Source of the DNA: an uncultured Thermoleophilia bacterium
Lineage (GTDB): Bacteria > Actinomycetota > Thermoleophilia > UBA2241
Assembly (NCBI GenBank): GCA_963715985.1
Contig: CAVQSP010000011.1
Location: 224,001-288,000 of the forward strand
Reading direction: 5' to 3'
DNA: 64,000 bases
Position numbers and translations under genes: made by a program. The first letter of the stretch is position 1. Every line of letters begins with the position of its first letter. This document shows, one piece after another, positions 1 through 64,000 of the stretch. Under the pieces are notes generated by a model that searched no databases, was not told the DNA's origin, and saw only the letters and a list, made by a program, of their open reading frames with translations.

Positions 1-36
1 GCCCGCCGCCCCGTCGCACTCAAGCCCGCACGTGCC

Positions 37-1431
37 CTATCTCACGATCAGCGGTCTGACGGTCGCGCTCTGCTGCGTGAAGCCCGCGTAGTCGGTGCAC
101 ACCACCTTCCACGTGTAGCGCCCGACCGGCAGGGAGATGCGCGCCGTGCAGGTGCGCGTCTCGCCGTTGGGGCCGAACCCGGCGACCACGCTCTTCTTCA
201 CGCGGTGCCGGGCATCCACGATCACCACGACGGCCCTGGACCGGGGCACGCCCGGGTCGGTGACGCGGAAGCGGAAGGTCGCCTTGGCGCCGCGGCTCAC
301 CACGACCGCGTTCAGCGCCGCAGTCGCCGGCCGGGTCTGCGGAGTGAAGCCGGGTCCGCCCCCATCCGTGGTGCGCGCCACGAGAGAGTCCTCGCCGGCC
401 ACCCAGGCCGATCCGGCGTCCAGCGCCGTCACCGCCTGCACGGAGGGCACGATGCCGCAGTCCTGCTGTACCCATGTCGAGCCCCCGTCGGTGGTGTGCA
501 GGATCACGGCCCAGCCCTTGCCGCCGTACATGGGCGGCCAGGACGCGCCGGTCACCCAACCGTTCTGCGCGTCCACGAACGCCACCCCCGTGAGCTCGAC
601 GGCTGCTCCGATGGCGACCGCCTGCGGACTCCAGCTGGCTCCACCGTCCCGGGTGTGGAAGATCACCCCATCCTGGCCGACCACCCACCCCTCGCCGCCG
701 GCGAGGAAGCTGCAGTCCTCGACGACCGCCTCGGGATCCGGTGAGACGTCCTTCCAGGTGGCGCCACCGTCGGAGGTCGCGTAGCAGCGCCCCCCGTAGA
801 AGTCCTCGTTGCCCTGCCCGCCGCAGACCCATCCGTGCGCGGCATCGGTGAAGCTGAGGCCGCTGAACATGACGTCGGTCGCCCCGGGGACCTTCTTCGC
901 CCAGTGAGCACCCCCGTCCGTGGTGACGTACACGGTGCCGTCGTCGCCCGTGATATAGCCCGTCGTCGCAGAGGGGAACTGGACCTTCTGCAGCGCCGCC
1001 GCAGCGGTGAACGTGACGCGCTCCCATGTCTTGCCGGCGTCGGCGCTGGTCAGCAGGAGCGCCGCCTGGCGGTCGCCGCTGCCGTAGTCGGCACCGACGG
1101 CCCAGGCGTGTGTGGAGTCGCTGAAGGCGACACCACTGAGCTGGCCGTACACCTGTTCGTCCGTGACGGTCGTCCAGGTGGCGCCACCATCCGAGGTCCT
1201 GTGGATGGTCGGGATGAGCGGTGCCGGGCCGCCCTCCTCGATCATTCCGGTGGCCAACCCGACGTGCGCGTCGAGCATGGCGATATCGCTGAAGTCCAGG
1301 GTCAGGTCCCCCGGCGGGACGTGACCGCGTTGCCAGCCACCCGCGGTGCTCGACACGGCCGCTGCAGCGCCGGCCAGGGCTGCCAGGAACGCACACGCCA
1401 TGACGATGACCAGGAACGGTGTGCGCCTCAT
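37..1431 (-). CDS. Secreted YCF48/BNR-repeat beta-propeller protein with C-terminal Ig-like domain
   Basis: Signal peptide MRRTPFLVIVMACAF after a GGAGGAGG RBS; about seven T-x-DGG-x-T/S-W Asp-box repeats; basic beta-rich C-terminal domain. Confidence 0.8.
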   Translation of the reverse strand: MRRTPFLVIVMACAFLAALAGAAAAVSSTAGGWQRGHVPPGDLTLDFSDIAMLDAHVGLATGMIEEGGPAPLIPTIHRTSDGGATWTTVTDEQVYGQLSGVAFSDSTHAWAVGADYGSGDRQAALLLTSADAGKTWERVTFTAAAALQKVQFPSATTGYITGDDGTVYVTTDGGAHWAKKVPGATDVMFSGLSFTDAAHGWVCGGQGNEDFYGGRCYATSDGGATWKDVSPDPEAVVEDCSFLAGGEGWVVGQDGVIFHTRDGGASWSPQAVAIGAAVELTGVAFVDAQNGWVTGASWPPMYGGKGWAVILHTTDGGSTWVQQDCGIVPSVQAVTALDAGSAWVAGEDSLVARTTDGGGPGFTPQTRPATAALNAVVVSRGAKATFRFRVTDPGVPRSRAVVVIVDARHRVKKSVVAGFGPNGETRTCTARISLPVGRYTWKVVCTDYAGFTQQSATVRPLIVR

Positions 1432-1637
1432 GGGGCACCTCCTCCCCGCGCCCGGGTGCGCGGACCAAGTTCGCGACCTCCGCCCGCGCCGCCCGCTGCC
1501 ACCGCGGCTCGCGCGCGGCGTCGAACGAAGGTCACCCTGGGAGGTTCTTCGACCCCGCGGGCGCCGCACTTGAACCCGGGTGCCCGGGTGCGGCGCAGGG
1601 AGGCGCGGGCGGGCGCAGTCCGGCACCCCCGCCCGCC

Positions 1638-1665
1638 TCGACATTTCATGCATGTGTGTTATTCT
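1638..1665 (+). promoter_or_regulatory. Putative sigma-70-type promoter of the cys operon within an AT-rich patch
   Basis: TCGACA-N16-TATTCT with an extended TG; AT-rich island 1640-1690 in a very GC-rich background. Confidence 0.4.
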
Positions 1666-1745
1666 TCACTTCATTCATTTGCATTGATTGGACGGCGGTG
1701 CCCCCGCGCACTCCGCCGCTCGCGACCCACACACGAGGTGACCAG

Positions 1746-2498
1746 ATGACGCAGCCGGAGACCGTGGCCACCATCCTGGCTCAGCTGGGCGACGCACCCG
1801 CCGAGGCCGTCCTTGCCGACGCGGCTCGCCGCTTCGCCGGCCGCGTCGCCTTTGCCACGTCGCTGGGCGCGGAGGACCAGGTGCTCACCGCCATGATCGT
1901 GGAAGCGGGGCTCGACATCCCGATCTTCACCCTGGACACCGGCCGCCTCTTCCCCGAGGCCTACGACCTCATCGACCGCACCTGCAGGAAGTACGGCCTC
2001 AAGATCCACACCTACTTCCCCGCGGCCGCCGAAGTGGAGAAGATGGTCGACCGCGACGGCGTCAACCTCTTCCGCGACAGCATCGAGGCGCGCCACCGCT
2101 GCTGCGAAGTGCGAAAGATCATGCCGCTGCGGCGCGCCCAGCTCGAGCTGGACGCCTGGATCTGCGGTCTGCGCAGCGGCCAGGGCGCGACCCGGCAGAA
2201 GGTCGAGGTCGCCGAGTGGGACCAGCTGGCGGACATGGTCAAGATCAACCCGCTGGCCGCCTGGGACGAGGCGCGCGTCTGGGAGTACATCCGCGCCCAC
2301 GACGTGCCCTACAACCCCCTGCACGACCGCGGGTTCCCGAGCATCGGCTGCGCGCCCTGCACGCGCGCCGTGGCCGAGGGCGAGGACTGGCGGGCCGGGC
2401 GCTGGTGGTGGGAGATGCCCGAGCACCGCGAGTGCGGGCTGCACGACCGCGCGGCCAGGATCCCCGGAAGCGCCGCCGACGCGGCCGCGGGCGCCTGA
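1746..2498 (+). CDS. cysH: [4Fe-4S] adenylyl-sulfate (APS) reductase, CysH family
   Basis: [38 protein letters not shown] and ECGLH motifs; GAGG RBS. Confidence 0.92.
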
Positions 2499-2508
2499 GG
2501 GCCGCCTC

Positions 2509-3390
2509 GTGAACCAGCTCGACACCCTGGAGGCCAAGAGCGTCCACATCCTGCGCGAGGCGTACCGCTCGCTGGGCAACGTCTGCATGCTGTGGTCGAT
2601 CGGCAAGGACAGCACCGTGCTGCTGCACCTGGCGCGCAAGGCCTTCTTCGGCCACGTGCCCATCCCGCTGGTGCACATCGACACGGCCTACAAGATGCCG
2701 GAGATGATCGAGTACCGCGACCGCCTGGCGCTGGAGTGGCAGCTCAACCTCGTCGTGGGGCAGAACCGCAAGGCGCTCGAGGAGAAGGCGACCTTCCCCG
2801 ACGGCAACTGCGACCGCATCCAGTGCTGCCGCAATCTCAAGACGATGGCGCTCAAGCACACGCTCTCGGGCGAGTGGCCGCGCCTGCGCATGTCCCACAG
2901 TCTGGGGCGCCTCGTCGAGGACGAGGACCTCTCCCCGTACACCGGCGTCATCGTGGGCGTGCGCGCCGACGAGGAGGGCTCGCGCTCGAAGGAGCGCTAC
3001 TTCTCGCCGCGCGACGTGGAGAACGACTGGAACGTGGACGACCAGCCGCCGGAGCTGTGGCGCTACTTCAAGACCGACTTCGAGCCCGGCACGCACGTGC
3101 GCGTGCACCCGCTGCTGGACTGGACCGAGCTCAACGTGTGGGAGTACATCGAGCGCGAGAGCATCCCCGTCACCTCCCTGTACTTCGACGACGGCACCGG
3201 CACCCGCTGCCGCTCCCTGGGCTGCTGGCCGTGCACCACGCCGGTGCAGTCCACGGCGACGAACGTGGCCGAGATCATCGAGGAGCTGCGCACCGGCAAG
3301 TTCAGCAACATCGCCGAGCGCAGCGGCCGCGCCCAGGACAAGGACGACGGCGGCGGCCTGGAGTCGCTGCGCCGCGGGGGGTACATGTGA
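2509..3390 (+). CDS. cysD: Sulfate adenylyltransferase subunit 2
   Basis: WSIGKDS PP-loop, [20 protein letters not shown]-terminal LRRGGYM. Confidence 0.93.
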
Positions 3391-5159
3391 ACCTCTCCCC
3401 CTTCGACCTGGAGCGCATGGACATCGTGGCCGTCGGCCACGTGGACCACGGCAAGAGCACCGTCATCGGTCGTCTCATGGCGGACACGGGCTCGCTGCCC
3501 GACGGCAAGCTCGATCAAGTGCGCGCGATGTGCGCCACCAACGCGCGCCCGTTCGAGTACGCCTTCCTTCTCGACGCCCTCAAGAACGAGCAGGCGCAGG
3601 GCATCACCATCGACACGGCGCGCTGCTTCTTCAACACCAGCAACCGCCACTACATCATCCACGACGCCCCGGGCCACGTGGAGTTCCTCAAGAACATGAT
3701 CACCGGCGCCTCGCGGGCGCAGGCGGCGCTGCTCGTCATCGACGCGCAGGAGGGCGTGCGCGAGAACTCCAAGCGCCACGGCTACATCCTCTCCATGCTC
3801 GGCATCCGCCAGATCAGCGTGCTGGTGAACAAGATGGACCTGCTCGGCTGGAAGCAGAGTGCCTACGAGGCCGTGACCGCCGAGTACGCCGACTTCCTGG
3901 GACGCCTCGGCGTGCACCCGCTGAGCTTCATCCCGGTGAGCGCACGCGACGGCGCCAACATCGTGCAGAGGGCCGTCGAGGCGCCCTGGTACGACGGCCC
4001 GACCGTGCTCGAGCAGGTCGAGGCCTTCAAGGCGCTCGACGACGACCTCGAGCGGCCGTTCCGTATGCCACTGCAGGACGTCTACAAGTTCACCGCGGCC
4101 GGCGACGACCGGCGCATCTTCGTCGGCACCGTGGAGACCGGCCGCATCCACCCCGGCGACGACATCGTCTTCCTGCCGTCCGGCAAGCGCTCCTCCGTCA
4201 GCACCATCGAGGCCCTGTCCGGGCCGCGTCCGGACGAGGCGTACGCCGGCCAGGCCACGGGCCTCACCCTGGACACGCAGGTGTACGCCAAGCCGGGAGA
4301 GCTGATGGTGCGCGCCGACGAGGCCGCGCCGCTGGTCGCCACGCGCCTGCGCGCCAACGTGTTCTGGATGAACGCGGCGCCCCTGATCAGGGGGCGGCGC
4401 TACGTGCTGCGCATGGGCGCCGCCCGCGTTCCCGTCGAGCTGGAGACCGTGCTCAGCGTGCTCGACGAGCAGGAGCTCGAGTCGGTCACGGGCGCCGCCC
4501 AAGTGGAGCGCCACGACGTCGCCGAGGTCGTGTTCCGCACGGTGCGCCCCGTCGCCTTCGACCCGGCCGATGTGCTCGAGCCCACGTCGCGCTTCGTCGT
4601 CGTGCACGGCTACGACACCGCCGGCTGTGGCATCGTGCTCGAGTCGCTCCCGGACGCCCCCGCCGACACCGGCGCGGAGCGCCGCTTCGCCGCCGGCGAC
4701 GTGAGCGCCGACGAGCGCGTCGCGCGCTACGGGCACGGCGGCAGGGCGGTGGTGCTCGTCGGCGAGTCGGCCGAGGACGCCAGCGCCGTCGCGGCCGCGC
4801 TGGAACGCCGCATCTTCGCGCGCGGGGTGCACTCGTACTGCCTCGGCGCCACCGACCTCGGCGAGGAGAAGGACGTGCTCGGCCGCGAGGCCCACCTGCG
4901 CCGGCTCGGCGAGATCGCCTGGGCGATGACCGACGCGGGCATCGTGCTCGTGGCGGCGCTCGGCGACGTCGACCGCTTCGACCTCGGGCACCTGCGCGCG
5001 CTGGCCGCCCCGCACGAGATGTTCGTGATCGGGGCGGGTGAGGCCGTCGAGCTGGAGGCCGACCTGGAACTGCCGTCGTCGCTGAACGCGGAGGAGGCGG
5101 CGGAGCAGGCGCTGCGCGCCCTCGCCGCCGCCGGCATCGTGCCCGCAGAGCCGATGTGA
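3387..5159 (+). CDS. cysN: Sulfate adenylyltransferase subunit 1 (GTPase) with degenerate C-terminal APS-kinase-like domain
   Basis: [20 protein letters not shown] and NKMD motifs; GTG start overlaps the cysD stop; C-terminal CysC-like region lacks the P-loop. Confidence 0.9.
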
Positions 5160-5305
5160 GGCGCGCCGGCGGCTGACGACGCCGGCGCCGTAGGGGGCCG
5201 GCGAGCCTGGGCCGCCCGGCAGGCGCCCGCCGGCGGGCGCCGGCCGAGGAGTTTGCCGTCGCGTTTTCGGTGGCCACTCGCGCGACCGCGGGCTACCCTG
5301 AGGTC

Positions 5306-6439
5306 ATGACGACGACCGCCGCGACCACTCTGCCGCCCCGCGCCGACATGCTCGCCGCCCTCGAGGCCCGCGACGCCTCCTGCGACGGCCTCTTCTACGC
5401 CGCCGTCTCGACGACCGGGGTGTTCTGCCGGCCGTCCTGCCCCGCGCGCCATCCGCGGCCGGAGCACGTGACCTTCTACGCCACGGCCCCCGAGGCGCTG
5501 CAGGCAGGGTACCGCCCCTGCCGGCGTTGCCATCCGCTCGAGCAGCGAGGGAGCACGCCGCCCTGGATGACCGCCCTCATCGCACGCGTGGAGGCCGAGC
5601 CGTGGCAGCGCATCAGGGACGAGGACCTGCGCGCCGAGGGCCTCGATCCGGCCGCCGTGCGGCGGCGCTTCCGGCGGTCGCTCGGCATGACGTTCCAGCA
5701 GTACTCGCGGGCCCGGCGCCTGGGGCAGGCGGTACGTGCCCTCGGCGAGGGCGACAGTGTGGACGAGGTGGTGTTCGCCCACGGCTGGAGCTCGCACTCC
5801 GGCTTTCGCGCCGCCTTCACGAGGTCCGTCGGCGCGCCGCCCGGAGAGGTCGCGATGCGCCTTCGGGGCGCGAGTGTCCCTCCGGTCGCGGGGTCGCCCG
5901 CGGCAGACACGGGCGCCTCCCCCGACGGGATCATCCGGCTGAGCTGGATCGTGACCCCTCTGGGCGGCATGATCGCCGGTGCCACCGACGAGGCGGTGTG
6001 CCTGCTCGAGTTCGCCGACCAGCCAAGGACGCGGGCGCAGCTGGCGGCCCTCTCGCGCGCGCTCTCGCGCCCGCTGGCGCGCGGCGACGGCCCGCTCCTC
6101 GACGCCCTTCGCGCGCAGCTGGACGAGTACTTCGCAGGCTCGCGGCGCACGTTCGATCTCCCCATCGACGCGCCCGGGAGCGAGTTCCAGCGGCTCGTGT
6201 GGGACAGGCTCCGGCAGATCCCGTACGGGGCGACCCTCACCTATGCGAGCCTGGCGCGTGAGCTGGGCCGCCCTGCGGCGGCGAGGGCCGTAGGCAGCGC
6301 CAACGCCGCCAACCGCATCGCCATCGTCATCCCCTGCCACCGGGTGGTCGCCGCGGGAGGCGGCCTCGGCGGCTATGGCGGCGGCCTCTGGCGCAAGCTG
6401 CGGCTGCTGGAGACGGAGGGCGCCGCGCCGCATCACTGA
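5306..6439 (+). CDS. ada: Bifunctional Ada transcriptional activator / O6-methylguanine-DNA methyltransferase
   Basis: Zn site FCRPSC...PCRRC, AraC-type HTH, active site IPCHRV. Confidence 0.9.
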   Translation: MTTTAATTLPPRADMLAALEARDASCDGLFYAAVSTTGVFCRPSCPARHPRPEHVTFYATAPEALQAGYRPCRRCHPLEQRGSTPPWMTALIARVEAEPWQRIRDEDLRAEGLDPAAVRRRFRRSLGMTFQQYSRARRLGQAVRALGEGDSVDEVVFAHGWSSHSGFRAAFTRSVGAPPGEVAMRLRGASVPPVAGSPAADTGASPDGIIRLSWIVTPLGGMIAGATDEAVCLLEFADQPRTRAQLAALSRALSRPLARGDGPLLDALRAQLDEYFAGSRRTFDLPIDAPGSEFQRLVWDRLRQIPYGATLTYASLARELGRPAAARAVGSANAANRIAIVIPCHRVVAAGGGLGGYGGGLWRKLRLLETEGAAPHH

Positions 6440-6547
6440 CGCCGGCAGCCGCAGGTCTGCAGGCCCGTGAGAACGCGGCACGTCCCGCCTTGCGGGGAAT
6501 ACTCCGCCTGAAGCGCGCCGTTCCGGCGCGCCGGGGGACGGGAGCCC

Positions 6548-7429
6548 ATGGACGAGCGGCTCGCCTACTACGCCCGCTGGGCCTGGCAGAGCGTAGTGCT
6601 CCGCGATGTGCGGCCGCTCATCTTCGGCATCGCTCCCACCGACCGCTGCAACCTCTCCTGTGCCGGCTGCCGCATCCCCGAGCTGGGGCGCCCGGACATG
6701 CCCTTTGACGCACTTGTGTCTCTGCTGCGCGACGCGCGCCGCCGCGGGTTCCGCGAGGTCTACTTCAGCGGCGGTGAGCCTATGCTGTGGCGCGACGGCG
6801 AGCACACGATCGAGGATGCCGTGATCGCCGCCCGCCGGCTCGGCTTCTATCACGTGCACGTCTACACCAACGGCACTTTGGGCCTGGCGACCTCCGCCGA
6901 CCTCGTCTGGGTGAGCATGGACGGGCTCTCCGACACCTTCCGCCGGCGGCGCGGCGACCACTTCGCCGAGGTGGAGGCGGCGGTCCGTGCGCCCGGCCAC
7001 CCGCCGGTGGCGGTGCTGTACGTGATCGACCGCTTCACGCGCGACGGCGTCGAGCCCTTCCTGCGCTGGGTCCGTGACGCGCGCCTGCCGGTGAAGGGCG
7101 TCATGTTCTACCTGCACACGCCGTACTACGGCTACGACGAGCTGTTCCTGAAGGGTGCCGAGCGCACCGCGGCCATCGACCGCCTGCTCGCCTGCCGTCG
7201 CGCCGGTCTGCCCGTGCTCAACTCGGCGGCCGGACTGAAGGCGCTCCGGTCCGGCCGCTGGGTGCGGCGCACCCCGGCCGCCGCGGTGGCCGACGTGGAC
7301 GGCGAGTCGGTGTGCTGCCGCGCGCCCGCGTGGTGCTGCGCGGACTGCGGGTACGCCGCGTGCACGGAGATCGTGGAGGCGCTCCGCCTGCGGCCGAGCG
7401 CCGTGCTCGCCATGAGGAGCTACTGGTGA
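6548..7429 (+). CDS. Radical SAM protein with Cys-rich C-terminus
   Basis: CNLSCAGC, FSGGEP, YTNG; C-terminal CCR...CCADCGYAAC. Confidence 0.85.
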   Translation: MDERLAYYARWAWQSVVLRDVRPLIFGIAPTDRCNLSCAGCRIPELGRPDMPFDALVSLLRDARRRGFREVYFSGGEPMLWRDGEHTIEDAVIAARRLGFYHVHVYTNGTLGLATSADLVWVSMDGLSDTFRRRRGDHFAEVEAAVRAPGHPPVAVLYVIDRFTRDGVEPFLRWVRDARLPVKGVMFYLHTPYYGYDELFLKGAERTAAIDRLLACRRAGLPVLNSAAGLKALRSGRWVRRTPAAAVADVDGESVCCRAPAWCCADCGYAACTEIVEALRLRPSAVLAMRSYW

Positions 7430-8721
7430 GCGGTCCCGGCAGCCCCGTCTCGCGGACGCTCACACGCGCGCTCCGTCGCCACCTGGTCGGCCCCAGCCAG
7501 ACGTGGACGTTCTCGCCGCCGCCGCGTGACTGGAGGCCGCCGCGGCTCGCGCGCACCTCCGTCTACCTGCACGTGCCGTTCTGCCGCAACACCTGCCCTT
7601 ACTGCCCGTACACCAAGGTCCCGTATCGCCGCGAGCTCGTGGCGCCCTACGAGGAGACGGCGCTGGCGGAGGCCGGCTGGTGGGCGCAGGCGGTCGGGCC
7701 GGCGGAGGTGACCAGTGTGTACGTCGGCGGCGGCACGCCCACACTCGCGCTGGACAGCGTGGCACGCGTTCTCGAGCTCCTGCGCGAACGCTTCTGCGTG
7801 AGCGGCGACGTGTGCATGGAGACGAGCCCCGCAGACGTGGACGACGCCACCGTCGCCGGCCTGCACCAGGCGGGCGTGACGATGGTGTCGCTGGGCGTGC
7901 AGTCGCTGCAGGCACGGCACCTCGCCACCATCGGTCGCCGGTACACGCCGGCCGCCGCCGAGGAGGCGCTGGCGCTCCTGACCGGCGGCGGGTTCGCCGC
8001 CGTCAACGCCGACTTCCTGTTCGCGCTGCCCGGGCAGAGCGCCGCCGACGTGGTCGCCGATCTCGAGCGCGCTGCGGAGCTGGGCGCGACCCAGGTGACC
8101 GCGTACCCGCTGTTCACCTTCCCGTACACGGCCGTGGGCGAGTATCTGCGCCTCACCGGCGTGCGGATGCCCGGGCTCGAGGCGCGCCGCGAGCACTACC
8201 GGGCCATCACTGCCTGGGCGCGACGGCGCCGGTTCGAGCGCGTCTCGGTGTGGGGCTTTCGCCGCGGCACGGGACCCCGCTACTCGTCGGTGACGCGCGA
8301 CGGGTACCTGGGCATCGGCCCCGGGGCCGGCTCACACCTGCCCGACGGCTTCGTGCTCAACACGTTCGACCTCGACGCCTGGGAGGAGGCGATCGCAGCA
8401 GGCGGCCCGGCCGTGGCGCTGCGCCTGCCGTTCGCCGGCCAGATGAGCGGCTGGTGGTGGCTGTACTGGCGCATCTACGACACGCACATCCCCGCGGAGG
8501 CGCTGGACGAGATGCTGGGACCCGACGCCGCGAAGGCGCGCCGCTGGCTGGACGCGCTGCGAGCCGCCGGCCTGCTGTGCGCCCGCGACGGCCGCCTGGA
8601 ACTCACCGACGCCGGCGCGTTCTGGCTTCACCTGGCACAGAACCACTTCGCGCTCGCCTACGTGGACGCGCTCTGGACCGCCGGTCGCAGGCGGCCGTGG
8701 CCGGCCGCCCTCACCATTTGA
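7426..8721 (+). CDS. HemN/HemW-like radical SAM protein
   Basis: YLHVPFCRNTCPYCPY, GGGTPT, SLGVQS, YLGIGPGAGS; GTGA overlap with the upstream gene. Confidence 0.85.
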   Translation: MSGPGSPVSRTLTRALRRHLVGPSQTWTFSPPPRDWRPPRLARTSVYLHVPFCRNTCPYCPYTKVPYRRELVAPYEETALAEAGWWAQAVGPAEVTSVYVGGGTPTLALDSVARVLELLRERFCVSGDVCMETSPADVDDATVAGLHQAGVTMVSLGVQSLQARHLATIGRRYTPAAAEEALALLTGGGFAAVNADFLFALPGQSAADVVADLERAAELGATQVTAYPLFTFPYTAVGEYLRLTGVRMPGLEARREHYRAITAWARRRRFERVSVWGFRRGTGPRYSSVTRDGYLGIGPGAGSHLPDGFVLNTFDLDAWEEAIAAGGPAVALRLPFAGQMSGWWWLYWRIYDTHIPAEALDEMLGPDAAKARRWLDALRAAGLLCARDGRLELTDAGAFWLHLAQNHFALAYVDALWTAGRRRPWPAALTI

Positions 8722-8848
8722 GCGTGCCGTTCGGCCCGCAGCGGCGCGCGGCCAGTCACAAGACGGCAGACGTTCAGCCCTGCGCGGGTGAACGGCAGGC
8801 ATCGCGCCGACGTCCCCCGCACCAGACGCAGGCTCAGAAGGGGAGGTC

Positions 8849-9322
8849 GTGATGCTCGCGCGCTGGACCAACGTACTCCTGGCGGCGGCCGCGCTGGCGG
8901 CCGTGGCCGCCATGCTCACGGCCGCCGTGGCCGCGTGTGGCGGCGCCGCCGCGTCGTCGGTGTCGCCCTCCTCCTCCGGACCGGCTGCGCCCGCCGGCGG
9001 GCCGGCCGCGGGCACCAAGCTCGCCCCGGGCCTGTACGACCTCGAGGACGGCACCGTGCGCGCGGTCGGCACCGTGGAGTATCGCGACCTCGAGGGCGGC
9101 TTCTGGGCGGTCGTCGGCGGGACCGAGGCCGAGAGCGACGTGGGCAAGGTCGTCGCCGTCATCGTCAACGGCGCCGACTACCAGGAGCTCTTCGCGCAGA
9201 ACGAGGGCCTCTCGTTCCTCATCGACGGGACCCGCGCGGAGGGCGCATCCACACGCATGGCCGGCCCCGAGATCACGGCCACGAACGTGACCCTCGCGAG
9301 CGACGCCGGCCCCGCGGAGTGA
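8849..9322 (+). CDS. Hypothetical lipoprotein
   Basis: Hydrophobic signal with VAAC lipobox, Ser/Pro linker, small beta domain; GGGGAGG RBS. Confidence 0.7.
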   Translation: MMLARWTNVLLAAAALAAVAAMLTAAVAACGGAAASSVSPSSSGPAAPAGGPAAGTKLAPGLYDLEDGTVRAVGTVEYRDLEGGFWAVVGGTEAESDVGKVVAVIVNGADYQELFAQNEGLSFLIDGTRAEGASTRMAGPEITATNVTLASDAGPAE

Positions 9323-9561
9323 CCGCGCACGCGGATCCGTGACGCAGGCGGCACAACGGGATCGTCTCCACTGCGGAAGACGATTTGCGGTTGCGCGAGA
9401 CTTTTCGCTTGTTTTGCTCTACACTGTGCGCCACGAGCCGACTGAAGGCTCAAGAGTTGGCGGCGTGACCTTGTTGCTAGACCGCCGGCGTTGTCAGCGG
9501 ATCGGCATCTGGTCACGTCGCTTTGTTAAAAGCCCTGCGGGGGCGGAAAAGGATGCGTCAA

Positions 9562-9765
9562 ATGGCAGAAGGCACCGTCAAGTGGTTCAACGCGGCCAAG
9601 GGTTACGGCTTCATTTCGCGGGAGGATGGTGACGACCTGTTCGTCCACTTCCGTGAGATCCAGGAGGAGGGCTTCAAGACCCTGGATGAGGGCCAGAGGG
9701 TCTCGTTCGACGTCACTCAGGGCCAGAACGGCAAGATGCAGGCGAGCAACGTCCGCAAAGTCTGA
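9562..9765 (+). CDS. cspA: Cold-shock protein
   Basis: [18 protein letters not shown]...DLFVHF (RNP1/RNP2). Confidence 0.95.
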
Positions 9766-9788
9766 CGCCGTTTCACTCTGCGGTTTCT

Positions 9789-9822
9789 CGCGAAGGGCGG
9801 CCCCTCGGGGCCGCCCTTCGCG
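9789..9822 (+). terminator. Intrinsic terminator-like hairpin after cspA
   Basis: Perfect inverted repeat CGCGAAGGGCGGCCCC-TC-GGGGCCGCCCTTCGCG. Confidence 0.75.
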
Positions 9823-9857
9823 TCTCTGGGCTCGGCTGACGGCGGCGCTCCGGTAAG

Positions 9858-10580
9858 ATGCCCGTCATGAGACTCTCGCGCGCCCCCGTCGACGGTGTCA
9901 CCGTCGACGACCTGCAGTTCGCGGTGCGCTGGAGCCGGCGGCGGCGCACCATCGGCATCAGCGTCGCTCGCGACGGCGGGCTGCGCGTGCTGGCCCCCGC
10001 CGGCGTCTCCGCGCGCAGGCTGGAGCAGGCCGTGCGTGCCAAGCTCCCTTGGGTGCGCCGCAAGCTCGCCGAGTTCGAGGCGCTCGGTCCGCCGCCGGCG
10101 GCCCTGCGCCTCGCCGAGGGCGAGCGCCTGCCCTACCTGGGGCGCTCCTACGCGATCCACGTGGTCGGCGACCCGCGCGCGCCGTTCGCCCTCCGCCGCG
10201 GCCGCTTCGAGCTGGCGCGCGGCCGGGACGGCGACGCGCGCGCCGAGGTGATGCGCTGGTACACAGAGCACGCCCGCGCGCACCTCGCAGCGCGCGTCGC
10301 CCACTTCGCGCCGCTGGTCGGCGCCACTCCGGCCGCCGTCGTGGTACGCGACCTCGGCACCAGACGCTGGGGCGTCTGCAACGGGAGCACAGGCACGGTG
10401 AGCTTCCACTGGGAGCTGGTGATGCAGCGCCCGGAGGCCGTGGACTACGTGGTGGTGCACGAGCTTGCGCACCTGCACGAGCCGCACCACCAGCGCCCGT
10501 TCTGGCGGCGCGTCGAGGCCGTGGTGCCCGACTACAAGCAGCGGCGCGCGCTGCTCACGGCGGGCCGCAGGGTGATCTGA
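9858..10580 (+). CDS. YgjP/DUF45 (SprT-like) zinc metallohydrolase
   Basis: RRRTIGI, RWGVC, DYVVVHELAHL..HH...FW. Confidence 0.85.
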   Translation: MPVMRLSRAPVDGVTVDDLQFAVRWSRRRRTIGISVARDGGLRVLAPAGVSARRLEQAVRAKLPWVRRKLAEFEALGPPPAALRLAEGERLPYLGRSYAIHVVGDPRAPFALRRGRFELARGRDGDARAEVMRWYTEHARAHLAARVAHFAPLVGATPAAVVVRDLGTRRWGVCNGSTGTVSFHWELVMQRPEAVDYVVVHELAHLHEPHHQRPFWRRVEAVVPDYKQRRALLTAGRRVI

Positions 10581-10648
10581 CCCGCCGGTGTGCGCTGTGG
10601 ACCGCCGCCGGGTACAGCTCTCTCACAAAGAGACCTGAGGAGGAGTCC

Positions 10649-11086
10649 ATGGCGATCCTGCACGCGGCCACCGAGATCGACGCGCCCGCCGAACGGGTGT
10701 GGAAGGTAGTCAGCGACCTCGCCGCCTACGCGGAGTGGAACCCGTTCATCGTGCGAGCCTCCGGCGAGGTGCGGCCCGGCGCGCGCCTCGACATCACGAT
10801 CACGGCCCCCGGCATGAAGCCGGTGAGCTTCAGACCCCGCGTGCTCGACGTGGAGCCGGGCCACCTCGTGCGCTGGAAGGGCGAGTACAAGGTACCCGGC
10901 CTCTTCGACGGCCGTCACGCCCTCATCGTGGACGCCCTGGACGACTCGCGCTCACGGTTCACCACGCACGAGGAGGTCAGCGGCATCCTCCTGCCCTTCC
11001 TCGGCAAGGTGATGGCGGCGTCGCAGCAGGGCTTCGAGGAGATGGCGCGAGCGCTCAAGGCGCGCGCCGAAGGCCTCGCGCCGTGA
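10649..11086 (+). CDS. SRPBCC (START-like) domain protein
   Basis: EIDAPAERVW...YAEWNPF; C-terminal ALKARAE; GAGGAGG RBS. Confidence 0.85.
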   Translation: MAILHAATEIDAPAERVWKVVSDLAAYAEWNPFIVRASGEVRPGARLDITITAPGMKPVSFRPRVLDVEPGHLVRWKGEYKVPGLFDGRHALIVDALDDSRSRFTTHEEVSGILLPFLGKVMAASQQGFEEMARALKARAEGLAP

Positions 11087-11388
11087 CCCGCCCCCGCCGG
11101 CCCCGCGACGAGCTCCGGGAGATCCCCGGCATCGGCGTGGCGATGGCGGCCGACCTGCGCCTGCTCGGGGTCACCCGCGTCGCCGACCTGCGCGACCGCG
11201 ACCCCCAAAGCCTGTACGCCGAACTGGAGGCGCTCATGGGCACGCACGTGGACCGCTGCGTGCTCTACGTGTTCCGCTGCGCCGTGTACTGGGCGGGGAC
11301 GGATACGCCCGACCCCGTACTCGCGCTGTGGTGGAACTGGAAGGACGGCGGCGAGGCCGAGCGGCGAGGCCTCATCCCTCCGGCGTGA
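11083..11388 (+). CDS. Cdd1/mitomycin-resistance-like helix-hairpin-helix protein
   Basis: IPGIG..MA.DL..LG, DP..LY, DRCVLYVFRCAV, WWNWK. Confidence 0.8.
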   Translation: MTRPRRPRDELREIPGIGVAMAADLRLLGVTRVADLRDRDPQSLYAELEALMGTHVDRCVLYVFRCAVYWAGTDTPDPVLALWWNWKDGGEAERRGLIPPA

Positions 11389-11828
11389 CGCGCCGCCACC
11401 ACCCGATGCGGCGGCGCACGCGTACGGTATCGAGCCGCCGCACCTCGATGCCGGCGAGGTAGTCCATCACGGCCTGCACCTGGTCGCCGGAGACGGTCCA
11501 GATGTGGAGGAACGGGATCGGCAGGACCTCCCACGTGCCGCGCGGGGCGCGTGCGGAAGCGGCCGCCGACCACGAGCCGCGAGCGGCGAGGGTAGAAGTC
11601 CCACAGGCGCAGCTCCGCGCCGGTGACCTCCCAGTGCGCCGGGAGGCCGCCGAACAGGTCCATCGCGACCACGTCGCGCGTCTCGTAGACGCGTCCCGTG
11701 TCGGCCAGGTCCTGGATCACCCACTCCGGCGCGTCGTCCTGCTCCTGGTGGAACATGGCCAGCACGTCGCGAGGGGCCCCCGGACCGACTGCCCGGTATC
11801 CGCGGCGGATGCGTTCGAAGACGTCCAT
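11372..11828 (-). CDS. SnoaL/NTF2-like protein (one frameshift near 11545)
   Basis: MDVFERIRRGY...VVGGRFRTRP continues in another frame as RGTWEVLPIPFLHIWTVSGDQV; one extra C in a homopolymer. Confidence 0.6.
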
Positions 11829-11912
11829 GCAAGCGTTTTCCCCGCCGCGACGGCTGTGGTATCCTCTGCCTCCCGCGGAGGCGCACGGCACGCGCACGAG
11901 CCCCGCACCCGT

Positions 11913-11987
11913 GGGCGATTAGCTCAGCGGGAGAGCGCCCGCCTCACACGCGGGAGGTCGTTGGTTCAAATCCAACATCGCCCACCA
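11913..11987 (+). tRNA. tRNA-Val(CAC)
   Basis: Cloverleaf GGGCGAT...ATCGCCC-A-CCA, D arm TAGCTCAG, anticodon loop CT-CAC-AC, T loop GTTCAAATC. Confidence 0.96.
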
Positions 11988-12100
11988 CTCCCTCTCCGAC
12001 CGCTTCGTGGACAGCGCCTCTGCGCCGCATCTGCCACCCGGCTCCGGAGCGTTCATCCAAGCTGATGAACCTCCGGCGAAAGGGTTGCTTTCCGGGAACT

Positions 12101-12118
12101 TTGTGAATAGTGTCACGC
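12101..12118. promoter_or_regulatory. Crp/GlxR- or Rex-like palindromic operator upstream of acs
   Basis: TTGTGAATAGTGTCACGC (TGTGA-N6-TCACG). Confidence 0.5.
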
Positions 12119-12352
12119 ATTGGCCTAGCCCAAAGGAGCGAGGCGCTCGTTGCCGTCGTCCGGCCCGTCTGGCCCAGGACCGTGGGGCACCCCGGAGCGA
12201 CGACTGCAGACGCCACGCTGGCTGGTCCCGCCGCGCGGAACTCTGGTACCCCGCCGGCTGCGGACGAGTCCCCCACGCCCTACCCTGGGCACAGGCGCGG
12301 GAGCACATATCCAGCGAGCGGACCAGTGAAAGGTTCATGGGAGGTGAACAGG

Positions 12353-14308
12353 GTGGCTGACGAGCCGAAGGTCTTCCCACCGTCGCCCGAGTTCTCGAAG
12401 AACGCCTATTTCAAGAGCATGGACGAGTACGAGGCCACGTATAAGCGGTCTGTCGAAGATCCCGAGGGGTACTGGGCCGAGCGCGCCAAGGACGCGCTGG
12501 TCTGGACGAAGGACTGGGACACGGTCCTGGAGTGGAGCTTCGACCCCGTCCCGAGCATCAAGTGGTTCCAGGGCGGCGAGCTCAACGCGGCCTACAACTG
12601 CGTCGACCGCCACGTCGAGGCCGGCAAGGGCGACAAGGCCGCCATCATCTTCGAGGGCGACCCGGGCGACACGCGCACGATCACGTACGCCGAGCTCAAG
12701 GACGAGGTCAGCAAGTTCGCCAACGTCCTGAAGAAGCACGGCGTCAAGAAGGGTGACCGCGTCGCCCTGTACCTGCCCATGATCGCCGAGCTGCCGATCG
12801 TCATGCTCGCCTGCGCGCGCATCGGCGCCATCCACATGATGGTGTTCGGCGGCTTCAGCGCCGAGGCGCTCAAGGCCCGCATCGACAACTGCCAGGCCGA
12901 GGTCCTCATCTGCGCCGACAAGGGCTACCGCGGCTCGAAGAACACCCCCTCCAAGGCCAACGCCGACGTCGCCATCAGCGGCGAGACGACGGTCAAGAAG
13001 GTCATCGTCATCAAGCGCGTCGACGGCGACGTGCCGATGACCGAGGGTCGCGACGTCTGGTTCCACGACGAGATGGCCGCCGCCGACATCACGGCCGACT
13101 GCCCGCCGGTGCCGGTCGACGCCGAGCACCCGCTCTTCATCCTCTACACCTCCGGCTCGACGGGCACGCCCAAGGGCGTCATCCACAGCACCGGCGGCTA
13201 CCTGCTGTTCGCGCACGACACCTCGAAGTACGTCTTCAACCTCCACGACGACGACATCCACTTCTGCACCGCCGACATCGGCTGGATCACGGGCCACAGC
13301 TACATCGTGTACGGCCCGCTCGCCCTCGGCGCCACCAGCCTCCTCTTCGAGGGTCTGCCGACCTATCCGGAGCCGGACCGCTACTGGCAGGTCGTCGAGA
13401 AGCACAAGGCCACGACGATCTACACGGCCCCGACCGTCATCCGCAGCCTCATCGGCCAGGGCGACGAGTGGCCGATGAAGCACCCCATGGAGAGCCTGCG
13501 CATCATGGCCTCCGTGGGCGAGCCCATCGATCCCAACAGCTGGTTGTGGTACTACGAGAAGGTCGGCAAGGGCCGCATCCCGCTCTCCGACACGTGGTGG
13601 CAGACCGAGACCGGCGGGCACATGATCGCCCCGCTGGCCGGCGCCATGGCCCTCAAGCCGGGTTCCGCCGGTCGTCCCTTCTTCGGCGTGCAGACCGCCG
13701 TGCTCACCGACAAGGGTGAGCCCGCCGGCGTCGGCCAGGACGGCCACCTCGTCATCACCGCTCCCTGGCCCGGCATGATCCGCGGCACGTGGGGCGACGA
13801 GGACGGCAAGCGCTTCAAGGACGTCTACTTCTCGATGTTCAAGGGCTACTTCACCACCGGTGACGGCTGCGCCATCGACGCCGACGGCGACCACTGGCTC
13901 AAGGGCCGCATCGACGACGTGCTCAACGTGTCCGGCCACCGCATCGGCACCTCCGACGTCGAGGGCGCGCTCGTGAGCGCTCCCCAGGTCGCCGAGGCCG
14001 CCGTGGTGGGCTACCCGCACCCGATCAAGGGCACCGGCATCTACGCCTACGTCGTGCTCAACGAGGGTCAGGAGCCGAGCGACGACCTGAAGAAGGCGCT
14101 CGTCGTGCACGTGCGCAAGGTCGTGGGCCCCATCGCCACGCCAGACAAGATGCAGTTCGCGGCCACCGGCCTGCCGAAGACCCGCTCGGGCAAGATCATG
14201 CGCCGCATCCTGCGCAAGATCGCCGAGGGCGAGTTCGACAGCCTGGGCGACACCTCGACGCTGGCCGATCCGGCCGTGGTCGAGGACCTCAAGGCCAACA
14301 AGCAGTAG
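12353..14308 (+). CDS. acs: Acetyl-CoA synthetase (AMP-forming)
   Basis: YTSGSTGTPKG, DTWWQTETGG, GRIDDVLNVSGHR, LPKTRSGKIMRR; GGAGG RBS. Confidence 0.95.
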   Translation: MADEPKVFPPSPEFSKNAYFKSMDEYEATYKRSVEDPEGYWAERAKDALVWTKDWDTVLEWSFDPVPSIKWFQGGELNAAYNCVDRHVEAGKGDKAAIIFEGDPGDTRTITYAELKDEVSKFANVLKKHGVKKGDRVALYLPMIAELPIVMLACARIGAIHMMVFGGFSAEALKARIDNCQAEVLICADKGYRGSKNTPSKANADVAISGETTVKKVIVIKRVDGDVPMTEGRDVWFHDEMAAADITADCPPVPVDAEHPLFILYTSGSTGTPKGVIHSTGGYLLFAHDTSKYVFNLHDDDIHFCTADIGWITGHSYIVYGPLALGATSLLFEGLPTYPEPDRYWQVVEKHKATTIYTAPTVIRSLIGQGDEWPMKHPMESLRIMASVGEPIDPNSWLWYYEKVGKGRIPLSDTWWQTETGGHMIAPLAGAMALKPGSAGRPFFGVQTAVLTDKGEPAGVGQDGHLVITAPWPGMIRGTWGDEDGKRFKDVYFSMFKGYFTTGDGCAIDADGDHWLKGRIDDVLNVSGHRIGTSDVEGALVSAPQVAEAAVVGYPHPIKGTGIYAYVVLNEGQEPSDDLKKALVVHVRKVVGPIATPDKMQFAATGLPKTRSGKIMRRILRKIAEGEFDSLGDTSTLADPAVVEDLKANKQ

Positions 14309-14332
14309 TCACACCACGCACTTCGCGTTCAC

Positions 14333-14375
14333 GCGAGAGGGCCGGCGGCCGCAAGGCCGCCGGCCCTCTCGCTTT
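14333..14375 (+). terminator. Intrinsic terminator after acs
   Basis: GCGAGAGGGCCGGCGGCC-GCAA-GGCCGCCGGCCCTCTCGC followed by TTT. Confidence 0.8.
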
Positions 14376-14431
14376 GTGGCGAGCGCGCGGGCGCTGGGCC
14401 GGCCGGGCCGCGAGGGCGCGGCCGGCGCGGC

Positions 14432-15821
14432 TCAGGGGCTGGCGCTCGCCGACGGCGTCTCCGACGGCGTGACCGGGCCCGTGGACACGGTGATCTTCAC
14501 CGCGCTGCCGGCCTGGGCCACGACGCCCGCACGACGGCGACTGCGTTCGCGACCTCGCCGGCCGGCGAGAGGCCCGACTCCTGGCCGTCACCAGGCTGTG
14601 AACCCGGCCCGCTGCAGCAGCTCCGTCGCGTCGTCCTGGCTCATGCCGACCACGTCGGGCACGGCCGCCGGTCGGCGGCGGGCTCGGCGAGGCGCCGCTG
14701 GAGACGGTCAGCGCCACCTTGGCGCCGTCTGCCGCCATGTCCCCCGCCGCCGGGTCCTGCGCCACCACCGTACCGGCCGGTCCCGCGTCGGTCTGCTCCC
14801 TCGTCACGGTGCCCACCACGAGGCCCACAGCCTCGAGTGCGCCGGCGGCCCCCTTCTCGGTCATGCCCGTGAGGTCGGGGACGGCGACCTTGGCGGCCGG
14901 CTCGTCCGAGGAGAACACGCCGCCCGCCCACGCGGCGCCCAGGGCGATGGCGGCCACCACCACGAGCACGGCCACCGCCCAGATCCAGCCGCGGTTCTTC
15001 GGCCTCTGCGGCTCCGGCTCGTACTGCACCTGCGCCGCGCCCAGCACGGCCGAGAGGTCTTGCTGGAGCTGCGACGCGCTCCCGCGGCGCCCCGGGTCCT
15101 TCTCCAGGGTACGGAGCACCACCTGGGCCAGCGCCGGGGGCACGGCGGGGTTGCGGAACTGCGGCGGCTGTACGACGCCGTCCAGGTGCTCGCGCGCCAC
15201 GGTGGCGGCGTCGGGGCCGTCGAAGGCCGGCGAGCCCGTGAGCAGGCCATAGAGGACGAGCCCGAGGCGGTACACGTCCGAGGCCGCGTCGCCGAACCCG
15301 CCGGCGGCCTCTTCCGGGCTCACGTAGCGGGCCCCGGCAGCCGGTGCTCCGGGGCGCAGGTCGGGCGGCGGCTCCGCCGCCGCGAGCCCCGCGCCGGTCA
15401 GCTTGACCGTGCCGTCGGCAAGCTGTACCAGCGCCTCCGGCGTCACGTCGCCGTGTGTGGCGTTCTGCGCGTGCAGCGCCGCCAGCCCGGCGGCGGCGGA
15501 GGCGGCCACCATGGTCGCCACCGGTACCGGCAGGGCCCCGCGCGCGATGGCGGCCGCCGCGTACGTGCCGCGCACGTCCTCGCTGACCACGAACACGTCG
15601 GGACCGTCGCGGCCGACGTCCAGCACGGCCGGCAGGTCGAGGTGCCGGGCGGCGGCCACGGAGCCCATGTGGCGCATGAACCAGTCGGGGTCGGCCGGCC
15701 GCACCACCGTGATGACCACCGGCCGGCCGCTCATGTCCTCCGCGCGGTGCGCGGCGAGCGCGCGGCCGGGCGGCAACGCCTCCACGAGGCGGTAGCGCTG
15801 CGCGTACAGGGGCTGTGTCAC
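14432..15821 (-). CDS. PknB-like Ser/Thr kinase-fold membrane protein with two PASTA domains; probable pseudokinase (frameshifts at 14530-14680)
   Basis: RYRL, YVSPE, SDVY.LG..LY.LLTG.PAF, TM helix, PASTA motifs VPDLTGMT and VPDVVGMS; catalytic motifs altered. Confidence 0.75.
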
Positions 15822-16145
15822 CGGTCACCTCCGGGTCCTGCGAGCGCCGCCGGCGTGAGTCCTCCCGCGGCGCGCGATGGTCTGGCGAGACCCCGCTCTC
15901 GGCGGGCTGCGTACTTCTTCCCAGACAGGGCGGAGACGACGCCTGTAACGTCCGGGGGGTGAACCCGGACCTCGCGCAGCGTAGAGTAGGCAAGGACTCC
16001 CGCGCTTCGACCAGCCGCGCAGCGGGCGGACCTCCGCCCGGGGCCGCGGCAGACGCGCGGGACGACCCCTCGGGCCGGCGACGGCCCGTCGTGGACGCGC
16101 GGTCCACACGGCGCACGAGCAACCACCGAAGACGGGACGAACGTC

Positions 16146-18830
16146 ATGAGCACACGGAACCTGGACAAGCTCTTCGACCCCCGGAGCATCGCCGTCATCG
16201 GCGCCTCCAACAAGAAGGGGTCGGTGGGCTACATCCTGCTGCGCAACCTCATCGGCGCCGAGTACGACGGCATCGTGTATCCGGTCAACACGTCGGCCCA
16301 GTCGGTGCAGGGCATCCAGGCCTACGCCTCCATCAGCCAGGTGCCGCGCAAGATCGACCTCGCCGTGATCGCCGTGCCGGCCAAGGCGGTGCCCGAGATC
16401 ATGCGCGAGTGCGGCGAGGCCGGCGTGTCCGGCGCCGTCATCGTCTCCTCGGGCTTCAAGGAGGTCGGCCGCGAGGGCAAGAAGCTGGAGGAAGAGGTCT
16501 GCGCCATCGCCGAGAGCTACGGGGTGCGCATCGTCGGTCCCAACTGCCTCGGGTACATCCGTCCGGGCATGAACCTCAACGTGACGTTCGCGCACGTGAT
16601 CCCGCCGGCCGGCCGCGTGGCGTTCTTCAGCCAGTCCGGCGCCCTGGGCACCGCCATCCTGGACTGGGCGGCGGCCAATCACGTGGGCTTCTCCGCCTTC
16701 GTCAGCGTCGGCTCCATGGCCGACGTGGACTTCGGCGACCTCATCGACTACTTCGGCGCCGACGCGCACACCAGCAGCATCATCCTGTACATCGAGTCCA
16801 TCACCGACGCGCGCAAGTTCATGAGCGCGGCCCGCCACTTCGCCAAGAGCAAGCCCATCATCGTGGTCAAGAGCGGCCGCACGGCGCGCAGCGCCCTTGC
16901 GGCCGCCAGCCACACCGGCGCGATCGCCGGCGACGACACGCTGTACAGCGCCGTGTTCCGCCGCGCCGGCGTGGTGCGCGTGGACGAGATCGAGGACCTC
17001 TTCGACGCCAGCGAGGCGTTGAGCCGCGTCTCCAGCCCGCGCGGGCCGCGGCTCGGTATCGTCACCAACGCCGGCGGCCCCGGCGTGATGGCCAGCGACT
17101 GTCTGCTCAGCCTCGGCGGCGAGCTCTCCGAGATCAGCCCGGAGACGGACGAGAAGCTCAAGGCCGCGCTGCCCGGCTTCGCCGCACGCGGCAACCCGGT
17201 GGACGTGGGCGGCGACGCCCCGGCGCAGCGCTACGCCGAAGCCGCCCAGGCGCTGATCGACGATCCCAACTGCGACGGCGTGCTCGCCATCCTCACGCCG
17301 CAGGCGATGAGCGATCCCACGTCCACGGCCTCGGCCCTGGTAGATGTGGCGCGGACGCATCAGCTCAAGCCGCTGCTCACCTCGTTCATGGGCGAGATCA
17401 AGGTGGCGGAGGGCGTCGAGATCTTCCGGCACGCACACGTGCCGACCTTCTCGACGCCCGAAGACGCCGTGCGCGCCTACATGTACATGTACCAGTACAC
17501 GCGGAACCTCCAGAACCTCTACGAGACACCGGCCGATATCCTGCCGGACTTCGAGCCGGCCCGCGACGCGGTCAAGAAGATCTTCCTCGACGTCGCCCAC
17601 GACGGGCGCTCCATCCTCAGCGAGGTGGAAGCCAAGGCCGTGCTCGAGGCCTACCAGATCCCGGTGGTCAAGACCATGGTCGCCGCGACACCCGAGGAGT
17701 GCGCCGCCCGGGCGGAGGAGATCGGGTTCCCCGTGGCGATCAAGATCCTCAGCCACGACATCACACACAAGAGCGACGTGGGCGGCATCGCCCTCAACGT
17801 GCGCTCCGCCCCGGAGGCCTCCAACCAGTTCACGAAGATCGTCGACCGCGTGAAGCTGGCGATGCCCGAGGCGAACATCATCGGCGTCGCGGTCGAGGCC
17901 ATGAGCCGCGGCGGCTACGAGGTCATCCTCGGCTCCAAGAAGGACCCCACCTTCGGCCCGGCGCTGATGTTCGGCATGGGAGGCACGGGCGTGGAGCTGT
18001 ATCGCGACGTGGCCCTGGACTTCCCGCCGCTCAACCAGGCGCTGGCGCACAGCATGATCCAGAGCACCAAGGTGTCACGGCTGCTCGAGGGGTACCGCGG
18101 CAAGGCGCCGGTGGACATCATCGCGCTGGAGCAGGCGCTGGTGAAGCTCAGCTACCTGCTGGTGGACTTCCCCGAGATCCTCGAGATGGACGTGAACCCC
18201 TTGCAGGTGAGGACCGACGGCATCTGCGCGCTGGACGCGCGCATCGTCATCGAGCCCAAGGACGTGCGCAAGATCACCCTGCCCGGCTCGCACCTGATGA
18301 TCTCCATGTACCCGAGCAAGTACGAGTGGGACTTCCCGGTCGACAGTGAGACGGTGAAGATCCGCGCCATCAAGCCCGAGGACGAGCCGCTGTGGGCGGA
18401 GATGATCGAGTCGCTCTCGCCGGCCACCGCCGAGTACCGCTTCTTCGGCCCGGTGAAGGAGGTCACCAAGTCGATGCTGGTGCGCTACTGCCACATCGAC
18501 TACGACCGCGAGATCGCCCTCGCCGCCGTCGCCCAGCCCAAGGGCAAGCGCAAGAAGCGCATGCTCGGCGTGGCCCGTCTCACCATCGAGACCGCCAACT
18601 CGGAGGAGGGCGAGTTCGCCATCCTCGTGCGCGACGACTGCCAGCGCAAGGGCATCGGCAGCAAGCTCATGGAGGCGCTCATCCAGGCCGCCCGCGATCG
18701 CCACGTGCGTGAGATCAACGGCGACGTGCTCGCCGCCAACCCCGGGATGACACGCTTCGCCGAGGACCTGGGCTTCGACATCCGCCCCGGCAACGAGCCC
18801 GAGGTGCGCAAGCTGGTGCTGCGGCTCTAG
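16146..18830 (+). CDS. Acetate-CoA ligase (ADP-forming) alpha/beta-GNAT fusion; Pat/YfiQ-type protein lysine acetyltransferase
   Basis: SIAVIGAS, GPNCLG, SQSGA, SHTGA, GNPVD, ATP-grasp HKSDVGG, C-terminal GNAT (QRKGIGSKLM). Confidence 0.9.
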   Translation: MSTRNLDKLFDPRSIAVIGASNKKGSVGYILLRNLIGAEYDGIVYPVNTSAQSVQGIQAYASISQVPRKIDLAVIAVPAKAVPEIMRECGEAGVSGAVIVSSGFKEVGREGKKLEEEVCAIAESYGVRIVGPNCLGYIRPGMNLNVTFAHVIPPAGRVAFFSQSGALGTAILDWAAANHVGFSAFVSVGSMADVDFGDLIDYFGADAHTSSIILYIESITDARKFMSAARHFAKSKPIIVVKSGRTARSALAAASHTGAIAGDDTLYSAVFRRAGVVRVDEIEDLFDASEALSRVSSPRGPRLGIVTNAGGPGVMASDCLLSLGGELSEISPETDEKLKAALPGFAARGNPVDVGGDAPAQRYAEAAQALIDDPNCDGVLAILTPQAMSDPTSTASALVDVARTHQLKPLLTSFMGEIKVAEGVEIFRHAHVPTFSTPEDAVRAYMYMYQYTRNLQNLYETPADILPDFEPARDAVKKIFLDVAHDGRSILSEVEAKAVLEAYQIPVVKTMVAATPEECAARAEEIGFPVAIKILSHDITHKSDVGGIALNVRSAPEASNQFTKIVDRVKLAMPEANIIGVAVEAMSRGGYEVILGSKKDPTFGPALMFGMGGTGVELYRDVALDFPPLNQALAHSMIQSTKVSRLLEGYRGKAPVDIIALEQALVKLSYLLVDFPEILEMDVNPLQVRTDGICALDARIVIEPKDVRKITLPGSHLMISMYPSKYEWDFPVDSETVKIRAIKPEDEPLWAEMIESLSPATAEYRFFGPVKEVTKSMLVRYCHIDYDREIALAAVAQPKGKRKKRMLGVARLTIETANSEEGEFAILVRDDCQRKGIGSKLMEALIQAARDRHVREINGDVLAANPGMTRFAEDLGFDIRPGNEPEVRKLVLRL

Positions 18831-18887
18831 GATGCCGCGCCCCTGTGGGGCGCCCTCCCAGAACGACGTGGCGCGAAGGGCGCCGCC

Positions 18888-21337
18888 TCAAGGTGAGGCG
18901 GCGCCCTTCGTATCTTGTAGCCGCAGCGAGGTCTCCGTGATGGTCCCGTCGCCGATGCGGCCGGGCAGCATGCCGGCCGGCCGGGCCGGGTACTGCCCGG
19001 CGGCGCCGGCCGGCAGGCCGTAGGAGAAGTCGACGGCGCGCAGCAGCACCGAGGGCCCGGCGGCGAAGCGCAGCGTGACCACCACCCCCTCGGGCGGCGG
19101 CCCGTAGAAGTCGAACGACCAGCGCACCGTGGTGCCGTCGAGGAGCGTGGTGTCGCGGCCGGCCAGCCGCTGCCCGTCCACGCTCGCCGTGAGATACCCG
19201 ACCACCGTGTGCACGAGCAGGCTCACGACGGCCGCGTCGCGCCGCGAGCGCAGGCGCAGGCGCACCGTGCGGCGGTCGTCCTCGGTGGTGTCCGAGAGGA
19301 CGCGGAGGGAGGGCGGCCGCAGTCCGTACAGCGGGGCGCCGCCCGCCAGCGTGTCCCGCGTGCCCAGCGTCGGGAAGTACGCGGCCATGAACGGCGAGCT
19401 CAGACGTTCGGTGAGGAAGCGTCGCGTGTACTCGTCCAGCGGGTCGAGGGTCTGCCATACGGCGGTGCCGTCCGCACCCTGCCGGTAGTACACGCTGGTG
19501 AACTTGGGGTGCTCGCTGTCGAACGCCACGGTGGAGCCGGCGGCGAAGAGGATCACCACGCCGGCCACGGCCAGGGCCAGCGGCAGCCACAGCCGGAAGG
19601 CGCGCGCCACCAGGGCGAGCGGGAGCACGAGCAGCCCCGCGAGCAGCCACACGCACAGCACCGTGACGACCTGCTTGAGCCCCGCCGACATCAACAGCAG
19701 GTACGTGGCGGAGCTCAGCAGCAGCAGACCCGGCACGGCGCCGGCGAGACCGGCGAACGCGGCGCCGGCGCCTACGGCGGTGCGGCCGGCGCCCACGTGC
19801 CGGTGGGGCCTGCCGGCGCGGGGACCGCCGCCTCGGCGGGAGGAGCCGGCTCGGCAGAGGCATCCACCTCGGCAGGCGAGATCGGCTCGGGGGAGTCGGG
19901 TCCGCGACGCGCGCGCTGAGTCGACAGCACGGCGACGGCGAGACCCAGGGCGCCGCCGGCCAGCGGCAAGGTGAGCAGATACCCAGCTTCGGGCACCGCG
20001 TAGGTGACGGCCACGGCACCCGCGAGCCACCAGCCGAGCCCGGCGACCGCCAGGTCCCAGGCGCGCAGGCGTCGCAGCAACAGGGCGTAGATGGCCAGCA
20101 CCACCGCCGCGGCCAGCAGCACCAGGCCCAGCCGGTACCAGTCGCTGATCACCACCCCGGTGTCGCTCCACACGCGCTCCTCGTAGGCCGTGCTGTACAT
20201 GGTCCAGACGACGGCCATGCCCAGCAGCGAGAGCCCCAGGGCGACGGCGGTGCCGACCACCGACCACACGATCCCCCTGGTGCTGAGGAGGCGGCGGCGC
20301 GTCGCCAGCACGACCGCGGCCACGAACAACACCGCCGCCACGACGGCGATGGGCAGCGAGTATGAGGCCGGGTAGACCACACCCACGCTGGCGACGACGT
20401 CGAAGGCGACCACGTCCGGGCGGTGGACGTGCCAGAGGTCCAGGTCGCCGAGACGGCGGCTGAGGGCCAGGGCCGTCTCCCCTTCGTGCTGCAGGCCCGC
20501 CTCGTTCACGGCGTCGACGGAGTCATAGGCGGTGTGGTTGAACCCCGGCCCGTCGAGCATGCCGAAGCTCATGCCGGGGATGCCGCGCGCGAGGAAGGCA
20601 CGGAAGTCGCTGATGATGGGCTGGCGGCGCGACACCTCGTACATGAGCGACGAGGTGTACGGCTGGGTGGAGTCGACGAGCTCCCTGACCAGCAGGCCGT
20701 TGCCGGGCGAGGTCTCGTACATCAGCGCGGGCGACGACGACCCCGCACTGTCGAAGTTGAGCACGACCGCAGTGCCGAAGGCCCAGGAGTCATCGCGCAG
20801 GAACGCCTGGGCGCCGAGCAGGCCGCGCTCTTCGCCGTCCGTGAACAGGAAGATGATGTCGTTGCGCGGCGGTGGGCCGGCACGCAGCGCGCGGGCGACC
20901 TCCAGCAGCGCGGCCACGCCCGTGCCGTCGTCGGCGGCGCCGGGTGCGGTGGGCACCGTGTCGTAATGAGCCATGAGGAGCACGGCCCGCGACGTGTCGC
21001 GTCCGGGCAGGCGCCCCGCCACGTTGCGCACCACGCCGGCCACCCTGGGGTCGCGGGCGGAGACGATCTCCGAGGCGAGGATGTGCGGGCCGAGCCCCAG
21101 CTGCCGGAGTCTGCCGTAGATGAGGTCGCGCGCGCGCCCGGCATGGTCCGAGGCGATGGGACGAGGCTCGGCGGCGATCTGCCGCAACAGGTCCATCGCC
21201 CGCTCGGACGAGAACTCCGTGGCCGGCGCCGAGGCGGGCCGCGGCCGGGGCGCGCCGAAGGGCGTGACGGCGATCACGGCCACGAGGACCACGAGGCCGG
21301 CGAGCAGCCCCGCGAGCAGGTACAGTCTGGCGCCCAC
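18888..21337 (-). CDS. Membrane-bound M28 family peptidase (frameshift near 19920)
   Basis: AHYDT, GAADDGTG, DGEERGL, NFDSAG, FNHT; multiple TM helices continue in a second frame. Confidence 0.8.
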
Positions 21338-21421
21338 GTCTTCACTGTAGCCACCGGGTGCTCGTTTGCAACAAAGCCCGGAGGCGTAGACTCCCGGAAT
21401 GGTCGCAACGGTCAGCCAGCC

Positions 21422-22294
21422 GTGAGGGAGCCCGCGCCGACGCCGCCGGGCAGCTTCGTCATCGCCGCCGGCACGCGGCTGCACGTGGTGCGGCGCGGAG
21501 AAGGGCCGCCGGTGGTGTACGTGCACGGCGCCAAAGGCTCCGTGTACGACTTCACCCTGTCCGTGGGCGACCGCATCGCGCAGAAGTACACCGCGGTCGC
21601 CATCGACCGGCCCGGGTCCGGCTTCAGCGGACGCCCGGCCGGCGGCGACACCTCGCCGCAGGCCCAGGCCGCCGTGCTGCGCGCCGTGGCCGCGGCGCTC
21701 GGGCTGGAGAGGCCGCTCCTCGTCGGCCACTCCCTGGGAGCGGCCGTGGCGCTCGCCTGGGCGCTTGACGCGCCTCAGGAGGTGGCCGCGGTCGTCACCT
21801 TGGGCGGGTACATGCTCCCGCTCGGCGGCCCGCCCGCGTGGGTGCACGCGCTCCTGCGCTCGCGCACGGTCGCGCGCGCCACAGGTCTCGTGGGCCGCTC
21901 ACGGCTCGCGCGGCCCCTGGTGGAGGCGGCGCTCAGACGCGTCTTCTCACCCGGGAAGGTGCCGCCGGACTACGCCCGCATCGCGCCGGCGCTCGCCCTG
22001 GCCGACGCCAACGTCGTCAACGACGGCGCCGACCGGCAGGCGGCGGAGGCCGGCCTGCGGGCGCTCGCGCCGCGGTACGCCGGGCTCGCCGTCCCCCTCG
22101 TGATCGTGGTCGGCGAGGGCGACCGCATGGTGCCGCCGGCCACGTCGGCGCGCCTGCACGAGCTGGTGCCGGGCTCGGAGCTCGTCAGCCTGCCCGGCAG
22201 CGGGCACATGCCCCAGTTCACGGCGCCGGACGACGTGCTGGCGGCCGTCGACCGTGCCGCTCTGCTGGGCGGCGTGACCGCCCCCGGCGCCTGA
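21422..22294 (+). CDS. Alpha/beta hydrolase
   Basis: VYVHG, DRPGSGFS, GHSLG nucleophile elbow, GEGD, SGHMP. Confidence 0.88.
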   Translation: MREPAPTPPGSFVIAAGTRLHVVRRGEGPPVVYVHGAKGSVYDFTLSVGDRIAQKYTAVAIDRPGSGFSGRPAGGDTSPQAQAAVLRAVAAALGLERPLLVGHSLGAAVALAWALDAPQEVAAVVTLGGYMLPLGGPPAWVHALLRSRTVARATGLVGRSRLARPLVEAALRRVFSPGKVPPDYARIAPALALADANVVNDGADRQAAEAGLRALAPRYAGLAVPLVIVVGEGDRMVPPATSARLHELVPGSELVSLPGSGHMPQFTAPDDVLAAVDRAALLGGVTAPGA

Positions 22295-22313
22295 CCGGCA
22301 CCGCGCCCGGCGT

Positions 22314-22342
22314 TTGCTTCTGCCCCTCCCGCAGCGTACCAT
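22314..22342 (+). promoter_or_regulatory. Sigma-70 promoter of ffs
   Basis: TTGCTT-N17-TACCAT ending 8 nt before the RNA 5' end. Confidence 0.65.
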
Positions 22343-22350
22343 CCTGCACT

Positions 22351-22620
22351 GGTCGCGCTAGGCGGGGAGCCAGCGGTGCCCTGTACCCGCAATCCGCTAC
22401 AGCGGGGCTGAATTCCCGCCCGAGGGACCGTTCCGCGAGGCTGTCAGCCGGCGCGCGGCGTTGAAGGTCGGGTCCTACGCAATGGAACCCTGCGAACCCC
22501 GTCAGGTCCGGGAGGAAGCAGCGGTAAGCAGGCCATTCCATGTGCCGTGGGGTCGCCTGACCGGAGCTTGCGCCCGGCGAGGACGTTCGTCGAACGTGTT
22601 TCGACGGCGGGTGCGCGACC
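22351..22620 (+). ncRNA. ffs: Signal recognition particle RNA, long (Alu-containing) bacterial type
   Basis: Domain IV GAACCCCGTCAGGTCCGGGAGGAAGCAGCGGTAAG; Alu-like 5' part GGGGAGCCAGCGGTGCCCTGTACCCGCAATCCGCT; terminal helix GGTCGCGC/GCGCGACC; lies upstream of dnaX. Confidence 0.92.
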
Positions 22621-22737
22621 ACTTCTTTCCCTCCTGCACGGGGGTAGACTGATGCCCGTAGAGCGCGTCCCCAGACGGAGTGCTCGTGAGCGACTCGCCG
22701 ACACGAAGTGCCGGCAGCGAGGCGGACCGGCCATCCG

Positions 22738-24549
22738 ATGAAGCGCTCTCTGTATCGCGAGTACCGCCCGCAGGCCTTCACCGAGCTCGTCGGCCAGGAC
22801 CACGTCGCACGCACCCTCCGCAACGCGGTGGAGACCGGTTCGGTGGCCCACGCCTACATCTTCGCCGGCCCGCGCGGCACCGGCAAGACGAGTACCGCAC
22901 GCATCCTCGCCAAGGCGCTCAACTGCATCGGCACCGAGGCGGCGCCGGTCACCGCGCCCACCGCCACGCCCTGCGGCGTCTGCCGCCACTGCGTCGGCAT
23001 CGCCGGCGGCGTCTCGCTCGACGTCATCGAGATGGACGCCGCCTCCAACAACGGCGTTGACGACGTCCGCGACCTGCGCGAGAAGATCGCCTTCACGCCC
23101 GTCGATGGTCGCAACAAGATCTACATCATCGATGAGGTCCACATGTTCTCCAACGCGGCCTTCAATGCTCTCCTGAAGACCTTGGAGGAGCCGCCCGCCG
23201 ACGTGGTCTTCGTGCTCGCCACCACCGAGCCGCACAAGATCCCCGAGACCATCGTCTCGCGCTGCCAGCGCTTCGACTTCAGGCGCCCCCAGGTCCGCGA
23301 CATCGCCGCCCTGCTCGCGAGCATCGTGGAGCGCGAGAACGCGCGCTCCGACGAGGAGCGCGGCGGCCCGCGCATCGAGATCCAGGACGCCGCGCTGGAG
23401 GAGATCGCGCGCCACTCGCAGGGCGGCTTCCGTGACGCCATCGGCACGCTGGAGAAGCTGATCACCTACTCCGATGGCGCCATCCGCCCCGCCGACGTCC
23501 TCGAGGCGCTCGGCGTCACCGACGCCGACCTGCTGTTCGAGATCACGGACGTCGTGGCCGAGCGCCGCACCGCGGAGGCGCTGCAGTTCGTGCAACGGCT
23601 GGCCAACGACGGCGCCGACTACACCCAGTTCATCCGCGACCTGCTGCGTCATCTCCGCCAGCTCTTCCTCCTGCAGCACCTGGAGGAGTCGGCGCGGGAC
23701 GCCGCCGTGCTCCGCGCGTTGGGCCAGACGGTCGAGCTCGACGAGCAGCTGCTCGAGCGGCTCCTGCCGCAGGCCAACAGTATGGCGCCGCGCGAGGTCG
23801 TGTACTTCGTCGAGACGCTCGGTGAGGCGCAGCGCGAGATGCGCGACGGCCTCGACCCGCGTCTGCAGCTCGAGCTCGCGCTGGTCAAGGTCACGCGGCC
23901 GCAGCTGGACCACACGGCGGCCGCGCTCGAGGAGCGCCTGCGGCGGCTCGAGGCCGGCGGGGGCACGCCGCACACCGGCCCCGGCCACGGCGCCGCGGCG
24001 CCGGCAGCACAGACGGCTGCGAAGCCCGCCGCACAGGCCCAGCCGGCGGCACGGCCCAGCCCCGCGGAGGCGCAGACTGATGCCGCAGAGGCGGCCCCGG
24101 CCGGCAGCCCCGCCACCCCCCAGGAGGAGGCGCCCGCCGACGCCGCGGCGGCGCCAGCGGGGCCTCCCACCGCGGAGATCACGGTGGACCGCGTGCGCCG
24201 GGCCTGGGAGCTCGTCCTGCAGCGGGTGCAGACGGGCAGCGTAAGCCTGTACGCCACGCTGCGCGACGCCCGCCCCAGCGAGCTGCGCGGCGACGACCTC
24301 ACCGTGAGTCTCCCGTCCGAGTTCGCGTTCACGCGGGCCCGCGAGCCCGGCAACGCCGAGGTGCTGGCCAAGGCCATCGAGGAGGTCCTCGGGCGGCCTC
24401 TCACGCCCGCCTTCGTGCTCGCCGCCGCGGCCGCCTCGCCGGGACCCGAGCAGGCCCCGCCCACACAGCCCGAGACCCTCGACTTCACCGCCTTCATCAA
24501 ACACGCCAAGGGCACCTTCGACGCCGAAGAGGTACCCGACGATTCCTAA
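22738..24549 (+). CDS. dnaX: DNA polymerase III subunit gamma/tau
   Basis: LYREYRP, GPRGTGKT, EMDAASNNGVDD, IIDEVHM, SRCQRF. Confidence 0.95.
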   Translation: MKRSLYREYRPQAFTELVGQDHVARTLRNAVETGSVAHAYIFAGPRGTGKTSTARILAKALNCIGTEAAPVTAPTATPCGVCRHCVGIAGGVSLDVIEMDAASNNGVDDVRDLREKIAFTPVDGRNKIYIIDEVHMFSNAAFNALLKTLEEPPADVVFVLATTEPHKIPETIVSRCQRFDFRRPQVRDIAALLASIVERENARSDEERGGPRIEIQDAALEEIARHSQGGFRDAIGTLEKLITYSDGAIRPADVLEALGVTDADLLFEITDVVAERRTAEALQFVQRLANDGADYTQFIRDLLRHLRQLFLLQHLEESARDAAVLRALGQTVELDEQLLERLLPQANSMAPREVVYFVETLGEAQREMRDGLDPRLQLELALVKVTRPQLDHTAAALEERLRRLEAGGGTPHTGPGHGAAAPAAQTAAKPAAQAQPAARPSPAEAQTDAAEAAPAGSPATPQEEAPADAAAAPAGPPTAEITVDRVRRAWELVLQRVQTGSVSLYATLRDARPSELRGDDLTVSLPSEFAFTRAREPGNAEVLAKAIEEVLGRPLTPAFVLAAAAASPGPEQAPPTQPETLDFTAFIKHAKGTFDAEEVPDDS

Positions 24550-24561
24550 GGAGAGTCCCCC

Positions 24562-24888
24562 GTGGCCAACCCGCAGTACAACAAGATGATGAAGCAGGTC
24601 CAGGAGATGCAGCGCAAGATGGCGCAGGCTCAGGAAGAGCTCACCGTCGAGACCGTCGAGGCCAGCGCCGGCGGCGGCGTGGTCACCGTCGTCGTCACCG
24701 GCAGCCTCGAGGTCAAGGAGGTCCGCATCAAGCCGGAGGCCGTGGACCCCGACGACGTGGACATGCTGCAGGACCTCGTCGTGGCGGCGGTCAACGAGGC
24801 GCTGCGCGCCGCCCAGGACCTTGCCTCACAGAAGCTCGGCGGCGCCACCGGCGGCATCGACCTCCCCAACATCCCCGGCCTGTTCTGA
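24562..24888 (+). CDS. ybaB: YbaB/EbfC nucleoid-associated protein
   Basis: MMKQVQEMQ, AGGGVV, DMLQDLVVAAVNEA; dnaX-ybaB-recR synteny. Confidence 0.93.
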   Translation: MANPQYNKMMKQVQEMQRKMAQAQEELTVETVEASAGGGVVTVVVTGSLEVKEVRIKPEAVDPDDVDMLQDLVVAAVNEALRAAQDLASQKLGGATGGIDLPNIPGLF

Positions 24889-25181
24889 GCGCTGCCGCCG
24901 CCGGCGTGGATGTTCGTGTAGTAGCGACTGCATACAAGCCGCAAACACTCCTGTATGGAGACGGCCGTGGGCGCACGTGCGCAACGGCCACGGCCTCTCG
25001 TCCGCTTCGGGTCGCCGACGCGACATGCAGGCGTGGACGCATCGTGAGAAGGTGCGTGCGCTACCCTTCGTGCGCCTGACGCGGTACAATCTTGCGTTGG
25101 GTCAAAAGGGCCCTGCTGCGCTGCATCCGGGTGTGCAGGATTGTGTATCTGGATGCATACTGTAATCAGAGGAGTGTGCAT

Positions 25182-25784
25182 TTGTATTCGCCTGCTGTCG
25201 AGCGCCTGGTCACCGAGCTCGCCAAGCTTCCCGGCATCGGTCCGCGGACCGCTCAGCGGCTGACCTTCCACCTCCTGCGCCTGCGCCCGGAAGAAGTACT
25301 GCCGCTCGCGGCCGCCATCGTCGACGTCAAGGAGAAGATCGGCTTCTGCAGCCGCTGCTTCAACCTCGCCGAGGGCGACCTCTGCACCGTGTGCGCGGAC
25401 ACGCGCCGCGACCCCAGCGTGCTGTGCGTGGTGGAGCAGCCCTTCGACATCGTGACCATCGAGCGCACGCGGGAGTTCCGCGGCCTCTACCACGTCCTCG
25501 GGGGCGCGCTGAGCCCGCTCGACGGCGTGGAACCCGGCGACCTCCACATCGCCGAGCTGCTGGCTCGCGCCGACGGCGATGTGGACGAAGTGATCCTTGC
25601 CACCAACCCCACCATGACCGGCGAGGCCACTGCCATGTACATCGCGGACATGCTGCCGGAGCGCGTGCGCGTCACGCGCCTGGCCAGCGGCCTGCCGGTG
25701 GGCGGCGACCTCGAATACGCGGACGAACTGACCCTGGGCCGCGCCCTTGCGGGGCGACGCAGCCTGCGGCGAGGAGAGGAGTGA
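25182..25784 (+). CDS. recR: Recombination mediator RecR
   Basis: LPGIGPRTAQR, C4 Zn finger, YHVLGG.LSPLDG, Toprim domain; TTG start after GAGGAG. Confidence 0.95.
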   Translation: MYSPAVERLVTELAKLPGIGPRTAQRLTFHLLRLRPEEVLPLAAAIVDVKEKIGFCSRCFNLAEGDLCTVCADTRRDPSVLCVVEQPFDIVTIERTREFRGLYHVLGGALSPLDGVEPGDLHIAELLARADGDVDEVILATNPTMTGEATAMYIADMLPERVRVTRLASGLPVGGDLEYADELTLGRALAGRRSLRRGEE

Positions 25785-25786
25785 CC

Positions 25787-26389
25787 ATGGCGACCAAGAC
25801 GCCGGACAAAGCGGCAGCGGCGGGCCTCACGGAGATCCGCTGGCACGGCCGCGGCGGCCAGGGCGCGGTGACCGCGGCCAAGATGGTCGCCGAGCTGGCC
25901 CTGGGGCAGCACAAGTTCTTCCAGGCGTTCCCCGAGTACGGGCCCGAGCGCTCAGGGGCGCCCATCGTGGCCTTCACCCGCGTCAGCGACGAGCCCATCC
26001 AGGTGTACGCGGGTGTGGAGCACCCGGGCATCGTCATCGTCCTGGACTCGTCACTGCTGGCCATCGTGGACGTCACCAAGGGCGCGCCCGACGACGCCAT
26101 CGTGCTCGTCAACAGCAGCCGCAGTCCCGCCCTGCTGCGCAAGACCTACGGCATCAAGGGACACAGGCTGTTCACGGTCAACGCGACCAGGATCGCCATC
26201 GAGACGATCAAGCGTCCCATCCCCAACACGCCCATGGTAGGGGCCCTCACGCGCATCACGAGCCTCTTCCCCATCGACGAGGTGGTCGAGTTCCTGCGCC
26301 ACGACTTCGGCAAGAAGTTCCCGCCCAAGGTCGTGGAAGGCAACATCAGCGCCATCATGCGCAGCTACGAGGAGGTCGAAGGCGAATGA
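25787..26389 (+). CDS. porC: Pyruvate/2-oxoacid:ferredoxin oxidoreductase gamma subunit
   Basis: EIRWHGRGGQGAVT, YGPERSGAP, IPNTPMVGA. Confidence 0.92.
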   Translation: MATKTPDKAAAAGLTEIRWHGRGGQGAVTAAKMVAELALGQHKFFQAFPEYGPERSGAPIVAFTRVSDEPIQVYAGVEHPGIVIVLDSSLLAIVDVTKGAPDDAIVLVNSSRSPALLRKTYGIKGHRLFTVNATRIAIETIKRPIPNTPMVGALTRITSLFPIDEVVEFLRHDFGKKFPPKVVEGNISAIMRSYEEVEGE

Positions 26390-26769
26390 CCGTGGAGAAG
26401 AAGGCAGGCGCCAAGCGGCCGGCGCCACCCCGCAAGCCCCGCGCGCGCAAGCCCGTGCGCAAGCCCAAGTGGGACATCAGCGACGTCGCCACCTGGGGCC
26501 CCGAGCGCCACGAGCTGGGCGCCACCATCATCGAGGCCGGCAACTCCTGGTTCAACGAGACGGGCGGCTGGCGAAGCATGGTGCCCCTCATCGAGACGGA
26601 GAAGTGCGACGGCTGCATGCTCTGCTACTTCTACTGTCCGGACTCGTCCATCGTGATCGAGAACGGCAAGGCCGTGGGCATCGACCTGGAGCACTGCAAG
26701 GGCTGCGGTATCTGCGCCAAGGAGTGCCCCACCAAGGCCATCGCCATGAAGACCGACGTCAAGGAGTGA
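26386..26769 (+). CDS. porD: Pyruvate/2-oxoacid:ferredoxin oxidoreductase delta subunit, 2x[4Fe-4S]
   Basis: TGGWR, CDGCMLCYFYCP, CKGCGICAKECP. Confidence 0.9.
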   Translation: MTVEKKAGAKRPAPPRKPRARKPVRKPKWDISDVATWGPERHELGATIIEAGNSWFNETGGWRSMVPLIETEKCDGCMLCYFYCPDSSIVIENGKAVGIDLEHCKGCGICAKECPTKAIAMKTDVKE

Positions 26770-26772
26770 CCA

Positions 26773-27975
26773 GTGGCCACTACCGACACTGAGATCCTGG
26801 CGGTCACAGGCAACGAGGCCGTCGCCGAGGCCATGCGCCAGATCGACCCGGACGTGGTCTGCGCGTATCCCATCACGCCGCAGACCGAGGTCGTGCAGAT
26901 CTACGCCCAGTTCGTCGCCGACGGCGCCGTGAGCACCGAGTTCGTCACGGTCGAGAGCGAGCACTCGGCGATGAGCGCCGTGGTGGGCTCTGCCGCGGGC
27001 GGCGCCCGCACCATGACGGCGACCTCCTCCCAGGGCTTCGCCCTCATGTGGGAGGTCCTCTTCATCGCCGCCAGCTACCGGCTGCCCGTCGTCATGACGA
27101 CGGTCAACCGCGCCCTCAGCGGCCCCATCAACATCCACTGCGACCACAGCGACACGATGGGCGGTCGCGACACCGGGTGGATCCAGCTCTACGGCGAGAA
27201 CCACCAGGAGGCCTACGACAACTGCATCCAGGCCGTGCGCATCGCCGAGCACATGGACGTGCGCCTTCCCGTGATGCACATGCTGGACGGCTACGTCATC
27301 AGCGGCGCCATCGGGCCGCTGCAGATGCTGCACAAGGAGCAGGTGCAGGAGTTCATCGGCCCGTACCGCGCCATCAACCCCATGCTGGACACCAAGAAGC
27401 CGGTCACCGTGGGCCCGTTCGACGGCCTCCACGGCTGGTACTTCGAGCACAAGGTGGCGCAGAACCGCGCCATGGACCGCGCCTTCAAGGTCATCCAGGA
27501 CGTGGCGGACGAGTACGCAGAGCTCAGCGGCCGCCACTACGGCCTGCTGGACCCGTACATGCTCGACGACGCCGAGGTCGCCATCGTGGTGGTGGGCTCC
27601 ACCGCCGGCACCACGCGCATGGTGGTCGACAAGCTGCGCGCCAGGGGCATCAAGGCCGGCATGGTGCGCGTGCGCGCGTTCCGGCCCTTCCCCCACCAGG
27701 CGTTCGCCGAGGCCCTCCAGCACGTCAAGGTCGTCGGCGTGATGGACCGCGCCGACTCCTTCGGCGCCCAGGGCGGCCCGGTGTTCCTCGAGATCCGCGC
27801 CGCCCTCTACGACTGCGACCCACGGCCGCAGGTGCTGCCCTTCATCTACGGGCTCGGCGGGCGCGACATCTTCCCCGACAACATCGAAGACGCCTTCTTG
27901 CAGCTGCAAACGGCGGCGCAGGCCAAGAAGCCTGCCCCCACAGAGCGTCGTTATCTGAACCTTCGCAAGGACTGA
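26773..27975 (+). CDS. porA: Pyruvate/2-oxoacid:ferredoxin oxidoreductase alpha subunit
   Basis: GNEAVA, YPITPQT, ESEHSAMS, TATSSQG, NRALSGPINIHCDH. Confidence 0.93.
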   Translation: MATTDTEILAVTGNEAVAEAMRQIDPDVVCAYPITPQTEVVQIYAQFVADGAVSTEFVTVESEHSAMSAVVGSAAGGARTMTATSSQGFALMWEVLFIAASYRLPVVMTTVNRALSGPINIHCDHSDTMGGRDTGWIQLYGENHQEAYDNCIQAVRIAEHMDVRLPVMHMLDGYVISGAIGPLQMLHKEQVQEFIGPYRAINPMLDTKKPVTVGPFDGLHGWYFEHKVAQNRAMDRAFKVIQDVADEYAELSGRHYGLLDPYMLDDAEVAIVVVGSTAGTTRMVVDKLRARGIKAGMVRVRAFRPFPHQAFAEALQHVKVVGVMDRADSFGAQGGPVFLEIRAALYDCDPRPQVLPFIYGLGGRDIFPDNIEDAFLQLQTAAQAKKPAPTERRYLNLRKD

Positions 27976-27992
27976 GGATCGAGGTGAGCCGC

Positions 27993-28822
27993 ATGGCTCG
28001 GCGTGACGGAAACAACGGCAACGGCGGGGCGGCGGAGCTCAAGGGCTCCGCCCTCTATGAGGTGCTCAAAGGCATCGACTTCGAGCGCCGCGAACTGGTG
28101 GACAAGAGCCGGGGGGTGGGGCTCTTCGACCTCGTGCGCGGCAAGGACGGCGACTACCGCTGCTACTCCTGCACCTTGTGCGAGAAGGCCTGCCCCGTCG
28201 ATTGCATCGAGATCGACTACTGCCCCGAGTTCGACGAGGTCGTGTTCGATCTGGCGGCGGAGCGCGCCGCGGCTCTGGCGACGCTGCCCGGCGAGAGCTG
28301 CGGCGCCGGCGCGGCCTGCGTCATGGGCGAGAAGCCGGCCGGCTTCATGCCCGAGCTGGACATGAAGCTCTTCGACCCGGTCATCGCCGGCATCCGCGAT
28401 GGCTCGGGCCTGGTGCAGGCGTTGCATGCCACCCAGGAGGCCTTCGGCTGGCTGCCGCGCGTGGCCCTCGAGGACATCGCCACCGAGATGAACGTCCCGT
28501 TCTCGCGCGTGTTCGGCGTGGCCAGCTTCTACAGCCAGTTCCGGCTCACGCCGGTGGGCAAGCACGTCATCGACGTGTGCATGGGCACCGCCTGCCACGT
28601 GGCGGGTGCCCCGCTCGTGGTGGAGGCCTTCAGCCAGGAGCTCGAGGTCCCCGTGGGCGGCACCACTGCCGACGGCCTGTTCACGCTGCAGACGGTGAAC
28701 TGTGTGGGCGCCTGCGCCCTCGCGCCGGTGGTGCGCATCGGCGCCGACGAGACCTTCGGGCGCATGGGCCCCAACGAGGCCCGCAAGCTGGTGCGCAAGC
28801 TGCGTAAGGCGGAGGTGCCGGC

Positions 28823-28826
<4 letters not shown>
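27993..28826 (+). CDS. NuoE/HydC-like [2Fe-2S] subunit with extra N-terminal 4Fe-4S motif
   Basis: VASFYSQF, CMGTACHVAG, VNCVGACALAP; N-terminal CYSCTLCEKACP. Confidence 0.88.
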
Positions 28827-30732
<1,906 letters not shown>

Positions 30733-30736
<4 letters not shown>

Positions 30737-33700
30737 GTACCCGGACAAGGACAGCCGTCAAGATCACGGTCAACGGCCGCGAGCTGGCCGCCCGCGAGGG
30801 CGAGACCGTCCTCGACGTGGCGCGGCGCGAGGACATCGACATCCCCGCCCTGTGTCACCAGGAGGGCGTGGCCGCCTGGGGCGCCTGCCGCCTCTGTCTC
30901 GTCGAGGTCGAGGGCACCGACAAGCTTCAGGCCGCCTGCACCACGTGGGTCGCCGACGGCATGAAGGTGGCCACCGACACGCCACGCGTACGCGCCCGGC
31001 GGCAGAGCTACCTCAAGATGTACCTCTCCGACCACAACTCCTACTGTGAGGCGCCGTGCTCGCACGCGTGCCCCACACACATCGACATCCCCGCCTACAT
31101 GGCGGCGCTCGCCTCCGGCGACGCCACCGGTGCAGCTTCCATCGTGCGCGAGGAGCTGCCGTTCCCCGGCATCCTCGGGCGCGTGTGCCCGCGCTACTGC
31201 GAGCCGGTGTGCCGGCGCGGCGACGTGGACGAGCCCATCGCCATCTGCGCCCTGCACCGCGCCGCCGCCGACCACAGCGAGACGCGCCTCATCCCCGGCA
31301 TGCCGAGCGGCAAGCGCGTGGCGGTGGTGGGCGCAGGCCCGGCCGGCCTGGCCGCGGCCTGGTTCCTCACGGAGCGCGGCCACGCGGTCACCATCTACGA
31401 CGCCAACCCGGAGCCGGGCGGCTCTCTGCGCTACAGCATCCCGGAGTTCCGCCTGCCGGCCAGGGTCGTCGAGAAGGAGCTGTCCCCGCTGTGGGAGGCG
31501 GGCGTGCGCTTCGTCGGCGAGGCCGAACTCGGCTATGAGGTGGACACCGACGGCCTGCTGGACGCCGGCTTCCACGCCGTGGTGCTGGGCATGGGCCGCT
31601 GGGAAGAGCCCAAGCACGTGCTCCCGGGCGACGACGCGGCCCACAAGGGACTGGACCTGCTCAAGCGCGTGCGCGACGGCCGCGCCGTCAAGTTCACGCA
31701 GAAGGTGGCCGTGATCGGCGACGGCCTCACGGCCCTCGACGTGGCCCGCACGGCGCGCCGCAAGGGCGCCAAAGAGGTCGTGGTCATCTCGCCGAACCAG
31801 GGTGAGGACATCCCGGCCGGCGCCCGTGACCTGGCGGCGGCTCTCGACGAGGGCGTCAAGTTCGAGTTCGGGGCCCTGGCCAAGCGCGTCAAGGCCAAGG
31901 CCGGCAAGGCCCAGGGCGTGGAGTGCGTGCGCGTGGTCAGCGAACGCGGGCGCACCAGGGAGGTGCGCGGCTCGCGCTTCGACGTGGCCGCCACCACCGT
32001 GGTGATGGCCACCGGCTACTCGCCACGCCTCGGGGACAGCGCCGACTACATCTCCGTCTCGCAGGCCCGCCTGGAGGCGCACCCGGCCACCGGCCGCACG
32101 CCCGACGAGGGCGTCTTCGCGGCCGGCGACGCGGTGGCGCGCTCGCAGTCGGTCATCCACGCGGTGGCCAGCGGCAAGCGCACGGCGCTGTGCATCGACG
32201 CGTGGCTGCGCGGCGAGGACCTCGAGGAGCTGGAGGCCCGGCTCACGCTCTACTCCAGCCTCCCCTACCTCGAGCAGCTCAAGGCCGAGGACGGGCTCGG
32301 CGAGCTCGAACTGCGCCTCGCCGAGCGTGACCCGGTGTGGCTCAAGATGGGCGCGACCGCCGACCCCGGGGCCCGCGCCACCATGCCGCGTGTGGGCCGC
32401 GAGAAGCGCCTCACGGCCACCGACATCGAGGTCGAGAAGGGCTACAGCCTCGCGGCCGCGCGGGCCGAGGCCATGCGCTGCCTGCAGTGCGAGTGCCCGA
32501 GCCTGGGCACCTGCGAGCTGCAGCGCCTCGGCGTGGACTACGGCATCACCGACAACGACCTCGTCGTGAAGGGCTCGCTGGTGCGCCAGGTCGAGCCCCA
32601 GTACGAGCACCCGTTCATCCGCCGCGACATGAGCCGCTGCATCGCCTGCGGGCGCTGCGTGCGCGTGTGCCGCGACGTGGCCGGCCCGGCCTGCTACGAC
32701 TTCACCGGGCGCGGCTTCATGATGAACGTGGACACACCCTACGGCGAAGCCCTGCAGCTGGCCGACTGCATCTCCTGCGGTCGCTGCGTCACCACCTGCC
32801 CCACGGGGGCGCTCACGTTCAACGAGCGTGAGCTCTCATCGTTCCACGTCGACGAGAGCCGCTGCATCATGTGCCGTGAGTGCGTGGGCGCGTGCCCCGT
32901 GGATGCCCTCAAGGAGACCAATCACTTCGAGGACGCCCGCCAGAAGTGGCTCGAGCTCGTCGCGCAGGGCAGCAACCTCGCCGGCGGCCACCGCATGTGC
33001 GCCGGCTGCGGTGCGCCCATCGTTGTGCGCCAGGTGCTCATGGGCACCGACGACCCGGTGGTGGTGAGCGCCGCCACCGGCTGCCTCGAGGTGAGTACGA
33101 CGATCTACCCGTACACCTCGTGGAAGGGCAGCTACATCCACACCGCCTTCGAGAACGCCGCCGCCACGCTCTCCGGCGTCGAGACCGCGTTCCGCGCCCT
33201 CAAGAAGAAGGGCCTCATGAAGGAGAACGTCAAGTTCATCGCCTTCGGCGGCGACGGCGGCACCTATGATATCGGCCTGCAGAGCCTCTCCGGCGCCATG
33301 GAGCGCGGTCACGACATGGTGTACGTCTGCTACGACAACGAGGCCTACATGAACACCGGCTTCCAGCGCTCGGGGGCCACGCCGGAGGGCGCCTGGACCA
33401 CCACCACCCCGGTGGGCAAGGACAGCGCCGGCAAACTGCAGAACCGCAAGAACCTCACCGACATCATGATCGCCCACGGCATCCCCTACGTGGCCCAGGC
33501 CTCGCCGCACGACCCGCGCGACCTGGTACGCAAGGCGGCGAAGGCACTGGCCACACCCGGCCCCGCCTTCCTCAACATCCTCGCGCCGTGCCCGCGCGGC
33601 TGGCGCTCGGACGGAGCTGAGACCATCGAGCTGGCGCGGGAGGCCGTCAACGCCTGCTACTGGCCGTTGTTCGAGGCCGTTGAAGGCGAGCTCCGCCTCA

Positions 33701-33912
33701 CCTACCGCCCGCGCCACAAGCTGCCGCTCATCCCCTGGCTCAAGCGCCAGGGCCGATTCGCCCACCTGTTCAAGCCGGGCAACGAGGCGACCCTGCTCCA
33801 CCTCGAGGCCTGGACGGACCGCGAGTGGGAGAAGCTGCTGGTACGGTGCGGCGAGCCCAGCGAGGCAGACTGGCAGGACGAACTCCAGGCCAACGGCTGC
33901 CTGCTGCGCTAG
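30733..33912 (+). CDS. Fusion: HydA/NuoG-like Fe-S module + GltD/NfnB-like flavin domain + 4Fe-4S motifs + PorB (TPP-binding beta subunit)
   Basis: IPALC/GACRLC/AC [2Fe-2S]; APCSHACP, GRVCPRYC, GAGPAG; CIACGRC, CISCGRC, CIMCREC; HRMCAGCG, TGCLE, GGDGGTYDIG, PCPRGW; a single open frame of ~1059 aa. Confidence 0.9.
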
Positions 33913-34027
33913 CGGCCGAAGGCACCACAGCGAGTGGGGCGCCAACGAGCTGGGGAACCGGCTCGGATGTCGCAGAGCAGGCACACCGCTCAGTAGACCG
34001 GCAGACGGCTACCAGCAATCAAGACCT

Positions 34028-34064
34028 CGAAGGGCCGGGGCGCCTCAGGCGCCCCGGCCCTCGC
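34028..34064. terminator. Hairpin between convergent operons
   Basis: AGGGCCGGGGCGCC-TCA-GGCGCCCCGGCCCT inverted repeat. Confidence 0.6.
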
Positions 34065-34080
34065 CGTGAAGGCCCGCGTG

Positions 34081-34192
34081 TGCGCCGGTCATTGTGCAGT
34101 GCCCCGCGGACGCCCGCACGGTGACTCCGCTGCGCCGGTCATTGTGCAGTGCCCCTGCGGCGCACCGCACGGTGACTCCGCTGCGCCGGTCA
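34081..34192. repeat. Tandem ~50 bp repeat (2.2 copies), REP-like
   Basis: TGCGCCGGTCATTGTGCAGTGCCCC...CGCACGGTGACTCCGC at 34081 and 34131, plus partial TGCGCCGGTCA at 34182. Confidence 0.8.
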
Positions 34193-35488
34193 CTCCCCGC
34201 GGCGGTCGAGCACTCGCCCAGACCCGCCGGCGGTGCGCTCGATGGCGCCGGGCTCGACGAGCGTGACCTGTGCGCGCAGGCCGAGCGTGGCCTGCAGCCT
34301 CTCGGCGACCGCCCTCTGGAACGTGACCATGTCGCCCATGACGTCGGAGAAGACGTGCTCGTCGACCTCTATCTGCATCTCCAGGTCGATGTGGCCCTTG
34401 TTGCGGTCCAGCACGATGACGTAGTGGGGCCGTGCGCCTTCGATGCCGGCCAGGAGCTCCTCGATCTGGCTGGGGAAGAAGCTGACGCCGCGGACGATGA
34501 CCATGTCGTCGGTCCGTTCGCGGACTCTGGCCAACCGGGCGAGGGTACGCCCGCACTCGCACCGCGACGTGTCCAGGGAGGTGAGGTCGTGGGTGCGGAA
34601 GCGCAGCAGAGGAAAGGCCTCCTTCGTCAGCGTCGTGATGACGAGCTCGCCGCGCTCGCCGGGCTGGACCGGCTCTCCGCTCTCGGGGTCGACGATCTCC
34701 ACGAGGAGGTGGTCCTCGTTCACGTGCAGACCGCTGACGGCGGCGCACTCCCCGGCGACCCCGGGGCCCATGGCCTCCGCCAGCACGTAGTTGTCAGTGA
34801 CGCGGATGCCGAACGTGCCCTCGATGAGCGCCCGCATGCCGTCTGAGCACGGCTCGCCGCCGAGGATGCCGTGCCGGAGCTTGAGCGAGCCGACGTCCAC
34901 GCCGAGCTTCTCGCCCTCGTCGGCGAGGTCGAGGGCGTAGGAAGGCGTCGAGACGAGCACCGTCGCACCGAAGTCCCTCATCATCGCCAGGTGCCGCTCG
35001 CTCTGCCCCGCACCGGCGGGGACGACTGTGGCGCCGATACGCTCCATGCCGTAGTGCATGCCCCAGCCGCCGGTAGCCATGCCGTAGGGCAGCGCCATCT
35101 GTACGAGGTCCCCGCGCTGAACGCCGGCCGCGGCGGCCACCCGCGCCGTGAGCTCAGTCCACGTGTTGATGTCGCCGCGGGAGTAGCCGACGACCACGGG
35201 CTTGCCCGCGACGCCCGACGACGAGTGCACGCGCAGGATCTCGTCCAGGGGCAGCGCGAACATGCCGAAGGGAAACGCCTCCCTGAGGGTGCTCTCGTCG
35301 GTGAAGGGCAGGCGCCGCACGTCGTCGAGGCTGTGGATGTCGCGCGGGCGCACGCCGTGCCGTTCGAGCTCTGCGCGGTAGTGCGGCACGCGCTCGAAGG
35401 CCCACGAGACGGTCATCTGGAGGCGGCGCAGCTGCAGCACGTGCAGCGCCGCCCGGTCCATGCACTCGTACTCGGGGTTCCAGATCAT
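34190..35488 (-). CDS. Phenylacetate-CoA ligase (PaaK) family protein with degenerate catalytic motifs
   Basis: MIWN..ECM, PFGMFA, GPGVAGEC, GELVITTLTKEAFPLLRFRT.D, RTDDM..RGV.FFPSQIE. Confidence 0.85.
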   Translation of the reverse strand: MIWNPEYECMDRAALHVLQLRRLQMTVSWAFERVPHYRAELERHGVRPRDIHSLDDVRRLPFTDESTLREAFPFGMFALPLDEILRVHSSSGVAGKPVVVGYSRGDINTWTELTARVAAAAGVQRGDLVQMALPYGMATGGWGMHYGMERIGATVVPAGAGQSERHLAMMRDFGATVLVSTPSYALDLADEGEKLGVDVGSLKLRHGILGGEPCSDGMRALIEGTFGIRVTDNYVLAEAMGPGVAGECAAVSGLHVNEDHLLVEIVDPESGEPVQPGERGELVITTLTKEAFPLLRFRTHDLTSLDTSRCECGRTLARLARVRERTDDMVIVRGVSFFPSQIEELLAGIEGARPHYVIVLDRNKGHIDLEMQIEVDEHVFSDVMGDMVTFQRAVAERLQATLGLRAQVTLVEPGAIERTAGGSGRVLDRRGE

Positions 35489-36249
35489 CGCTCACCCCCA
35501 TCCTCGCCGCGCCAGGCGCCGAGGTAGATGGTCTTCACCGTCTCGTCGGCGAGCAGGTCGGCCGACGTCCCCTTCAGCACCACGCGCCCGGTCTGCAGCA
35601 CGTACCCGCGGTCCGCGTGCTTGAGCGCGAGCCGGGCGTCCTGCTCCACGAGCAGGAGGGTCACGCCGCGCGCCCGCAACTGGTCGAGCACCTTGAAGAT
35701 CTCGCCGATGACCTTGGGCGCCAGGCCCAGCGAGGGCTCGTCGAGCAGCAGCAGGCGCGGCCGCGACATGAGGGCCCGCCCGACCGCCAGCATCTGCTGC
35801 TCGCCGCCGGAGAGCGTCGCAGAGGGCTGGCCGGAGCGTTCCGCGAGGACCGGGAAGAGCGCGTGCACCGTCTCCAGCCCCTCAGCGACGGCGGCTCTGC
35901 GCTGGCGGCCGGCGCCGTAGGCGCCGAGCTCCAGGTTCTCGCGCACGGTCATCGGGCCGAACAGCAGGCGGCCCTCGGGCACGAGCGCGAGCCCGTCCCG
36001 GACCAGCCGCTCCGGCCGCGCCGCCACGATCGGAGACCCGCCGTAGGCGACGGACCCCGAGCGCACGGCCACGAGGCCGACGATGGCCTTGAGCAGCGTC
36101 GACTTGCCGGCGCCGTTGGCGCCGATGACGGTGACGAGCTCGCCGGCACCGACCGAGACGTCCACGCCGTGCAGCACTTCCGCGCGTCCGTAGCCGGCGC
36201 GGAGCCCGCCGATCTCGAGGAGCGCCGGGTTGCCGGCCGCTGCGCTCAC
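35485..36249 (-). CDS. livF: HAAT ABC transporter ATP-binding protein (LivF-like)
   Basis: GANGAGKST, VPEGR, LSGGEQQM, LLDEPSLGLAP. Confidence 0.9.
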   Translation of the reverse strand: MSAAAGNPALLEIGGLRAGYGRAEVLHGVDVSVGAGELVTVIGANGAGKSTLLKAIVGLVAVRSGSVAYGGSPIVAARPERLVRDGLALVPEGRLLFGPMTVRENLELGAYGAGRQRRAAVAEGLETVHALFPVLAERSGQPSATLSGGEQQMLAVGRALMSRPRLLLLDEPSLGLAPKVIGEIFKVLDQLRARGVTLLLVEQDARLALKHADRGYVLQTGRVVLKGTSADLLADETVKTIYLGAWRGEDGGER

Positions 36250-37004
36250 GCCTCGTCCTCGGCGTCCCCGCCCAGGTACGCGGCGATGACGACTGGGTCC
36301 ATCTGGATCATCCGCGGAGGTCCCTCCGCGATCTTGCGGCCGCGGTCGAGCACCACGATCTCGTCCGAGACGTCCATCACCAGGCCCATGTCGTGCTCGA
36401 CGATGACCACGGTCACGCCGGCGTCGCGCACCCGGAAGAGGGTGTGCACGAGCTCCCGCGTCTCGCCGGAGTTGAGCCCGGCGGCCGGCTCGTCGAGCAG
36501 CAGCAGGCGCGGCCCCGTGGCGAGGGCCCGCGCGATCTCGACGAGGCGCCGGATGCCGGCCGGCAGGTCCGCCGCGGGCGAGTCGACCCACTCCTCGATG
36601 CCGATGAGGCGCAGCAGCCTGCCCGCCTCGTCACGAGCGTCGCGGTCCTCGGCCACGGCTGCGGGCAGCCGCAGCATGGCCGCCGAGAAGCCCTTGCCCT
36701 GGTGCGCCTGGCGGCCGACCATGACGTTCTCCCCGGCGGTCAGCTCGTCGAAGAGCTGGGTGTTCTGGAAGGTGCGCGCCAGACCGGCGCGCACGGTATC
36801 GCGAGGGCGGCGCCCGACCAGCTCCCGGCCCTCGAAGAGCACGGACCCGTTGTCCGGCCTGTCGAACCCGGTGAGCGCGTTGAACAGCGTCGACTTGCCG
36901 GCGCCGTTGGGCCCGATGAGCGCCTTGATCGTGCCCTGGAACACGTCGAAAGAGACGTCGTCCACTGCGGTGAGGCCACCGAAGGACTTGGTGACGTTGC
37001 GCAC
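36246..37004 (-). CDS. livG: HAAT ABC transporter ATP-binding protein (LivG-like); true start may be ~15 nt upstream
   Basis: FGGLTAV, GPNGAGKST, RTFQN, LDEPAAG, EHDM, AYLG. Confidence 0.9.
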   Translation of the reverse strand: MRNVTKSFGGLTAVDDVSFDVFQGTIKALIGPNGAGKSTLFNALTGFDRPDNGSVLFEGRELVGRRPRDTVRAGLARTFQNTQLFDELTAGENVMVGRQAHQGKGFSAAMLRLPAAVAEDRDARDEAGRLLRLIGIEEWVDSPAADLPAGIRRLVEIARALATGPRLLLLDEPAAGLNSGETRELVHTLFRVRDAGVTVVIVEHDMGLVMDVSDEIVVLDRGRKIAEGPPRMIQMDPVVIAAYLGGDAEDEA

Positions 37005-37015
37005 CTGGAGCAGGC

Positions 37016-37999
37016 TCAGGAGACCTCGCCTCCCCTCTCCCTTCGCCGCCAGAGGCCGCCCAGACCGCGCGGTGCGAAGATCACGACCAGGATGATGGCG
37101 AGGCCGTAGATGTCCTCGCGGTACTCCTGCAGCGCCTGCGCTGTGGACTGGGGGATGCCGGGGATCAGGGCGTCGAAGTACTGCACGAGCGTCAGCAGTA
37201 CCGCGGCCAGAAGCGGCCCGGCGAGCGAGCCGGTGCCGCCCACCACGGCCATGGCGATGAAGGTCACCGACGCCGTCAGCGTGAACACGCTCGGCGAGAC
37301 GAAGCCCACCACGCCGGCGTAGAGCGCCCCGGCCAGGCCGGCGAGCACGGCGCTGATCACGAACGTCCTCACCTTGACGCCCACCACGTCGACGCCCGAC
37401 GCCTGCGCGCCGAGCTCACTGCCGTGCAGCGCCCGCATGGCACGGCCCGGGCGCAGTGACGTCACGTTGTAGGCGATGAGGAGGGCCACGCCGACGATGC
37501 CCCACACGAGCCAGTAGAGGGCGGAGGCGTTGCGGATCTCGAAGGGCCCAAGTGACGGATAGGGGATCCCGCCGAAGCCGTCCACACCGCCCGTGACCGG
37601 CTCCGCCTCCGCGAAGACGAGCGCCATCAGCTCCCCGAAGCCGAGCGTGGCGACCGCGAGGTAGTAGCCCTTGAGCCGAAGGCTCGGCAGCGCCAGCAGA
37701 AGCCCGCCGAGCGCGGCCACGGCGCCGGCCGCCACGAAGCCCAGCGCCCACGGCCAGTGCAGCCGCACGGTGCAGAAGGCGCACGCGTAGGCGCCGAGCC
37801 CCACGAAGGCGGCGTGGCCGAGCGAGACCTGGCCGGCGTACCCGAACAGGAGCGCCAGCCCCACCACCACCAGAGCGTTGACGCCGGCGAAGGTGAAGAT
37901 CTTGAGCAGAAAGCGGTCGGTGACGACCAGCGGCAGCACCGCCACGACGACGGCGATGACGAGCGGTGCGAGCGCCCTCAGAGTGCGCGCGCCCGTCAC
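37016..37999 (-). CDS. livM: HAAT ABC transporter permease (LivM-like)
   Basis: GYAGQVSLGHAAF, LRLKGYYLAVATLGF, GG.GSL.GP. Confidence 0.9.
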   Translation of the reverse strand: MTGARTLRALAPLVIAVVVAVLPLVVTDRFLLKIFTFAGVNALVVVGLALLFGYAGQVSLGHAAFVGLGAYACAFCTVRLHWPWALGFVAAGAVAALGGLLLALPSLRLKGYYLAVATLGFGELMALVFAEAEPVTGGVDGFGGIPYPSLGPFEIRNASALYWLVWGIVGVALLIAYNVTSLRPGRAMRALHGSELGAQASGVDVVGVKVRTFVISAVLAGLAGALYAGVVGFVSPSVFTLTASVTFIAMAVVGGTGSLAGPLLAAVLLTLVQYFDALIPGIPQSTAQALQEYREDIYGLAIILVVIFAPRGLGGLWRRRERGGEVS

Positions 38000-38868
38000 A
38001 GCTTCTCCCGGGCGGAGCCGCCGAGGATGCCCTGCGGGCGCAGGAACAGCACCAGGAGCAGGACGATGAAGGCGACGGCGTCCTGGTAGACGGGGTCGAT
38101 GTAGCCCGCCACCAGCGCCTCCAGCAGGCCGAGCAGCAGGCCGCCGCAGACGGCGCCGACGGGGTCGCCGAGGCCGCCGAGCACCGCCGCCGCGAAGCCC
38201 TTGACGCCCATGCCGGCGCCCACAGTGAACGCCGTCTGCGTGAGCGGCGTGACGAGGAGCCCGGCCATGGCGCCCAGCCCCGCCGCGAGCGCGAACGAGG
38301 CCGTCACCATGAGGGCCGTGTTGACGCCCACGAGGCGCGCCGCGTCGCGACGGATGGCGGTGGCGCGCATCGCCCTGCCGAAGGCCGTCTTGCGGTAGAG
38401 CACGGCGAGGACGGCCACGCTCAGTGCCGTGAAGACCCAGATCCACACCGTCTGCCGCTCGATGGCCGCGCCGAGCACCTTGAGCGAGGCCCCGTGCGTG
38501 AAGGGCTCGAGGGCGCGCTCCTGCGGACCGAACACGTGCAGCGCGAGTTGTCGCAGCAGCACCGCGCCGCCGATGGTCACGATGATGATGCGCAGCGGGT
38601 CCCCGCCTTTGATGGGCCGCACGGCGAGCAGCTCGAAGACGGCGCCGACGGCGGCGGTGGCGGCGACCGCCGCCACCGCCGCCAGAGGCAACGGGAGACC
38701 AAGCGTGGCGAACGCCACCCCTATCATGCCCCCGAGCATGAAGAACTCGCCCTGCGCGAAGTTGATGGCGCCGGTCGCCGCGAAGACGATGGTGAACCCG
38801 AGCGCTATCAGCGCGTAGATGGAGCCGTTCTTGAGACCCGCGACGAGGAACTGGAGCAGCTCGTCCAT
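37996..38868 (-). CDS. livH: HAAT ABC transporter permease (LivH-like)
   Basis: GSIYALIALG, INFAQGE, KGFAAAVLGG. Confidence 0.9.
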   Translation of the reverse strand: MDELLQFLVAGLKNGSIYALIALGFTIVFAATGAINFAQGEFFMLGGMIGVAFATLGLPLPLAAVAAVAATAAVGAVFELLAVRPIKGGDPLRIIIVTIGGAVLLRQLALHVFGPQERALEPFTHGASLKVLGAAIERQTVWIWVFTALSVAVLAVLYRKTAFGRAMRATAIRRDAARLVGVNTALMVTASFALAAGLGAMAGLLVTPLTQTAFTVGAGMGVKGFAAAVLGGLGDPVGAVCGGLLLGLLEALVAGYIDPVYQDAVAFIVLLLVLFLRPQGILGGSAREKL

Positions 38869-38895
38869 GACCGGTCGCTGGTCAGGAGCTCCAGA

Positions 38896-40095
38896 TCACT
38901 GAGCCTGCTTCCAGTCTCCGTTCACGATCTCGTACATGGTCAGGTCGTCCGAGGTGAGGCCGTTGTGGTCCTCCGCGGAGAAGGTGAAGGTGCCGCCGGT
39001 GCCCACGAACCCGGAGGTCTTCTCGATCTCGTCGCGGAGCGCCGCGGGGGTCAGGTCCCCCTGGACACGCTTGGCGGCATCGACGGTGAGGTGCAAGGCG
39101 TCGTAGGCATATCCAGCGAACGTGCTGGGGGCCTCGCCGTACGCCTGCTGGTAGCGATCGATGAAGTCGGTGGCCACCGTGTAGGCTTCCGTGTCCTCGC
39201 CGTAGGCCTCGGGGAGCAGGATCTTGCCGGCCGCCAGCTTGATGCCCTCGGCGGCGTCGCCGGCGCCCTCGATGAACTCCCTGCGGGCGATGCCGTGGCT
39301 GGCGTAGATGGGCAGCTCGATGCCCAGGTCCTTGGCGTTCTTGGCGATGGTCGCGGCCTCAGCACCGGCGGTCCACATCACGATGGCCTGGGCATCGGAG
39401 TTCTTGATCTTCGTGAGCTGGGCGGTCATGTCCGTGTCGCCGGGGTTGAACGTCTCGTCGTCGACGATGGTCACACCGTACTCGGGCGCGTCGGCGGTGA
39501 TGACCGCCTGTCCGTCCTTGCCGAACCCGCCGCTGTCGCTGATCAGGCCGATCTTGGTGATGCCCTGGCTCTTCAGGTAGTCGAGGATGAAGGGCACGAC
39601 GATGGTGTTCGACCATGGCGTCGCGAAGACGAGCGGATCCACGGGGTCGGTGATCGCGGTGGCCCCCGCCATGGAGACCTGCGGGATGGCGGCACGCTGG
39701 ACGTCGCCGCGGACGGCCATCGTCTGCCCCGACCCGGTGGCGCCCAGGATGGCCACCACGCCGTCCTGTTCGATGAGCTTGGCGGCCGCGGCCACCGCCT
39801 TGGCCTCGTCCGTCGCGTCGTCCTCCACGATGACTTCGATCGGCCGGCCGTTCACACCGCCGGCCTCGTTGATCTTCGCGACCTCGAGGTCGATCACGTT
39901 CTTCTCGCCCTCGCCGAGCCCGGCGTAGGTGCCGGTCAGCGAGAGGATGGCGCCGATCTTGATCGGCTCCTGGGAGCTCCCCGAGCCGCTGCTTCCGCTG
40001 TCGCTCCCGCCGCACCCGGCGATCATGATCGCCATCGACGCTGCCAGCGCGGCGATGAGGAACGCCGCCGAGAGCCTCAACCTACGTCCACGCAT
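38896..40095 (-). CDS. HAAT ABC transporter substrate-binding lipoprotein (LivK-like)
   Basis: IAGC lipobox, PIKIG...LTG, INEAGGVNGRPI, YAYDA. Confidence 0.88.
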   Translation of the reverse strand: MRGRRLRLSAAFLIAALAASMAIMIAGCGGSDSGSSGSGSSQEPIKIGAILSLTGTYAGLGEGEKNVIDLEVAKINEAGGVNGRPIEVIVEDDATDEAKAVAAAAKLIEQDGVVAILGATGSGQTMAVRGDVQRAAIPQVSMAGATAITDPVDPLVFATPWSNTIVVPFILDYLKSQGITKIGLISDSGGFGKDGQAVITADAPEYGVTIVDDETFNPGDTDMTAQLTKIKNSDAQAIVMWTAGAEAATIAKNAKDLGIELPIYASHGIARREFIEGAGDAAEGIKLAAGKILLPEAYGEDTEAYTVATDFIDRYQQAYGEAPSTFAGYAYDALHLTVDAAKRVQGDLTPAALRDEIEKTSGFVGTGGTFTFSAEDHNGLTSDDLTMYEIVNGDWKQAQ

Positions 40096-40526
40096 GTCAT
40101 CCCCCGTTACGGTATGAGCGCCCGCCGGCGGGCATGCCGACGGCCTTGTCACCCGCGTACCTGCGGGCAGTCTGAGCCGGCCAAGGCCCGGTGATGACCG
40201 GCGGCTCGCCGTCACACGACGTGACGGAGCCGTACCGCGGCACCTGCGGCAACGCAGAGTACCAGCATGTCCCGCCGCGCCCGAACGACCCGCCGCGGGC
40301 GAGCGCCCACCGGTGGGACGCCACGCTCCGAGTCCGGCGGCGGCGGGACGAGCCCCTCGCGACCGCCATGGAACGTCGACCTGCTCATCCCCGGGCCGCT
40401 GCCCGAGGTGCTGCGCATGATAGACGCTGGGGGTGCCCCTTCGTCAAGGGGCGGACGGGCGGAGGAGCTTCTGCGGGCACCGGCCGGCACGGGGTGCGCG
40501 AGCACCTCCCGGGCCGGCTGGTGGGC

Positions 40527-41800
40527 TCAGCCGAAGATCGCGCGCAGGTAGTACACCCAGAACGCCGGCACCTCGCGCAGCGCCAGGGCCGGCGTCTGCG
40601 CGATGGGCGTGGACGCGCCCGCCGGCACGGTGAGCACGTCCCACCCGGCACGCTGGTACGCGAGCTTGATGCGCGGCAGGTGGTAGAACTGGCTGACGGC
40701 AAGGATGCGCTGCCAGCCCTTGCCGCCGAAGAAGGGTACGGTGTCGGCCACCGTGGCGGCGGTGTTGACGCCGTTGGAGTCCACCACGATCTCGTCGGCC
40801 GGCACCCCGGCCTTCTTCGCCATGTCGCGCATCACCAGCGCCTCGTTGTAGCCGCTCTCTCCCACACCGCCGGAGACGATGATGTGCTTCACCAGCCCCG
40901 ACTTGTAGAGTTCCTCCGCCGTGGCCATACGATCGCGCAGCGACGTGGACGGGCGCCCGTCCTCATGCACCTGGGCGCCGAACACCACGGCCACGTCGGC
41001 CGGCCGCCGGTAGTCCGTCATGCCGAAGAAGAAGACCTGGGCGAGCGGGAAGAGGAAGACGCACGCCGCAGCCGACGCCACGACGAGGACCACGGCAGGC
41101 CAACGGCTCGGCGGTGGGTCGCGCAGCGCCGCCCAGATGAGGAAGCCCAGCAAGACCGTCACCACCAGTGACAGCGGCAGGGGCACCCCCGGGGCGATGT
41201 CGCCGGCCGACCAGACGCGGTAGAAGTCGAAGGCGTTGTATGCCGTCACCGCGGCGAAGAAGGCGAAGAAGGCGACAGTGAGCCAGCGACGCCAGGCGCG
41301 CATGCGCGGCGCCACCCCGTAGGCGACGAACGCCACTCCGGCGGCGGCCAGAAGCGCGGCCGAGGCCAGACGCGGGACGTACGGCACCGCGACCCACCAG
41401 ATGTTGGCGTCGAAGCCCGTGTCACGCAGGACGCCTACGGTGCTGACCAGTGTGAAGCCGCCGAGGAACAGGGCGATGCCCCGCGCCAGCGCCGCGACCA
41501 GCCAGTTGCGGCGGCGCGGGCCTTGCTCCGCCGGCGGGCTGGGCTGCACCTGCGTCCAGCCGGCTCCCAACGGCCGTGCCGCCGCATCCGCGGGGACCGC
41601 CGCGTCGGGGGCCGCGACAGGAAGCGCCGCAGGAGGTGACTGCGGCGGCGAGGCGGCGGCGAAGCTGCCTGCGGCGTCTGCGCGGGAGCATTCAGCGGCG
41701 GCGTGTACGGCACAGGCTTGTGCTGCCCCGGCCCCCCGGGCGTCCCGGGCGCGCCTCCCGGCGGGACGCTGCGGTCTGCGTCGGTGGGACCCTGGCTCAT
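40527..41800 (-). CDS. SanA/YdcF (DUF218) membrane protein with Pro-rich N-terminus (frameshift near 41655)
   Basis: VVFGA, LRDR, VSGG, EA..M, NT, SQFYHLPR, REV. Confidence 0.8.
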
Positions 41801-41979
41801 GCGGGAGACTGTATCACGGGCCCGATGTGCACTGATCTGAGCGCCTTGCGGGCCAGTCCGCGCAGGCGCCGATCCAGTCGTCCGGGCCCGCGGCGACTGC
41901 GCCGCGGCAAAGCCCGGACGCGCGGGTGGCGGACGCCCCTCCGTCGTATCATTCCCGACGCATGCCGGACGGAGGGGCG

Positions 41980-42819
41980 ATGACAGAAGCGGGCGTCGCG
42001 ATCCCAGCAGACCAGGGCCGCCGCATCAGCGTACGGGCGGTGGTGGCCGCGGCGCTGGGCACGTACCGCCGCCGCTTCTGGCGCGTGGCGCTCGCCGCCG
42101 CCGTGATCGTGCTGCCCCTCGACTTCATCGTCAGTCTCCTCGAGGAACTGGCGAGGCTGCCGCAAGGCGGCTCCGCCTTCGCCTGGGGGACGCATGTCGG
42201 GGCGGCGGCGGCCAACACGGCGGTGGTGACGCTCGGCACCACGTTCTTCGCCGGCTTTCTCGATCGCGTGGTGGCCGCGGACCAGCACGGCGGCGAGGAC
42301 GTGCCTCTGGTCCAGGTGCTGCGCGAGCTCCCCTTCGGGCGCCTGATCATCGCCGACCTGGCGGCAGTGGCGATCATCATCGCCGGGATGCTGGCCCTGC
42401 TGATCCCCGGCTTGATCGCCGCCGTGCTGCTCGGCATCGTCGGCCCGCTCATCGTGATCGAGGACCTGCGTGTGCGGCCCGCCCTGCGCCGCTCCGCCCA
42501 GCTGGTGCGGCCGCACTTCTTCATGGCTTTCCTGCTCGTGCTGGTGCCGACGCTGCTCGAGGAGTCGCTGCTCGGCTGGATGGAGGGCGTGGGCGCGCAC
42601 GCGCACCTGTACCTGCGCCTGCCGGCCGATCTCGCACTCACCGTGGTGGTGGCCTCATTCGTCGGGATGCTGGAGATCACGCTGGCGCACGGGCTCATCG
42701 CCGACCAGAAGTACCGGCGCGCGCAGAAAGCGGCGCGCGCAGAAAGGGCCGCGTCCGCAGGCGACGGCCAAGGAGAAGGAGTCCCGGCGGCGCCGGGAGG
42801 GGGCGGCGCCGCCGGGTGA
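41980..42819 (+). CDS. Hypothetical integral membrane protein
   Basis: About six TM segments; AL.RS..LV motif; GGAGG RBS. Confidence 0.65.
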   Translation: MTEAGVAIPADQGRRISVRAVVAAALGTYRRRFWRVALAAAVIVLPLDFIVSLLEELARLPQGGSAFAWGTHVGAAAANTAVVTLGTTFFAGFLDRVVAADQHGGEDVPLVQVLRELPFGRLIIADLAAVAIIIAGMLALLIPGLIAAVLLGIVGPLIVIEDLRVRPALRRSAQLVRPHFFMAFLLVLVPTLLEESLLGWMEGVGAHAHLYLRLPADLALTVVVASFVGMLEITLAHGLIADQKYRRAQKAARAERAASAGDGQGEGVPAAPGGGGAAG

Positions 42820-42868
42820 GGCGCCGGCCGGCGGGCGCAAGCGCGCCCGCGTCCGCGGCGCCGTCAGC

Positions 42869-43807
42869 TCAGGACCACGACATCGTCTGCAGGTAGCGCT
42901 CCGCAGCCGCGGCGGCGGTGGAGCCCTCGGCCACGGCCGTCGCGATCATCCTCACCTTGCCGGGGTAGGCGGCATAGTCGCCCACCGCGAACAGGCCCGG
43001 CGTCGACGTTCTCATCGCCGAGTCCACGTCCAGATGGGACCCGTCGAGGCCGAGGTCCCACTTCCTCACGCCGAGAAGATCGGGCACCTGGCCGATGCTG
43101 ATCAGCACGAGGTCGGCGGGGAGCTCGATGGACGAGCCGTCCGGCCTGTCTATCACCACCCGCTCCACCCTGTCGTCGCCACGCAGGCCGACGACCTCAC
43201 CGTTGCTGACGAGGTCGATACCGGCCTCAGCGAACCGGTCCTGCGTGTGCGCGAAGGCGCGGAACTGATCGCGCCGCCGCACCACGGTCACGTGGGCGAC
43301 TTCGCGCAGCGATAGCGCCGTGTCCAGCGCCGAGTCGCCGCCGCCAACCACCACGGCGCGCTTGGCGCGCACCTCGTCCAGCGGCGGCAACCGATAGGCC
43401 AGGCCGCGGCCGAGGTACTTGTCCTCGTCGGGAATGCCGAGGCGACGCGGCATGAAGCGGCCGAGGCCGAGGGCGAGCACGAGCGTTCGTGCCTCGTCCT
43501 CGCGGAAGTCGGTGCGCAGCACGAAGCCGCCCTCGCGCGGACCGGCGTACTCCACCGGCCGCCACTCGCGCAGCTCGGCGCCGAAGCGCTCCGCCTGGTC
43601 CGCGAGACGCATGGCCAGCTCGCGTGACGGCAGCGGCTCCTGCGCGGGGAAATTACTCACAGGCTTGGTGGGGTACATGTTGACCAGCTGCCCGCCGAAG
43701 GCCTCAGCCTCGAGCACGATCGTGCTGAGGCCGCGCAGGCCGGCGTACATGGCCGCCGAGAGCCCTGCGGGCCCTCCGCCGATCACTGCCACGTCGTAGG
43801 TGCTCAT
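42869..43807 (-). CDS. Thioredoxin-reductase-like ferredoxin/flavodoxin-NADP+ reductase (YumC type)
   Basis: GGGPAG, GGQL...YP.K, GGGDSALD, RRR..FRA, FAVGD...YPGK; no CxxC. Confidence 0.82.
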   Translation of the reverse strand: MSTYDVAVIGGGPAGLSAAMYAGLRGLSTIVLEAEAFGGQLVNMYPTKPVSNFPAQEPLPSRELAMRLADQAERFGAELREWRPVEYAGPREGGFVLRTDFREDEARTLVLALGLGRFMPRRLGIPDEDKYLGRGLAYRLPPLDEVRAKRAVVVGGGDSALDTALSLREVAHVTVVRRRDQFRAFAHTQDRFAEAGIDLVSNGEVVGLRGDDRVERVVIDRPDGSSIELPADLVLISIGQVPDLLGVRKWDLGLDGSHLDVDSAMRTSTPGLFAVGDYAAYPGKVRMIATAVAEGSTAAAAAERYLQTMSWS

Positions 43808-44008
43808 CTCGTCTCTCCTCGCGCCGGGGAACACGCTCCGAGCGCCTCTTCTTCGCAAAGTGATTATGCACACACTCGAAACCTCCCACGCCCGGCGCCG
43901 GGTCGAGATGTCTACAGCTACGATGGGCCTCGTCCGATAGGTGGTATCAAGGCGTCCGCGACGCACGCGTCGCCACGGCACCCAGGGGACCACATCGCAG
44001 GAGGGAAG

Positions 44009-45691
44009 ATGAGCACACAGGTGGGCGCCGCCGCGCCGCACAAGCCCGCGTCGTCCGGCGCCGCACTCCCTCTCAAGCTCATCCTGATCGCCCTCTGCAT
44101 GGCGCAGTTCGTCAACGCCTACGACACCACGGCGATGAACGTCGCCGTCAGCTCGGTGGTCAAGTCGCTCGACACGACCGTCTCGGGCGTGCAGTCGGCG
44201 CTGGTCCTCTACTCGCTGATCATGGCCTCGTTCATGCTGATCGGCGGCAAGCTCGGCGACGTGTGGGGCCGCCGCGCGACCTTCCTCATCGGCATCTCGA
44301 TGTACGGCATCGGCGCCCTCATCACCGCCTTCAGCGCCGGGCTGCCGATGATGATCGTCGGCTGGTCGCTGCTCGAGGGGCTCGGCTCCGCGCTGATGAT
44401 CCCGGCCATCTTCGCGATCGTCGGCTCCATCTTCCCCGCCGGCAAGGTCCGCGTGTCGGCCTTCGCCGCGGTCGGCGCCGTGGCCGCCATGGGCGCGGCG
44501 CTCGGCCCGCTCGTGTGCGGCTTCCTCACCACCTACTTCACGTGGCGCCTCTCGTTCGGCATGGAGGTGTGCATCGTCGTCGTCACCATCCTTCTCGCCC
44601 TGCGCATCAAGGTGCCCAAGCAGCCGCGCCCGGCCGCGCGCCTCGACTACCTCGGCGCGGCGCTCTCAGCCCTGGGCCTCGCCGTGATCGTGCTCGGCGT
44701 GCTCCAGGCCAGCAGGTACGGCTGGACCGTGGCGCGCGTCCCGTTCGTGGCCTGGGGCAGGACGCTGTCCCCGGAGGGCGGCATCTCCCCCGTCATCCCC
44801 TTCGTCATCGTCGGCGCGCTCATCCTCGTGGGCTTTGGCCTGTGGGAGCGCCACATGCTCCGCGCCGATAAGGACGCCCTGCTGAACGTGGGGATGCTCA
44901 AGAAGCGCGCCGTGCTGTTCGGGCTGCTCGGCATCATCGCCTTCATGTTCATGCAGGCCGGCTTCCTCTTCGTCGGGCCCGTGTTCATGCAGATGGCGCT
45001 GGGCTACACCGCCTTCCACAGCGGCCTGCTGATCCTGCCGATGACCATCACGATCATCCTCGTGGCGACTCGCGTGAGCCGCCTGGCGCAGATCGTCGCC
45101 CCCAAGCTGCTCGTGCAGATCGGCATGCTGACGTTCGTGATCGGCATCCTGCTGGTCGCCATGGAACTCAAGGCCGACGTGGACCAGTGGGCCTTCCTGC
45201 CCGGCATGATCGTCTCCGGCATCGGCATCGGCCTCATCAACGCACCGCTCATGAACATCACCCAGGGCGCCGTGCCGCAGGAGGAGCAGAGCGAGATCTC
45301 CGGCCTCTCCCGCGCGATGAGCAACCTGGGCGGCGCCTTCGGCACGGCCGTAGCCGGCGCGGTGCTGATGAGCACGCTCATCTTCACCTTCTCCTCCGCG
45401 GTGGAGCAGTATTCCGGTATCCCGGCCGGCGAGAAGGCCACCGTGGTGCACGCCCTGCGCAGCGACGCGCAGACGGTGAGCGACTCGCAGATGAGCGCGT
45501 ACCTAAAGAGCAAGAGCGAGCCGGCGCCGCTGGCGACCAGGTTCGTGGAGTTCAACCGCGAAGCGCGCAACAAGGGCCTGCAGAACGCGCTCATCGCGGT
45601 CGGCGTCATCGGCCTGTTCGGCTTCTTCGTCAGCTTCTTCCTGCCCGGCGGGAAGAAGAAGCCGCACCCCGACACGCCGACGGTCGGCTGA
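44009..45691 (+). CDS. MFS transporter (DHA2-like, 14 TM)
   Basis: D.TAMNVA, GKLGDVWGRR, ~14 hydrophobic segments. Confidence 0.88.
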   Translation: MSTQVGAAAPHKPASSGAALPLKLILIALCMAQFVNAYDTTAMNVAVSSVVKSLDTTVSGVQSALVLYSLIMASFMLIGGKLGDVWGRRATFLIGISMYGIGALITAFSAGLPMMIVGWSLLEGLGSALMIPAIFAIVGSIFPAGKVRVSAFAAVGAVAAMGAALGPLVCGFLTTYFTWRLSFGMEVCIVVVTILLALRIKVPKQPRPAARLDYLGAALSALGLAVIVLGVLQASRYGWTVARVPFVAWGRTLSPEGGISPVIPFVIVGALILVGFGLWERHMLRADKDALLNVGMLKKRAVLFGLLGIIAFMFMQAGFLFVGPVFMQMALGYTAFHSGLLILPMTITIILVATRVSRLAQIVAPKLLVQIGMLTFVIGILLVAMELKADVDQWAFLPGMIVSGIGIGLINAPLMNITQGAVPQEEQSEISGLSRAMSNLGGAFGTAVAGAVLMSTLIFTFSSAVEQYSGIPAGEKATVVHALRSDAQTVSDSQMSAYLKSKSEPAPLATRFVEFNREARNKGLQNALIAVGVIGLFGFFVSFFLPGGKKKPHPDTPTVG

Positions 45692-45767
45692 GCGGCGAGC
45701 CGGCACCGGGCGTGTCGTGGGCGGCGGTCGTATCGTCGGCTGCGGCCGGCTCGCCGTGCTGACCCAC

Positions 45768-46568
45768 TCAGGCCCGGTAACGCTCGGCGAGCTTGCCGGA
45801 CGTGCCGCCGAACAGCGTGGACTTTTGGATGTCGCGCAGGGCCTCGAAGAGCGTGGTGATCTCGAGGCCGGGCACGCAGATGACCTCTTTGAGCTGCAGG
45901 CCCAAGACGATCGCCTGTGCCACGTCGGCGGCGCTCATCATCGTCGCCGGCGTGGGCTGCACGCCGCGCCGCTTCTCGAAGAACTCGGTCTCGACCATGC
46001 CGGGCAAGACGGCCATGGCGTGGACGCCCGTGCCCTCGAGCTCGACGGCGAGCGCCTGCGTGAAGGTGAGCAGGAAGGACTTGGTGGCCGCGTACGTGGC
46101 CTTGCCGGACATCCGCGAGTGCAGCGGGCCGCTGAGCGCCAGCAGCGAGGCGACGTTGACGATGGCGCCGCGGCCGCGCGTGATCATGCCGGGCAGCGCC
46201 GCGTGCGTGAGCCGCATCGGGGCGCGGACGTGCACGTTGATGAGGTCGTCGGCGAACTGCGGTTTGAGCTCGGCGAAGGGGCCGTAGGCGCCGAATCCTG
46301 CGTTGTTGACCAGCAGGTCGACACGCGGATCGCCGGCGATCCGCGTCTCGAGGTCCAGGAGACGCTCGGCGTCGGTGAGGTCGATGCACATGACCTCCAC
46401 GGAGACGCCGGTCTCCGCCTCCAGGCGCTTGGCCAGCGCCTCCAGGCGCTCTTTGCGCCGTGCGACGATGACGAGGTCGCGACCGTCCCTGGCGAGGCGC
46501 TCGGCCAGCGCCGCACCGATCCCCGACGAGGCTCCCGTCACGACGGCCACTCTGCGTTCGCCGTCCAT
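45768..46568 (-). CDS. Short-chain dehydrogenase/reductase
   Basis: TGASSGIG, VARR, NNAG, YAATK. Confidence 0.9.
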   Translation of the reverse strand: MDGERRVAVVTGASSGIGAALAERLARDGRDLVIVARRKERLEALAKRLEAETGVSVEVMCIDLTDAERLLDLETRIAGDPRVDLLVNNAGFGAYGPFAELKPQFADDLINVHVRAPMRLTHAALPGMITRGRGAIVNVASLLALSGPLHSRMSGKATYAATKSFLLTFTQALAVELEGTGVHAMAVLPGMVETEFFEKRRGVQPTPATMMSAADVAQAIVLGLQLKEVICVPGLEITTLFEALRDIQKSTLFGGTSGKLAERYRA

Positions 46569-46698
46569 CTCACCCCTTTCGTGCGCACCGCCTGCGCGGC
46601 ACGCAATAGACTGATGCAACGCACTGTACCCCGGCAGGGCGGGCCAGAGACAGCTTCGCCGTGGCGGGCCTGCACGTATTGTGCTTCTTGACGCACGG

Positions 46699-46722
46699 TA
46701 TATATGATGTTCGTCATAGTTC
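46699..46722. promoter_or_regulatory. ArsR/SmtB-like inverted repeat overlapping a -10 box
   Basis: ATATATGA-TGTTCG-TCATAGT (TATGA-N6-TCATA); TATGAT -10. Confidence 0.5.
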
Positions 46723-46773
46723 TTCCGCGCCGGTCGGCGCGATGGCCGTATGCCATTTGATGAGGAGGTCGAG

Positions 46774-47706
46774 ATGTCAGCACGCACGTTGAAGCTCGTA
46801 GCCGTCACCACCTTCGTCCTGCTTGTGATGGGCGTGTCGGCAGCCTCGGCGCTCGCCTGGAACACGTCGGTCACCAAGCCGGTGCTCTCGGGCACACCGA
46901 AGATGAACGAAGCGTTCACGGTCGCGGGCGTCACGACCCCCACCGCCAAGAAGGGCGTGAAGACGGTCGTCAAGATCAAGGTGCTCATGAAGATGGACGA
47001 CGACATGTACATGCCCATGGACGACGTCCCTGCGGTCAAGGCCAAGGTGACCAAGCGCAGCGGAGGCGGCTACAAGTACTCGGCGTCCATCACCATCCCG
47101 ATGAAGGGCGACCACGCGGTGCTGGCCATCCGCTACGCGAACGGCAAGGTCGTCGGCAAGTCCAAGACCACGTACTTCACCGTCGAGGGGGAGATGGAGC
47201 AGATCTCCGTCGATTCAGACTCCCACGCCGACGTGGCGGTGCCCGCCAACACGGCGCTCGACATCGTCTTTCACTCGCCCAGCGGGCGAATGTGCGGCAA
47301 GACCGTGCACTTCACCTCCGGCCCCTTCACCAAGACCTCCTCGGACCCCCTGACGTACCACACTGACGGTCTGGTCGAGGGCACCTACTCGTGGCAGTGC
47401 AACATGGGTCCGACGTGCTGCAGCGGCAAGCTGGTCGTCGGCACACCGCAGCCGTCCGTCCTGCAACTCTCCGTCGATTCCGACGCCCACGCCGACACGA
47501 CGGTCGCGGCGCACACGCCCTTTGACGTCGTCTTCCACTCTCCGAGCGGCAAGATGTGCGGGGCCAAGGTCTACTTCGTGAGCGGGGAGTTCACGAAGAC
47601 GTCCGCCACGCCGCTGACGTATCACACCGAGGGTCTCATGCCGGGTACCTACTCCTGGCGCTGCCCGATGACGGACTGCTGTTACGGAAACCTGATCGTC
47701 CAGTAG
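46774..47706 (+). CDS. Secreted protein: Ig-like domain plus two cupredoxin-like repeats
   Basis: Signal peptide; duplicated ~75-aa unit MCG..V.F...GTYSW.C.M..CC.G.L.V. Confidence 0.7.
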   Translation: MSARTLKLVAVTTFVLLVMGVSAASALAWNTSVTKPVLSGTPKMNEAFTVAGVTTPTAKKGVKTVVKIKVLMKMDDDMYMPMDDVPAVKAKVTKRSGGGYKYSASITIPMKGDHAVLAIRYANGKVVGKSKTTYFTVEGEMEQISVDSDSHADVAVPANTALDIVFHSPSGRMCGKTVHFTSGPFTKTSSDPLTYHTDGLVEGTYSWQCNMGPTCCSGKLVVGTPQPSVLQLSVDSDAHADTTVAAHTPFDVVFHSPSGKMCGAKVYFVSGEFTKTSATPLTYHTEGLMPGTYSWRCPMTDCCYGNLIVQ

Positions 47707-47722
47707 CGGGCGGGAGGACGGC

Positions 47723-48136
47723 ATGAACAAGCGCTTCACGAGCATCCTCGCGCTCGTCCTCGGCGTGGCGCTGCTGGCGGGCCTCGGCGCTGCCGCCGAG
47801 GCCCGCGCCGCCTACATCACCAGCACGCCCGTTCTGTCTGCGACCCCACACAAGGACCAGCCGTTCCGCGTCTCGGGCTTCATCACGCCGAAGTCCACAG
47901 CCTCGTCGCGGGCCAAGGTCAAGATCATCCTCTGGATGGAGTACGGCGACGACTACGGCGTCATGGACACGTACTGGGCCAAGCTCGGCAAACGGCCCGG
48001 GGGCAAGGCGGGCAACGCCTACTCGCTGACGATCACCATCCCGATGAAGGGCGCCCACGGCGTGCAGGCGGTGCAGTACCGCAACGGCAAGAAGGTCTCG
48101 TCGTCGCGGACCACCTACTTCGCCGTCCAGCCGTAG
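47723..48136 (+). CDS. Secreted protein paralogous to the N-terminal domain of the upstream gene
   Basis: Shared PVLS.TP...F.V.G..TP and ITIPMKG.H.V.A..Y.NGK....TTYF motifs. Confidence 0.75.
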   Translation: MNKRFTSILALVLGVALLAGLGAAAEARAAYITSTPVLSATPHKDQPFRVSGFITPKSTASSRAKVKIILWMEYGDDYGVMDTYWAKLGKRPGGKAGNAYSLTITIPMKGAHGVQAVQYRNGKKVSSSRTTYFAVQP

Positions 48137-48166
48137 GCCGCGGGCATCACCCGATAACAGAGACGC

Positions 48167-48706
48167 ATGGCCAGGCCACGATCACGCCGTTCGGAAGCGC
48201 TGCTGTTCCTGGCGCTGGTGATCGTGGCCGCGGCCGTCATCGTCGGGGTCTCGCTGGCGCTTCGCTCCTCCGGCGACACCTCGTCGGCGCAGACCGCCGG
48301 AGCGACGGCCGCACCCGATGCGGAGACCTCTTCCGTCACCCCGATGGCGGTGGCGAGCGCGAACGCGAAACCGCAGATCTGCGCGAGCTGCTGGGGCGAC
48401 GGGGGGCCGGACCCCACGGTCCGCGGCGACGCGGAGGTGGTGGACGGCGTCCAGGTGGTCCGGATCGGGGTCGAGGGCGGCTACTACGTGCCCAACGAGT
48501 TCACCGTCCAGGCGGGCGTACCCGTGACCGTCGAGTTCAGCGGGAGCGCCGAGGGCTGCCTCGCCGAGCCGGAGTTCCCGGACCTCGGCGTCAAGGCCGA
48601 CTTCTCCGGCGGCAGCGCGACCATGGAGCTGGGCGTGCTCGACCCGGGGACCTACGTGTTCACGTGCAGCATGGGCGTGAACGAAGGCCACATCACCGTG
48701 GAATGA
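48167..48706 (+). CDS. Membrane-anchored cupredoxin-domain protein (CupA-like)
   Basis: TM helix, CASC, YVPNEF.V.AGVPV, GC, GTYVFTCSMG. Confidence 0.8.
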   Translation: MARPRSRRSEALLFLALVIVAAAVIVGVSLALRSSGDTSSAQTAGATAAPDAETSSVTPMAVASANAKPQICASCWGDGGPDPTVRGDAEVVDGVQVVRIGVEGGYYVPNEFTVQAGVPVTVEFSGSAEGCLAEPEFPDLGVKADFSGGSATMELGVLDPGTYVFTCSMGVNEGHITVE

Positions 48707-48779
48707 CCCTGACCCGCGTTGACGGTGTCGCCGCCATCGGCGAACCAAGGATGCCCCCAGGACCCCCGAGGAGAACGCC

Positions 48780-49280
48780 GTGAAAGTGCTCGCCATGCTG
48801 CTGGTCATCGCCGGCCTCGTCATCGCCATTGCGCCGCAGTTCACCAACTGCGAGGCGCAGGGCGGCACCATGCCCATGGCCAGCACCATCGTGGCGAGCA
48901 CGGCGCCCGCGACCGTGTTCGCGAGCGTGCAGACGACGGCGGCAGACACGATCGTGCCCAAGATGAAGTGCCTCTGGAGCGCCCGAGGCGCGCTGGCCGT
49001 GGGCATCTCGCTCGTCGTGGCCGGCGGCCTGCTCTACTTCGCGCGGCGCAAGGAGACGAGGCGCGCGCTCGGCATCGTCAGTGCGCTGCTCGGACTGTTC
49101 ACGGTGCTGCTGCCCACGACGCTGATCGGCACGTGCGGGTCGAGTGCCGCCGTGTGCAACACCACCATGAAGCCGATCATGCTGGCCGCCGGCGGCTTGG
49201 CGCTCGTCGTAAGCGTCATCCTCCTGGTGGTCAATGAGCTCGGGCGGGACGAGACCGCGATCGCGGAAGCCGGAGCCTGA
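48780..49280 (+). CDS. DUF4418-like membrane protein
   Basis: Four TM segments; MKCLWS, IGTC.....C. Confidence 0.7.
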   Translation: MKVLAMLLVIAGLVIAIAPQFTNCEAQGGTMPMASTIVASTAPATVFASVQTTAADTIVPKMKCLWSARGALAVGISLVVAGGLLYFARRKETRRALGIVSALLGLFTVLLPTTLIGTCGSSAAVCNTTMKPIMLAAGGLALVVSVILLVVNELGRDETAIAEAGA

Positions 49281-49313
49281 CAAAGCGACCCGGCAGGCGC
49301 CCGAGGCGGAGCC

Positions 49314-50171
49314 TCAGCGGGCGCCCGCGGCTGAGCCCGACCCCCGGCCGGCCCGCGTCAGCTCACAGCGGCGTACGCGGAGCACAGGCGGGCAGCTCGC
49401 AGTCCAGCGGCCGTCACGCAGCACGATGGTCCTGTCGAAGTAGGGCTGGATCTCCGGGTTGTGCGTCACCATCACGATCGTGTTGCCCTCCTCGTGCAGG
49501 CGTGCGAAGAGGTCCATGATCTCGACGGTCGTCTCGGTGTCCAAGGCGCCAGTGGGCTCGTCGGCGAGGATCAGCGGCGGCTCGTTGACGAGCGCGCGGG
49601 CGATGGCCACGCGCTCCTGCTCGCCTCCGGACAGCTTGCCGGGCAGGTGCCCTCCGCGGTCGCCCAGCCCCACTCGCTCCAGGACCTCGAGGGCGCGGGC
49701 GCGCTTCTCCGAGGACGGCATGCGCTTCACCGCCAAGGGTAGGGTGACGTTCTCGAGAGCCGTGAGGTACGGGATGAGGTTGAAGGCCTGAAAGACAAAG
49801 CCGAGATACTCGCGGCGGAAGTCGGCGAGACGCTCGCCGGGCAGTGCATACAGGTCGATGCCGTCCACGCTGATGCTGCCGGCCGACGGATGTGTGAGGC
49901 CGCCGAGCATGGCGAGGAACGTGCTCTTGCCCGAGCCTGACTGGCCCATCACGCCCAGAAAGGTGCCCTCGGCGACGGTGAGTTCCAGGCCGCGCACGGC
50001 CTGGACGGGGGCGCCGTCGCCGCTGAACGTCTTCTCCAGGCCGCGCACCTCGATGAAGCGCGCGGCGCGCTCATCCTGCGCGGCTTGAGTCTGGGCGGCG
50101 GCGTCAGCGCCGGCTTCGCCGGCGTGTCCCGCCGCCTCCGTTGCCTCGTACTCGATCACCGTGCTCGTCAT
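49314..50171 (-). CDS. LolD/MacB-type ABC ATP-binding protein (3' end possibly frameshifted)
   Basis: GQSGSGKST, LSGGEQERVAIARAL, LADEPTGALD, VTHN. Confidence 0.9.
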   Translation of the reverse strand: MTSTVIEYEATEAAGHAGEAGADAAAQTQAAQDERAARFIEVRGLEKTFSGDGAPVQAVRGLELTVAEGTFLGVMGQSGSGKSTFLAMLGGLTHPSAGSISVDGIDLYALPGERLADFRREYLGFVFQAFNLIPYLTALENVTLPLAVKRMPSSEKRARALEVLERVGLGDRGGHLPGKLSGGEQERVAIARALVNEPPLILADEPTGALDTETTVEIMDLFARLHEEGNTIVMVTHNPEIQPYFDRTIVLRDGRWTASCPPVLRVRRCELTRAGRGSGSAAGAR

Positions 50172-50199
50172 TCTTCCTCGCAGTCGCTCGCGGCACGCA

Positions 50200-51360
50200 T
50201 CAGAGCGCGCGCAGGGCCTCGGTCGGGTCGAGCTTGCCGGCGCGCAGCGCCGGATACAGGGACGCCAGGGCGCCGATGGCCACGGCCAGGACGACGGCGC
50301 TCACGCCGAGGAGCGGCGTCCAGGCCACCTCGGCGCCGGCGGCCACGAGTGGCAGTGCGGCGTACGTGATGCCCATGCCGGCGACGTAGCCGAGAACGCC
50401 GGCGATGACGCTCGCGGCCAGCGCCTCCAGCAGCACGAGGCGCGTGATGTGCACGCGGCGGAAGCCCAGGGCGCGGAACACGCCGATCTCCTGCGTGCGC
50501 TCGCTCACGGCGCCCATCATCGTGATGAACACCACCAGCGCCTCGATGGCGATGACCACGCCGGCGATGGCGTAGCTGAAGCTGCGGAACTGGTCCACCG
50601 CGTGAGCGCGACTGCGCACCGCCTCCTGCACGGCTGTGACCTTGGCGGCCGGAACAGCGGCGGAGAGCTGCGCAGCGATGCGGTCCACGGAGGCGGTGTT
50701 TCCGTCCCGCGCCGCGATCTCCACGAGCGTCAGCTCGCCGGGGCGATGCAGGATCGCCTGCACGGCGCCCAGGTCGGCGATCAGCAGCCCGTCGTCCTGC
50801 GAGCCGGTCGGACGCAGGATGCCGGTCACAGTGAAGCGCCGCCCGCCGATGCGCACGTAGTCGCCCATGGTCAGAGCGAGCTTGTGCGCCGCCGAGGAGC
50901 CGGCCACGAGCTCGTGGTCGTTCTGCGGGGCCCGGCCGCTGTCCACGGACCACCAGCGCTTGAGCTCGAACTCGTCGTGCGGGCGCACGCCCATGAGCAG
51001 CACGCGCTGCCCCTTGACCTCGGCCGGACCGACCAGCTCGGGCGCGACGACCGCGATCTCCGCGCGCGCCGGGATCGCCTCCAGGCGCTCCAGGTCGGCC
51101 TGTGACAGCGACTTGGCGCCCACGGCGACACCGCCGATGGAGATGCCGCCGTAGCTGAGGGCGACGTCCTTGCTACGCGGGGTCACGACGATGTTGGCAC
51201 CGTAGCTCTTCAGGCTGGTCTTCGTCTGGCCGCCCAGCGACGCTGTCAGTGAGAGCAGGGCGACGACGGTGCCGATGCCGATGAGCAGACCGGCGATGAG
51301 AAAGGCGGCGCGCGCCTTGCGGCGGCGCAGGCTCGTGATGGCGATGGTGCTCAGCTTCAT
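50200..51360 (-). CDS. FtsX/MacB-type ABC permease
   Basis: RRRKAR, YGANIVV, ERTQEIGVFRALG, LDPTEALR. Confidence 0.9.
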   Translation of the reverse strand: MKLSTIAITSLRRRKARAAFLIAGLLIGIGTVVALLSLTASLGGQTKTSLKSYGANIVVTPRSKDVALSYGGISIGGVAVGAKSLSQADLERLEAIPARAEIAVVAPELVGPAEVKGQRVLLMGVRPHDEFELKRWWSVDSGRAPQNDHELVAGSSAAHKLALTMGDYVRIGGRRFTVTGILRPTGSQDDGLLIADLGAVQAILHRPGELTLVEIAARDGNTASVDRIAAQLSAAVPAAKVTAVQEAVRSRAHAVDQFRSFSYAIAGVVIAIEALVVFITMMGAVSERTQEIGVFRALGFRRVHITRLVLLEALAASVIAGVLGYVAGMGITYAALPLVAAGAEVAWTPLLGVSAVVLAVAIGALASLYPALRAGKLDPTEALRAL

Positions 51361-51373
51361 GCCCCGCCCCCGC

Positions 51374-52531
51374 TCACAGCGCCCGGAGGGCGACGGTCGG
51401 GTCCAGGCGGCTGGCGTGAAGCGCCGGGTACAGGGAGGCGGCGGCGCCGACCAGCACGGCCGCCGCCACTGCCGCCGCGGCCAGCAACGGCGTCCAGCTC
51501 ACGCTCACGCCGCCGCCGGAGAAGAACGGTAGCAGCACGTAGCTCACGCCCATGCCGGCGAGGTAGCCGAGCACGCCGGCGAGCAGGCTCGCGACAGTCG
51601 CCTCGATCAGGATCAATCGGGTCACGTGCCCGCGGCGAAACCCGAGGGCGCGAAACACGCCGATCTCGCGGGTGCGGGCGTTGACCGAGCCCATCATGGT
51701 CACGAACACCACCAGACCCTCGATGACGACGATCACCCCGGCGACGATCCAGGCGAACGTGCGGAACTGGTGGATGGCCTCCATGCGATTCTTGACGACC
51801 TGCTGCATGGGCGTGACCCGGGTGCCCGGGAGCACGGTGCCGATCTGGCTGGCGATGTCACCCACGGGGCAGTTGCTGCACAGGGCCGCGACCTCGACCA
51901 TGGTGACCTTGCCGGGCTTGCCGAGGATGTCCTGGGCCGTGGTCAGGTCGCTGATCAGCAGGTTGTCGTCCTGCGAGCCGGTGGGTTGCAGTACGCCCGT
52001 GACCAGCAGCGTGCGGTCGCCGAGGCGCACGTGGCTGCCGGGGCGAAGCTTGAGCGCCGTGGCCACGGTCGCGCCGGCCACGACTTCGTCGCCGGCGCGC
52101 GGCGGACGCCCGTCCACGCGCCACCACTGCTTGAGCTTGAACTCGTCGGCCGGCCGCACGCCCATGAGCAGGCTCTGGCGCCCGCCGGCCTCCACCGCGC
52201 CCAGCAGCTCCGGGGCCACGACGGCGATGTTGCGGCTGTTGGGGATGGTGGAGATGCGCGCGAGCTCCGCCTCGCGGATCTCGCGCGCCCCCGTGGACAC
52301 GCCCCCGAGAGGCACGCCGCCGTAGGTGAGCGAGAACCCGTCGTCGCGAGGCGCCACCACGATGTTGGCGCCGTACGTCTCGAGGTTGTTCTGCGCCTCC
52401 ACCGTGAGCGCCGTGCTCAGGGTGAGCAGGGCCACGACGGTCCCCACGCCGACGAGGAGTCCGGCGACCAGGAAGGCGGCCCTCGCCTTGCGCCGGCGCA
52501 GATTGCTCAGGGCTACGTCCCTCAGCCGCAC
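51374..52531 (-). CDS. FtsX/MacB-type ABC permease (paralog with extracytoplasmic CxxC)
   Basis: Same motifs as the neighbouring permease; AALCSNCP. Confidence 0.9.
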   Translation of the reverse strand: MRLRDVALSNLRRRKARAAFLVAGLLVGVGTVVALLTLSTALTVEAQNNLETYGANIVVAPRDDGFSLTYGGVPLGGVSTGAREIREAELARISTIPNSRNIAVVAPELLGAVEAGGRQSLLMGVRPADEFKLKQWWRVDGRPPRAGDEVVAGATVATALKLRPGSHVRLGDRTLLVTGVLQPTGSQDDNLLISDLTTAQDILGKPGKVTMVEVAALCSNCPVGDIASQIGTVLPGTRVTPMQQVVKNRMEAIHQFRTFAWIVAGVIVVIEGLVVFVTMMGSVNARTREIGVFRALGFRRGHVTRLILIEATVASLLAGVLGYLAGMGVSYVLLPFFSGGGVSVSWTPLLAAAAVAAAVLVGAAASLYPALHASRLDPTVALRAL

Positions 52532-52587
52532 GTCAGGTCCCGATCGAGCCCGGTGAGATCGGTGTCAGCGATCGCCGTCCGCCGGCC

Positions 52588-53166
52588 TCACTGGAAGTAC
52601 GTCTGGCCGGCCTGCAGGCTGCCGGTGGTGATCGTGAGATCGTCGCCCGAGATGCTGCGCTTGAGCGGGATCGGGTTGCAGCCGCCGGTGACGACGTTGA
52701 TCTGGTCGCTGGGGAAGACCTTGCCGCAGTTGTTGCACTGCATGGCGTCTCCCTGCTGCTGGTAGCCCTTCTTCTGCGGGTAGCACACCTCGCAGGCGTC
52801 CAGCGCCGCGCGGATCTTGCCGTCCTTGCTGGCCAGCACGAAGTACTTCACCGTGGTGCCGTTGACGTCGTACGTGTAGAAGTGCGCCTTGCCGTCGCTG
52901 ACCTCGGCGACGGGGATGGTCACATCACCGCCGGCCGGAGCGGTGGTCGCCGTCGCAGTCTCGGCGCCGACGCGCCCGTTGATGACGACGACGGCCACGA
53001 TCGCAACGACGGCGAGGGCCGCCACGGCGAGAGCGATGTGCAGACCGGTGCGCCGCTTAGGCGTCTCGAACTGGGCCCGCTTCTCCTGGCGCCTCTGCTC
53101 GGCGCCGGCCTGCGCGCGGGCCTGGGTCTTGGTCGCCTGCCTGCGCTGCTGCCTCGACTTGCTCAC
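52588..53166 (-). CDS. DUF2318 (predicted Fe-S/metal-binding) membrane-anchored protein
   Basis: TM helix; DACEVC, CNNCG, GGCNPIP; AGGAGG RBS before GTG. Confidence 0.85.
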   Translation of the reverse strand: MSKSRQQRRQATKTQARAQAGAEQRRQEKRAQFETPKRRTGLHIALAVAALAVVAIVAVVVINGRVGAETATATTAPAGGDVTIPVAEVSDGKAHFYTYDVNGTTVKYFVLASKDGKIRAALDACEVCYPQKKGYQQQGDAMQCNNCGKVFPSDQINVVTGGCNPIPLKRSISGDDLTITTGSLQAGQTYFQ

Positions 53167-53243
53167 CTGCCGTACCTCCTTCTCCCGTCCGGGCGTGCCC
53201 GGCCGCTGTGACCATCGGTGCGAACGATGGTAGAAGGCCGAGA

Positions 53244-53259
53244 TGAAGAAGCTGTGTAG
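53244..53259. promoter_or_regulatory. Putative OmpR-family direct-repeat site upstream of the DUF2318 operon
   Basis: TGAAGAAGCTGTGTAG; 13/16 match to the site at 58774. Confidence 0.45.
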
Positions 53260-53357
53260 ACGGCCGGGGCAAGCTGGCGCCGTGCTCGTCGAGCGTCGAT
53301 ACTGGGGCCTGGCGCAGGCCTGTGGAAGGCGTCTGCGGGGACGACCGGGAGACGACG

Positions 53358-54320
53358 ATGGCACGAGTGGCGGTGGAGATCCTGCACACGCCCGGCTGTG
53401 GCAGCCGGCAGGCCGCGCGCGACCGCGTCGAGGCCGTGGCGCGGCGGGAGGGCGTGCCAATCGCGCTCACCGAGCGCGAGATCAGCACGCCCGAGGAGGC
53501 GCGCGAGCAGAGCTTCCCCGGCTCGCCGACCATCCGCGTCGAGGGCCGGGATGTGGAGCCCGGCGCCGAGGGTCAGGAAGACTTCGGTCTGGGCTGACGG
53601 CGCTACTCCGGCCCCGGTGGATCCGGCGGCGTACCTGCCGAAGACCTCGTGCGCGACGCGCTGTTGGCAGCGACCCGCGTCGCCCGCCAACCGGAGCAGT
53701 GGGCGGCGGCGTTCGCTGCCCGTGCCGACCGCTACGGCCGCGAGCCGAGCGCGCCGGCGCTCGCGGCCGCCGAGGCGTTTCGCAGCGCCGGCGTCCGGGA
53801 CGTCCTGGAGCTGGGCGCCGGGCAGGGGCGCGACACGATGTATTTCGCGCGCTCCGGCTTCAGCGTCCACGCCCTCGACTTCGCGGCCGAGGGCGTCGCG
53901 GCCATCCGCGCGAGGGCCGCGCGGGAAGGGCTCTCCGGCCGGGTGACGGCCGCGCGACACGACTGTCGTGACCGCCTGCCGCTGGCGGACGGGAGCGTCG
54001 ACGCCTGCTTCTCCCACATGCTCCTGTGCATGGCGCTCTCGACGTCCCAGCTCGAGGTGCTGAGCGCCGAGGTGCGCCGGGTGCTGCGTCCCGGCGGCCT
54101 TCACGTGTACACGGCGCGCTCGACCGCCGACCCCGACTACGGCGAAGGGGCTGCGTGCGGCGACGACAGGTACGAGTCCAGCGGGTTCGTGGTGCACTTC
54201 TTCAGCCGCGAGCTCGTGGACCGGCTGGCTCGCGGCTTCGACCTCGTCGACGTCACCGAGCTCGAGGAGGGCGACCTGCCGCGACGGCTGTACCGCGTAA
54301 CGATGCGGCGAGGCGCATGA
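53358..54320 (+). CDS. Putative selenoprotein: thioredoxin-like DF/DUF2703-type domain (UGA=Sec80) fused to class I SAM methyltransferase
   Basis: PGC...FPGSPTIRVEGRD...FGLG-TGA-RRY at the family's conserved CRxY position; frame stays open into ELGAGQGRD methyltransferase; hairpin right after the TGA. Confidence 0.75.
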
Positions 54321-54336
54321 CGGCGGGAGCGAGCGC

Positions 54337-55120
54337 CTACAGGCTCGTCAGCTGCTCCGCCGCGCGCTTGCCGGAGTCCGTGGCGGGATCGATGTCCACC
54401 GCCTGCTGGAACGCGACCTTGGCCTGGCTCAGCAGGTCGGCGCTCTTCGCGGCGTCGCCACTGTCCTTCGCGTCGCTCGCCGCCGTCTTGAGGAAGATGC
54501 CCCTGTTCAGATGCGCCGTCTGGAAGTCGGGGCTCTTCTCGAGGACGGCATCGATCTGCTTGAGCGCCTTGCCCGTCTGCCCGGAGTAGAAGAGCGCGAC
54601 CGAGTAGTCGGTGCCCACGTTGGGGTCGCCGGGCTGCTTCTTCCAGGCGGCCCCGTACACCTTCGCCGCGGCCGTGAAGGCCTCCGTCCCGCCGGCGTTG
54701 TCGTTCTTGTCGAACGCGGCGCTGCCCTGATCGTAGAGACCGTTGGCGCGGGCGACGAGTGCCGTGTAGCTGCCGGACGTGTCGGCCGTGATGGGCACGG
54801 CGGCCGGCGTCGCGGTACCGCCAGCGGGACTGCCGCCGCCACTGCCGACGACGACGATCACGAGCACCACCACGACGGCGAGCGCGGCGAAGCCCAGCCA
54901 GATCCAGAGCAGGGAGCGCGACCCGCCGGATGTCGCCGGCTCTCCGCGCCTCTCGGCCGCGCGCCGGGCCGTGCGCGGCCGCTGCTGCCTGGACGGGCGC
55001 CGGCGCAGCCGCCTTCGCGGTGCGGCCACGACCGGCGTTCTTCACCGCGGTCAGGTCGCTCCCGCACTCGGGACAGTACTTCGCGTCGGCGGCGTCGTGG
55101 CCGCACTCGGGACAGTACAC
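54337..55120 (-). CDS. Double zinc-ribbon / TM / TPR protein (frameshift near 54950-55010)
   Basis: YCPECG...YCPECG N-terminus; TM helix and TPR-like repeats in a second frame. Confidence 0.7.
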
Positions 55121-55391
55121 GGGCTAGCCCCCTGCTGGATCGCACTCTCGTCTTCGTCGCCGTTCGGGTCGGCCGAACCGGCAGCCGAGGAGGCAAACCG
55201 GACATCGTCTATAGACTTCCCCATGATAGAGACGCCTCTCCGGCGGTCAAACCGGGCCCGCGCCGGGCACACGGGAGTCCGGCTCTGCAGCTCGCACTCC
55301 CTCGCCGTCGGTCCGCCGTCCCGATGACAGCGCCGAGAATCGGCGGGCCGAGGCCGCGACGCAGCGCCGAGAGAGCGCCCGAGGGCGGCCC

Positions 55392-55892
55392 TCAGAGTAT
55401 GGTCTTGAGCTTCTCCTCGAACTGGTCTCGAGTGGCGGCGCCGACGATGGATGGGGCCGTCCTGCCCTGGTCGTCGAGGAAGAACGTGGCCGGGATGCCG
55501 TTCACCCCCCAGGCGTCGGCGTTGACGCTCTTCGGGTCCAGGACGATGGTGTACGGGAGGCGGTAGTCGTAGACGAAGCGCTCCACGTCCGCCCGTTTGT
55601 CGTTGATCGCCACGCCGACCACGTTCACCTCGGGATGCGCCTCGGCGAAGGCGGCGACGTCCGCCGCCTCCGAGGCGCAGGCCGGGCACCACGAGGCGAA
55701 GAAGCTGACCACGGTCGGCTTGCCGCGATCCAGTGCGAGGTCGAAGTCCTGGCGCTGAATCGTGGTGCCGGTGAGGGGCGGCGCGGGCGTGGCAGACGCG
55801 GCAGGCGTGCCGGCGCGAGCCACGACGGCGACGGCGACCACCACGACGAGCGCGATGAGCGCCAACACTGTGACGAGCGCACGGCGGTTCAT
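55392..55892 (-). CDS. TlpA/ResA family thiol-disulfide oxidoreductase
   Basis: N-terminal anchor, FFASWCPAC..E, GIPATFF. Confidence 0.9.
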   Translation of the reverse strand: MNRRALVTVLALIALVVVVAVAVVARAGTPAASATPAPPLTGTTIQRQDFDLALDRGKPTVVSFFASWCPACASEAADVAAFAEAHPEVNVVGVAINDKRADVERFVYDYRLPYTIVLDPKSVNADAWGVNGIPATFFLDDQGRTAPSIVGAATRDQFEEKLKTIL

Positions 55893-55893
55893 C

Positions 55894-56241
55894 TCATCCT
55901 TCTGTTCGCTGAGCGCCGGAGCGCACCGTGCCGTTGGCGCGAGGGGTCTGGAGGTCGCCCAGCTTCTGCAGGTACTCCTCGCGGTCGATCTCGCCGCCGG
56001 CGTAGCGGCGCTGCACGATGTCGCGGGCGCTCTCGACCGGCGGCCGCGCGGAGACCGCTGGGGGTGCCGCGTAAAACGCCGGGGCAGTGGCGCGCGCCTG
56101 GTGCGCGGTCGAGTCGCGTACCAGGTAGACGATGAGCAACACGACGGCGACCACGATCACGATCATCCCGATGCCCACGAGCCAACCTCCCACTCCCCAG
56201 GCGCCGCCGTGGCCCCAAGGTCCGTTTCCATCCCACATCAT
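55894..56241 (-). CDS. SHOCT-domain membrane protein
   Basis: Gly/Trp-rich N-terminus, TM helix, RRYAGGEIDREEY. Confidence 0.85.
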   Translation of the reverse strand: MMWDGNGPWGHGGAWGVGGWLVGIGMIVIVVAVVLLIVYLVRDSTAHQARATAPAFYAAPPAVSARPPVESARDIVQRRYAGGEIDREEYLQKLGDLQTPRANGTVRSGAQRTEG

Positions 56242-56278
56242 CGTGAGTCACCTCGTTCGTGCGGCCCCTGCGGGGCCA

Positions 56279-57833
56279 TCAGTCGATCTCCCAGACGCCG
56301 AGCATGCCGATGTCTTCGTGCTCGACGATGTGGCAGTGGAACATGGCCGTGCCACGCCAGTCGCTCACCTTGACGAGCTGGGTGACGCTCCCGCCGCGCG
56401 GCACGATCACGGTGTCCTTCCAGGCCGGGGCCTGCGTGTACAGCGCCGCGTAGCCGGCATGGCCGCCGCCGATCGACAGCACCTGGGCATGATTGGTGTG
56501 CTGGTGCCAGGGGTGGTCCATGCCGGTCGGGTTGTCGATGGTCCACACCTCCCAGACATCGCCGGAGGCGGGCAACTGAGAGCGCACGACCAGCGGGTCG
56601 ACGTCAAAATCGCGACCGTTGATGGAGCCGCGCCCCATCATGCCCATGCCGAGCACGAAGCGGCGGCTCACGGCGGCGTCCAAGCCAGGCTTGGCGCGCT
56701 GCGCCGCGGGGTCGATAGACGAGGGCAGCGCCTGGACCGTCTTGCGTCCCGTGACGCGGAGCGTCATGCAGGGTCGCCTGCGGCGTCGTGCCGCCGCCCA
56801 TCATCCCGCCCATCATCCCGCCCATCATGCCACCGCGTGAGTAGGGCAGGGTGCGAAGGCGGTAGGCGCCCGGCGACGTCGACACCTTGACGAGGAGGTC
56901 GGCGCGCTCGCCCGGAGCCAGCAGGAGCTCGGCGACCCGATAGGGTCTGTCGAGGAGTCCGCCGTCGCTGCCGATCACGGCGAGCGAGTGCCCGTCCAGT
57001 GCAACGCGATAGAAGCGCGCGGTGCTCGCGTTGAGCAGGCGCCAGCGCTGGACGGCGCCGGGCCGTGCGGCGAGCTCGGGCGCGACCTGGCCGTTGAGCG
57101 TGACCAGGGCGCCCTCCTTGCCCAGCAAGTAGTCCATGGCCGAGGTGTAGGGTGCGGGGCGGCCGTCGACGATCGTGAAGTCCTTGCAGGACGAGCACGT
57201 GCGTCTCGAAGCTGCTCAGCGCGTCCGTTGGGTCCTCGACCACCAGCGGCCCGGCAAGACCGCCCCAGAGCTGCTCGGCGACGAGGCCGTGCACGTGCGG
57301 GTGATACCACCCCAAGGGCCGGCGGGCTGCCGGCCGAGGTCGTAGGTGTAGGTCCAGCTCTCGCCGGGGTCCAGGCGCCGCATCACGTTGTCTGCTGGGT
57401 CAGCCGGCGAGACGTGCCAGCCGTGCGTATGGAGGTTGGTGGCTCCCCGCTGCTCTCCGAGCGGGTTGACGCCGCCGCCGGTGAGCCCGTTGCGCACGTG
57501 GAGGCGCAGCGTCTCGCCGCTGCGTACGCGCACCAACGGGCCGGGCACCTGGCCGTTGTAGGCGAGCATCCGCGCCGTCGAACCGCCGAGACGCACATCG
57601 GTCTCGGCCACGGCGAGGCTTCCCTCGCGCGTGCCGGCCACCGTGGTCAGCACCAGCTCGTCGAAGTCGGCCAAGGGCGCGCCGCGAGGCACCGCGCCCA
57701 GCGCCGCCTCTGCCTGCGCCGCGTCCGCGGCGTTCTTCGCGAGCCCCGAGATGGTCAGCGCACCGCCGACCGCGCCCAGAGCACCGATCTTCAGCAGGTC
57801 ACGCCTGGTGATGCCGTGTGCGCCAGCCCTCAT
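56279..57833 (-). CDS. Tat-exported multicopper oxidase (three frameshifts near 57312, 57187, 56766)
   Basis: TRRDLLK Tat signal; HTHG, WYHPH, HPWHQH and HCHIVEHEDIGM copper motifs; Met-rich GGMMGG loop. Confidence 0.85.
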
Positions 57834-57837
57834 CTCG

Positions 57838-58698
57838 TCACCAGCCGAAGCCGCCCCACATGCCGCCGAGGCCCATCCAGCCGCCGGTCGCGGCACGCAT
57901 CATGGAGGCGCTCGCGGGCAGGTGGTGGTGCTGGTAGAAGTGCTTGACCTGGCTGCGCTGGTGCGCAGTCAGGGTCTTCAGCGCGGCCTGCGCCGCAGCG
58001 GTGTTGGGGCTGGGACCGTACCGCTGCATCCAGCCGTTCGCGGCACTCACTTGGCGGCTGCGCAGGGCGAGCCACTGGCCCATGCCGGCGCGGTGACTCG
58101 TCATCCAGGAGGCGCCGAAGCCCGAGCCCCACATGTGACTGGCGTCCCAGAAGCCGCCGTTCATCATGTCGCCCATCTGCCAGCCGTGCCACATCCCCAT
58201 CGCGGGGACGGTCCAGTCGGTGCCGCCCGCATACTGTCCCATGAAGCTCTGCATGTCGTTCCAGTGCTCAGTCCAGAGGTCGTGCAAGGCCTGCTGCGCC
58301 TGCGCCGAGGTGAGATCGACCTTGTGGGTGTCGTACCAGGTGTGCATCGCCACCAGGTGCTCGGTGCGCAGCTGCAGCCATGCCTGCATGGCCGACGGAT
58401 GGTCGGCGAGCCAGGTCATGCCGGAGTCCGTCATGCCCCACATACCGGTGCCGCCCCAGGGGCCGGTGCCGTCCCAGGTACCGCCCATCATGGTGCCGGG
58501 GCCCATCATCGTGCCGGGGTCGGTGGTGCCGGGCGTGGCGCCGCCCATCATGGTGCTGGGATCGGCCTGCATGCCGGGGACGGGGGCCCCGCCGCCCATC
58601 ATGGTGCCGGAGTCGGCGGCGGCGATCGGGACCATCAGGGCCGTGGAGAACGCGGCGACCGCGAGGGTGGTGAGGAGGACCTTCGGCCTCAGCTTCAT
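57838..58698 (-). CDS. Secreted Met/Gly/Trp/His-rich protein
   Basis: Signal peptide; TMMG repeats; two related helical repeats. Confidence 0.75.
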   Translation of the reverse strand: MKLRPKVLLTTLAVAAFSTALMVPIAAADSGTMMGGGAPVPGMQADPSTMMGGATPGTTDPGTMMGPGTMMGGTWDGTGPWGGTGMWGMTDSGMTWLADHPSAMQAWLQLRTEHLVAMHTWYDTHKVDLTSAQAQQALHDLWTEHWNDMQSFMGQYAGGTDWTVPAMGMWHGWQMGDMMNGGFWDASHMWGSGFGASWMTSHRAGMGQWLALRSRQVSAANGWMQRYGPSPNTAAAQAALKTLTAHQRSQVKHFYQHHHLPASASMMRAATGGWMGLGGMWGGFGW

Positions 58699-58773
58699 GG
58701 TGACCGTTCCTTGTCTCGTTTGCGTGTGACTCGTTCCTGCGAGCTACACCTCTTGGAGCATCCCCCCTTGATG

Positions 58774-58789
58774 TGAAGGCGGTGTGTAG
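58774..58789. promoter_or_regulatory. Putative OmpR-family direct-repeat site upstream of the Met-rich/MCO operon
   Basis: TGAAGGCGGTGTGTAG between the divergent operon and the response regulator. Confidence 0.45.
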
Positions 58790-59011
58790 GTCGCTGGCTG
58801 AGTGCAGCGAGGTCGCTCGGTGTCGCGTCGCTGCCGCATGACGCAAGACACCTTCGGGGCCCGTTTCTTACAGTCGCAGGCCGGGCGTCGCCGGCCCGCA
58901 CCTGAGCGGTGGGGCGGGCGGCGGCGGCCGGCCCCGCCCCGCCGCCCTTTTTCACGCCGCCCGCATCCGGGTATGTAGCGGCGTGGAGCGATCAGACGCG
59001 GAGATGAGCCC

Positions 59012-59711
59012 TTGAGCGACGTGCAGAAGATCGTGGTCATCGACGACGAGGAGTCGGTGCGCGAGGTGGTGCGCGCGTACCTCGAGAAGGACGGCTTTCG
59101 CGTGTTCACCGCCGCGGACGGCAGCGAAGGGCTGGCCCTCGCCGAGAAGCATCAGCCGGACCTCATCGTGCTCGACCTGATGCTGCCCGACATCTCCGGC
59201 GAGCAGATCTGCGAGGAGGTCCGCAGCCGCTCGGACGTACCGATCGTCATGCTCACCGCCAAGGTGAGCGAGGACGAGCGCATCGCGGGGCTGGTGGCGG
59301 GCGCCGACGACTACCTTGTCAAGCCCTTCAGCCCGCGGGAGCTGGTCGCGCGCGTGCGCGCCGTGCTGCGCCGCACGCAGGGTGTGGAGACCCCACTGGT
59401 GCGAGGTCCTCCGCTTCGACGACGGGCGCCTCGAGATCGACACCGTGAAGCACGAGGTGCGGCACGACGGCGAGACGATCGACCTCACGCCCAACGAGTA
59501 CAAGCTGCTGCTGGCGCTGGCCCGGTACCCCGGCCGCGCCTACTCCCGCTACGAGCTCATCGACCGCGTGCAGGGCTACGACTTCGACGGCTTCGAGCGC
59601 ACCATCGACGTGCACGTGCGCAACCTGCGCAAGAAGCTCGAGCCCGACCCGGCAAAGCCGCGCTACGTGGAGACCGTCACCGGGATCGGCTACCGGCTCG
59701 CCAAGCTGTGA
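59012..59711 (+). CDS. OmpR-family response regulator (frameshift near 59400)
   Basis: [24 protein letters not shown]; winged helix [26 protein letters not shown] in a second frame. Confidence 0.9.
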
Positions 59712-61051
59712 GCGGCCGCGTGCGCTGGGGACTGCGGCCCAAGCTGGTCATCGCCTTCGTGGCCGTCGCTCTGCTCGGCGCCGTGGTCACGACCGCCTGG
59801 GTCAGCCTCAGCCTCACGTCGCACCTGGAGGCGTCGGCCCGGGCCCGCATCCAGAACTCCGCCACCCACTTCGGCGACGTGGCGGCCGTTGTGTCCACGG
59901 ACGGGCGCTGGGACCAGCAGAGCATCGAGACCCTGCACCACCTGGCGCAGATCGACTTTCTCGCCGTGCAGCTCTACGACGCAGCAGGCCGTGAGGTGTT
60001 CTCGCATCCATCCTCGGCGCCGGTGGAGCCCGGGGCGGCGGCCTCGGCGCCGGTCATGGCCGGCGACCGTCAGATAGGCCGGGTCACCGTGAGCCGCGAC
60101 GACGGCCGCCTCTTCACGGAGGAGGAGGTGCAGCTGCGCAGCCAGCTGATCGGCGCCACCGTGCTGGCCGGGGTGGCGTCGGCGGCCATCGCCCTTGGCG
60201 TGGCGCTGTACCTCGCGCTCACGCTGTCGCGCCCGCTGCGGCGCATCCGCGCCGGCGCCGAGGCCATGGGCGCCGGCGACCTGGACGTGCGCGTGCCGGA
60301 GAGCGGCGACGCCGAGATCAGTGCCGTGGCCGAGGCGCTGAACCGCCTCGCCGAGACGCTGCAGCAGGAGGAGGGCCTGCGCAAGGAGAGCGTCGCCGAC
60401 CTGGCGCACGAGCTGCGCACGCCGGTGATGGGTCTGCTCGGCCGCATCGAGGCCGCCCAGGACGGCGTGCTCGCCGACGAGGCGGCCAACCTGGCGGCCA
60501 TGCACGATGAGGCCTTGCGCCTCACGCACCTGCTCGACGACATCTCGGCCCTGGCCGACGCGCAGCGACCCGGCCTGCTGCTCGAGCTCGAGCCGGTCGA
60601 CCTCGCCGAGGTGGCCCGCACCCAGGTCGACGCCTTCAGCGCGGCGTTCGCCGACAAGGACATCGCGTTCGCCGCCGCCCTGGAGCGCGCCGTCGTCGAC
60701 GGCGAGCCCCGGCGGCTCGAGCAGATCGTCGTGAACCTGCTGTCCAATGCGCTGCGCTACACCGACGCAGGCGGGCGCGTGGACGTGAGCGTGCGCCCAC
60801 AGCACGACCTCGCCCTGCTCGAGGTGCGCGACACGGGCATCGGCATCTCTGCCGAGGACCTGCCCAACGTCTTCACGAGGTTCTGGCGCGGCGAGAAGTC
60901 GCGCTCTCGAGCCACAGGCGGTGCGGGCATCGGGCTCTCCATCGTCCGCGAGCTGGTCCGCGCGCACGAGGGCGACGTGACCGTGGAGAGCGTGCCGGGC
61001 GAGGGTTCCACGTTCCGCGTGACGCTGCCGCTCTCCACGCAGGACGAGTGA
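59708..61051 (+). CDS. HAMP sensor histidine kinase (BaeS-like)
   Basis: Two TM helices, [31 protein letters not shown]. Confidence 0.92.
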
Positions 61052-61108
61052 GGGCGGCGGCGGGAACGACGGCACGACGGACGCGCCCGCGGCGGCGAGA
61101 GCGGCGCC

Positions 61109-62107
61109 TCAACCTCCGGAGCCGGGCAGCAGCCTGACGGTCCAGCCCGTGAGGGCCCGCTGCCACTTGACGGCGCCGGGCCGGACCAGGTGGCTGATGT
61201 CGAAGAAGTCGGTGCTGGTGAGGTCCGGAGCCAGCTGGAAGTCGAGGAACCTCACGTGGAGCTTGCCGGCCACGCGCCTGCAGCCGCGCGAGAGCGCCGC
61301 CCGCTCTGCGGCCAGCTGGTGGCCCACGACGGCCCGGTTGAGCGGCAGCTGCACGAGCACCGGCCGCAGCCCCCGTTCGCGACAGGCCACGACGAGCTTC
61401 GCCAGAGCGCGGAGGTTGGCCGCCTTGAAACGGCGGAACCGGCCCGTGCGCGACAGCTCCCAGTGGACGACCCGGGCCGCCTTGGACGCCGACGACCTGG
61501 CCGGCCGCGTGTCGTAGTAGTGACGGACCCAGTGGCTCAGCCTGGGCCGATGCCCCGGCTTGAACGCCGCCGGTCGTCCGAACGGGCCGCGCACCGGCGG
61601 CCCCACGAAGCGGCTCAGACTCACACCGATGAGCGCGAGCCCGCGCAGCGACGGCAGCTCCTCGATGAACCGGCGGTCGGTGCGGAAGGTCTGATCGTGG
61701 CTCGCCAGCGTGAAGGCGCGCACCGGGACGCCGCGGCGACGGAGCTCGCGCGTCCAGTCCGCGTCGCTGACCACAGACTCGCGCGCCGTGGAGTCACCCA
61801 GGTAGAGGACCACGGGGTCGCGAGGCGGCCGCGCGCGCAACAGGCCGACCACCTGCCAGGCGTGGCGCCACTCCCCCACCTTGAGCTTCGGGTCGACCAG
61901 CGGGCCCGGCTTGGGCGTCGGGGCGCCCGTGCGGTCCGGCGAAGCCGCGGGTGAGGGCGATCGCTCAAGCGCGGACACGTCCGGCCCAGAGGGGGACGGC
62001 GTGCCGCACCCGGACAGGACGCCGGGCACCAAGAGGCACACAGCGACAAGGCCGGCGACGCGGCTGGACAGGCGCAGCCGGCGCTTGCGAGGGGACGCGA
62101 GGGGCAT
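61109..62107 (-). CDS. SGNH/DltD-like lipoprotein
   Basis: LSGC lipobox, LGDS, FFDISHL. Confidence 0.65.
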   Translation of the reverse strand: MPLASPRKRRLRLSSRVAGLVAVCLLVPGVLSGCGTPSPSGPDVSALERSPSPAASPDRTGAPTPKPGPLVDPKLKVGEWRHAWQVVGLLRARPPRDPVVLYLGDSTARESVVSDADWTRELRRRGVPVRAFTLASHDQTFRTDRRFIEELPSLRGLALIGVSLSRFVGPPVRGPFGRPAAFKPGHRPRLSHWVRHYYDTRPARSSASKAARVVHWELSRTGRFRRFKAANLRALAKLVVACRERGLRPVLVQLPLNRAVVGHQLAAERAALSRGCRRVAGKLHVRFLDFQLAPDLTSTDFFDISHLVRPGAVKWQRALTGWTVRLLPGSGG

Positions 62108-62195
62108 GCGAGCATGATAGGCGGCGAAGTGGCCGCCGTCACTCCGGCCCCGACCGCGTTGGACCGCCCCCGGCCCCGCTGATACCGTGCTCCGA

Positions 62196-64000
62196 GTGAG
62201 CACCGTGGAGGACGCCATCACCGCTCCGCTGCCCGGCCTGACGGACGAGGAGGCCGCGCGCCGCCGCGCCGCCGGCCAGGGCAACGACGTGGAGGTCCGC
62301 GCCGGCCGCAGCTACGGGCGCATCGTCCGCGACAACGTCTTCAACTTCATCAACAACCTCTTCTACTTCCTCGGCATCCTGCTGCTGATCCTGGGCAAGC
62401 CGCTGGACGCCTTCGCCGTGGTCTTCGTGATCGGCGCCAACACCGTCATCAGCCTCTTCCAGGAGATCCGCGCCAAGCGCGTGATGGACAAGATGGCGAT
62501 CCTCCTGCGTCCCAAGGCCGACGTGGTGCGCAACGGCCTCGTGGTGGAGCTCGACCCTTCGCTCGTCGTGCTGGGAGACGTGCTGCGCGTGCAGCCCGGC
62601 GACCAGGTGGTGGTGGACGGCCCCATGGTCGGCGAGGGCCGCATGGAGGTCGACGAGTCGCTGCTCACCGGCGAGTCGGACCTCGTCACCAAGCACCCTG
62701 GTGACGAGCTTATGTCGGGCAGCTTCTGCATGACGGGCGGCGGCTACTACGAGGCACAGCGCGTCGGTCTGGACAGCTTCGCCAACAAGCTCACCGCCAA
62801 GGCCACCGCCTACAAGCGCGAGCTCACTCCGCTGCAGAGGCAGGTCCTGCAGATCGTCCGCGTGCTGCTGATCGTCGTGATCGTGTTCGAGATCCTCGTC
62901 TGGGTGCGCAACGTGGCCGGCGGCGTTCCTTTCGTGGAGAGCGTGCGCATGTCCACCGTCATCCTGGCGCTGATCCCCAACGGGCTGGTGCTCTCGATCG
63001 CGCTCACCTACGCCCTGGGCGCCGTGAGGCTGCTGGGCAAGGACATGCTGGTGCAGCAGTTCAACGCCGTGGAGAGCCTGAGCAACGTGGACGTGCTGTG
63101 CACCGACAAGACGGGCACGCTGACGTCCGGCGTCATCGCCTTCGAGGAACTGCAGCCGCTGGGCGCCGAGGAGGCGCGCGTAGCGACCCTCCTCGGCGCC
63201 TTCGCGGCCAGCACCACGGACGCCAACCGGACCATCGAGGCACTGCGTACGGCCTACCCGGCGGAGCGCGTGCCGGCCGCGTACGAGGCCTTCTTCTCCT
63301 CCGAGCGCAAGTGGAGCGGCCTGGCCTTCGCCGACGGCGAGGCGCGCGGCACGTACGTGCTCGGTGCGCCCGAGATGCTGGCCCCGGCGCTGCGCGCCGG
63401 GGCCGACTGGCGCGGGCGCGCCGACGAGTGGGCCGCGCGCGGCCTGCGCGTCGTGATGTTCGCCGGGCGGGGCGAGGCGCTCGCCTTCAGCGAGCCGGAC
63501 GCCCCGCCCAACCTGCCGGCGGAGCTCGACGCGCTCGCCCTGATCTGCTTCAGCGACGAGCTTCGCCCGGGCGTGCGCCAGACGCTGCAGGAGTTCTCGG
63601 AGGCGGGCATCGACGTCAAGATCATCTCCGGCGACAACGCCCGCACGGTCACGGCGCTGGCTACTCAGGCGGGCCTGCAGACGCTGGCCCGCCCCGAGGG
63701 CGTGGACGCCTACTGCGACCTGTTGCACGCGCGCTGGGCGGCCGAGGAGGCGGCCGGCGACACGGCCGGTCCGGCGGCAACGGCCGCCGCCGCGGACTCG
63801 GCGGCGCAGCCGGGTGTAGCCCGCGAGCTCGTCTCCGTCTCGGGACAGGAGCTCGAGGCACTGGCGCCCGAGCAGTTCGCGGCCACGGCCGACGAGGCCA
63901 GCGTGTTCGGCCGCGTCACGCCCGAGCAGAAGCAGGACCTCGTTGAAGCCCTGCGCGGCCGCGGGCGCTACGTGGCCATGATCGGCGACGGCGTCAACGA
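62196..64000 (+). CDS. P-type ATPase, CtpE-like (runs off the window end)
   Basis: DESLLTGES, IPNGL, DKTGTLT, ISGDN, MIGDGVND; frame stays open to the window end, so it is absent from the ORF track. Confidence 0.9.
   Translation, partial: MSTVEDAITAPLPGLTDEEAARRRAAGQGNDVEVRAGRSYGRIVRDNVFNFINNLFYFLGILLLILGKPLDAFAVVFVIGANTVISLFQEIRAKRVMDKMAILLRPKADVVRNGLVVELDPSLVVLGDVLRVQPGDQVVVDGPMVGEGRMEVDESLLTGESDLVTKHPGDELMSGSFCMTGGGYYEAQRVGLDSFANKLTAKATAYKRELTPLQRQVLQIVRVLLIVVIVFEILVWVRNVAGGVPFVESVRMSTVILALIPNGLVLSIALTYALGAVRLLGKDMLVQQFNAVESLSNVDVLCTDKTGTLTSGVIAFEELQPLGAEEARVATLLGAFAASTTDANRTIEALRTAYPAERVPAAYEAFFSSERKWSGLAFADGEARGTYVLGAPEMLAPALRAGADWRGRADEWAARGLRVVMFAGRGEALAFSEPDAPPNLPAELDALALICFSDELRPGVRQTLQEFSEAGIDVKIISGDNARTVTALATQAGLQTLARPEGVDAYCDLLHARWAAEEAAGDTAGPAATAAAADSAAQPGVARELVSVSGQELEALAPEQFAATADEASVFGRVTPEQKQDLVEALRGRGRYVAMIGDGVN

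Follow-up and report, generated by a model that had tools for sequence, protein, structure and literature searches.

Haft and Tolstoy reportedly described MduS in 2025 as a methyltransferase domain-containing selenoprotein. In a review table, this family (NF045649) is listed with a CxxU motif and two selenocysteine (Sec) residues (PMC13188914), and its positions 216-338 are AhpD-like, as seen from an overlap in P0146. The DF family (NF049942) corresponds to 'hypothetical protein DF' (Xiao & Zhang 2025, deep-Sep, PMC12013277). The portion of that paper used here reports a single Sec-containing DF member, from Desulfosediminicola flagellatus; no domain was recognised in it, and no TGA-containing homologues came from other organisms that use Sec (PMC12013277). 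A fusion of the DF domain to a methyltransferase, such as the one analysed here, is not described in the literature searched; the MduS paper and the deep-Sep supplements might mention it. The same overall design, a SAM-dependent methyltransferase coupled to a thiol/selenol domain, is found in the arsenite methyltransferase fusions ArsM/AhpD (NF041537) and ArsM/DUF2284 (NF041536).

The locus compared with these systems lies on the forward (+) strand of the window, by which we mean the whole 64,000-nt stretch of DNA that was analysed. Two open reading frames are listed there, 53322-53597 and 53649-54320, which share a common frame and are separated by one TGA (53595-53597) flanked as FGLG-TGA-RRY. 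An earlier note on this DNA had taken them as parts of one 320-aa product with an in-frame TGA, and both its coordinates and its frame were borne out. On comparative grounds, the two 'genes' are almost certainly one selenoprotein gene (53358..54320, +; 320 codons, one of them for Sec, and a terminal TGA stop at 54318-54320), in which a thioredoxin-like selenoprotein domain is joined to a methyltransferase through a Sec-coding TGA. Besides the common frame, this model is based on full-length orthologues with one TGA in nine genomes, on six partial or frame-broken copies, and on the uninterrupted Cys-type fusions P0071, P0073 and P0123. For the reading as a whole, namely a predicted 320-residue selenoprotein whose UGA is decoded as Sec by means of a hairpin and which combines a DF domain with a methyltransferase, we estimate a probability of about 0.8. 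The earlier title had called this selenoprotein hidden, yet its parts were already known, the DF domain from a curated NCBIfam model and methyltransferase selenoproteins such as MduS from publication.

Translation is likely to start at ATG 53358, 5 nt ahead of which a Shine-Dalgarno-like GGGAGA (53347..53352, +) can be read from the sequence; orthologues share this start position and carry GAGGAG-type motifs ahead of the equivalent ATG. In the mechanism we propose, this ATG would be the initiation site, the UGA at 53595-53597 would be decoded as selenocysteine by SelB and Sec-tRNA(Sec) under the direction of a hairpin at 53611-53630, and the ribosome would then complete the N-terminal domain with its last helix and go on to the SAM-dependent methyltransferase. 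The read-through junction in the predicted protein is ...DFGLG-U-RRYSGPGGSGGVPAEDLVR, the same region being also given as FGLG-U-RRYSGPGG. An AF2 model of the whole protein reached a pLDDT of 95.1 and a pTM of 0.90, the latter value hinting at docking between the DF domain and the methyltransferase. A convergent gene begins 17 nt past the gene end at 54320. Promoter and terminator scans, run with a consensus unsuited to the local G+C content, found none, and an Rfam search over 53000-54500 gave no match.

The assignment of the UGA at 53595..53597 (+) to Sec80 draws on the genome as well as on homologues. The presence of sel genes, which had been proposed as a check on this assignment, was confirmed: selD (with an in-frame TGA of its own), selA and selB are located at C13:101879-106968, a tRNA-Sec with anticodon tca was detected by ARAGORN at C13:139538, and SelA, SelB, SelD and tRNA-Sec all pass curated cut-offs. 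With EF-Tu as a marker, the best matches to this genome (~75-78% identity) come from several phyla, the majority being Actinomycetota MAGs. The TGA column (GLG-U-RxY) is identical in 16 out of 16 orthologous or related Sec genes. Within the same family, the fusion with a TGA in this column was retrieved from 15 of 89 genomes at 57-64% identity (~60%), these being nine full-length single-TGA fusions, three partial copies and three copies split over two frames. Homologues carrying Cys at this column, as predicted in the earlier note, were found both fused and stand-alone: the search for Cys forms with the same fusion yielded uninterrupted Streptomyces and Mycobacterium proteins, the column being Cys in P0071, P0073 and P0123, in six fused Streptomyces/Mycobacterium loci, in stand-alone DF proteins, and, within the 30-sequence alignment A3, in all 24 rows that are not read through. 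Past the TGA, the 30 codons leading to the methyltransferase are conserved in frame, comparison of orthologues revealed a 7-codon in-frame indel, and pN/pS (0.53) is near the value for the methyltransferase (0.48). Counting against this picture, the part of the DF domain ahead of the TGA is fast-evolving, with an uncorrected pN/pS of 0.86. Sec decoding is predicted on comparative evidence, and the full-length product would be ~35 kDa in size.

The SECIS-like hairpin (53611..53630, +) begins 14 nt past the TGA, at +17 to +36, and consists of a 7-bp stem, from which the single base C 53627 bulges out, and of a loop, UGGAU (53618-53622), with GG in it; the segment encodes G-P-G-G-S-G-G. A stem-loop past the TGA had been drawn before, and a hairpin does lie there, but not with the pairing then given: the conserved one is GGCCCCGG / CCGG-C-GGC, joining 53611-53617 with 53623-53630. 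Across 16 sequences, 112 of 112 cells are paired, and paired sites change solely from G-C to G-U. The covariation test on these 16 hairpins found no compensatory double changes in any pair and therefore proves no more than compatibility with the structure. Third-codon positions are invariant in four of six hairpin codons versus 8 of the 77 other codons (Fisher p = 0.003, a value that overstates the case because the sequences are related); the two third positions that vary fall on the bulge and on the opening base of the loop, leaving the paired synonymous sites frozen. Cys forms are without the hairpin segment, and stand-alone Sec forms have, at an equal distance, another hairpin whose loop is GGUC. 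The difference in energy between the hairpins of Sec forms (-13.3 kcal/mol) and the corresponding region of Cys forms (-10.2 kcal/mol) is modest, and it comes from related sequences (24 Sec rows versus 9 Cys rows, the latter being those that matched a search pattern among 32 loci, with two of the nine being duplicate loci). Single-sequence folding was rejected as evidence for a SECIS, as the 66 nt past the TGA fold at -20.8 kcal/mol with z = +1.63, no better than chance (197 of 200 shuffles were equal or better). Support for the putative element is comparative, not energetic.

The N-terminal domain (residues 1 to ~105; 53358..53672, +) belongs with the DF family. With read-through, NF049942 matches over its full length (positions 1-96/96, covering the N-terminal 101 residues) at 96.8 bits, above the cut-off of 70, whereas without read-through only positions 1-73/96 are matched, at 75.8 bits; the idea that residues past the TGA complete the domain is upheld by this comparison. 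The window protein would have Sec at the Cys/Sec position of the family. Relative to the family as represented in the published portion mentioned above, Sec forms now extend to at least 25 loci in a different lineage, one of high G+C, some of them being double-Sec, and the methyltransferase fusion and a fold assignment are added. The DF domain has a thioredoxin fold, in agreement with the thioredoxin-like domain proposed earlier: the family profile matches the archaeal thioredoxin Mj0307 (1fo5) with E = 8e-7, the top Foldseek matches are all thioredoxins (probability 1.00, albeit with E-values of just ~3e-3), and the modelled order of elements is beta-alpha-beta-alpha-beta-beta-alpha. A weak, sub-threshold Pfam match to DUF2703 was also obtained.

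Cys14 (codon TGT, 53397..53399, +) corresponds to the nucleophilic first Cys of the thioredoxin CxxC, being aligned to the C that opens CPHC in 1fo5, and its position is common to the small archaeal thioredoxins/glutaredoxin-like proteins Mj0307 and Mt0807 (1nho). In contrast to these thioredoxins and to DUF2703, the window protein is without the second Cys of CxxC: the classical motif is absent, with G-C-G-S-R in the window and C-P-x-x elsewhere, and the second redox residue, Sec80, is borne by an inserted loop of ~20 residues that separates the last strand from the last helix. Cys14 is invariant in 30 of 30 family members, residue 80 is likewise always Cys or Sec, and the full set of invariant positions in these 30 sequences comprises C14, F53, G55, S56, P57, C/U80 and R81, so that the GC, F-x-G-S-P and Cys/Sec-R-x-Y motifs of the family are all represented. 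In the proposed function, Cys14 and Sec80 would act as a pair.

The C-terminal domain (residues 111-320; 53688..54317, +) is a class I small-molecule SAM-dependent methyltransferase. It falls in the MduS clade and loosely resembles TehB, yet belongs to neither of these two families. Its similarity to MduS is clear (NF045649, 242.3 bits, E = 7e-72, positions 6-215/338) though under the cut-off of 380, and the match ends at position 215, so that the C-terminal third of MduS (216-338) is absent from the window protein. Both systems pair the methyltransferase with a Cys/Sec redox domain; in the window protein, however, the Sec domain is of another fold and N-terminal, which places the entire catalytic domain after the UGA, unlike in MduS. 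Pfam assigns Methyltransf_25, Methyltransf_11 and TehB (29.8 bits versus a threshold of 20.4), and Foldseek returned 2p8j, METTL6 and TehB (23-25% identity to the latter), with natural-product and small-molecule methyltransferases (Ecm18, DnrK, MitM, Htm) among the further top fold matches. The label TehB-like used before is thus acceptable in the loose sense of a Pfam domain and fold shared with TehB (PDB 2xva, 2i6g, 4dq0; PF03848) but not as membership of the TehB equivalogs, whose cut-offs are far from reached (TIGR00477, 34.4 versus 219.5 bits; PRK11207, 32.8 versus 218); TehB, moreover, has no thioredoxin-like or Sec domain. Nor is the enzyme an ArsM, scoring 26.7 versus 263 bits with NF008823 and 18.8 versus 510 with NF041537. 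Cysteines that bind As(III) are conserved in the catalytic domain of ArsM; among 56 members of the clade of the window enzyme, the methyltransferase domain has no Cys that is invariant or nearly so. In an atlas look-up, the Cys-type fusion P0073 gave only methyltransferase clusters of generic TehB type, 200-227 aa long, none of them fused.

Elsewhere, members of this methyltransferase clade are joined to other thiol or selenol domains, namely AhpD-like (MduS), DUF2284, rhodanese and TSCPD, and at seven Streptomyces loci DF and the methyltransferase are encoded by adjoining separate genes. These comparisons show the DF domain to be evolutionarily linked with this clade, as a fusion or through neighbouring genes. 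The wider surroundings are less uniform. The window's copy is accompanied by a divergent FtrD-like/FtsX ABC operon and a convergent TPR gene, with a multicopper oxidase gene, split over three frames, 2 kb off; no ars, mer or tellurite gene stands beside it. Neighbours in other lineages include PF01053, FeoB, DUF2164/cupin, CDF, ZIP/HxlR and encapsulin: at 6 of the 15 Sec-fusion loci the next gene downstream encodes PF01053, a PLP enzyme of Cys/Met metabolism, an encapsulin shell gene comes after the gene at two Streptomyces loci, and metal transporters (CDF, ZIP, FeoB) recur nearby. An ArsR/SmtB regulator followed by a stand-alone DF gene was observed at 11 of 39 loci. The neighbourhood was rejected as a guide to function, as no partner is universally conserved and neighbours vary by lineage.

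Gene callers read the locus as two genes, a 79-aa truncated DF protein ending at a true TGA stop and a methyltransferase starting at GTG 53649 (53649..53651, +), which is where the cluster P0002, 95% identical to the window methyltransferase, also starts; DF and methyltransferase can be truly separate genes in Streptomyces, and a GTG at codon 92 preceded by GGAGGA could start a separate methyltransferase in three congeners. We regard this as very unlikely, since the 79-aa product would stop 23 positions short of the end of the family model and would not include the invariant Cys/Sec, the stretch from the TGA to the methyltransferase is conserved in frame, and the truly split Streptomyces genes end, by TAG or TAA, once the DF domain is complete and not at the Cys column. 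GTG 53649 is probably just Val98, in the helix that closes the DF domain, and it is not conserved as a start: the first in-frame start falls at codon 92 in L024-L026 and at codon 120, inside the conserved methyltransferase core, in L023. The earlier note had itself raised separate translation from this GTG against its one-product claim; as the internal starts are not conserved, the claim stands. An assembly or sequencing error (TGC or TGT read as TGA) or a recent pseudogene would fit a draft assembly in which the nearby multicopper oxidase gene is broken over three frames, and yet this explanation is exceedingly improbable in view of the identical TGA column in the 15 related genomes, at their level of divergence, and of the accompanying conserved hairpin that Cys forms lack. 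Over 53580-53763, a contig assembled from the metagenome of another run matches the window exactly, which is weak support because it possibly stems from the source sample. Contigs from sequencing runs cover the stretch in short pieces only; of the two that span the TGA, one is identical and the other has no listed difference there, 16 differences not being shown. Among the listed runs that contain the stretch, none is of RNA.

Decoding of UGA as Sec competes with release factor 2. Partial Sec insertion could consequently yield the fusion, the 79-aa peptide and some free methyltransferase, in a ratio set by selenium; such a dual output would be compatible with the single selenoprotein gene, given that GTG 53649 exists in the window and that three congeners show GGAGGA-N9-GTG at codon 92 within the SECIS-like loop, but it appears improbable, there being no start codon common to all orthologues. 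A different question is whether the gene model is right and the function is another one, with DF acting as a redox switch or protective thioredoxin-like module for the methylation of small organic molecules (a thiol, metabolite or natural product), or with the enzyme serving S/Se amino-acid metabolism and not metalloid detoxification. The many natural-product and small-molecule methyltransferases among the top fold matches, the PF01053 genes downstream of Sec fusions, the two encapsulin loci and the methyltransferase domain devoid of an invariant Cys would all suit this view, which we consider somewhat unlikely: ArsR/SmtB regulators precede stand-alone DF genes, metal transporters recur and a multicopper oxidase is present in the window, and the AhpD-like and DUF2284 partners of the clade also occur joined to true ArsM in curated families of selenoproteins.

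The function we tentatively propose, at somewhat short of even odds, is that Cys14/Sec80 would capture and/or reduce soft chalcogen or metalloid species (Se, Te, As or persulfide), which would then be offered to the fused methyltransferase and methylated with SAM, much as in the reduce-and-methylate metalloid detoxification suggested in the earlier note. Hints in this direction are the thiol or selenol domains joined to the clade, the adjoining DF and methyltransferase genes of Streptomyces, the ArsR/SmtB regulators ahead of stand-alone DF genes and the place of TehB among the best fold matches. Production of the methyltransferase may in addition depend on selenium: with the Sec codon ahead of the catalytic domain, less full-length enzyme would be expected under selenium scarcity, and selenium would govern the production of the enzyme, beyond its activity. 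A broader and rather doubtful extension is that MduS-clade enzymes are carrier-coupled methyltransferases, with an inorganic chalcogen or metalloid substrate bound covalently between thiol and selenol (here Cys14-S-X-Se-Sec80) on the partner domain, be it DF, AhpD-like, DUF2284, rhodanese or TSCPD. If true, the DF-methyltransferase would be the core of an undescribed Se-dependent methylation/volatilisation route, distinct from ArsM and TehB and widespread in soil and wetland high-G+C bacteria. The repeated joining of one methyltransferase clade to Cys/Sec domains is a possible pattern that gives a lead, for soils and wetlands, to new chalcogen/metalloid methylation chemistry.

For the DF selenoprotein family, the locus would mean an enlargement, with more Sec members, a thioredoxin fold and a methyltransferase as functional partner. 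The read-through gene model would also correct a systematic annotation error. Among the best 120 database clusters, 36 start exactly at the helix after the GPGGSGG encoded by the predicted SECIS and eight more start a few residues later, such that ~44 look like 5'-truncated calls; from these starts it would follow that databases list a widespread selenoprotein as two items, a 5'-truncated 'SAM-dependent methyltransferase' and an orphan ORF of 79-91 aa. NCBI is one of the sources of P0051, which belongs to the 36.

The two open reading frames at window positions 53322-53597 and 53649-54320 lie, as the earlier note had it, in the same plus-strand frame with one TGA between them (53595-53597; context FGLG-TGA-RRY), and the read-through product (53358-54320, +) is 320 residues long. 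ATG 53358, preceded by GGGAGA, is the likely start codon; orthologues possess an equivalent start preceded by GAGGAG-type motifs. With read-through, residues 6-101 align with the complete NF049942 model, "DF family (seleno)protein" (positions 1-96 of 96; 96.8 bits, cut-off 70 bits), whereas the 79-aa product ending at the TGA covers positions 1-73 only (75.8 bits). About 21 bits of DF-family signal thus lie beyond the stop, and the proposed completion of the N-terminal domain after the TGA is borne out. Residues 110-319 align with positions 6-215 of 338 of NF045649, the model for the methyltransferase domain-containing selenoprotein MduS; at the sequence level this homology is clear, although the score (242 bits) is below the cut-off of 380 bits and the C-terminal third of the MduS model is missing from the window protein. 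Pfam comparisons yielded a sub-threshold DUF2703 match for the N-domain, and Methyltransf_25/11 and TehB domain matches for the C-domain. The previously suggested TehB-like character therefore holds for the Pfam domain (29.8 against a threshold of 20.4) but not for the equivalog, the protein scoring far under the cut-offs of both the TehB and ArsM equivalog models.

The genome encodes the machinery required for selenocysteine insertion: selD, selA and selB are consecutive on its contig C13, and the tRNA-Sec has anticodon tca. The selD gene (C13:101879-102703), directly 5' of selA and selB, has an in-frame TGA of its own (AAKSG-U-AAKLG) and, judging by this codon, encodes a selenoprotein too. 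A draw of 41 genomes contained five with a full-length fusion that has exactly one TGA. Among 89 genomes of the window's family, such a fusion (57-64% identity) was found in nine, partial copies in one frame in three, and two parts in overlapping different frames in three more; the genus of the window accounts for all 15, and no Cys version of the fusion was found in it. The TGA column is identical (GLG-U-R-x-Y) in 16 of 16 Sec genes extracted, and this conservation across related genomes rules out a sequencing error. Two other contigs add little: a short one from another sequencing run matches the window without differences across 53580-53763, and the other spans 53403-53621, where none of the differences listed, a partial set, falls on the TGA. 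The frame is maintained past the TGA, including across a 7-codon indel, and the uncorrected pN/pS is similar in this stretch (0.53) and in the methyltransferase (0.48). The candidate internal start GTG 53649 lacks conservation: in-frame starts first occur at codon 120 in one congener (L023) and at codon 92 in three others (L024-L026). Cys-containing homologues with the same fusion, which the earlier note had proposed, do exist: database entries P0071, P0073 and P0123 (315-323 aa) are uninterrupted and have Cys at the TGA column. Fourteen loci from Streptomyces, Streptantibioticus or Mycobacterium were inspected; six are likewise uninterrupted fusions with Cys at this column, seven encode DF and methyltransferase as adjacent genes, with TAG or TAA past a complete DF domain, and one is degenerate. 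We conclude from these comparisons that window 53358-54320 is a real, conserved gene that almost certainly encodes a selenoprotein.

A hairpin follows the TGA (53611-53630, +), as claimed, but its conserved pairing register differs from the one originally drawn. Numbered from the U of UGA, the pairs shared by the 15 fusions and a stand-alone relative are G17-C36, C18-G35, C19-G34, C20-G32, C21-G31, G22-C30 and G23-C29, with a bulge at 33 and the loop (U/A)GGAU. All 112 cells pair in the 16 sequences; five pairs are invariant and the other two vary solely from G-C to G-U. Among third positions of fully conserved four-fold-degenerate codons in nine full-length orthologues, 4/6 are invariant inside the hairpin versus 8/77 outside (Fisher p = 0.003, a value overstated by the relatedness of the sequences), the two variable ones inside being the first loop base and the bulge. 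GPGGSGG, the peptide encoded by this stretch, is missing from Cys forms, and stand-alone Sec forms have another hairpin, CCGCCG-GGUC-CGGCGG, at an equal distance from the TGA. Against this comparative support stand the stability of the window hairpin, which does not exceed that of shuffled sequence (z = +1.63), the small energy gap between Sec and Cys forms (-13.3 vs -10.2 kcal/mol; 24 vs 9 rows, two of the nine being duplicates) and the lack of compensatory double changes among the 16 sequences; we therefore regard the hairpin as a likely but not proven SECIS. In L024-L026 and L027 the loop is GGAGGA, with an in-frame GTG 9 nt on, so that the hairpin could also serve to bind the ribosome for internal initiation.

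The whole-protein structural model is confident (pLDDT 95.1, pTM 0.90), residues 71-90, the loop bearing Sec80, being the sole softer stretch. The strand and helix order of the N-domain is that of a thioredoxin fold; a profile of 30 DF members matched the small thioredoxin Mj0307 (1fo5; E = 8e-7), and Foldseek retrieved thioredoxins only, with weak E-values. Cys14 aligns with the first Cys of CPHC in Mj0307; the DF domain, however, lacks the second Cys of this CxxC and holds Sec80 in an insertion of ~20 residues that is absent from Mj0307. Invariant in the 30 sequences are Cys14, F53, G55, S56, P57, G63, D65, residue 80, R81 and G88. The best structural matches of the C-domain, which resembles small-molecule class I methyltransferases, are 2p8j, METTL6 and TehB (23-25% identity to TehB); no invariant Cys was found in this domain among 56 clade members.

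DF has been published as 'hypothetical protein DF' with one Sec-containing member, from Desulfosediminicola flagellatus (PMC12013277); that paper reports neither TGA-containing homologues in other Sec-using organisms nor any recognised domain. It occupies one row in the table of a 2026 review, alongside MduS and other methyltransferase selenoproteins (PMC13188914). We found the DF-methyltransferase fusion described nowhere in the literature searched. In a class-wide search DF matched in 178 of 401 genomes, and at least 25 matches contain one or two TGAs, a count taken from the matches listed, with 77 more outside that list. Just three of the best 120 database clusters are uninterrupted, one with its DF core deleted; 36 start right at the (M/V/L)-P-S-D-E-L-L helix past the hairpin and eight slightly beyond it, and all 44 appear to be this Sec gene, called with its 5' part missing. 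A selenoprotein gene joining two known kinds is thus widespread and systematically mis-annotated. In P0011, a database protein of 266 aa, the first ~35 DF residues, Cys included, are joined straight to the methyltransferase and the remaining DF is deleted. The window's genome has a second, stand-alone DF paralogue outside the window (C11:613580-613846, -), with an in-frame TGA (GSMG-U-RRY) and its own small hairpin past it. Four stand-alone DF genes of congeners (L028, L029, L085, L086) have two in-frame TGAs, at the Cys14 position (HTPG-U-GRW) and the Sec80 column, which suggests that double-selenocysteine forms exist within the family.

DF and methyltransferase are linked in distant lineages, as a fusion or as adjacent genes. 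Other fusions in the methyltransferase clade involve AhpD-like (true MduS, P0146), DUF2284 (P0128), rhodanese-like (P0127) and TSCPD (P0156) domains; AhpD and DUF2284 are likewise the partners named in curated ArsM fusion selenoprotein models. Of 39 stand-alone DF loci, 11 (L043, L047 and L057 among them) have an ArsR/SmtB-type regulator directly 5' of the DF gene, and in nine of the 11 a CBS-domain gene comes after it (order ArsR/SmtB, DF, CBS); metal transporters recur near fusion genes. Taken together, the linkage, partner domains and neighbours suggest that a thiol/selenol module cooperates with the methyltransferase. In Rhodococcus, ars clusters induced by arsenic contain DUF2703 thioredoxin-fold genes (PMC6514093); this link is weak, since DF matches DUF2703 only below threshold. 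Our best guess, to which we assign a probability of about 0.4, is that Cys14/Sec80 would capture or reduce a chalcogen or metalloid, which would then be methylated. Alternatively, the substrate may be organic, or the protein may act in sulfur/selenium amino-acid metabolism; a Cys/Met-metabolism PLP enzyme gene (PF01053) lies 3' of the fusion in 6/15 loci, all from one subclade. In these congeners (L024-L026, L091-L093) it is the next gene 3' of the Sec fusion and has the same orientation; the copy in the window has no such neighbour. Two Streptomyces loci (L097:4460-5968 and L100:4240-5769) have, 3' of a Cys-type fusion and co-oriented with it, a family-2 encapsulin shell gene that is SrpI-like and includes a cNMP-binding domain.

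In the window, an FtrD-like/FtsX-MacB/ABC-ATPase operon is transcribed divergently upstream and a convergent TPR gene begins 17 nt past the stop of the fusion gene, which therefore looks monocistronic. Farther on, a multicopper oxidase (56279-57896, -) has its Cu-oxidase_3, Cu-oxidase and Cu-oxidase_2 domains on three ORFs in different frames, and is either a frameshifted pseudogene or a product of draft-assembly indels. Adjoining it is a secreted-looking protein of 286 aa (57838-58698, -) with no Pfam match; M-M-G-G and M/W/H-rich repeats run throughout, and it may be a copper-binding protein.
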